A stretch of 43,955 nt of DNA from NCBI RefSeq assembly GCF_001194135.2, contig NC_068985.1:66834653-66878607 (forward strand). The letters run 5' to 3'. How positions within the stretch are numbered: position 1 is the first letter of the stretch; every line of letters starts with the position of its first letter. Below are positions 1 to 43,955 of the stretch, piece by piece. Under the pieces are notes generated by a model, which saw nothing but the letters and a program-made list of their open reading frames with translations, was not told the DNA's origin and did not search any database. Both the position numbers and the translations under genes were made by a program. The stretch is from Octopus bimaculoides (Eukaryota).

Positions 1-40
<40 letters not shown>

Positions 41-339
41 CCACCCTGAATTTGAAAGCATATAAATATTCTATTACGTCGTATAGTTTAGGGATATTAA
101 ATGCACTTACTAGTAATCTACTGAATAAATTCTAGTTGTTACTGGTGACTATTCGGTGCTACATGCTTGTCACCTCATAGTCGTATTGCAATGTATTGAC
201 ATATACTTAACATTTGCTGTGGATTTTATTGAAACGCTTTGTACTCTGTTTATTATTATAGTTTTTATATAGGTTAATGTTGCTTTGTAAGCTTGAAAAT
301 TCAGTTCATCTCAATACAGTGAACGATATTCAATAGCCA

Positions 340-541
340 GGAGTGGCTGTGTGGTAAGTAGCTTGCCTACCATTCGCATGGTCCCAGGTTCAGTCCTATT
401 GCGTGAAACCATGGGCAAGTGTCTTCTACTATAGCCTCAGGTCGACTAACGCCTTGTGAGTGGATTTGGTGGAGGGAGACTGAAAAGAAGACCGTCGTAT
501 ACATGAATATGTTTGTGTTTCTAAGTTTGTCCCCCCAACGT
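340..541 (+). mobile_element. tRNA-derived SINE, 5' half (octopus-type family)
   Basis: GGAGTGGCTGTGTGGTAAG (A-box-like) ... CAGGTTCAGTCC (B-box-like) ... GGGCAAGTGTCTTCTACTATAGCC ... GTGAGTGGATTTGGT. Paralogous to copies at 39571 and 41294. Confidence 0.85.
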
Positions 542-605
542 CATATGTATTTATATATATACACACATATAAATAAAAATAAATAAATAGATATATACCT
601 ACGCT

Positions 606-639
<34 letters not shown>

Positions 640-2136
640 NNNNNNNNNNNNNNNNNNNNNNNNNNNNNNNNNNNNNNNNNNNNNNNNNNNNNNNNNNNNN
701 NNNNNNNNNNNNNNNNNNNNNNNNNNNNNNNNNNNNNNNNNNNNNNNNNNNNNNNNNNNNNNNNNNNNNNNNNNNNNNNNNNNNNNNNNNNNNNNNNNNN
801 NNNNNNNNNNNNNNNNNNNNNNNNNNNNNNNNNNNNNNNNNNNNNNNNNNNNNNNNNNNNNNNNNNNNNNNNNNNNNNNNNNNNNNNNNNNNNNNNNNNN
901 NNNNNNNNNNNNNNNNNNNNNNNNNNNNNNNNNNNNNNNNNNNNNNNNNNNNNNNNNNNNNNNNNNNNNNNNNNNNNNNNNNNNNNNNNNNNNNNNNNNN
1001 NNNNNNNNNNNNNNNNNNNNNNNNNNNNNNNNNNNNNNNNNNNNNNNNNNNNNNNNNNNNNNNNNNNNNNNNNNNNNNNNNNNNNNNNNNNNNNNNNNNN
1101 NNNNNNNNNNNNNNNNNNNNNNNNNNNNNNNNNNNNNNNNNNNNNNNNNNNNNNNNNNNNNNNNNNNNNNNNNNNNNNNNNNNNNNNNNNNNNNNNNNNN
1201 NNNNNNNNNNNNNNNNNNNNNNNNNNNNNNNNNNNNNNNNNNNNNNNNNNNNNNNNNNNNNNNNNNNNNNNNNNNNNNNNNNNNNNNNNNNNNNNNNNNN
1301 NNNNNNNNNNNNNNNNNNATAGATAGATATATATGTGTGCATACATATGTCTATATATATGTGTATCCATACTGGCGTGTGTATGCATGCGGTAATTTTT
1401 TGGAAGCTTCGTTAGAGGTAGAAAAAAAGGAAAAGAAAGACAGAAAGAAAGGAAGGAAAGTAGGAAGGAAGGGAGAAAGAAAGAATGTAAGAAAGGGGCC
1501 TTTTTATCTGGAATGGCTGTATCGTATTCTTATGGGCAGTTGAAATTACTGACATTTCAACATGTCAATTTTGTGTCAGCTATTGTTTTGAAAGCATCTC
1601 TCTCTTTCTCTATGTGCATGCATGGGTGTGTAATTATGTGTGTGGGAAATTTTTGAAGGTTTAAGCCTGTTATCACATTCCAACTCGGTTAGTGGTGCAG
1701 TAATAATACCTATAATTCAACTCACTGTTAATATGTACATCGCATTGTCCATGTAACGTGTAATTTAGGGTGATCAATTCAAAGAAAGATATAGAGAGAT
1801 AAAAGAAGTATTAATAAGGCTAGATCAATATTAATGTTGAGCCGCTTTAACCTCACCAGCAGTAAATGACACGAATTTATAATCTCAATATCACTGGATC
1901 CTGTAAAAGTTTTACTTGGTATCACTAAAACAATGTACTTGAAAGAATAGGACTGTACCCAACCACTTACATAACAGCTTAAGCCTCTGTTTTACTAATA
2001 ATATGTAACTTATCCACAAATCGAAGATGTCACTAATGATTTATAATGTTACGCCAAAACCGAACAAAGAACATGCGGTCGAAATACAGTCGATGATGTA
2101 TGCCATACAGGAAGCGCTTGAGGTAATTCCAAAGTG

Positions 2137-2790
2137 AACTTCTGTAAAGCTGATAGAAAAACACTTAAATTCTAGAATGTTAAGTAAAATTTAGCCTAAA
2201 GTCTCTCAGGAAAACAACGAAGAGAAACTAAAAGAAATTTACGCCAACAATGAAAGCCATGAAAATTGAATTTGTACCTGAGAGGAGCCAATGTAACAAA
2301 AATATTCCTTAGAGACAGGGAATTCCTTATTAGACGGAAAACGTTTTCAAACTGATTGAATAAACAACATAATGGTATTGGGATATGTTTCAAATATCGA
2401 AAATATACTCAGATAGTGGTATGGAAGAATAAGGGAGATAAGATAAACCAGTATGAATCATTCATTTGTGGATACAATATACCTCAAATTTGTTATCATT
2501 GATAAAGTTGATCAAGGAAAGGTGTTACAATTTTGATAAAATTATATTTGGAAAACTAGATAAGCGGTGTTATTGAATTAGTTATTAAAAGCTCGGGGTC
2601 AGGCAGCTGCAGTCAGAAGTATTCTCAGTGAGGAGATATATATTCGTAGCCAGTTCATCACAGACTACTCTTCGTTGGATTTACATGCACTCCGCTATAC
2701 AGTCAGTCGCTCTTACCAGCTATGCGGACGATACAAGTGCATCATAGATACTCAAAGACGCTGATGTATACAACTATAGTAAAGCCGGAA
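2137..2790 (+). mobile_element. Degenerate, internally deleted CR1-like LINE ORF2 fragment
   Basis: Frame-shifted translations: NFCKAD, EFVPERSQCNKNIP-RDREFLIRRK, IYLKFVIIDKVDQG (cf. YLDFAKAFDKVDH) and TSYADDT, with YADD at 2721-2732. Confidence 0.7.
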
Positions 2791-2894
2791 TGCAATATAC
2801 GAGAAGGAAACAACAAACATTCAATGTACACGCATTAGTCAGTGTGTTTCTGTGCATGCAGAAATCACGTTGGCCGTATGGAGAACGTTCTGTA

Positions 2895-3040
2895 TCAGTC
2901 ATGTAAACTGCTGATTTCACACTGGATTCCCTGCGACATCAAAAATAACAAAAATGCGCAAGGCATTCCAACGCTTTTATAGCTAAAATATTGCTTCAGT
3001 ATAACAAAGAAACTCTTGGGCGATATTAAAAGGAATATAA
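2895..3040 (+). mobile_element. Possible Penelope-like RT fragment
   Basis: WIPCDIKNNKNA...KYCFSITKKLL resembles the PLE RT segment W..IKNK...DI..FYPSIT..LL. Heavily decayed. Confidence 0.4.
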
Positions 3041-3093
3041 CTCTGCTTCCCCTGCTTCCTAAGAAAGAAGGCGCATGGTATATATAAATATAC

Positions 3094-3138
<45 letters not shown>

Positions 3139-3505
3139 NNNNNNNNNNNNNNNNNNNNNNNNNNNNNNNNNNNNNNNNNNNNNNNNNNNNNNNNNNNNNN
3201 NNNNNNNNNNNNNNNNNNNNNNNNNNNNNNNNNNNNNNNNNNNNNNNNNNNNNNNNNNNNNNNNNNNNNNNNNNNNNNNNNNNNNNNNNNNNNNNNNNNN
3301 NNNNNNNNNNNNNNNNNNNNNNNNNNNNNNNNNNNNNNNNNNNNNNNNNNNNNNNNNNNNNNNNNNNNNNNNNNNNNNNNNNNNNNNNNNNNNNNNNNNN
3401 NNNNNNNNNNNNNNNNNNNNNNNNNNNNNNNNNNNNNNNNNNNNNNNNNNNNNNNNNNNNNNNNNNNNNNNNNNNNNNNNNNNNNNNNNNNNNNNNNNNN
3501 NNNNN

Positions 3506-3546
<41 letters not shown>

Positions 3547-3551
3547 TATAT

Positions 3552-4764
3552 ATATATAATTGTTAAACAAAACAGCAAACATTAAGACATTAAGCCAAGG
3601 CAAACGTCTCAAGTCGTATAAATTATATGAAGAAAGAGAGACACACAGAGAATAAGAAATATGGAAAATGAGAATGGCATATACTAATAAGATGACAAGA
3701 TACATGAAGAGAGTAAAAGAGTAAGGAAATGGAAAGAAAGAATAAAGAGGAACATAAAAATTCATAGCTCAACTTTCCGAAGTTATAGAGCACAGAGAAT
3801 GAATCCTTAGGTGCAATCATGCGTAGGTCCATGACCACAAGTCCTTAGGTGCACTCATGCGTATATCCGTGTGGGTTAGAATTCTAATATAGTAGACTGC
3901 ATTAGAAAAAAACTAGAAAACATGAATTCTCTGCCAACTTTACCCTATCTATCTCTTTCGAAAAATTTTACAGGACATCAAATTTTCTACATGTTACTTT
4001 AGATTAAACTCTTCACTATACTTCTCATATCATAAACCCAATGAATACCTTAAGTACATCAACACAGAATCTAGCCACACATAAATCTACTTTCGAGAGC
4101 ATAATCAAAGGCATATCCATCAGAATATCCGATCTATCCGCCAACGAAGAAATCTTCAGTAACTACATCAACTGCTATAAACAAGCTCTAGTTGCTAGTG
4201 GTTTTCCCCAGAAGATTAGATTTATACAATTCTTGGATACCATACACTTATGCACCTTACTTTAACCTATAGCCAATCCTTAGAATCCCTCCGCCTCACT
4301 CTATTTATTTTCTTTTTAGTACTTTTACCACTTAATAACCAACTCCGCTACAATTCAGTTATTGAACGTTGATATGATCGCGTCTTTTTTCTTGCGATGT
4401 CTACTATATCAGGATTTTAACCCACATGGACATACGAAGGATAGGACCAAAGGAATTACGCTCATGGATCTACGCATGATTGCACCTAAGGATTCATACT
4501 CTGGTTTCTATAACTTCGGAAAGTTGATCTATGAACTTTTATGCTTCTTTTTCGTCTTTCTTTCCATCTCCTTATTCTTTTGCACCCTCCCTCTATCTCG
4601 TCATCTTATTAATATGTCATTCTCATTTTCCATATTTCTTTTACCCTATTTCTCGAGGATATCCCACAAATAGCATTTTGAATTTCTCCCAATAATAATA
4701 TAGTATACGACTTCAGATGTTTGCCTTGCCTTAATGTTTGCTGTACTGATTAACAATTATATAT
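3552..4764 (+). mobile_element. Penelope-like element relic: RT C-terminal/thumb fragment (~3900-4240) between inverted repeats (~3552-3912 and ~4384-4764)
   Basis: Translation NFLHVTLD..SYHKPNEYLKYINTESSH..ESIIKGISIRISDLSANEEIFSNYINCYKQALVASGFPQKI is typical of the PLE RT thumb. The arms are imperfect reverse complements, e.g. CAACTTTCCGAAGTTATAG...TGAATCCTTAGGTGCAATCATGCGTAG is shared. Confidence 0.8.
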
Positions 4765-4900
4765 TCACTGCATCGGAAAAATGTGCCATGGCTTCATACC
4801 TACCGCTACGGCTATAACCTTGGAGCCCTAGAAGTCCGTTACATCACTAGCCTAGCCTACCTTATCGTTTAGGTTACCTGTGAACTAAACCCCAATACTT

Positions 4901-4933
<33 letters not shown>

Positions 4934-5777
4934 NNNNNNNNNNNNNNNNNNNNNNNNNNNNNNNNNNNNNNNNNNNNNNNNNNNNNNNNNNNNNNNNNNN
5001 NNNNNNNNNNNNNNNNNNNNNNNNNNNNNNNNNNNNNNNNNNNNNNNNNNNNNNNNNNNNNNNNNNNNNNNNNNNNNNNNNNNNNNNNNNNNNNNNNNNN
5101 NNNNNNNNNNNNNNNNNNNNNNNNNNNNNNNNNNNNNNNNNNNNNNNNNNNNNNNNNNNNNNNNNNNNNNNNNNNNNNNNNNNNNNNNNNNNNNNNNNNN
5201 NNNNNNNNNNNNNNNNNNNNNNNNNNNNNNNNNNNNNNNNNNNNNNNNNNNNNNNNNNNNNNNNNNNNNNNNNNNNNNNNNNNNNNNNNNNNNNNNNNNN
5301 NNNNNNNNNNNNNNNNNNNNNNNNNNNNNNNNNNNNNNNNNNNNNNNNNNNNNNNNNNNNNNNNNNNNNNNNNNNNNNNNNNNNNNNNNNNNNNNNNNNN
5401 NNNNNNNNNNNNNNNNNNNNNNNNNNNNNNNNNNNNNNNNNNNNNNNNNNNNNNNNNNNNNNNNNNNNNNNNNNNNNNNNNNNNNNNNNNNNNNNNNNNN
5501 NNNNNNNNNNNNNNNNNNNNNNNNNNNNNNNNNNNNNNNNNNNNNNNNNNNNNNATGATCTGTAGCAGGAACGGATCCGGATTTCAGGGTTATTTCCCTT
5601 CGTCGGCGTTCGACAGTCACTGACCTTGGTGAGAGAGACAAAAACCTGGCAATCTTATATCTACTTTTCCAGTTAAATTCTTCACTGATATCGAAAAGGT
5701 GAAAACAAGCAATGTTAATTCTCTAAATGAAGTATTAACAGTAACTGCACGATAAAGTGTGGCTGACCCCTAGGGGT

Positions 5778-5850
5778 GGATGTTACTGTTGCTTTTAGCC
5801 CCAGGAGGACATCTCCTCCAGCTGGCTTATCGACGCACGACTGTGTCCTG
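5778..5850. repeat. Dispersed short repeat (second copy ~8727-8800)
   Basis: TGTTACT-TT-CTTTTAGCCCCAGGA--ACATCT--TCCAGCTGG is shared by both copies. Confidence 0.65.
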
Positions 5851-5904
5851 TTTGCCAAGGGACACCATGATATATATATATGCATGTGTTTGTATATGTT
5901 TGTG

Positions 5905-6093
5905 TGTCTGTGTTTGTCCCTTCACCATCGCTTGACAACCGATGCTGGTGTGTTTACGTCCCCGTAACTTAGCGGTTCTGCAAAAGAGACCGATAGAATA
6001 CGTACTAGGCTTACAAAGAATAAGTCCTACGGTCGATTAGCTCGACTAAAGGCGGTGCTCCACCATGCCCAAAGTCAAATGACTGAAACATGT

Positions 6094-6095
<2 letters not shown>
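5905..6095 (+). mobile_element. SINE 3' half (octopus-type) ending in a (GA)n tract at 6096-6183
   Basis: ACAACCGATGCTGGTGTGTTTACGTCCCCGTAACTTAGCGG...AAAGAGACCGATAGAATA...CAAATGACTGAAACA. Reverse-complement paralog at 35231-35370. Confidence 0.85.
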
Positions 6096-6174
<79 letters not shown>

Positions 6175-6980
6175 GAGAGAGAGCAAAGAGTATATATATG
6201 TGTTGCAAGAATAAAGATACACATCTTAAAAGTACAGAATGGAGTAAATAGGGAAATAACACACACGAAGACCAAAAGTATCACTGAAGTAGTTACAGTT
6301 GTGTGACGTAAGATTTCCGGACAATGGACATGAATTAAGATAATAAAATAAGAACAGTAATAAAGGAATGAACAAAAACATATAGTGCTTGTGTTTATTT
6401 GGCAAACAATGTCCATCCCCAAATACAGCAATACATACACGCACTTACATACACATCTTTCTTTCTCTCTTTGATTCATCAGCCCCTCACTATCACATTA
6501 GCTAGTACAATAAATACCTACGTCCATTTTTACCTCTAGCCAGTAAAGATTTTACCTACGTCCATTTTTAGAAACCATTATATCTTATTATTCTTTCCAT
6601 ACCTTTTGACGTTTACTACTCACTTTAGTGCACTCCAATTACCGTTTTCTTCACCTATCTCCCCAACTTAGTACATTTCAAACATATCACTCCATCTCCA
6701 CTTCTCACATATATTCCTTCCTTACATTCTAAGCTCTTCCTTCTACTCCTCCCCTATGTCTTTTATCCTGATAGATCCCGTCTCCTATACCTCTCACAAT
6801 ATCTTGACCACCATCTAGCACTCCATTTTTTCTTCTTTTTTCGTTATTGTACCCTCCCCTTTTCCTTTTGACTAATACCATTCTCCTCCTAACATACATT
6901 CATATCTATTCTATTCTCTCTATGTACTTACAGCTACCATTAAATTCTCAAAATGTCCCTGTAGTTAAATCTCTCATATC

Positions 6981-7028
6981 GTCTCTGATGAAGAGATATC
7001 CCTAATATCCCAAAAACAGTTGAAAGAC
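6981..7028 (+). ncRNA. Degenerate minimal type I hammerhead ribozyme in a probable PLE terminal repeat (~6550-7080)
   Basis: GTCT-CTGATGA-AGAGATAT..ATATCCCA-AAAA-CAGTTG-AA-AGAC. The CUGAUGA box and stem I (GUCU/AGAC) are perfect, but G12 and U16.1 are mutated. Homologous to 33921-33970. Confidence 0.55.
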
Positions 7029-7853
7029 TACCTTTCTCTTTACAAATGTCCTTTAAAATTCCTTACAACTTTAGTTTTGCTGTCCCATTTATTTAATATA
7101 TATATGTATATGCCAATAGAGAATGAGTCGGTTTCTAAGCAAGATCCAAGGCTCCTTCATTGGAATTTCAGCAACTCCAACAGGATATTATTGCATGTAT
7201 GAGTGTATATGTGCAGTATTTGGAGTCAGTGCTTGTGTAGAATTGTATATTTTGTTTCCTGTATTTATTCTCATGCATATAGTTGCATGTCTAGATATTC
7301 ATATATACACTTAAATGATAAACCCCTGGAACGTTTTACAAATCATTTACAGTTTCACTAATGACTTCGAACTGTAGTTTTCGAATCAGCTTTCTCCTTT
7401 CTGGTTTTGATACGCCTAATGTCTCAAGACTGATACGTAGGCAATGTGTTACATATCACACTGCGCCAATAATCACAGGTATTCATAGGTTTAGCGCCCA
7501 AAGGTTTTTAATAACTTACACCACTAAAAAGAAAGAAAGAAAGAACAGGGAATGAAAACTCAGAAAACTTCGAAGCGTTAATATGTAAAAGTTAAAAAGA
7601 TCTTAGCCAAAATTAATGTGAGTTACCAGGTGAAGCTATATAAACACAAGAAGTGCAAATAACAGTTGTTCTGTTGACCCCACTGTGGTACTCACTGGTT
7701 CACGAAAACAAAATAAAGAGGATGGCTAGTGAAAGTTAAATGAAATAAACTAGCAATGAAACGGTGGTACTCAAGCATGGCAACAGACATTGACTAAAAC
7801 AAGTAAAAGTAATATATACATGCACACACACATATATACGCATACACTCATAA

Positions 7854-7897
<44 letters not shown>

Positions 7898-8321
7898 CAT
7901 ATGTATATATATATATATATATATATANNNNNNNNNNNNNNNNNNNNNNNNNNNNNNNNNNNNNNNNNNNNNNNNNNNNNNNNNNNNNNNNNNNNNNNNN
8001 NNNNNNNNNNNNNNNNNNNNNNNNNNNNNNNNNNNNNNNNNNNNNNNNNNNNNNNNNNNNNNNNNNNNNNNNNNNNNNNNNNNNNNNNNNNNNNNNNNNN
8101 NNNNNNNNNNNNNNNNNNNNNNNNNNNNNNNNNNNNNNNNNNNNNNNNNNNNNNNNNNNNNNNNNNNNNNNNNNNNNNNNNNNNNNNNNNNNNNNNNNNN
8201 NNNNNNNNNNNNNNNNNNNNNNNNNNNNNNNNNNNNNNNNNNNNNNNNNNNNNNNNNNNNNNNNNNNNNNNNNNNNNNNNNNNNNNNNNNNNNNNNNNNN
8301 NNNNNNNNNNNNNNNNNNNNN

Positions 8322-8551
8322 TGATACTCACACATCTAGGTTTCTGGGTGTTATCCGTTCTTAGTGTGCAAATAAATTAATTTGCCATCTGTACTTCATA
8401 AGTGAGGTCGCTAAAATTAATGCATATTAATGCAGCAAATAGCACATCTGTGTCCGTATATAGTATTTGCAAGGGTGGCCATCGCTCTCATCTCTAGCCT
8501 TAAGTGATACTCACACATCTAGGTTTCTGGGTGTTATCCGTTCTTAGTGTG
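8322..8551. repeat. Perfect 47-bp direct repeat (8322-8368, 8505-8551)
   Basis: TGATACTCACACATCTAGGTTTCTGGGTGTTATCCGTTCTTAGTGTG occurs twice; the left copy abuts an N gap. Confidence 0.9.
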
Positions 8552-9190
8552 AGACAATCCACAGCTAGTGACGAAAGCTATCTCCACTCGCAAATACTAT
8601 ATATTCTTTAAGCGACACACAGTCGCTGATCTCGTATCAAGAAAAACAACGTTTCAAATCTCCAAATACAGTAACAGTACCAGATAGTAATGTTTATATG
8701 CCAACATAACGTGGCAGTCCTGTAACGGACGCTGTTACTTTTCTTTTAGCCCCAGGAAAACATCTTTTCCAGCTGGATAACCACAAACATTCCGTGTCCG
8801 TATATGTGAAGGGTGGGGTGCATATGTGTATATGTATGTGTGTTAGAGGGTGTGTAAGTATACATAAATACATGATAAATTATAAGACAAAGTTAAGTCA
8901 TCTAATTAGGTGGACTGATGCATAGAATACTAGTAGAAATGTGGAGATGCACCTGAACCTTAGCGGAATTAGAAAATTAAGTTAAACTACAATGGATACC
9001 TGACTATAACTAGAAAGAGACCGTACCTATAATTTAAAGAAAATGATCACTGTAGAAATGGGTCACTTAGAACCCCAAATTATCCATTAATAGGAGGTAA
9101 CCACTAATAGTGCAAACCAACCCTAGGTTGCGACACTATAATCTGTGCAGCCTTTAACTGTAGATTGTATAAGTGCCAATATAGGATTAT

Positions 9191-9261
<71 letters not shown>

Positions 9262-9291
9262 ATAATAATAATAATAAGAAGAAGAAGAATA
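9191..9291. repeat. Compound microsatellite (TAC)n(TAA)n(GAA)n
   Basis: Read directly; it explains the poly-L and poly-S pseudo-ORFs. Confidence 0.95.
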
Positions 9292-10269
9292 ACTATAACA
9301 AAAATATTAGTAGGAGAAGAGTTGGTGAGCACACACAGTAGTAAGGATGGAAGAAGAGCATATAGATAGAATTGTAATAAAGATGTAAGCGGCGGCTGGG
9401 AATCTGCCACCCAGACCTAGGAACAATTCAGTATAGATTGGATGAATAAGAGAAACGGAACGGGTAATATAGTACAGTACAATACAGCCAATTGCTAGAA
9501 CTCTAAACAGGATATAAGTGCATGACTCTACCATAATAAGGATAGATATGAAATTAAAATAGGAACTGGGAATAAGATAACAAACTGAGGAGTTTAGTAA
9601 GAAGAGATGAGGTTCAAATCTTAGTATAAAACCCGTGGAAGATAATGATAATAGCAAAGAATGATAATATATTGAAATATTACTGAATATATCAGTGAAG
9701 GAGCTTGAAAAGATTCCTAGGAGCAAGGATTTCTGGAGGGAGTTCCCTTAGCCCAATAAGGAGACACAGTAATAATATAAAATAGAATAATAGCAATGAT
9801 AACCTCCCAGGGGCAACAAAAATAATCTACCTATCGGGGATAATCACCAAAATAAAGAAACATCGAAAAATAAATTAATAATTAAATAAATAAATACATA
9901 AATAAATAAATAAAATAAATTAATCTAGTAGACATTCACAGGAGAGCGATAGCAATTGGAAAGATTAAGGAGTTACCTCTCCTGAATATAGTAAACAAAA
10001 TAAATGAAAGCAGCATGGCGGAGTTATAGTCAAGTATTTTGATAATCTGTTATGATCGTTAATTGTGTTAATTGTGTTTTTTCGTAATTTGTTCTGATGG
10101 AAGCCATTCCTGAGGAAGTGCCAAACGTCAGACATCCAACGGATCAGTCGCTGGATAGAGTTGGTCACAAAAATGTTGACATCGAATGGTAAATAATTAA
10201 ATAAATGGAATATAAATCGGTCTTGTTGTGAGTCTCTACATTTTTAAACATACAAATTTGAAACCTTGG

Positions 10270-10312
<43 letters not shown>

Positions 10313-11084
10313 NNNNNNNNNNNNNNNNNNNNNNNNNNNNNNNNNNNNNNNNNNNNNNNNNNNNNNNNNNNNNNNNNNNNNNNNNNNNNNNNNNNNNNNN
10401 NNNNNNNNNNNNNNNNNNNNNNNNNNNNNNNNNNNNNNNNNNNNNNNNNNNNNNNNNNNNNNNNNNNNNNNNNNNNNNNNNNNNNNNNNNNNNNNNNNNN
10501 NNNNNNNNNNNNNNNNNNNNNNNNNNNNNNNNNNNNNNNNNNNNNNNNNNNNNNNNNNNNNNNNNNNNNNNNNNNNNNNNNNNNNNNNNNNNNNNNNNNN
10601 NNNNNNNNNNNNNNNNNNNNNNNNNNNNNNNNNNNNNNNNNNNNNNNNNNNNNNNNNNNNNNNNNNNNNNNNNNNNNNNNNNNNNNNNNNNNNNNNNNNN
10701 NNNNNNNNNNNNNNNNNNNNNNNNNNNNNNNNNNNNNNNNNNNNNNNNNNNNNNNNNNNNNNNNNNNNNNNNNNNNNNNNNNNNNNNNNNNNNNNNNNNN
10801 NNNNNNNNNNNNNNNNNNNNNNNNNNNNNNNNNNNNNNNNNNNNNNNNNNNNNNNNNNNNNNNNNNNNNNNNNNNNNNNNNNNNNNNNNNNNNNNNNNNN
10901 NNNNNNNNNNNNNNNNNNNNNNNNNNNNNNNNNNNNNNNNNNNNNNNNNNNNNNNNNNNNNNNNNNNNNNNNNNNNNNNNNNNNNNNNNNNNNNNNNNNN
11001 NNNNNNNNNNNNNNNNNNNNNNNNNNNNNNNNNNNNNNNNNNNNNNNNNNNNNNNNNNNNNNNNNNNNNNNNNNNNNNNNNNNN

Positions 11085-11756
11085 GGTGGAATCGCCACCA
11101 AAAACACAAAAAAAAAGAAGAAAGGAAAAAAGAAGATAGGAGATGAGATAGAAGATACAGACATTAGAACTCAAGAAGTAGAGCAAGCAGCGAGTGAAGT
11201 AATTGAAGCCCAAAGGAAGAAACAAATGACCGAGTGGATAGATAAAGTGATAGAACGTATGGAATATTGTGAAAATGTAGAAAGACCCAGGCGACAGAAT
11301 TTGAGAAGGCTGGTGTTCCATGATAAAGGAACGGAGATAGAAAAACATTAGCTAAGATGAAAGGACTGGTGAGACCGAAAGGGGTAAAAATACGTTCAGT
11401 CCAGAGGAAAAAGCAGTGTTGATGGAGAAAGAAAGGATGGAAAAATTGAGAGTCCTTTCCGGACAATGGGAGAAAGTCGAAGGTATATGTGCGTTACGAA
11501 AGTCTACCAAACGTGGTAGATTTGACTCAACTAACGGAGTTCATAACGGACGAATTTTTCTTAAGATTAAATAACTCTATACAAGAACAGTAAAATAGAA
11601 CGGCGAGCTTTGGGGGTCTCGTAAACCATTACATCTTCTCATTATAAATATCACATTACATACTCATCATTCGTTATATGTACCCCACGTTTTGTGTTGT
11701 CTGTCCTTGTGGTGTCCATTCTTTGTAAGGGCTATATGCCCTGTAATAAAGAGAAT
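11085..11756 (+). pseudogene. Unit 1: 3' part of Gag-like ORF (stop 11591-11593) plus 3' UTR; 5' part lost in the gap
   Basis: VESPPKT..KKKKGKKK..TEWIDKVIERMEYCENVERPRRQNLRRLVFHDKG..KVYVRYESLPNVVDLTQLTEF, frameshifted. AATAAA at 11745-11750. Confidence 0.7.
11643..11750 (+). promoter_or_regulatory. Conserved TATA-like/Inr-like/AATAAA module in the 3' UTR (paralog 13543-13644)
   Basis: TATAAAT at 11643 and 13543; TCATTC at 11667 and 13563; a 63-nt core 61/63 identical (11664-11726 vs 13560-13622). Promoter function is inferred only. Confidence 0.4.
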
Positions 11757-12103
11757 AGTTGAGCAGACCTCTTCAGAATGGTGAGTTGTGAACATTGATT
11801 TTTGAAACTGTTATTGAAATTGTTGATATTGTCGTTGGAATCGATGTTTGAACTATTGTTGAATTTGTTTTTCCTACCCATTGTTGGACATGGAAACTGG
11901 CAGCTATGCTGCGGTGGCGGGCAAAGGCCCGGCACCCAACATATTGCATCTAAGGGAAGTTGAGACGGAAGGAAGAGATTTTAAGGAATACAAGGACTAA
12001 TTGTGAAGGTGGGAGACTGCCTCTCTTTAACACCACCAGCCAACGTGTTGTCTGTCCTTGTGGTGTCCATTCTTGTAAGGGCTATATGCCTGTAATAAAG
12101 ATA
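11757..12103 (+). pseudogene. Unit 2: 5' UTR plus ORF start (ATG 11890, METGSYAAVAGKG), broken at ~12044 and followed by a ~59-nt 3'-end segment
   Basis: 12045-12103 matches the unit 1 3' end (11694-11756) except two homopolymer indels and the last bases. AATAAA at 12094-12099. Confidence 0.7.
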
Positions 12104-13651
12104 AGACTTGACCAGAGTTCTTCAGAGTTGGTGTTTGCGAATTTTTGAGTTGGAGATAAGAGCGTAGAAAATTGAATTATTTTAAACCTTGTTGTTGAAA
12201 CTGTTGAAATTGTTATTGAAGCATTGTTATTATTTGTTGAACGTTTAAAAACTGTTATTGTACCCATTGTTGGGTATGCCAGCTGCAAGCTACCGGCGGC
12301 AGCAGCAGGCAAAAGCTTGTCTGCTGACCCGATGTGGCTAAGAGAAGTAGTAATTGAAAGGAAAAATTCGAAAAAATATCAGGAATATTTCAAGATTGCT
12401 TGAGGTTGACACCGCCAAAAAAAAAAAAAAAAAAAAATCCGTACCAAAGGCGGAGAAAGAGATAATCGTGTACTGAACGTTCAATGTGACAAACAAGAAA
12501 ATCCGTATAGCAGAAATAGAGGCAATTCAGGAGTGCATGTGCGAAGTAAAGGAGGTGACCACGTTCTACGCGCGAGAGAGAAAATATGGCACAGTGGAGG
12601 TAAGGTTTACAAGTGTAGAAGAAGCGAGAAGGTACTCCACTGTGCCCTTGAGAACAGTAGGTAGGCACTCTTGCCAACCTACTGTGGAAGACGAGCGGCA
12701 AGAATGAGAATTGGAAGAGCGCCCCCAGAAACAGACGCGGAATGGCTGGTAGCAGCCATAATATATAATTGCAAAGATGAAACAGAAATCATCAAAGTAG
12801 AGAAATACAGACATCAACTAGTATGTTACAATTGTAAGAGCAGAGGACACATGCAGGCAAAGTGTCCTCTAAGACAAATAAGAGAAGTATAGATGGAAGA
12901 CATAGTGGTGAGTGAAGAAGCAATGGTGGAAAAGGAAAAAAAGGAAGAAGAAAAAAGGTAGAAGAAACAGCGGCAGAAGGAAAGAGAGCACAAGTCGACT
13001 CACCGCCAAAATGCCCCAAGAAAAAGAAAGGAAAAAAAATGCAGCTGAGAATAAAGAAATCCAGAGAAACGAACTTCAGAACCTAAGCAAGCAGAGATTA
13101 ATGTAGAAAATGTAGCAAAAATGAAGAAAATTATGGAGTAGGAAAGAAAATTGGAAGGGCAGTTAGAATATGTAGTACAAACAGGAAGACCTAAAGGAAG
13201 TAAATTAAGAACGGTAATGTTTTACCAAAAAGAAATGGAATTAGAGAAGAAGATAGTGAAGATCAAAGGTTTAGTAAGAGTGAAATCGGTCCCAGAGATG
13301 TTTGAGACAAATCAAAAAGTGGTATTGGTGGAGAGGGATAGAGTGGAGAAGTTTTTAGAGTCGTTTCCAGATAAGATCACAGCAAGTCAAATATATGTTC
13401 GGTACGAAAATCTACCGAATGTAATTGGTTTGAAGGATGTGACCGAACAGATGAAGATGGCAACTGATAATAAACTGCTAAATAGAACTGTAAAATGAAG
13501 CTGCGAGTTTTGGGGGACTCGTAAGCCATTCCATTTTTTCATTATAAATATTTCCTTTTTCATCATTCGTTATATGTACCCCATGTTTTGTGTTGTCTGT
13601 CCTTGTAGTGTCCATTCTTTGTTCAGGCCTATGCCTATAATAAAGATAAAT
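12104..13651 (+). pseudogene. Unit 3: near-complete Gag-like element (ATG 12276, CCHC 12824-12865, stop 13496-13498)
   Basis: MPAASY.., KYGTVEVRFTSVEEA (RRM-like), CYNCKSRGHMQAKC, VDSPPKCPKKKKGKK, open C-terminal 115 aa ending IYVRYENLPNVIGL..TVK*. AATAAA at 13639-13644. Multiple frameshifts. Confidence 0.75.
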
Positions 13652-14900
13652 AGTTGAGTTGAGGTCGTTGTTGATAACGGAGTGTTTTTGTCGTAAGTCA
13701 GAGTGTTAAATATTTGTTTGCTGATTATTACTGTTCGAATTGTTGATATTGTTCTTCTGAATTGTTGGGTTTTTTTCTCTTCCCATTGGGGGGAATAATG
13801 GAGAAAACGCCAGTAGGTGACCACAGTTATGTGGCCGCAACTGGAAAAGGAATAGAAGAGGAAGCGTTGGAAATAATTGAAATTAAGGTAGAACCAAACA
13901 AAATGAAGGAATGTGAGATGTTGCTGGAGAAAGTTGGAGATACGTTAAAGTTAACGCTGCCTAGAGAACTGACAAGCAGTGTAATAAAAAGAACTGTGGT
14001 ATTCAAAACACGACAGTGGAGGAGATTGAGGAATGTTTGGAAAGTATAAAGAAACAAACAAAATTTATAACAAGAGGAAGGAAGTATGCCACTGTGGAAG
14101 TGCGCTTTGCAACAGAGGAAGAAGCAATTAAGCACTCCACGGAAGCAATAAGATCGGAAAGGTGGGTGCTTTTGCTTTCGTACTGTGGCAAAAGTGTGGA
14201 CAAAGAGCGAGTAGGCAAAGTGCCCCCAGAACTAAAAGAAACATGGCTGATGACAGCCATAATGTTCAACATGAAGGAGGAGGCCAAGATATTGAAGGCC
14301 ACAAGGGCACAAAGTATTCATTACTGGGGATACGGGCAACAACGTAAGATTTAATTAGAATCGTTGAGGAGATAGTGCTGCTCGACGAATTGAGATTAAG
14401 AGTGAAAAAGGGTGGGAAGGCCGCCTATATGTTTTGCATGTGGGGAGAAAGGCCACATGAAGGCGAGGTGCCCACAGAGAGAACAGACAGAGAAGCAGGA
14501 GAGCACGAACGAGGTAGTACAGATGGAAATGGAAGAAAATACAACGGAGGAGGGATTCACTGTGGTGGAAAGAAAAAGACGGAGAAGTGGAAGAGTGAGC
14601 CCACCACTAGAGAACCAGAAAAAGAAGAAAGAAGAGGTGGAAATTAAAGCTGCGACCAGAAAGGAAGGTAGACGAAGGGGTGGTGGAGAAAGAAAGCGAG
14701 AAGTTAATTGGAAAGGTGTTGGAGAAGGAGTTACAGAAGGAGGAAACAGTGTTAAAGACAGTGCTTGTCTTAGCGAAGGAAAAAGATTCGGGAGTGCAAC
14801 TATGCGAGGGTGAAATGGAGAGATTGTTCAGAGTTGAAAAGGAAAAGACACCAGAAATGGAAGAAAAAAAAGGAAAAACCAAGAAGAGGAAAAAATAAAT
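13652..14900 (+). pseudogene. Unit 4: 5' UTR plus Gag-like ORF (ATG 13798, CCHC 14430-14471), 3'-truncated
   Basis: MEKTPVGDHSYVAATGKG.., KYATVEVRFATEEEA, VGKVPPEL..WLMTAI, GRPPICFACGEKGHMKARCP, VSPPLENQKKKK. Frameshifted. Confidence 0.75.
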
Positions 14901-14947
14901 GGAATGTTGTGACATATGCAAAACACAAAGAGACGGAAAGAAAATTT

Positions 14948-15300
14948 GACAGCCATAATGTTTAACATGTAGGATGATACCAAGATATTGAAGGTCACAA
15001 GGGCACAAGGAATCAATTACTGGGGATACGGGACTGAGCTCACTATCCAGGCAACAATAGAAGACTTCAATGGAATTGTTGAGGACATAGTGCTGCCCGA
15101 CGACTTGAGATTGAGAGTGATAGTGGAGGGCAGGCCGCCTATATGTTTTGCATGTGGGGAAAAAGGCCACGAGAAGGTGAGGTGCCCACATAGAGAACAG
15201 ACGGAGAAGCGAGAGAGTGCAATCCAAGTAGTACAGGTGGAGATGGATGTAGAAACAGCGGAGGAGGGACAATGGGGAGATACAAGTAAACCGAACGAAA
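14948..15300 (+). pseudogene. Second copy of the central Gag region (CCHC 15144-15185), paralogous to ~14252-14560
   Basis: KVTRAQGINYWGYGTELTIQATIEDFNGIVEDIVLPDDLRLRVIVEGRPPICFACGEKGHEKVRCP. Confidence 0.75.
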
Positions 15301-15340
15301 ACAAACGTCCTATATATATATATATATCAGTTGAATATAA

Positions 15341-15775
15341 GGATAAAATATATCTCAGGTTTTATCACCTAGCCAGTGTGTAAAACCTATTGAGGTAAAG
15401 AATTAAATCTAAGTATATAATTTCTTAAAATACATTATTACATTAAGGGCTGTTAATATATATAAGTATAAAGACTTATGCATACCATACGAACACAACG
15501 TATACACAAAGCATACACAAAGGTTCACACTTATATATCTATAAAAATATTTCTATCCTGTTCATCTCAGCCACGTGTGTATAACCAAACTAATTCAGCA
15601 CTGAATATATTCCGGTTTTATATTTAAAGGATAAAATCTATCTAAGCGTGTAGCTTCTAGTAACAGCCCTTAATTTAATAATGTATTTTAAAAAAAATAT
15701 ATACTTAGTATTAATTTTTCATCTCAATTGGTTTGCACACTGGCTTCCATATGAAATCTTAGATAAATGTTGTCC
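15341..15775. repeat. Foldback/MITE-like: 115-bp imperfect inverted arms (15341-15455, 15661-15775)
   Basis: AGCCAGTGTG.AAA..ATTGAG..AATTAA..CTAAGTATATA..TTAAAATACATTATTA.ATTAAGGGCTGTTA is mirrored. A partial third copy lies at ~16126-16145. Confidence 0.75.
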
Positions 15776-18009
15776 ATATATTTAATTGATGAATATTATA
15801 CTGAAATATATTTAGTGCTGAATTATTTTGGTTATGCACACGTGACTGAGATGAACAGGATAGAAGTTTTTTTTTTATGGATATATAAGTGTGAACATTT
15901 GTATACGCTCTGTGGATACGTTGTGTTTGTAAATTTCTGGTTATGTTTGCACTGCCGAATGGAGAGCATGTTACAGCGCTGACCATGAAATCGTTTCGAT
16001 ATGCAACTGAAACTTTAAGAAAAAATATTTTTCTTCTTCCATTTCCTCGACATCAGCGCGTGTGTACATTTGATTAAATATTTTGACTTTAGAATTCCTC
16101 CCTAGCGTGTGGTTTTACTTATAGTAACAGCCCTTAATGTAATAAGAATAATACATACATACATACATACATACATACACACATACATACACACACACAG
16201 ACACACACACACATATATATATATGTATATATATATGTNNNNNNNNNNNNNNNNNNNNNNNNNNNNNNNNNNNNNNNNNNNNNNNNNNNNNNNNNNNNNN
16301 NNNNNNNNNNNNNNNNNNNNNNNNNNNNNNNNNNNNNNNNNNNNNNNNNNNNNNNNNNNNNNNNNNNNNNNNNNNNNNNNNNNNNNNNNNNNNNNNNNNN
16401 NNNNNNNNNNNNNNNNNNNNNNNNNNNNNNNNNNNNNNNNNNNNNNNNNNNNNNNNNNNNNNNNNNNNNNNNNNNNNNNNNNNNNNNNNNNNNNNNNNNN
16501 NNNNNNNNNNNNNNNNNNNNNNNNNATATATATATATATACATTTATATACATATGTATATGTATATATTGAAAGACATAGAGAAAGAGAAGTAGAAGTG
16601 ATGCATTTCCGCCAAGAACAGAGATGCATACGTTTAAACATATATCATGTATATATTCTTCATAATACACTAAAAATAAATAGATATTTTCGAAGATAGT
16701 AATGACAAATTATCCCTTTTTTTTACAGACACGTACGCACATACATAATGCACTCACATATATATGAATTTCGGTAAGAATATTATTTTCTTGGTGTATG
16801 TGTGTATGCATGTGTGAGCCTGTCTATGTGCGTGTGCGTGTGCGTCTGCGTCTGCGTGTGCGTTTCTTTGTGTGTGTGTGTGTGTATACAAATAGCTGTA
16901 TGTAAATGTGTGCTCCCTTATTGGTATATTTTAATGTGTATGGATGCTAGCTGTATCTGTATAAGTGTCCTTCTTTGTCATTTACCCTGTCGGTATATAC
17001 GTGTTAAGTGCATATTTGTGCGATTAAGTATATTCACAAATACATATGCGTGTTAGAAGGTACACAGTTACTCTGTTATAATGAAGCGACTGCTTCTAGC
17101 TATATACTGGGATATAAATGTCTCTGTAAATGCGGTTATGTCTGTGCGCGGTTAATTCAGTAAAACTTAGTGAAATTATTTCCGTATAGGAAGGTGAATA
17201 AGAAAGAAACAGATGACTTTTCATTGTACGTCGAATGTCCGCTTAGGCTTTGCGAACACACCATAAATTGAAGCGCCTCTGGGCAAGATGTAGAAATTAA
17301 GTATTGCTGTAAAACCGGCCGGAAGCTGGTTACGTGAAGCCTGACCAATACAGAATCGAATACCGTTGGATACTGCCATTATCATTATGAAGATATTCAC
17401 CTAGAATGAACATTTCTGTTAGAGAAATTCATCGACAAACCTACCGTGCGTATTCATCTAACTTCCTATAAACTGACACTGGGAGGTATTTTAATGTATG
17501 AGTACATCAGAGTAGGAAATGGAGAAGAATAGATGAATAAAAAAAGAAATATGCGAAAGGTCTGTATATTGTGTGTGTAAGTGAATGTACAATGATATAA
17601 ATTCTGTGCAATGCAGACAATACAGTATAAATATGAAAGGGAGTACTAGAAACATAACAGTGATGAAGAAAATGTTTTTGAGAGTACAAATATATTTATT
17701 GATGTTTTTTTTTTTATTTCTTAAAAGTGTAGTATAGGAGTTTTGCTGACAAGTTATGAGTGTTGAGAGGAGAAGAATGTTAGGAGAGTGTGTTCACACA
17801 GTGTCAACGGTGCATGTATTATCTGCTTGCACATGTAAATTCATGCCAATGCGTTTGTGTGAGTACGGATGTATAGCTGTATAACATAAAACAAGAATTT
17901 ACTATCCTGAGACTAAAACAATGTCGGTTGCAGGATAAGAATTAGAATCAAATACTGTGTATTTGAAATATGTACACTCACTCATGCACGCACGCACGCA
18001 AACACACGA

Positions 18010-18051
<42 letters not shown>

Positions 18052-19175
18052 TCACACACACGGATTACCACATTCTGACATATTGTAATTTGAGGAGAAT
18101 GAAAGCTCAAAATTCAAAGGAAGTAAATTGATTTCATTAGAGAAAACAATTGATTTTAATCTTAAGTATATTTGTAGTTTCTTTACTGAGCTGCTCATTT
18201 TGCATTGAATAACTTTTTGATTCATAGCTGGAACTGGAATTTGACCATGAGAGTTTTTAACATGCGTATGGATGTTTTTCCATCATCTAAATGGATGTTG
18301 TATGAGTCATGTGAGCTCTTGGTATTTTAAAGATGCCTATATCGATTATGTATGTATATTAACAGCATGAGTAATGTAATGGCAATTGTGTAGCATTGTG
18401 TATTTGTTAGAGATTATGTAGTATTGTTTGTATTGAATTACACTAATATGAACCTCTTGGTGAAGTGATTTGTACTTATATTCTATTTGTAGAAAATAAT
18501 ATCCTTAAATTTTCTTTTGTATATATCTACACGTTTATTACTATTAACTTTTGTAACCTTTTCTTTTTAGATAGAGTCCATCATCATGATAGCGTTCTAG
18601 GAAAATTTCGGTGGATCCTACTAATTTTAATGTGAGAGAGCAGATTTCTTTTATACACCTGTCAAGTATCACTGACGTTCGTATCGATATTTGTACAACA
18701 AATGAATTGTGGGGTATTCTCTTCCTTGCCTCTATATATATACTCTGCATTGATAAATATGCGTATACCGCGCTCCATTTTTATCAAGATTTAAAAATGA
18801 AAATGAATTACAAGCGAACTATCCTTTCCGTCGAGTTTCGATTTGAATATTATATATGTATAAAATAGTCTCTCATAATTCGAAATTCTTACTTTCCCTC
18901 CTCATTTTATATAATGTAAGAGCCTATAATAGTTGGAATGAAGATTAAAAAGTACCTTTTTTGTTTGTTTCTAAGCACATTTAAATTAGATTTGGTAATG
19001 TATGTATAGTTTTTATGCGTGTATGCAAACAATGATAATGACAGCACAAATGGGATGCTGCAGCCAACTATCTTCCGTCAAGTACCATTTAAGATGTTTT
19101 TTTTCCATATAGTAAATAGCGTAATAGCCTATGTATCACGTGATACACCATCCACTTCTCTTTCGTCATTCTCAG

Positions 19176-19183
19176 ACGAATAG
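19176..19183 (+). other. Candidate 8-nt micro-exon
   Basis: CTTCTCTTTCGTCATTCTCAG|ACGAATAG|GTAAGC: strong acceptor and donor, but no transcript or homology support. Confidence 0.25.
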
Positions 19184-20179
19184 GTAAGCCTGAAACATTA
19201 TATTATCCAAAGCCAACGGCCAATGGTAAGGAGGTGATTAAAATTTACTACTTTAAGATGCGCTGTGTAACAAAATATTACAAAATTTAAAGCAGATCCA
19301 CTTTGTCGTAATTTCATTAAGAACATATTCGTAAAATGCATATCCATACAACGATTGACCATCGATGTCGTACTCTATAATAAGGTTATGTAATATGTAG
19401 GAGTGTAAAATTGTTGATTTCGACTGTAATATAATATCCTGGGGTTATAAAAATGTTCAAGAACACATCAGTTACCCAATTCATGTAAACATACTTTGGC
19501 AGCTTATACACTATGTAAACATTAAAGAAGACGTATACTAAGTCACAGCCATCAGTTACGTCCAACTAAGGTTTCTTCTCTGTTCTGTTACGTTTCTCTT
19601 GCTCAAACAATATAAATCTAATCAAATGAAAATATTTTCATAGTAAATAAATATCGTTAGCTATATATTTTTACTTTGGTTTAGGCAAAGAAAGTGAACT
19701 CTTACAAATTTATAACAAGAAACATTTCCATTTAAGTTGGGATTTATGAAGAGGATTTCTTCTTCCCCTGGCAATATTCACTGAATATTTTCCCTTTTTT
19801 TAATTTTATGTTATGACAAGTACATAAATATCACTATATCTTTAGCTGCTAGACAATATGCATTAACATAGAGTCAAGTAATATAACAAGAATGATGACA
19901 ATATATAAAACTTAATGTGATTGATGTTCAAAGACATTCTGAGGCCGATATCATAGCGTTTCTTGTTGCATCAATAATACTATAAATTGACTATGATGTT
20001 TGCGGGTATGCGATTAGAAGAACATTTTTATCATCAAATATGTTACATGCATGTTGTAAATTTGGAAGAATGGTAATGTTGCTTAACAATTATAAGTATG
20101 CACGCGCATGCATGTGTGTATTAGTGCTTATATATGTACAGACATTATGCCTATATATCAATATATCTGTGTATGTGTA

Positions 20180-20234
<55 letters not shown>

Positions 20235-20763
20235 NNNNNNNNNNNNNNNNNNNNNNNNNNNNNNNNNNNNNNNNNNNNNNNNNNNNNNNNNNNNNNNNNN
20301 NNNNNNNNNNNNNNNNNNNNNNNNNNNNNNNNNNNNNNNNNNNNNNNNNNNNNNNNNNNNNNNNNNNNNNNNNNNNNNNNNNNNNNNNNNNNNNNNNNNN
20401 NNNNNNNNNNNNNNNNNNNNNNNNNNNNNNNNNNNNNNNNNNNNNNNNNNNNNNNNNNNNNNNNNNNNNNNNNNNNNNNNNNNNNNNNNNNNNNNNNNNN
20501 NNNNNNNNNNNNNNNNNNNNNNNNNNNNNNNNNNNNNNNNNNNNAAATGGTCCTGTCTTTTTTTAAGGAGAAAAGAGAGAAAGAAAAGCAAACATGGGGG
20601 AGAAAATGTTTCACCCCTTTCCTTGCTTTTCTTTCTCTCGTTCACACGGGTTCGATAAACGCACGAAAGCGCTAATAAAGAAAGATCCAAAGTTCTGAAT
20701 GACTCCTTTTTCTCAAAATACAACGTACACCACTTTAAAAACTCTATACATGCATACATACGT

Positions 20764-20828
<65 letters not shown>

Positions 20829-20960
20829 CATACATACATACTTACATATATACAATCGTCACTAAATGACTAAGAGTGCCGAGATACCTACATTGCTAGA
20901 TATAGAAGTAAGATACTCCTTGTACTGTAGGAAAAGCGCAAATGTATACACACGCGCTGA

Positions 20961-21193
20961 CATGGGAAGAAACTGCTCCGTGACCGAATTGAGAATGTCT
21001 CAGGCTAGACGTCTAGTTTCGCGAATCGTTCGCTTCGTCAGTGAGAGCCGCCTGATCGGCTGGTGTCGGCTGATTCCGAGAGTGCATAATATGTATCATC
21101 TAAGGACGATTTAGGGAATACAAAAAATTACGCGAAACTAGACATCGATTTTTAGAGAATAACGATTCGGTCATGGGGCAGCTTCTTCCCCTG
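20961..21193. mobile_element. MITE with ~60-bp imperfect TIRs (probably Tc1/mariner-type)
   Basis: GGGAAGAA.CTGC.CC.TGACCGAAT...GTCTAGTTTCGCG is mirrored at the right end, which terminates CCCCTG-TA. Confidence 0.7.
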
Positions 21194-22001
21194 TATATAT
21201 ACACGTATAAACATATCTATATATGTCTTCGAAGAAGCATTACGCCCATAATAACAAACCACGCACAAGTTCGATTCCACCTTTTTATTGTTAGTCAGTT
21301 TAGTTAAATATCTCTCCAGCTGAGTATTCGATCCTTTGTTAATATGCTGGTTAAATAATCAATCGGTTGTTTGTCAATCAATTTACTTTCATCACTGTTC
21401 GCGTCCCTTTTGGTAGTGATTAAATGACATCCCCTCTTGCTCTAATGTTTGAAAAGGCTGCTCTGGGTTTGTGTATGAATTGCTCTTATGTTTGCATGTA
21501 TGCATGCTTGCATGGGTCTGTAGGTGTGTGTTTGCTTAGAAGAGGAAATGACGGTGAGGGTAAATAAACGAAGGTTTTATATGTGTTTGTAGAAGTGCGA
21601 GTTTATTCTTGCCCTTACCTCCGCTTGTAAGAAAACGCTCATCCCCACACATATACATAGAAATATGCGTACACACAGTCATAAAACCAATTCTCAGACA
21701 GACTCAAAGTAGTCTTTATGGGCGTTGGAGCGAGAGAGGGGGATCAATGAGTGACTGAAAGGTTCACGAACAGCCAAGAAGAAAACTCTGACAAACAAAG
21801 AATCGATTCATTGTTTAACCAGCACATTAAAAGACTAAAAATCGTTTAGTTCATTGGATATTTAACCAATTGACTAACTATAAGGATGTGGGATTGAACC
21901 TGTGCATGTGTTATTAATACTGGCGTTATGACTCTCCCTATGCACAACAAGATTTGTTTCAATATCCGAATTCACATTTTGCAAACCAAATACATAAACG
22001 A

Positions 22002-22043
<42 letters not shown>

Positions 22044-22047
<4 letters not shown>

Positions 22048-23185
22048 GTTGAGTAAAATGTATGGAAACTTTTGAAATATGAAATAGCTCACAATATATG
22101 TCAGCAATGCGGAAATTTTATTCATCAAATTAAGTACCATTACAATCAATACACTTTTTCCAACGAGTTAGAAGTTTGTTTATTCCAGTAACATACAAAT
22201 CCAGAGTTCTGGAGCTGAGGAACTCTTTGAACACACTTTCAGAATCGGTTTGATTTTTGAATTCCCTCTCTCGCAGGAAACCATCAAGGTGCTTGGAAAA
22301 GAGATAGTTGGTAGTCTTGGGAATAAGCTGGGTGGGGAAGAATTTCGTAGCCAACTTCTCTCAACTTCTGGAGGGTCATTAGTGAAACGTGTGGTCGAGC
22401 ATTTTCACGGAGAATAATTGGTCCTCTTCTGTTGACCAGTCTTGGACGGAGGAGTAGCAATTTTTTGTTTATTTTGGCAATTTCATGGCAATACGTTTCT
22501 GCAGCAATGGTTTTCACGTATTTTAAGAACTTATACTGGATGAGCCCAGCAGTAAAACACAAAAGAGACACCATAACCTTATTTTTGATGAGCTCTGTTT
22601 TAGGGATGGTTTTCGGTGCTTCATTTTGGTCCAACCACTGCGATAAATGTTTTTTTTTTATTATTGTACAGAATCCACTTCTCATTGCAAGTTACAATAC
22701 AATCGAGAAATGGATCGGTCTCATTATGATTAAGAAGCGACGAGGAAATTTCGTATCTGAGCATTTTCTGATTTTCATTTAAATCGTGTGGTAGCCATTT
22801 GTCGAGCTTTTTTGATTGTCTGATGACATGCAAATGGTTGCAGGCAGTTTTCTAGCTAACTTGAAGTTTTTTGCCAGTTCCCAAGTGGTTTTATGTGGAT
22901 CTTTCTCAACGACGATCTTTAATTGACTGTCATCGCTAACAGATGGGCCTCCACTACGCTCACGATCTTCAAGGCTCAGGTTACCTCTGCGAAATCGTTT
23001 AAAGCATTTTCGAGGTAACCACTCACAAGTCCTTTCATCACCAAACTTTTCGTTGATATCGCGAGCAGTTTCATCAGCTTTACATCCTTTGTTGAAGATA
23101 TGAAACATTTAAAATAAAAAAGATAAAATTAACATATTTTTGTACATTACGAAGCATATATTTTAAACATAAGTTCCCTATATAT
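22044..23185 (-). mobile_element. Mariner (DD34D) transposon relic with near-full-length transposase pseudogene (22130-23108)
   Basis: FKRFRRGNLSLEDRERSGGP, KKLDKWLPHDL, IVTCNEKWILYNN, ILRENARPH, EILPHPAYS, GINKLLTRWKKCIDCNG. The left end TA-TTAGGTTG abuts (TA)n; the right TIR is degenerate. Confidence 0.92.
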
Positions 23186-23224
23186 ACAAATATATATAAA
23201 TATCTATCTATGGCGGGTAAAATT

Positions 23225-23875
23225 CCAGAGATGCATGATGAGTTCTCTTCAGCCGTCTTTTCCCTCATCGTCGCTGCCATGTCCTGTGTCTTCCAGAAAC
23301 CAGTATCTGTTCTTAGGGCATTTGCATATAGCATCCTCGGCCTCTCTTTTCTATTTTGTCTGTTTAGGGTTTCCCACAGGAATACTCAGTGCAGTATCAA
23401 CTCCGAATGACGGCGAGCATGTCCAGCTAACTTCATTCTCCTCTGCTATTTTCCATCCGGTACAGCTCTGAGTTTTTCATCCTCCGTCCATACAGATTAA
23501 CGTTCAGAACTATCCTCAGCCTTTTTGTGTAGCACCCATCCACCATTGAGTGAGTTACTTGGTGAGTGTTCGAGTCTTAGACTCATACAACAGCTTAAAA
23601 TCCACTGCAGCAAGGAAGAGAGGGATCATCAGATTTTACTAAGGTCCAACATCCATATATACCTTAAGTTGTGTCATGCTGCCTAGGCTTTTCTCTTCCT
23701 CTAAACTATATCACACTCTGTGTTCCCAATCTTTGTTTCCAGATACAGGAAATCCTCAACCGACTCTAGTGGCTTTCCGCCTACATTCATAATCTTCTCT
23801 GACTTCTTAATATTCTCTATCATATTCATCATCTGAATTACATTCATTTTCAGCCCAACACTCGTCGACCTGGAC
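23225..23875 (-). mobile_element. RTE-clade LINE ORF2 3' fragment
   Basis: Minus-strand translation VGLKMN..LESVEDFLYL..RRMKLAGHARRHSEL..FLWE..RKERPRMLYANALRTDTG. Confidence 0.75.
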
Positions 23876-25292
23876 TTTGCTCAATCCTATTAAAGGAAAT
23901 AAGTGGTCGGACTTTACAACATATCAGTAAGTAAATAATGGTCTCTTTATGATTAAACTATTGATTAGTACTATCGACATAATTATTAAGAACTATTATG
24001 ATTGCTTTAAAACGTTATGGCACTCTCTCTCCCTCTTTGTCTAAACACATTGGCATATCCAGTTATTTGAAAGATTTTAATTTTTACATTTTTATTAATT
24101 ATCCACCCTGTTACCCCCATAGAAAAATCAAACCATCAATTACTGTTTTAAGTTTAGTCCTTTACTGAACGTCTTGAAGGGGCACATAAGCAAAATGGTA
24201 CGATTGACATATATTAAGCCATTAATCTTCCTCTCGAGGCTCTTCATTTCTTATCTTTTCTTTTAGGTATGTACTTTTCTTCACTCTGATGAAGCTCCAT
24301 GTTCCAGATCGGATGTATTACCAAATATGATGAACATTACTTTTAGAATTTTCAATGGAAATACCATATAACATTGGGAGCAGAAACAGCTGTTAGATGA
24401 GATATAGTCAAGTAATAATTGATGTAAGTGAATTGTTGTTGATCAATATTTCTCCCTTTTCTGTTTACTTTATATATATATGAATAAAAAATATACATTG
24501 AGTACAGGACATCACTATCGAGTAAAAAATACTTAAACACACGTGAGATAATTACAACCTAGTCCACAGTAGGTTCTTATATATATATATGTATACACCG
24601 ATATCTGTACGGTTGTAATGAGAAAGAGAGGGAGGAGAGAAAGAAATGGATAGGGTTGGAGGGAGAGATGAGGAGGAAATAAAATCCATACTGAAAGACA
24701 AGTTGATATGCAGCTGCACTTACAAATAGAAAAGTAAATATAGAATATATTGTATCCCTATGACATCATTTAATTTAGGCAGTTTATAAATTTAGGAAAC
24801 TGACACACTTATGACACACACTTTCGAATAGACACTCACTTATAAGCATCCCTGAACTATACATACATATAAACAATACGCAAACAAATATATATCTGTG
24901 CTTTCAGTGTTTTTCCATTTGTACATGCTAATTTCAACCAACAGCTGCCTAGCAATTTTCTAATTATAAATTTTAATGTACTTATACATTTTGCATTAAA
25001 TTAGTTAATTACATTCTCTACGGGTGAACGTGGTTTTAGATGTCTCTTTATATATTTTAACATGTTTCTAATTGATGTATGAAGGAGCGTGATGTTTAAA
25101 TGAATATGCGTATTTCTCTCATTTGTGTTTGATTCTGTTTAGCGGATGCTTTTCATTTCTTTTTCTGTTTTGAATTATTTAAGAGTATCTCAACGAAATT
25201 CCAAATGCGTGCCGTTTCATATACTGTGAAACGAATATTAAAATGACAACAAAAGAAGATACACAATACTTTTCTGAGAGTTCTATGATATT

Positions 25293-25504
25293 GGTTTCAA
25301 ATTTTGGCACAAGACCAGCAATTTGGGACGAGGAATTAAATCGATTATATCGACCCCAGTACTCAACTTATTTTATTGGCCTCGAAAGGATGAAAAGCAA
25401 AGTCGACGGCGGTGGCATTTGGACTCAGACGTAAAAAAACAGGCGAAATAACTCCAGGCACTTTGCGCGACGTGGGAAAGATTTAGCCAGCACGCAGCCT
25501 TTCG
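25293..25504 (-). mobile_element. tRNA-derived SINE (second family) with a perfect 15-bp target-site duplication
   Basis: TCGACCCCAGTAC...CGAAAGGATGAAA.GCAAAGTCGAC core; GAGTTCTATGATATT at 25278-25292 and 25505-25519. Confidence 0.85.
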
Positions 25505-25602
25505 GAGTTCTATGATATTAGAGTTAATCTGATATCAGTTATATGTTTACCTGTAGAAACTAAATGGTCAAAATTCTGCAGCTCATATTAGATATATAAA
25601 CC

Positions 25603-25754
25603 AAGACCCATGGTTAGCTGTATTGTAGACATACACATACACAAAAGACAGGTCAATAAGTATGAGGCTGGGAGGAAGAGAGAGAAAAGAGAAAAGACTG
25701 GGTTGGTGATGGTGATGATCATGATGATGATGACGACAATGATGACGACGATGG

Positions 25755-25785
<31 letters not shown>

Positions 25786-26838
25786 AGTGGTGAGGAGTCG
25801 GAAAATGATGATTCGAGGGCAATGTATGAATGATGAAGGCGACGATAAAGCATGAACATAATACAAGAATGGACTGAAAAGTTTATTGGCTGACTATGAA
25901 GAAGTGATGCTAAAATGTTGGCTAAAATGTTCGTAGGGTGACCAAAATAATCCCATGGCATATGACGAAATGAGATTAATTTTTCGACATAGTCCCCCTT
26001 GCGATCCACACATTGCAACCCTTGAATTCTATTGGTGAAGAAGCGTTCATCAACAGCAGCTGTGACTTCATCATCAAAGCAATCCTTCTTCCTAGACAAG
26101 TGTTCTTCGCGCTGGGGATCGGCTGATAATCACATGTGGCCAAATCAGGAGGTAGGGAAGTTGATCAACCAGTCAATTGCAAAAGTTGCGCACAGCAACC
26201 CGCGTAAATCAAGGACTTCTATGTTGGAGAATAGTCCTTATGAAACAAGAGCACTTTCGACTGTTTTCCTTATCGTTTGTTCTTGAAAGCCTTTCGTAAC
26301 TCCCTGTTGATGGCACTTTTGAAGACAGCCAATAAACACAATGCCTTTTGCATCCCAGCTTTTCCCAGTTTTCCATGTATTTAAAAAAATTTTTTGATGG
26401 TAGAAGTTGAAGAACGTCGAGACATTGGGTCATCTTCAAAACTCCGTTTCCCTCCTAACGTCAGATGCCAGCCTTTGTTCTATTGATAAATTCGGAGCGT
26501 CGTCCCATAACGTATCAACTGTCATGATTGTCCTTGGGGGCTAAACCATTTTTTCTGCAGGTACTTGATAACTCTTTGACGCCAAACTTTGTCCAGTTTC
26601 AGTAGAAGTCGCACCTAGATACTTTTGACAGTGAAATATCAATTTACCTGGACAGAATCAATGCATTTAATAATAAGTGTAGAAATTCATGTGCGCAAGA
26701 TATCGTGAGTTTAGCATCACTTCTTCATAGTCAGCCAATAAACTTTTCAGTCCATTCTTGTATTATGTTCATGCTTTATCGTCGCCTTCATCATTCATAC
26801 ATTGCCCTCGAATCATCATTTTCCGACTCCTCACCACT

Positions 26839-26875
<37 letters not shown>

Positions 26876-27027
26876 CCATCGTCGTCATCATTGTCGTCAT
26901 CATCATCATGGTCATCACCATCACCAACCCATTCTTTTCTCTTTTCTCTCTCTTCCTCCCAGCCTCATACTTATTGACCTGTCTTTTGTGTATGTGTATG
27001 TCTACAATACAGCTAACCATGGGTCTT
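25603..27027. repeat. Near-perfect inverted repeat, 312/318 bp arms (25603-25914, 26710-27027)
   Basis: Each arm comprises the mariner end plus ~261-267 bp of flank containing (GAT)n/(ATC)n. I see two substitutions and a 6-bp microsatellite length difference. Confidence 0.95.
25864..26760 (-). mobile_element. Internally deleted mariner relic (irritans-like)
   Basis: Identical ~51-bp ends CAAGAATGGACTGAAAAGTTTATTGGCTGAC.. flanked by TA. Minus-strand WDAKGIVFIG..., DDEVTAAVD..RIQGLQ..CVDRKGDYVEK. Confidence 0.85.
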
Positions 27028-27098
27028 TAGATGATATACAAAATGAGACAGAAAATGCAATTATTAGGTATACAACTAGGAAAATATATGCTTAAACA

Positions 27099-27143
<45 letters not shown>

Positions 27144-27251
27144 TGTGTGTGTGTGTGTCTGTGTGTGTGTGTAGAAGAATAAAAGCGTGTGCGCACTTTT
27201 GTACATGCGTGAGCAATAATATATTATTTTCTACTCTAGGCACAACTCTCG

Positions 27252-27435
27252 AAATTTTCAGAGAGGGGCCAGTCGATTAGATCGAGACAGTACACAACTG
27301 GTATTAAATTTATTGACTCCGAAGGGATGAAAGGCAAAGTCAACCTCAGCGGAATTTGAACTCAGAACGTAGAAACACGAAAAATCGCTAAGCATTTCGG
27401 CCGGCGTGCTAACTTTTCTGCCAGCTCGTCGCCTT
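27252..27435 (-). mobile_element. tRNA-derived SINE (same family as 25293)
   Basis: The reverse complement starts AGGCGACGAGCTGGCAGAAA..TTAGCACGCCGG with B-box GAGTTCAAATTC. Confidence 0.9.
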
Positions 27436-29049
27436 GTGTGCAATTATATATTCTTCACATAAACTGTTTCACGCGCACACACTCATACATTAAAAACAAA
27501 TTGCAAATTAATTGAACCAAAAATTATTCCAGGCATATACATTAAATTTTCATAAATTATCGTAGAATAAATTGTGTTCTCAGGAAGAGGATTGAATTAG
27601 AAAACATAAGAGTAACCATTTTACAGTTGATGACCAAATGAAATTCAATTTAATAGATTTCCATACAATACACAAAAGATTAAACGTAATGCACTGTAAG
27701 TAGGTATTAATCTGAATATTCACAAGATTTCAATTTCCTTTCATTTGAAGCTAAATATCATTGCAAAAAATTGCATCAGTAAATAAAATTTGGAGTTATC
27801 ATTGTAATTTTAAAACATGCTAGAGGTATTTCTTCAAGCCAAGAATATTCCACTGAAAGATATCACCGCACAGACAGTTTTGCATGTAATAAATCTAATA
27901 AGATTGTGTTTATCGATAAGAAATATGTGTCTATATACATAAACATATACATGGGGTGGTAATAAATATGCGTGTGTGTGTCAGCGCATATGAATGTGCG
28001 TGTGCCTGAAAGATTTTGCTCTTCAATAGCACTCTCTAAATACACCAAATTTCACAGACTACTGCACCAAGATAAGAAAGAAGCGATTAGAAATAGTAGT
28101 TATGTTATTGTTCACTGCTTGGATATACGTACGTCTGTCCGTGTGTCCGTGTCCGTACGTGCCTATATCCGTGTGCCCGTATCCATGTGCCCGTGTCTGT
28201 GTGTGTGTATGTGTGTTTGTGTGTGTGTGTGTGTAAAATGCAATAGAATACAACCTGCGATGTTTTCAGGCCGTCAGTAACTGAGGGTATGAACCGTGCC
28301 TGCTTGGTATATATATACATATACNNNNNNNNNNNNNNNNNNNNNNNNNNNNNNNNNNNNNNNNNNNNNNNNNNNNNNNNNNNNNNNNNNNNNNNNNNNN
28401 NNNNNNNNNNNNNNNNNNNNNNNNNNNNNNNNNNNNNNNNNNNNNNNNNNNNNNNNNNNNNNNNNNNNNNNNNNNNNNNNNNNNNNNNNNNNNNNNNNNN
28501 NNNNNNNNNNNNNNNNNNNNNNNNNNNNNNNNNNNNNNNNNNNNNNNNNNNNNNNNNNNNNNNNNNNNNNNNNNNNNNNNNNNNNNNNNNNNNNNNNNNN
28601 NNNNNNNNNNNNNNNNNNNNNNNNNNNNNNNNNNNNNNNNNNNNNNNNNNNNNNNNNNNNNNNNNNNNNNNNNNNNNNNNNNNNNNNNNNNNNNNNNNNN
28701 NNNNNNNNNNNNNNNNNNNNNNNNNNNNNNNNNNNNNNNNNNNNNNNNNNNNNNNNNNNNNNNNNNNNNNNNNNNNNNNNNNNNNNNNNNNNNNNNNNNN
28801 NNNNNNNNNNNNNNNNNNNNNNNNNNNNNNNNNNNNNNNNNNNNNNNNNNNNNNNNNNNNNNNNNNNNNNNNNNNNNNNNNNNNNNNNNNNNNNNNNNNN
28901 NATATATATATATATATATATATATGTAAATATATATACATACATATATATGTATATATGTATATATATGTATATATATGTATGTATGCATATATATATA
29001 TATATATATGTAAATATATATACATATATATATATATACATACATACAT

Positions 29050-29080
<31 letters not shown>

Positions 29081-29117
29081 NNNNNNNNNNCATATATATA
29101 TATATACATACATACAT

Positions 29118-29186
<69 letters not shown>

Positions 29187-31328
29187 GTTATATTTCATAT
29201 ATATATATGAAATATAACTAAGATTCGGTTGAATTAAGTACTTAAATTTAGGCACCATTTTTTAACACCTTAAACTTTACCCTTTTGTAGACAAAACCGG
29301 ATATAAGGTTCCGATATTTAGATTGTCTAGTAGGTTGTCATGATATTTATTAGTCATCGAAGCAGATGTGTGGGCGGTGTCACCATTACAATACATGAGT
29401 AATACAGGTGTAAATGTAGCGGTGACAGTAAACGTTGCTATAATTTACCTCCTTTTAATATGATTGAATGACACGTCATAGTTTAATACTTTTCTACCTT
29501 TGTCTAGAATACAGCTACAACTCCCAAAACATTTAATTCTGGATGATCGAAGACCACATTCCCACTTTTGTGTTCGAAGTGTAGCTAACTAGGTCACTAT
29601 TCTCAATTATCCGCCCCCCCACCAACTATAATATCTACTAACCACTAAATTCTAATACTTCGACACTACATAGATTATTTCCTAAACTCATTCTGACAAA
29701 GATATAGCAGTCGTTTTCTCCTTTGTGTTTGAAGTCTATACAGTCATCTGTTGAAAACGGTTTCTTTGCAATGAATTAATGTATTCATTAATCAATTAAN
29801 NNNNNNNNNTATTATTATTTTAACCTTAAACTTCGTTCAGATTGTATTTAAAACGATAATAGTTTATGTTAGCCGGTTTTTGTATATAATATACATGTTA
29901 GCATACAATATAATGGATGTAGGGATGATTATGGAATGTTTATTATTTTGATATTTTGATATTTTTGATAATTTTTCTGTCTTTATAAAATAAGTATTTT
30001 ATATCAATTCATTTGGTACTTATTGTTGGTTGATATATATATTTATTTATTATAATTATTGTTCTATTTACTACCTGACGATTAGCTGTATTTTTGAATA
30101 GAATTCATTTTCGATAATTTTAATTGATCTTAATCGATTTAAATTTCCTTTCTATTTGAAAATTAGTTATGAAACACGTGTAGTCATTTTCTTATCTTTA
30201 TCTTATGATATTTACTTTGTTTTATATTATACTCATTTATTGTGCTTTTGATTATTAATTTTTCTATATGTGATAGTGGATTTTCATCTATGAGGTCTTG
30301 AAACTTGGTTCTTTTACCTAAAACTGTATATATATATATATATNNNNNNNNNNNNNNNNNNNNNNNNNNNNNNNNNNNNNNNNNNNNNNNNNNNNNNNNN
30401 NNNNNNNNNNNNNNNNNNNNNNNNNNNNNNNNNNNNNNNNNNNNNNNNNNNNNNNNNNNNNNNNNNNNNNNNNNNNNNNNNNNNNNNNNNNNNNNNNNNN
30501 NNNNNNNNNNNNNNNNNNNNNNNNNNNNNNNNNNNNNNNNNNNNNNNNNNNNNNNNNNNNNNNNNNNNNNNNNNNNNNNNNNNNNNNNNNNNNNNNNNNN
30601 NNNNNNNNNNNNNNNNNNNNNNNNNNNNNNNNNNNNNNNNNNNNNNNNNNNNNNNNNNNNNNNNNNNNNNNNNNNNNNNNNNNNNNNNNNNNNNNNNNNN
30701 NNNNNNNNNNNNNNNNNNNNNNNNNNNNNNNNNNNNNNNNNNNNNNNNNNNNNNNNNNNNNNNNNNNNNNNNNNNNNNNNNNNNNNNNNNNNNNNNNNNN
30801 NNNNNNNNNNNNNNNNNNNNNNNNNNNNNNNNNNNNNNNNNNNNNNNNNNNNNNNNNNNNNNNNNNNNNNNNNNNNNNNNNNNNNNNNNNNNNNNNNNNN
30901 NNNNNNNNNNNNNNNNNNNNNNNNNNNNNNNNNNNNNNNNNNNNNNNNNNNNNNNNNNNNNNNNNNNNNNNNNNNNNNNNNNNNNNNNNNNNNNNNNNNN
31001 NNNNNNNNNNNNNNNNNNNNNNNNNNNNNNNNNNNNNNNNNNNNNNNNNNNNNNNNNNNNNNNNNNNNNNNNNNNNNNNNNNNNNNNNNNNNNNNNNNNN
31101 NNNNNNNNNNNNNNNNNNNNNNNNNNNNNNNNNNNNNNNNNNNNNNNNNNNNNNNTATGCATAAGGAATCGTTTTATTTTCTATATTTTCATTTGTCTTA
31201 CTTATTTTTTGCATTCTGGCGTTTGCTGATATTATTTTCTTGTGAACACTCACTTCGTGGTAAGGCGATCTGACGTCTATCTTTAGTATATAGGAATCCA
31301 CTTTACTGGTCATTCCTCTTATTAATTG

Positions 31329-31398
<70 letters not shown>

Positions 31399-33349
31399 TG
31401 TGTGTGTGTCTGAGTGTGTGTCTTTGTGTGTGTCTGTGTGTGTCTGTGTTTATATGTACATACGTAGGTGGTAAAGTGATCATTGTTTCAGCATCAATGT
31501 GTGTGTTCACGTCTTAAGAAAGAAAAAAGAAATATGTACCAAAACCCTTCATAGCAGCAGTCTAATGGCCGAAGCAAATAACGGATATTTATACATATTT
31601 ATTCGTTTTTACGAATTATTGGATTAACAAGGCAATCGATGTTTTCTTGTGAAATAATTGATTGCCTTGTAGAATTTTCTGTCGAAAAAAGAAAATGGAA
31701 AAGTAATGATGTATGTACAAAGTTAGCAGAAAGAAGCCGAACAGAGAAACAATAATTGATATTGGAACGAAGGAGAATATCCGCAGCAATTTGCTTCGCT
31801 CAGAGAATACAAGAAAAGCCATACATTTTCTCGAATATGCTTTGGACAATTACATAGAGGATGTCGACAACACCCATACAAACTGGAGAATCATGGTTAA
31901 GGCCAGAAAATACTAGGCTAGAGTAAACAAAACAAATATTCTCAAAAAATTAAAACTAATGCATGCACACAAAAATTAGTACTCTGAAATTTGAAGCCTT
32001 CCCCATCACACATCATCCCCAATATACAAACTGGATAAATGTTTGGATATCGATTATATGCACAATGATTATTACACACATATATCCCAAGGGGTTCATG
32101 GTGGGATTCTTAACTACAGAGGTATGTATATGTTAAACATAATACATATTTAATACATCATATCATTTTCAAATACATACATACATATATAGTGTAACTG
32201 TAAAAATGTTGAATTATCGGAGTAATGGGCATTCCAAAAAGTATGTATGCATAGAAATGTATGAATGAAATCTTTAAGGTTTAAGATTCAAATTAAGGAA
32301 GTGCAATAATAATGTTTAGCAGTTCAAAACTGTGGTTAGGGAAATGCAGAATTAGGTCGGCTGATCATGAGAATCAAACATTGATCGCTTCGCTAAAATC
32401 TGCAGGTGGTATGGGTTATTTCCCTTGGGTTGTTTCAATAAAATATTAGTAATATGTAGTAGATAGAAGGATCCATTGAAAGGAGCCTATTATCGATTTT
32501 TTCNNNNNNNNNNNNNNNNNNNNNNNNNNNNNNNNNNNNNNNNNNNNNNNNNNNNNNNNNNNNNNNNNNNNNNNNNNNNNNNNNNNNNNNNNNNNNNNNN
32601 NNNNNNNNNNNNNNNNNNNNNNNNNNNNNNNNNNNNNNNNNNNNNNNNNNNNNNNNNNNNNNNNNNNNNNNNNNNNNNNNNNNNNNNNNNNNNNNNNNNN
32701 NNNNNNNNNNNNNNNNNNNNNNNNNNNNNNNNNNNNNNNNNNNNNNNNNNNNNNNNNNNNNNNNNNNNNNNNNNNNNNNNNNNNNNNNNNNNNNNNNNNN
32801 NNNNNNNNNNNNNNNNNNNNNNNNNNNNNNNNNNNNNNNNNNNNNNNNNNNNNNNNNNNNNNNNNNNNNNNNNNNNNNNNNNNNNNNNNNNNNNNNNNNN
32901 NNNNNNNNNNNNNNNNNNNNNNNNNNNNNNNNNNNNNNNNNNNNNNNNNNNNNNNNNNNNNNNNNNNNNNNNNNNNNNNNNNNNNNNNNNNNNNNNNNNN
33001 NNNNNNNNNNNNNNNNNNNNNNNNNNNNNNNNNNNNNNNNNNNNNNNNNNNNNNNNNNNNNNNNNNNNNNNNNNNNNNNNNNNNNNNNNNNNNNNNNNNN
33101 NNNNNNNNNNNNNNNNNNNNNNNNNNNNNNNNNNNNNNNNNNNNNNNNNNNNNNNNNNNNNNNNNNNNNNNNNNNNNNNNNNNNNNNNNNNNNNNNNNNN
33201 NNNNNNNNNNNNNNNNNNNNNNNNNNNNNNNNNNNNNNNNNNNNNNNNNNNNNNNNNNNNNNNNNNNNNNNNNNNNNNNNNNNNNNNNNNNNNNNNNNNN
33301 NNNNNNNNNNNNNNNNNNNNNNNNNNNNNNNNNNNACTTGTAAAATAGG

Positions 33350-33690
33350 ACGTGTGCGTTCAATAATGTAATAATACAAAGAATATATATACATGTATAC
33401 ACACATATATGTACATACTTACATCTACATGTGTATATACATGCATATCAGGGTACAGGACGTTAGAACAATAAACTACAGACAACGGAACGAACACATA
33501 GGAAAACGGAAAGCCCCTTGGAATATCCCTTCATCAGCTGTCTCTATTCTATCTAGACGTTTCGAAGACCAGACAGGACGTACTCTAGAATAGTCTCTTC
33601 CTGAGTAGTGGATCAACCAACTACACAGAGGATTCCAAGGTGGCAAACACAAACCAAGACAGGAAAAAATGGACAGTGAAAACAACATAT
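33350..33690. repeat. Probable PLE-associated terminal-repeat remnant
   Basis: CAGGGTACAGGACGTT...CCCTTCATCAG...GACGTTTCGAAG. Assignment is from recall of octopus repeats plus hammerhead-like boxes on the minus strand. Confidence 0.4.
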
Positions 33691-33920
33691 ATATATATAT
33701 AGGTTATGAGAGGTATTGGTGTCAATAAGACCCAAAGGTGGTGTTAGGTAATGGTGAGTAAGTGCTCTGGATAAAACATAGTTAAGCTCCAGTTTCAGTG
33801 ATTATGCGAATAAGGAGTTCAACGTGGATCATATATCAGCATGTGTATATATACATTTGTTTTTCACAGTGAGATAAAAAAAAAGCCCAGGCTGTGAAGA
33901 TTTTAGAACATTTATAAATA

Positions 33921-33970
33921 GGTTTTACAGCTGTTTCCAGGATATTTATTATATCCCTTCATCGGAGACC
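33921..33970 (-). ncRNA. Minimal type I hammerhead-like ribozyme in the pLTR (U4C variant)
   Basis: GGUCU-CCGAUGA-AGGGAUAU-AAUAA-AUAUCCUG-GAAA-CAGCUG-UA-AAACC, with a loopless palindromic stem III. The copy at 35961-36000 lacks the cleavage site (17-nt deletion). Confidence 0.6.
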
Positions 33971-35230
33971 GCCTGAACAAATGGTTGAGCAATACTTAAT
34001 CGAGATAATATACGAAATAGAGAGTGAAGTGGAGGAATGAAAATAGATGTGAGATATGCAGAGATATTGCATTTGTAGATCCATTATTTAAGCAGAATGG
34101 TATACATATAAGATTCCAATAACTTGTGAGTAAATTCCAATAATATTCAAAATTGATCATTGCAAGTATAGAGTTTGTACAGAGAGCTATTGAGACGAGG
34201 GTTTTATTTAAAGTGACCTAAAAGTAGAGAATGTATTTGTAAGGTCAAATCGAGAACAGGAAGAGAGGAATAAGGAATAGAGAAGATAAAAAAAGAAAAA
34301 GAAAAACATGGAGAGAGTTGACAAAGAGATGACAGGGAAAGTGCACCAAGTTAGATAACTTGAAAATAGGAATGGGGAGATGAGTGTGATAGAGAGAGAA
34401 AGATATTAGCGTTTAAAAAGATGATAGGGTAAAGAGCAAAGGAGTGTCTCCTCTATTTCTGAACACATTCCCCAAAATTCACCCAATTGTAATTGCCCTC
34501 CTGGAACCATCTGCCTGTACAAACCCATTGCAAAAAATATAATGTAATTTACAAATGCACTGTCCTTATTCTATTACATAACACTACAACAATATACATA
34601 GGATCAACTAAAATTTTAAGCAACGATATGCCGCTCACCTCTATTCCTTTAGATACGATAAACATAGTAAATCTACAACACGCGCCGGCCACATACATCA
34701 TCTCAAAAATACAAATATACCCGAAACTCTATCATGGTCCATACTAGATTCAGGTCTTCCCTACCGAGGACAACGTTCAACCTGCAAGCTTTGCCTGAAG
34801 GAGGCACTTGACATATTAAAGCACAACACTCCAACACTGCTAAATGAACATAACGATGCACTAACCTCATGAAACCATCGCATTTCTCACACATTCAAAT
34901 TCTACCACAAATCCAAATGCTTAAACGACCATACAGTATATTTCAACAATACCCCTTAGGTAATCCCAATAACCTTATAATTCTACATTTTAGCTCCTAA
35001 TCTCGCTCATACTCGAATATCACAACCATCTAATTATATTCGTGTGTATATGAGTGTATGTATATGTGCGCGTATATGTATGGGTGTTTGTATGTATGTA
35101 TGTGTCAATGTATGTATGTATGCAAGGGTTATAATACATATAGATACACGTATATATGGATGTGCATCTGAACATATACATATGAGTACGAGTTGCATAT
35201 GTAGATATTGATATTTACTTTTTTACTTTT

Positions 35231-35370
35231 TTACTTGTTTCAGTCATTTGACTGTGGCCATGCTGGAGTATCGATGCCGAACTTATTCTTTGTAAGCCTA
35301 GTACTTATTGTATCGGTCTCTTTTGTCGAACTGCTAAGTTACGGGGAGGTAAGCACATCAGCATCGGTTG
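35231..35370 (-). mobile_element. SINE 3' half inserted within the PLE
   Basis: TTACTTGTTTCAGTCATTTGACTG..CTTATTCTTTGTAAGCCTAGTACTTATT..ATCGGTCTCTTTTG; reverse complement of the 5905-6095 family. Confidence 0.85.
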
Positions 35371-36121
35371 GACTATCTCTCTCTCCATCACCCCCATTCT
35401 TTCTATCTCAAACTCGTTTACTCTTTACCCTAACATCTATTTACACGCTAATATCTTTCTCTCTCTATCTCCCTCATCTTCCCATCCCTCCTTGCAAGTT
35501 ATGTTGACTGACCACTAACTGGTGCACTTTCCCTCTCGTCTCTTTATTATTTCTCTCCTTGTTTTTCTTTTTTCCTTTTTTCTTTCTTTACTTTATTCGT
35601 CTCTTCATGTGTCTTCCTGTTTTCTGCTTTTTTTTCTCTTCTTTTCTTCTCTTTTCTTTATTCCTCTCTTCCTGTTTTCGATTTGACCTTACAAATACAA
35701 TCCCTACTTTTAAGTCACTTTAAATAAAACCCTCGTCTCAATAGCTCTGTGTACAAACTCTATACTTGCAATAACCAATTCTAAATACTATTAAAATTTA
35801 CTCACAAGGTATTGGAATTTTATATGCATACCTATTCTGCCTAAATAATTGATCTATAAATGCAATATCATTGCATATCTCACATTTATTTTCATTCTCT
35901 ATTTCACTCTCTATTTCGTATCTTATCTCAATTAACTATTGCTTAACTATTTTCTCCCACGGTCTCCGATGAAGGGATATAATAAATATCCTGGAAACAG
36001 AAATGTTCTAAAATCTTCACAGCCTTGGTTTTTTATGTCATTCTAAAAAAGAAAAATAATTATATACACACACACACACACACCCACACACACACACACA
36101 TACACACACACATGCGCGCGC

Positions 36122-36204
<83 letters not shown>

Positions 36205-36229
36205 AAAGACACCCACATAGATTGGTCCA

Positions 36230-37445
36230 CCAATATCTGCAGTTAAGTTCTGATCTGTGTGGTTTTTGAAATATTCTTTGAGGCCTCATGTAGATTTGTA
36301 GACCTCATGGCTTACATGACATTGAAATTTGTGCACAGACATATAGGCACCATAGTTGGTGGAGGTTTGTTTTTGATGGGTACATATACATATTTTATGG
36401 ATGTTGTGATATCCAAGCGGTTCTCTCTATTTAAATTAGCTTTTCAAGGAACATTGGGAAGTAATCAATTCTTGTGTTGAAGGGGCCTTGCCATTTTGTA
36501 TGCTTGAAAAATAAGATTGAGTCAAGAGAGTGGACCCAGGGAGGCAACAAGTGGCGGGGGATGGGAACTAACTCCTCAGTATAATTTTTGAAGTGGTCAA
36601 CTTTATATATTAAGGTGTGGTCTGTACTTTTCTATGAACAGGTTCTCCTTGTTTAGGCGTTCTTTTAAGGAGATTGAATCTTTGCATTGGGATAATGGAA
36701 TGATATAGAAATTCGGCGTTTTATTTCTTGCGTATCAGTCAATATGTTCGCTCAGGGCAATCTACATGTACTGAGGAAAACTAATCTGTTCTTTATGCAG
36801 CGTGACTTTGCGTCTCAAAGTAAGGCTCGTTTGGCCCACATAATTGTGGCGACAACCTGGCTAGGTTACGACATAGACAAGTTTCTGAGAAACACATGTG
36901 AAGTTGGTCTTCATTGAGAATTTTTCTTCTTACCGGATTATGGGCATGTACCACAATTAGGTTGTCTGCATTTTCCCACTTTTGGTATCGTATGAATTGA
37001 GTATAGTTTTGCATTTGTTAGGAGTCTCTTGAGTGATTTGTGTTGTCTTTTGTATTTGATGATTTTATGTGTATTGAGGATGTTGTTCATCTTTGGGTCT
37101 TGAGTGAGCAGAGGGAGATTTTGTATAATTGTGTTGTATGCTTCATTGTTTCTGGGGTTGTGGGTTAATATGTATGAGAGTAATTTAAAGTGAGGTGTGA
37201 CGTTTTGTTTTGTTGTCCTTAGTGTGTTTGTGTCCAATTTGTTAGCACGTTTAATACCATGGTCTATAATTGCAGGTGGGTACTGTGGCTCTATGAGTGT
37301 TACTTTGAGGTGTCCACTGTGTAGACACATTCTTATTTTTCAAGTATACAAAATGGCGAGACCCTTTTGTCACAAGGATTGATTACTTCTCAATGTCTCT
37401 TGAAAAACTAATTTAAACATGACATCCATAAAATATTTATATATT
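36230..37445 (-). mobile_element. Second, distinct Penelope-like element (Neptune-like): RT tail/linker/GIY-YIG (~37300-36585) with inverted partial terminal repeat (37310-37445 vs 36385-36545)
   Basis: LKVTLIEPQYPPAIIDHGIKRA..KCRQPNCGTCP..MKTNFTCVSQKLVYVVT*PGCRHNYVGQTSLTLRRKVTLHKEQI..RLNKENLFIEKYRPHLN. Confidence 0.88.
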
Positions 37446-37502
37446 AAAAAAATTCTTTATAAAAGGATATTAAACTGTACAAAGTAGGCATTTCTTTTCC
37501 AC

Positions 37503-37551
<49 letters not shown>

Positions 37552-39570
37552 GTTTTTCTTCTCAAGGGTCTTATTGGACCCTATGCTTATGGAATTCCTC
37601 TTTATTTGAAATGGTTGCACAGGGCAATCGAATATATCGACTGAAAAGATAATGGTACTCCGAATGACATCACTAGGATCATAATAATTCAAGTAACAAT
37701 AGTAATGAGTGTGTTGCAATATCACCTAGGAAGGAAACCATCTTCATATTTCAACTTCCATGGTTAAATATCAATAAATATATTTAGTAGAGAAAAGCTA
37801 TCTTTAACATTTTCTAATTTAGTGCCTATGCACGCTCAACTCAGTTTCTTAACAAAGCTTCAGCAACAAAGGAGAACGTATCCTTCGATCCGGCATGAAT
37901 TGATGCAAATGAAAAGCCTATATCTCATTTCATTGATCTTTGAATTTGGCAAGAATGAGATAATGAAATATCGAAATGAAATATTAGAATGCTTTCGTTA
38001 CACCCTATACACGTATTCATGCCTATGAAGGTAAATGCAGTTTTGACAATGACTCAATGTAAGAAATAACCTTGTTTGGATGCATAAGATAGTTACTGAA
38101 TTAGACTTGAGTGTGGAGTTCACATTTGATAAAGTTTTAGAGTTGTTCAAATTGACTACAATATGAGAATATCTTTCAGAGTTATACTTAGAACTGAGAG
38201 CACATTCCTACTTATTTGCGCTTTCTTTCGGTTTAACATCATACGAATTGGAAGACAAAAACTGTGGGAAGGTGTGTAACTGTTGAAAGCGTGATCTCAT
38301 AAACATACGGATCTACTTGCATGCGTCGTACTTGTGGCTTTCTTAGGCTGTAAAAAACTTAATTATATATGAGTAAAACACGATATATTTCGGTATGCAA
38401 GCAGAGAATTTGTCATAAATACCAAATCCATGTTTTAATGAAGCATTAAATGACATTGATTAAGTAAATATACATAGGATTTACAAATTCAGACTCACTG
38501 GCCGACATGTAAATAATCTGTTTCTTATCTAAGTTACGCTCATTTCGAAGGCAAGGCAATTTAAAAATAGTTCTTGAGTTCATTTGAAACAAATATATTT
38601 GCATTTGTTATGTTTAATAATGTTGTTACTAGCTTGTCCCACATCTGCCTCGAACAAGCTGGTCTTTGATCAAATACATTCTGCACAACCATGACCATAC
38701 CGTTTTATTTATAAACATGATATACTTAAATTATGTTATACTTTGCTTCTTTCCAGTATGTTATTAAACATTAGTGGTATTGCTACAAGAGAATCGGTGG
38801 CTACTTCTAGCGGTTTAAGGTAATCTCTTGTAGGCTTTCTCTTTGGTTTCTATAGTTTAGTGCAATAGTACTAATATTTCAGTGTTCAGAAAATCTACGT
38901 TATAAGCTGCACAATTTTATGAAAATTAGTGTTCATAATTTCTTGATATATTTTATTTGTTACTTAATCGCATTTGTTACTTAACTCCTAGGTATCCAAC
39001 CGATTGTTATACGACAGTACACTGCAGGCATTAAATAGGATATACAGTTAACATTAATGAAAACTTAGCTTCTTCGAAGACTGTAATTACACTCAAAGAT
39101 GACCATCAACGAAGACGCATGATCTTTTGTTCGTCATTTTGTTTATGTAGACTTCGGTAAACTACTTCGCATTGCATTGTTTTTTTTTCTCGTCATAATA
39201 TTTCCCTCGACAGTTATATTATTACATTACATTAATAACTGATGTGTTTTAGATCGGTATTGAACTATTGAATTATCAGATCTAAAGATATTAGATCCAT
39301 CAAATAAGCTGCAGTTTATAGATCAAGCATAATCATGTTCGGATCGAAATATGCTATATATTATTCACACAACTTTGCAATGTATTATTCATGCGGCAAG
39401 AATTAGAATAATCATAAATGTAAATATTTAATACTGTAATATTTTATCATATCATACCACAATGACCCCAGGGAATTGTTAAAGGGATGTAATTAGTCAC
39501 AGCTTCACGGAGTTGCATAGGTGAGAAAGATAGCATAAATAAAAGATCGAACAAAAATAAAGATAATACT

Positions 39571-39738
39571 GGCGCAGGCCCGGCTGTGTGATATGAAGCT
39601 TGCTTCTAAAGCACATGATTCCAGGTTCAGTTGTATTGCGTGGCACTTTCGGTAACTGTCTTCTGCTATAACTTCGGGCCGACCAAATCATTGTGTGCGA
39701 ATTTGGTAGACGGAAACTGAAAGAAATCTGTCGTCTAT
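39571..39738 (+). mobile_element. tRNA-derived SINE 5' half
   Basis: GGCGCAGG..GGCTGTGTG..CAGGTTCAGT..GCGTGGCAC..TTTGGTAGACGGAAACTGAAAGAA. Confidence 0.85.
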
Positions 39739-39751
39739 ATGTGTGTGTGTG

Positions 39752-39783
<32 letters not shown>

Positions 39784-39845
39784 CGTGTGTGTGTGAGTGT
39801 GTGTGTATGTATGTATGTATGTATGTATGTTTGTATGTATGCATG

Positions 39846-39876
<31 letters not shown>

Positions 39877-39896
39877 TTTAAAAACTAACGATCTCT

Positions 39897-40135
39897 GGAG
39901 CTGTTAAAATTCAGGCTATGTGTGCTTCCTACCTAGCAAAATCTCGGAAATAATGGCTACTCAACGAGGGGTACTCCACTAGCTACTCATCACGTAAAAA
40001 CTTCCTTAGTCAGATGAAGTTATGCTGTCATCAAGTGATCTCGAGTTAGCTATTGGAGTACCCCTCGTTCATTAATTATCATCTCAGAGCTTCTGCTAGC
40101 GAAGAAGCATATGTAACCTGGATTTTACCTGCTCC
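39897..40135. repeat. Foldback/MITE-like hairpin, ~95-bp imperfect arms
   Basis: AACGAGGGGTACTCCACTAGCTA vs TAGCTATTGGAGTACCCCTCGTT (22/23), extending outward to GGAGC.G.TAAAAT.CAGG.TA..TGCTTC. Confidence 0.75.
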
Positions 40136-40199
40136 ATTCCCTCAATTTGGATATATCTACATACAACACACACACATTTATACTTATATATATATATAT

Positions 40200-40257
<58 letters not shown>

Positions 40258-40259
40258 GT

Positions 40260-40660
40260 ATGGAACAAAAACGCAATAGAGGACAATAAAATATTCAGAC
40301 AGATAGACAATACAAAGGCGAACAAGAGAAACAACATTAGAAAGATAGGCAAAAATATACGGGTCATTCGTGGCCTTCTTTCCTCAGTCAAGTACCAGAA
40401 GTCACAACCGTTTCGGGCAGTTACAACTGAGACTGTTCTATCTAGTCGCCCCCCACCAAAACGTCTAAGCTAAGAGCATTAGACCCCTTTGTAAGAAAGC
40501 TAGCGAATGTGTACGGCTACAAAGAGAAAAAACGGAGAGCGTGGTACACAAAAAGACTAAACAGGGAAAACATGGCACACAATTACAAATACAAACAACA
40601 AGAAAATAACAACAGGTGTCTTTCGACTGAGAACGGATCAAATTGAGCTGCTGGCGTGTT
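40260..40660. repeat. Probable PLE-associated interspersed repeat, followed by (TTC)n at ~40745-40797
   Basis: TCCTCAGTCAAGT..CTAAGCTAAGAGCATTAGA..GCGAATGT; assignment is from recall only. Confidence 0.4.
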
Positions 40661-40743
40661 TTAAGTGAAAGCCTAAACGCAGAAACATAGCAGATAAACA
40701 AGTCAAGATAAAAGATACAACAACTTCACCTCTGTCGGGGTCA

Positions 40744-40774
<31 letters not shown>

Positions 40775-41293
40775 CTTCTTCTTCTTCTTCTTCTTCTCGT
40801 CCCCTACACTCTCTCGTCCGCAACATCACCGCCGCTGATGCCTCTATCAAAATCATCACCTTCTCTTTCTCTTCATCCTCCCATTCCTCCTTGTCTTGCT
40901 CCCCTCATCCCTTTCATCTTCCTCCTCCCCTTCCACTTCTTCCTCCTCTTCCACTTCTTCCTCCTCTTCCACTTCTTCCTCCTCCCCTCTTCCTATCTCT
41001 CCTCCTCCTCCTCCTGCTTATAAATTTCAAAGTATTTATTCACTTGCCCAGTTGTGCTGCATAAAAAATCCCTCTTGTTATGAAGTTAATCTCATGAATG
41101 AATGCAGTGCTTTTCTGCTTTTAAGTGTTCAATAATAGGCCGCGCCTGATTTAAATATTTCCTTTTTGACTAATTATTTCAAATAGTTATCAAACTTGAA
41201 GGTGAATTGACAGTTATTGGAGCACTGGAGAGAATATCTTACGATATTTTTTCTGACTGTCTGTGCTAAGGAGCTCGACTTTGTCTTCCATCT

Positions 41294-41458
41294 AGGCGCA
41301 GGTGTGGCAATCTGGTAAAATGCTTGCTTCCCAACAATGTATCATTGCATTTCAGTCTCGCTGCGTTGCACCTTAGGCAAGAACCTTTCAGTATGCTACC
41401 GGTATGATTAAAGCTTGTATTTGGATTTGGTAGACGGAAACTGAAAGCAGACCGTTAT

Positions 41459-41459
<1 letters not shown>
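41294..41459 (+). mobile_element. Degenerate tRNA-derived SINE 5' half
   Basis: AGGCGCAGGTGTGG..GCTTGCTTCCCAAC..GGATTTGGTAGACGGAAACTGAAAG. Confidence 0.8.
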
Positions 41460-41491
<32 letters not shown>

Positions 41492-42383
41492 CATATATAT
41501 GTGTGTGTGTGTGTAAGATTATTAAAGTGGCTAGACGCAAAATAAAATAAGTCATAATTTAATTGTCATTAAAAGTGACTAGGGTGCAATTCTACACCGA
41601 CATTGCTAGAAATAAGAGTCAAAGAACTCTTAGCCACGAACAGAGCTCAATTTAGGGAGTATCAAATGAATTAATGAGGTATTTTATTCACTGGCACTTG
41701 AGTTAAAGATGGAATTATTACCAACAGGTAAATTTTCTGGAAGATGGGAGGAGGTGGCAGAATATGTTTTTCCTACTTCTTGAAGAATTATGCTGTTTCC
41801 TTTCGAATTGTAACGTTTGTTTTCTAATTGCTGCTGCAGTCATTTAGTTCTAGATCAGCCGGATTAAACAAGCATTCTATGGTAATTGTTTCCAATGTGA
41901 CCATAATTTATCTTTTCCAGTTATAGTGTTATCCAATGTGTCCTTCATTAATAAACAAGCTTTTCATTTTTAAAACGATGCTTCATGAATAAGAGAAATA
42001 TGGCGACTCTTTCTTCACAAAAGAGGAATGAAATAACTAGTTCAGCTTTGTTCGCTTCTTAGCTTCTTTTGTTTTCAGTAACATGAATTATCTGGCTTTT
42101 TAAAGATTGGTTTTACTTTGATGCAACTCAGGAATGCAGGTGTATGAGGTATTAAAGGTATTAAATCGTATGAATTCAAACGTATACGGTATTAAATATT
42201 TAGTATTGTTCTTTATTAAGCTCGATTATGCAAATAGTCAGATTTTGACGACAGCGTGAAAACAAAATTTCATGTATCAAATACTATACCGTGTTATTCT
42301 GGTATAGGCGCATGTTTCACGGTTCTACCACTGTCTTACAGTAAAAAATTTAAATAATAAATAAAAACAACAAAAGAGCTTGA

Positions 42384-42427
<44 letters not shown>

Positions 42428-42437
42428 NNNNNNNNNN

Positions 42438-42481
<44 letters not shown>

Positions 42482-43439
42482 CTTGAATATTACATTTCTC
42501 CATAGATACACGTCTAACTACTTATAACATACACTAGATAATACAAGATATTGACAAAAGCCGAAATAAATCGAAGAAAAAGATATCATGAAAGCACTGC
42601 AATTAAGTAAATTTATCAAAACTTATTACTTTGGCATAGCTTGTATTTTCGTTAATGGAATTTGACCGGGGGATATTTTAGAGTTGGTGCAGTCAGTAAT
42701 TATCGAAACTTTCTCTTCCTTACTGTCTCCTCACACTCTCAAGTTATGATTTGGTGCACAGACGATATATTCACACACAATATATTCCATAATAATATAT
42801 ATATATAAAAAAAAAATAAGGGAAGCAATGATAGTATTACCAACATCACCAACGTCAGCAGCAGCAGCATTATCGAAATCTTAGAACCACTGACTTCACA
42901 TTTCTCTTCATCAGTGCAGCATTAGACAACATTACAATAGTTTTTTTCGGTTTCATTCAACTTTTTCTAATTCCTCTTCTCGTACCACTCATCATTTTCA
43001 ATATTGTAGTTATGATACTATAACAAGAAAATTATATGATGAGCGGTTAAAATTTTCTGCGTCCCTTATAGTTTTTCTATAATTTCTTCTGTAACACCGT
43101 CTTTCCATTACACACACACACACATCCACACATACACACACATACATATAGACACAATGAGAGCATTGCACGTCAACAGAAGAAAGCATATATATATATA
43201 TGTATATAAGTATGTTTATGAGTTTCTGTTTGTTTGTTTGTGTGTGTGTGTGTGTGTTTGTATGATGGAAAAAGAGTGTTACGGAAGAAAATATAGGAAA
43301 ACCATAAGGGAGGCAAAAGATTTTAACCTCAAATCATATTATTTTCGTGTATCACTCGCTGGATTGGGTATCATTATTTATCACGTTATTTAAATTTATT
43401 TCTCCCTTTCTCCTTTAGTTATCATTTTCTCATTTGTTA

Positions 43440-43790
43440 CATTTATATTATTTTGATTTGGTCATATATAGCCCACTTTCTTGCTATGCTGAATCTCATT
43501 CCTCTAGACATCTAACCAAATGTTTCTAGCTGCATCGGCATTTGGCACTTTATCCTCCTGTTTATCGATCTAATTGCTCAACTGTTGGTAAAGTTTGCTG
43601 ACACTGTTTTTGAAGAGTCTCTTCTTCATGAAGTAGTATAATTCTTTGAATGTATTTTCTTTCTGTTTTTTGACATTCTTCTCCTTCAATTTCATTTTTA
43701 CAATTATTACTGTTAGCCTTCTAAGATATCTATTGAACCGATCGTTTTGATTCTCAACTCTCCATTTCCCTAAGTGATTTTTCCATTTTG
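43440..43790 (-). mobile_element. Probable R4/Dong LINE fragment
   Basis: KRLFKNSVSKLYQQL..EDKVPNADAARNIWLDV resembles the R4/Dong NRLF....RLYQEL...PDAEE...FW..IW block. Confidence 0.5.
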
Positions 43791-43874
43791 TTTAACTTTT
43801 AACCACAAGCATTCCTATGGGAACAGAGAATCTTGCAAACCAAATCCCAGAAGGATACACACACACACACATAT

Positions 43875-43875
43875 A

Positions 43876-43938
<63 letters not shown>

Positions 43939-43955
43939 ATATATATATATATATA
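43875..43955. repeat. (ATCT)n/(AT)n microsatellite; many other (TA)n, (CA)n, (TATG)n and (AAT)n tracts occur, mostly flanking N gaps
   Basis: Read directly. Confidence 0.95.

Follow-up and report, generated by a model that had tools for sequence, protein, structure and literature searches.

HAL1, the mammalian half-L1, retains the 5′ region of a LINE, a constrained ORF1 of the coiled-coil/RRM/CTD kind and the LINE 3′ end, and has lost ORF2; the family is long-lived, has many copies and presumably depends on an autonomous partner acting in trans. In Drosophila, the HeT-A, TART and TAHRE elements of the Jockey clade line up head to tail in telomeric arrays, where a Gag-only element stands among RT-encoding relatives, the junctions carry oligo(A) and the neighbours are usually 5′-truncated. 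The ORF1 proteins of Tx1-clade and plant-type L1 elements are reportedly of 'type I', with RRM-like domain(s) followed by a CCHC knuckle. Stringent LINE/SINE pairs, exemplified by UnaL2/UnaSINE1 of the eel (L2 clade), share a 3′ stem-loop; the L1/Tx1 group is usually regarded as 'relaxed'. SINEs and LINEs predominate in octopus genomes, where, to our knowledge, the pairing of driver LINEs with SINEs is poorly worked out. Tandem non-LTR dimers formed by double insertion are common in Drosophila (McGurk & Barbash, 2018; PMC5932611); such head-to-tail elements, R1 arrays among them, are able to expand, keep a target-site duplication (TSD) and mostly join a tail to an internal position. The Octopus bimaculoides locus described here probably consists of decayed copies, arrayed head to tail, of non-autonomous elements that lack ORF2 and derive from an octopod clade of L1/Tx1-like LINEs.

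Results

Five head-to-tail pieces of one repeat family

We analysed 43,955 nucleotides of contig NC_068985.1 (assembly GCF_001194135.2, positions 66,834,653 to 66,878,607 of the forward strand), hereafter the window. Self-comparison and three-frame translation divided positions 11085-15300 into five same-strand pieces of a single repeat family, arranged head to tail, in agreement with the first-pass annotation, which had proposed at least four diverged units in one orientation. The features are as follows.

11085-11757, + strand: unit A, C-type subfamily, 3′ part only; its left edge is an assembly gap
11085-11593, +: unit A ORF remnant, lysine-rich tract and C-terminal block KVYVRYESLPNVVDL; stop at 11591-11593
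11594-11757, +: unit A 3′UTR, about 165 nt; AATAAA at 11745
11694-11757, +: unit A structured 3′ tail, with core TGTCTGTCCTTGTGGTGTCC, hairpin AGGGC/GCCCT and AATAAAG at 11745-11751
12045-12106 and 13590-13652, +: tails equivalent to that of unit A
11758-12106, +: unit B, internally deleted mini-copy with complete 5′ end GTTGAGCAG, 5′UTR and ATG at 11890
from ATG 11890, +: unit B coding part, about 50 codons, METGSYAAVAGKG..LTPPA
about 12043, +: unit B deletion join, where the coding part gives way to the final ~65 nt of the 3′ tail, with AATAAA at 12094
12107-13652, +: unit C, C-type, the sole complete unit (1.55 kb)
12107-12275, +: unit C 5′UTR
12276-13498, +: unit C ORF remnant, ATG at 12276, several stops and frameshifts; stop at 13496-13498
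12824-12865, +: unit C CCHC knuckle
13499-13652, +: unit C 3′UTR, hairpin at 13503-13521; AATAAA at 13639
13653-14946, +: unit D, D-type subfamily, 3′-truncated ahead of the C-terminal block and 3′UTR
13653-13797, +: unit D 5′UTR; ATG at 13798
about 14007-14336, +: unit D RRM-like segments; an acidic/lysine-rich tract is also present in this unit
14430-14471, +: unit D CCHC knuckle
14947-15300, +: unit E, D-type internal fragment beginning at TGACAGCC; second RRM-like domain
15144-15185, +: unit E CCHC knuckle

Units A and C share 68% nucleotide identity and units D and E 79%, the latter measured against 14251-14555. Stops or frameshifts occur in every unit, and all window copies are dead. Unit C, the third unit of the earlier numbering, passes from its 5′ end to its tail within 1.55 kb and, as had been noted, has no space for an ORF2. 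The right edge of unit E is a (TA)n run adjoining an inverted-repeat element. A shared inverted-repeat target for this array and that at another locus, L002, was considered and rejected, the flanking inverted repeats not being significantly similar.

A short-read assembly with many gaps supplied the window and most of the O. bimaculoides loci. With 13 N runs in the window, one of them ending at 11084 directly left of the array, the array may continue leftward, and a short-read chimera of repeat copies has to be considered. Such an artefact is highly improbable: positions 11085-16238 are free of N, so that all four window junctions lie within one unbroken contig; at 68-79% identity, the units have diverged too far to be collapsed or chimerised; and like junctions recur in O. 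vulgaris, in an assembly based on HiFi reads, and at two further O. bimaculoides loci.

The units encode a type I ORF1 protein

In the unit ORF, a pair of RRM-like domains precedes a CCHC knuckle, after which come an acidic/lysine-rich tract and a C-terminal block. The layout proposed at first pass stands as regards the protein blocks: the SYAA start, TVEVRF segment, CX2CX4HX4C knuckle, acidic tract, SPP-KKKK and YVRYExLPNV align across units and with proteins from other loci. As a description of whole units it is represented in the window by unit C alone, and by no intact copy. A Pfam search with the composite ORF detected zf-CCHC at 1e-4; Pfam and PDB sequence searches with the composite gave nothing beyond the zinc knuckle, and no Pfam ORF1 family. 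We then relied on structure prediction for P0023, a family member that is a relative of the window copies. Its AF2 model, built from a 100-sequence alignment, had pLDDT above 90 across residues 20-240, and all of its Foldseek matches were tandem-RRM proteins (IMP3 RRM12 at 1.1e-4, Sxl, HuD, nucleolin), in support of the ORF1/Gag-like RNA-binding protein first suggested. An earlier model of the unit D composite with 16 sequences was dropped (pLDDT 54.5). The unit ORF is a 'type I' LINE ORF1 protein of about 450 aa, its predicted RRM folds being followed by a CCHC knuckle; it differs from its Tx1-clade and plant L1 counterparts in having two RRM-like domains plus an additional C-terminal block.

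Between copies, dN/dS was 0.25-0.51 (10 in-frame pairs), and wrong-frame controls gave 0.61-1.25 (n=6). These sequence comparisons indicate that the ORF evolved under constraint, a signal that selection in full-length masters would give equally. Purifying selection, together with database listings as 'CCHC-type domain-containing protein', would also suit a tandemly duplicated cluster of host genes, that is, domesticated Gag/ZCCHC-like genes. We consider this very unlikely: the window copies are all pseudogenes, dispersed copies have TSDs, the termini are common to an RT-encoding LINE and a SINE (see below), and a profile search of the family returned 706 cluster representatives.

ORF2-less copies recur across chromosomes and species

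The sample consisted of about 20 units from 9 loci and is biased toward open-frame copies because the loci were reached through annotated proteins. Octopus gene models named 'CCHC-type domain-containing protein' in NCBI and UniProt include members of this repeat family. Among the 14 units with a readable 3′ side, 10 lack ORF2 and pass from the ORF1 stop through a short 3′UTR to the tail (window units A, B and C; units 1, 2 and 4 of L002; unit 1 of L005; L004, L003 and L009), compared with 4 units in the sample that have it. The tail lies within 150-500 nt of the ORF1 stop in window units A and C, L002 units 1, 2 and 4, L005 unit 1, L004 and L003. L009, from O. vulgaris, is an intact, solitary 379-aa copy without ORF2 downstream and with a TSD of ~18 bp. 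ORF2-less copies are scattered over several chromosomes in three Octopus species, and ORF1 homologues are present in Argonauta too.

The broken state of every window unit, with B, D and E deleted or truncated, could also be read as independent, ORF2-deleted, dead-on-arrival LINE relics brought into tandem order by local duplication or unequal crossing-over, and the 99.4% identity between units of another array (L008) is what unequal exchange would give. We find this reading unlikely. At least 10 units, spread over different chromosomes and three species and counting the intact 379-aa copy among them, show the same boundary from ORF1 stop through short 3′UTR to tail, and dN/dS falls below 0.5. 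In the window, adjacent units come from different subfamilies and diverge by 21-32%. Units of one array resemble each other no more than they resemble units on other chromosomes, which speaks against local duplication as the source of the window and L002 arrays. The 10 of 14 units without space for ORF2 uphold the first-pass view of an RT-less family. Its 'HAL1-like' label is likewise apt, since the copies have lost ORF2 but kept ORF1 and the two LINE termini, are constrained and dispersed, and have autonomous relatives. In contrast to HAL1, the octopus family has a type I ORF1, a structured 3′ end without poly(A) that is common to a tRNA-SINE, copies that often lie head to tail, and a cephalopod host.

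Autonomous relatives carry the same tail

O. vulgaris and O. bimaculoides have relatives whose 5′UTR and ORF1 are homologous, whose ORF2 (APE-RT-zinc finger) is intact and which end in the same tail, as the first-pass annotation had predicted of an autonomous LINE sharing the 3′ core. In the O. vulgaris HiFi assembly, L008 consists of a 5′UTR, ORF1, an intact 1132-aa ORF2 and a 3′UTR. Against the family profile, its ORF1 scores E=1e-39 across 221 columns; the homology of its 5′UTR to the ORF2-less units was judged by eye, and a profile search found no significant homology between the C-terminal block and its ORF1 C-terminus. In unit 5 of L002, the N-terminal part of ORF1 is joined to APE, the RT C-terminus and zf-RVT (Pfam Exo_endo_phos, 1.4e-10; zf-RVT PF13966, 1.6e-9), again with the same tail. 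A CPRCG..H..HC motif is common to the L008 ORF2 and the L002 LINE C-terminus. The ORF2 of L006 has an APE domain 65% identical to that of the L002 LINE, and its best PDB matches are human L1 ORF2p (4e-38) and L1 endonuclease, with R2 at 1e-20.

The partners thus combine an N-terminal APE, a LINE-type RT and a zf-RVT-type C-terminal domain, as in the L1/Tx1 group, and the clade looks L1/Tx1-like by domain content and PDB similarity rather than by RT phylogeny. L1-Tx1 families, as classed by RepeatMasker, are reported to be active in O. vulgaris (PMC13282606).

A structured 3′ tail shared with a SINE

The tail consists of a TGTCTGTCC..CCCCTCT.TGT core, a covarying hairpin of 4-5 bp, AATAAAG and then 6-8 nt. 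The core TGTCTGTCCTTGTNGTGTCC occurs 3 times versus 0.00 expected from shuffles. The tail is common to the ORF1-only units, the L008 and L002 LINEs and one tRNA-derived SINE, which has a 13-bp TSD; the SINE and L009 are thus both flanked by TSDs. The hairpin was assessed by per-sequence folds rather than column-wise covariation counts, because the MAFFT alignment of the tails put the hairpin arms out of register. An Rfam search of 11085-15400 stayed empty up to E=1, as did one of the whole window at gathering score, and scans for ribozymes, other RNAs and tRNAs found nothing. No A run or poly(A) was seen at the 3′ terminus, at junctions or at solitary ends; all copies end in AATAAAG plus 6-8 nt, and the poly(A) or A-rich terminus of the L1/Tx1 group is missing. 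A tail with a covarying hairpin that is shared with a tRNA-derived SINE and does not require poly(A) resembles UnaL2/UnaSINE1, although the octopus ORF2 looks L1/Tx1-like rather than L2. A conserved TATA-like motif lies ~100 nt ahead of the 3′ end.

Exact tail-to-head junctions

Junctions that place an exact 3′ end against an exact 5′ end occur in the window, at two further O. bimaculoides loci and in an array of full-length LINEs from a long-read assembly. Those of the window read AATAAAG, 6-8 nt, GTTGAG, with homology unbroken across each. In all there are eight precise tail-to-head junctions in four arrays, each leading into a complete head, and none of them contains poly(A), a duplication or filler. 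Neighbours may differ in subfamily, or be autonomous and non-autonomous: the L002 array mixes ORF2-less and RT-encoding units. The L008 array is made of full-length LINEs with a 5273-bp period. Arrays are therefore no hallmark of the Gag-only form.

Double insertion, that is, repeated insertion at one target site or L1-type insertion into a resident A-rich end, has in its favour that it commonly produces such dimers in Drosophila (PMC5932611) and that the unit end is A-rich (AATAAAGAAAAC). It predicts a TSD or poly(A) within the junction and mostly 5′-truncated, tail-to-internal joins, whereas 8 of 8 octopus junctions run spacer-free from tail to complete head with zero extra bases, and we regard it as rather improbable. 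Unbroken homology across junctions, with a TATA-like motif ~100 nt upstream of AATAAA, might instead suggest an LTR-type or Penelope-like element with gag-only internal regions, whose 3′UTR and 5′UTR together form a terminal repeat (U3-R-U5 or pLTR). Yet the first units of L002, L001 and L008 and the solitary L009 begin exactly at the 5′ end, first or solitary units opening with GTTGAG or AGGACG after unrelated DNA, and solitary copies finish at the tail, directly flanked by the TSD. There is, moreover, no hammerhead or Rfam match, and the enzyme, an APE with a LINE-type RT and zf-RVT, is of neither the PR-RT-IN nor the GIY-YIG kind. There is very little to recommend this alternative.

Related arrays are interstitial, at 51.45 of 94.6 Mb, 28.1 of 58.2 Mb and 31.9 of 40.2 Mb, and the distance of related loci from the chromosome ends is 0.9-51 Mb, unlike the terminal position of HeT-A. 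The proposal that the family builds tandem arrays away from telomeres holds for the location of these related loci; the building itself is what we infer.

Discussion

Under the preferred reading of the window as an array of ORF2-less LINE derivatives, each unit consists of the LINE 5′UTR, its ORF1 and the last ~150-300 nt of its 3′UTR. The clade's RT would recognise the tail, in a 'stringent' LINE/SINE relation, and ORF1-only RNAs would be copied in trans by target-primed reverse transcription, with which the solitary TSD-flanked copies agree. The ORF1-only form may have been mobilised as such; recurrent ORF2 deletion from full-length masters would also give dN/dS below 1. The origin of the arrays is the least certain step. 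On reaching the 5′ end of one RNA, the RT might switch templates to the tail of the next, all in a single integration event, or insertion might be self-targeted at resident 5′ ends. Arrays may later have spread by unequal exchange or by re-copying of array segments, and unequal exchange could be all that the 99.4% identity in L008 reflects. One unit of L005 is circularly permuted, a hint of an intermediate in circular or multimeric form that the template-jump model does not need.

The octopus family belongs to a known class and is only moderately unusual, because enzyme-carrying relatives exist and form like strings; the unusual part is the junction. 'HeT-A-like', as the first-pass annotation had it, serves as an analogy only. 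Shared with HeT-A/TART/TAHRE are head-to-tail arrays mixing a Gag-only element with RT-encoding relatives and, as a motif only, the 3′UTR TATA-like element that could in principle drive a downstream neighbour. In contrast, the octopus elements are L1-like, not Jockey, their related loci are interstitial, and their units join exactly tail to head without oligo(A). A bolder and doubtful possibility is that this clade concatenates RNAs during reverse transcription or homes to resident 5′ ends, building interstitial HeT-A/TART-like arrays of base-precisely joined Gag-only and RT-encoding partners, in which the TATA-like motif might transcribe the downstream neighbour. If true, this would be an independent, non-telomeric case of 'promoting in tandem' and a path from LINEs to satellite-like arrays.

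For genome annotation, several octopus 'CCHC-type domain-containing protein' models, as well as chimeras with host domains, are repeat pieces. A single tail links an L1/Tx1-like LINE, its ORF1-only parasite and a tRNA-derived SINE in a testable driver-passenger triad. Precise joins across subfamilies and autonomy classes are unexplained by the usual double-insertion model and, if confirmed genome-wide, would point to template jumping or self-homing as the seed of LINE tandem arrays.

A dead five-piece array in the window

Positions 11085-16238 of the window form a single gap-free contig whose left edge is an assembly gap. Self-comparison and three-frame translation resolved in this contig five pieces of a single repeat family, all on the same strand and here called units A to E:

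11085-11757, + strand: unit A, C-terminal part of the ORF, stop codon (11591-11593) and 3'UTR
11758-12106, + strand: unit B, complete 5' end, ATG at 11890 and ~50 codons
12107-13652, + strand: unit C, 1.55 kb, ATG at 12276, CCHC knuckle (12824-12865) and stop codon (13496-13498)
13653-14946, + strand: unit D, 3'-truncated, ATG at 13798 and knuckle (14430-14471)
14947-15300, + strand: unit E, internal fragment with 79% identity to 14251-14555

After its ~50 codons, unit B jumps to the final ~65 nt of the 3' tail, and unit E is cut at a (TA)n run adjoining an inverted-repeat element. Units A/B/C and D/E represent two subfamilies with ~30% nucleotide difference. A 20-nt tail core was found three times in the window and never in shuffles. 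Self-comparison, translation and the tail core bore out the head-to-tail array of same-strand units proposed in the first-pass annotation, with corrections: only unit C is complete, and all five units contain stops or frameshifts. The window copies form an array of five pieces, all of them dead.

The inverted-repeat (foldback or MITE-like) element right after the (TA)n run of unit E occupies 15301-15931 and has arms 71-79% identical. At 22284-22685 on the minus strand, an ORF resembles the C-terminal part of a mariner-type transposase (..PHPAYSQDYQLSLFQ..).

The family protein resembles a tandem-RRM ORF1p

Stitched unit translations aligned over their full length with one another and with database proteins. 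From the N-terminus, marked by a SYAAA motif, ORF1 runs through two conserved domains, the CCHC knuckle and a tract rich in acidic residues and lysine to a block at the C-terminus; a Pfam search of the ORF detected zf-CCHC and no other domain. Word-indexed protein searches gave matches in Octopus bimaculoides and O. sinensis only. An exhaustive profile search returned 706 cluster representatives, 172 of them with E≤1e-10, and the ten matches checked by name came from O. bimaculoides, O. sinensis, O. vulgaris, Argonauta hians and two ENA records. The AlphaFold2 model of one family member, P0023, generated with a 100-sequence alignment, had pLDDT above 90 for residues 20-240. Foldseek matched this model to tandem-RRM proteins only (IMP3 RRM12, Sxl, HuD and nucleolin), confirming the 'RRM-like' segment noted at first pass. 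The family protein is an ORF1p of the type I LINE kind, in which a single knuckle accompanies two RRM-like domains. Between copies, dN/dS was 0.25-0.51 in frame versus 0.61-1.25 in wrong-frame controls, indicating that the ORF was needed along the lineages leading to the sampled copies.

Five annotated octopus gene models (P0005, P0006, P0030, P0093 and P0133) join ORF1 pieces to domains of host type (RGS, ISXO2-like transposase, WD40, LDL-receptor class A and astacin). Either the repeat fragments were exonised or the models are chimeras created by annotation.

ORF2-less copies and their autonomous relatives

Related octopus loci (L001-L009) were reached via annotated proteins. The ORF2-less architecture was also present outside the window, on other chromosomes and in further species: at L001, L002 and L005 in O. 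bimaculoides and at the gapless L003 and L004 in O. sinensis. In the HiFi-based O. vulgaris locus L009, an intact 379-aa ORF with the family 3'UTR and tail, and no ORF2 downstream, is bracketed by a ~18-bp target-site duplication. If these were deleted relics of ordinary elements, most homologues would run into APE-RT; instead, in 10 of the 14 units with a readable 3' side the tail follows the ORF1 stop within 150-500 nt and ORF2 is lacking, in a sample that is small and biased. Downstream of the L001 copy, an ORF at 16200-17200 resembles the N-terminal region of a Helitron helicase-like protein, and L001 14850-15130 holds the degenerate start of a third (LINE-type) ORF1 subfamily.

Autonomous relatives were also recovered. 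In L008 (O. vulgaris OX597840.1), a 5273-bp element is present head to tail in at least 2.8 copies with 99.4% mutual identity, each consisting of 5'UTR, ORF1, ORF2 and 3'UTR. Its ORF1 matched the family profile with E=1e-39 across 221 columns. ORF2 is intact in copy 1 (1132 aa), has one frame break in copy 2 and is interrupted by an assembly gap in copy 3. The ORF1 frame changes in an A-rich lysine-coding tract (~10900-11030 and 16200-16340), at different positions in the two readable copies, may be true lesions or errors in sequencing the homopolymer. Unit 5 of the L002 array contains the N-terminal part of ORF1, an APE domain, the RT C-terminus and a zf-RVT domain. The L006 ORF2 is 65% identical to the L002 LINE in the APE domain; because among solved structures it comes closest to human L1 ORF2p (4e-38, R2 giving only 1e-20), the LINE clade is assigned by sequence similarity to the L1/Tx1 group. 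In a rough NJ tree, units C and D group together, and the ORF2-less L009/P0023 lineage and the autonomous L008 ORF1 fall on other branches.

A structured 3' tail shared with LINEs and a SINE

The final ~65 nt can be aligned among the ORF1-only units, both LINEs (L008 and L002) and a tRNA-derived SINE. Immediately 5' of AATAAAG, all lineages share a hairpin of 4-5 bp whose stem varies in sequence and retains pairing (GGGC/GCCC, GGC/GCC, TGGC/GCCA, CCTA/TAGG and CCCC/GGGT). Such a covarying hairpin would be the signature of an RT-recognised 3' element exploited by non-autonomous passengers. The SINE, found at L003 10437-10677 and ~470-695, ends in the structured tail of the LINE clade (..TGTCTGTCCTTGTTTGTCCCCTCTATGTTTAGCCCCTTGTGGGTAGTAAAGAAATAG). 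One L003 copy sits within an ORF1-only element and has a 13-bp target-site duplication (GTTATGATGTTTC) and no poly(A). The LINE tail, the duplication and the missing poly(A) suggest the LINE clade as the probable driver of this SINE.

Two further 3'UTR motifs were observed. Directly after the ORF1 (or ORF2) stop lies a hairpin whose loop is G-rich (U(U/A)UGGGG), found at:

window 13503-13521 and 11605-11622
L002 12866-12886
L008 ~9495-9535

Its stems vary by lineage and stay paired (CGAGT/ACTCG, GCATGG/CCATGC and GCTCG/CGAGC). A conserved TATA-like motif (CATTATAAATAT; window 11638-11649 and 13538-13549) lies ~100 nt before the unit 3' end, with A/T-rich counterparts in D-type units and both LINEs.

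Exact junctions and the origin of the arrays

At unit boundaries the homology is unbroken, reading ..AATAAAG, 6-8 nt and GTTGAG(C)AG.., and the junctions contain no poly(A), target duplication or filler. Exact tail-to-head joins were seen at eight junctions in four arrays (window, L002, L005 and L008), and first units of arrays share their 5' start nucleotides with internal units. Sharing an array does not make units more similar than they are to units on other chromosomes (91.5% between units 1 and 2 of L002, 97% between L002u2b and L005u1, 68% between window units A and C); local duplication is therefore rejected as the source of the window and L002 arrays. It is a possible origin for the L008 array.

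The double-insertion model documented in Drosophila expects a target-site duplication inside the join and downstream copies that are mostly truncated at the 5' side (PMC5932611); both are absent from the eight junctions. Most likely, the arrays arose by end-to-end RT template jumping or by insertion aimed at resident 5' ends. In template jumping, the RT would reach the 5' end of its RNA template and continue at the tail of a second RNA; this would also explain the internal jumps in unit B and at the D/E join. Alternatively, new insertions would target the 5' ends of resident units.

Three features so far lack an explanation. At L005 8472-10388, a 5'-truncated unit running from CAATAATG.. to the 3' end is followed by a unit with a complete 5' end that extends up to ..GATGACAGCAA; the two breaks fall at one place, overlapping by 3 nt, making this a circular permutation of a single unit. 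Likewise left over are stretches of 35-90 nt, similar to the 5' end of a unit, that follow the tails of L004 and the L002 LINE, and the conservation of the TATA-like motif. Window unit E begins 5 nt upstream of the L005 break point. Inverted ~270-bp arms, 89% identical, lie on either side of the L002 array (8427-9163 and 18158-18433), and the same repeat occurs at L005 5358-5625, ~3 kb upstream of the L005 array; it may mark a favoured insertion site, or its position may be due to chance.

Relation to known elements

L1-Tx1 LINEs are already known to be active in octopus; the literature searched contained no description of the ORF1-only family or its precise arrays. The first-pass comparison with HeT-A and HAL1 stands for HAL1, likewise an ORF1-only derivative family of an L1-type LINE. 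HeT-A is an analogy only: the octopus arrays also mix Gag-only and RT units, but they are interstitial, L1-like and without oligo(A). The window feature is real, ordinary in its class and unusual in its arrangement: a HAL1-like family of ORF1-only elements derived from an L1/Tx1-like octopod LINE.
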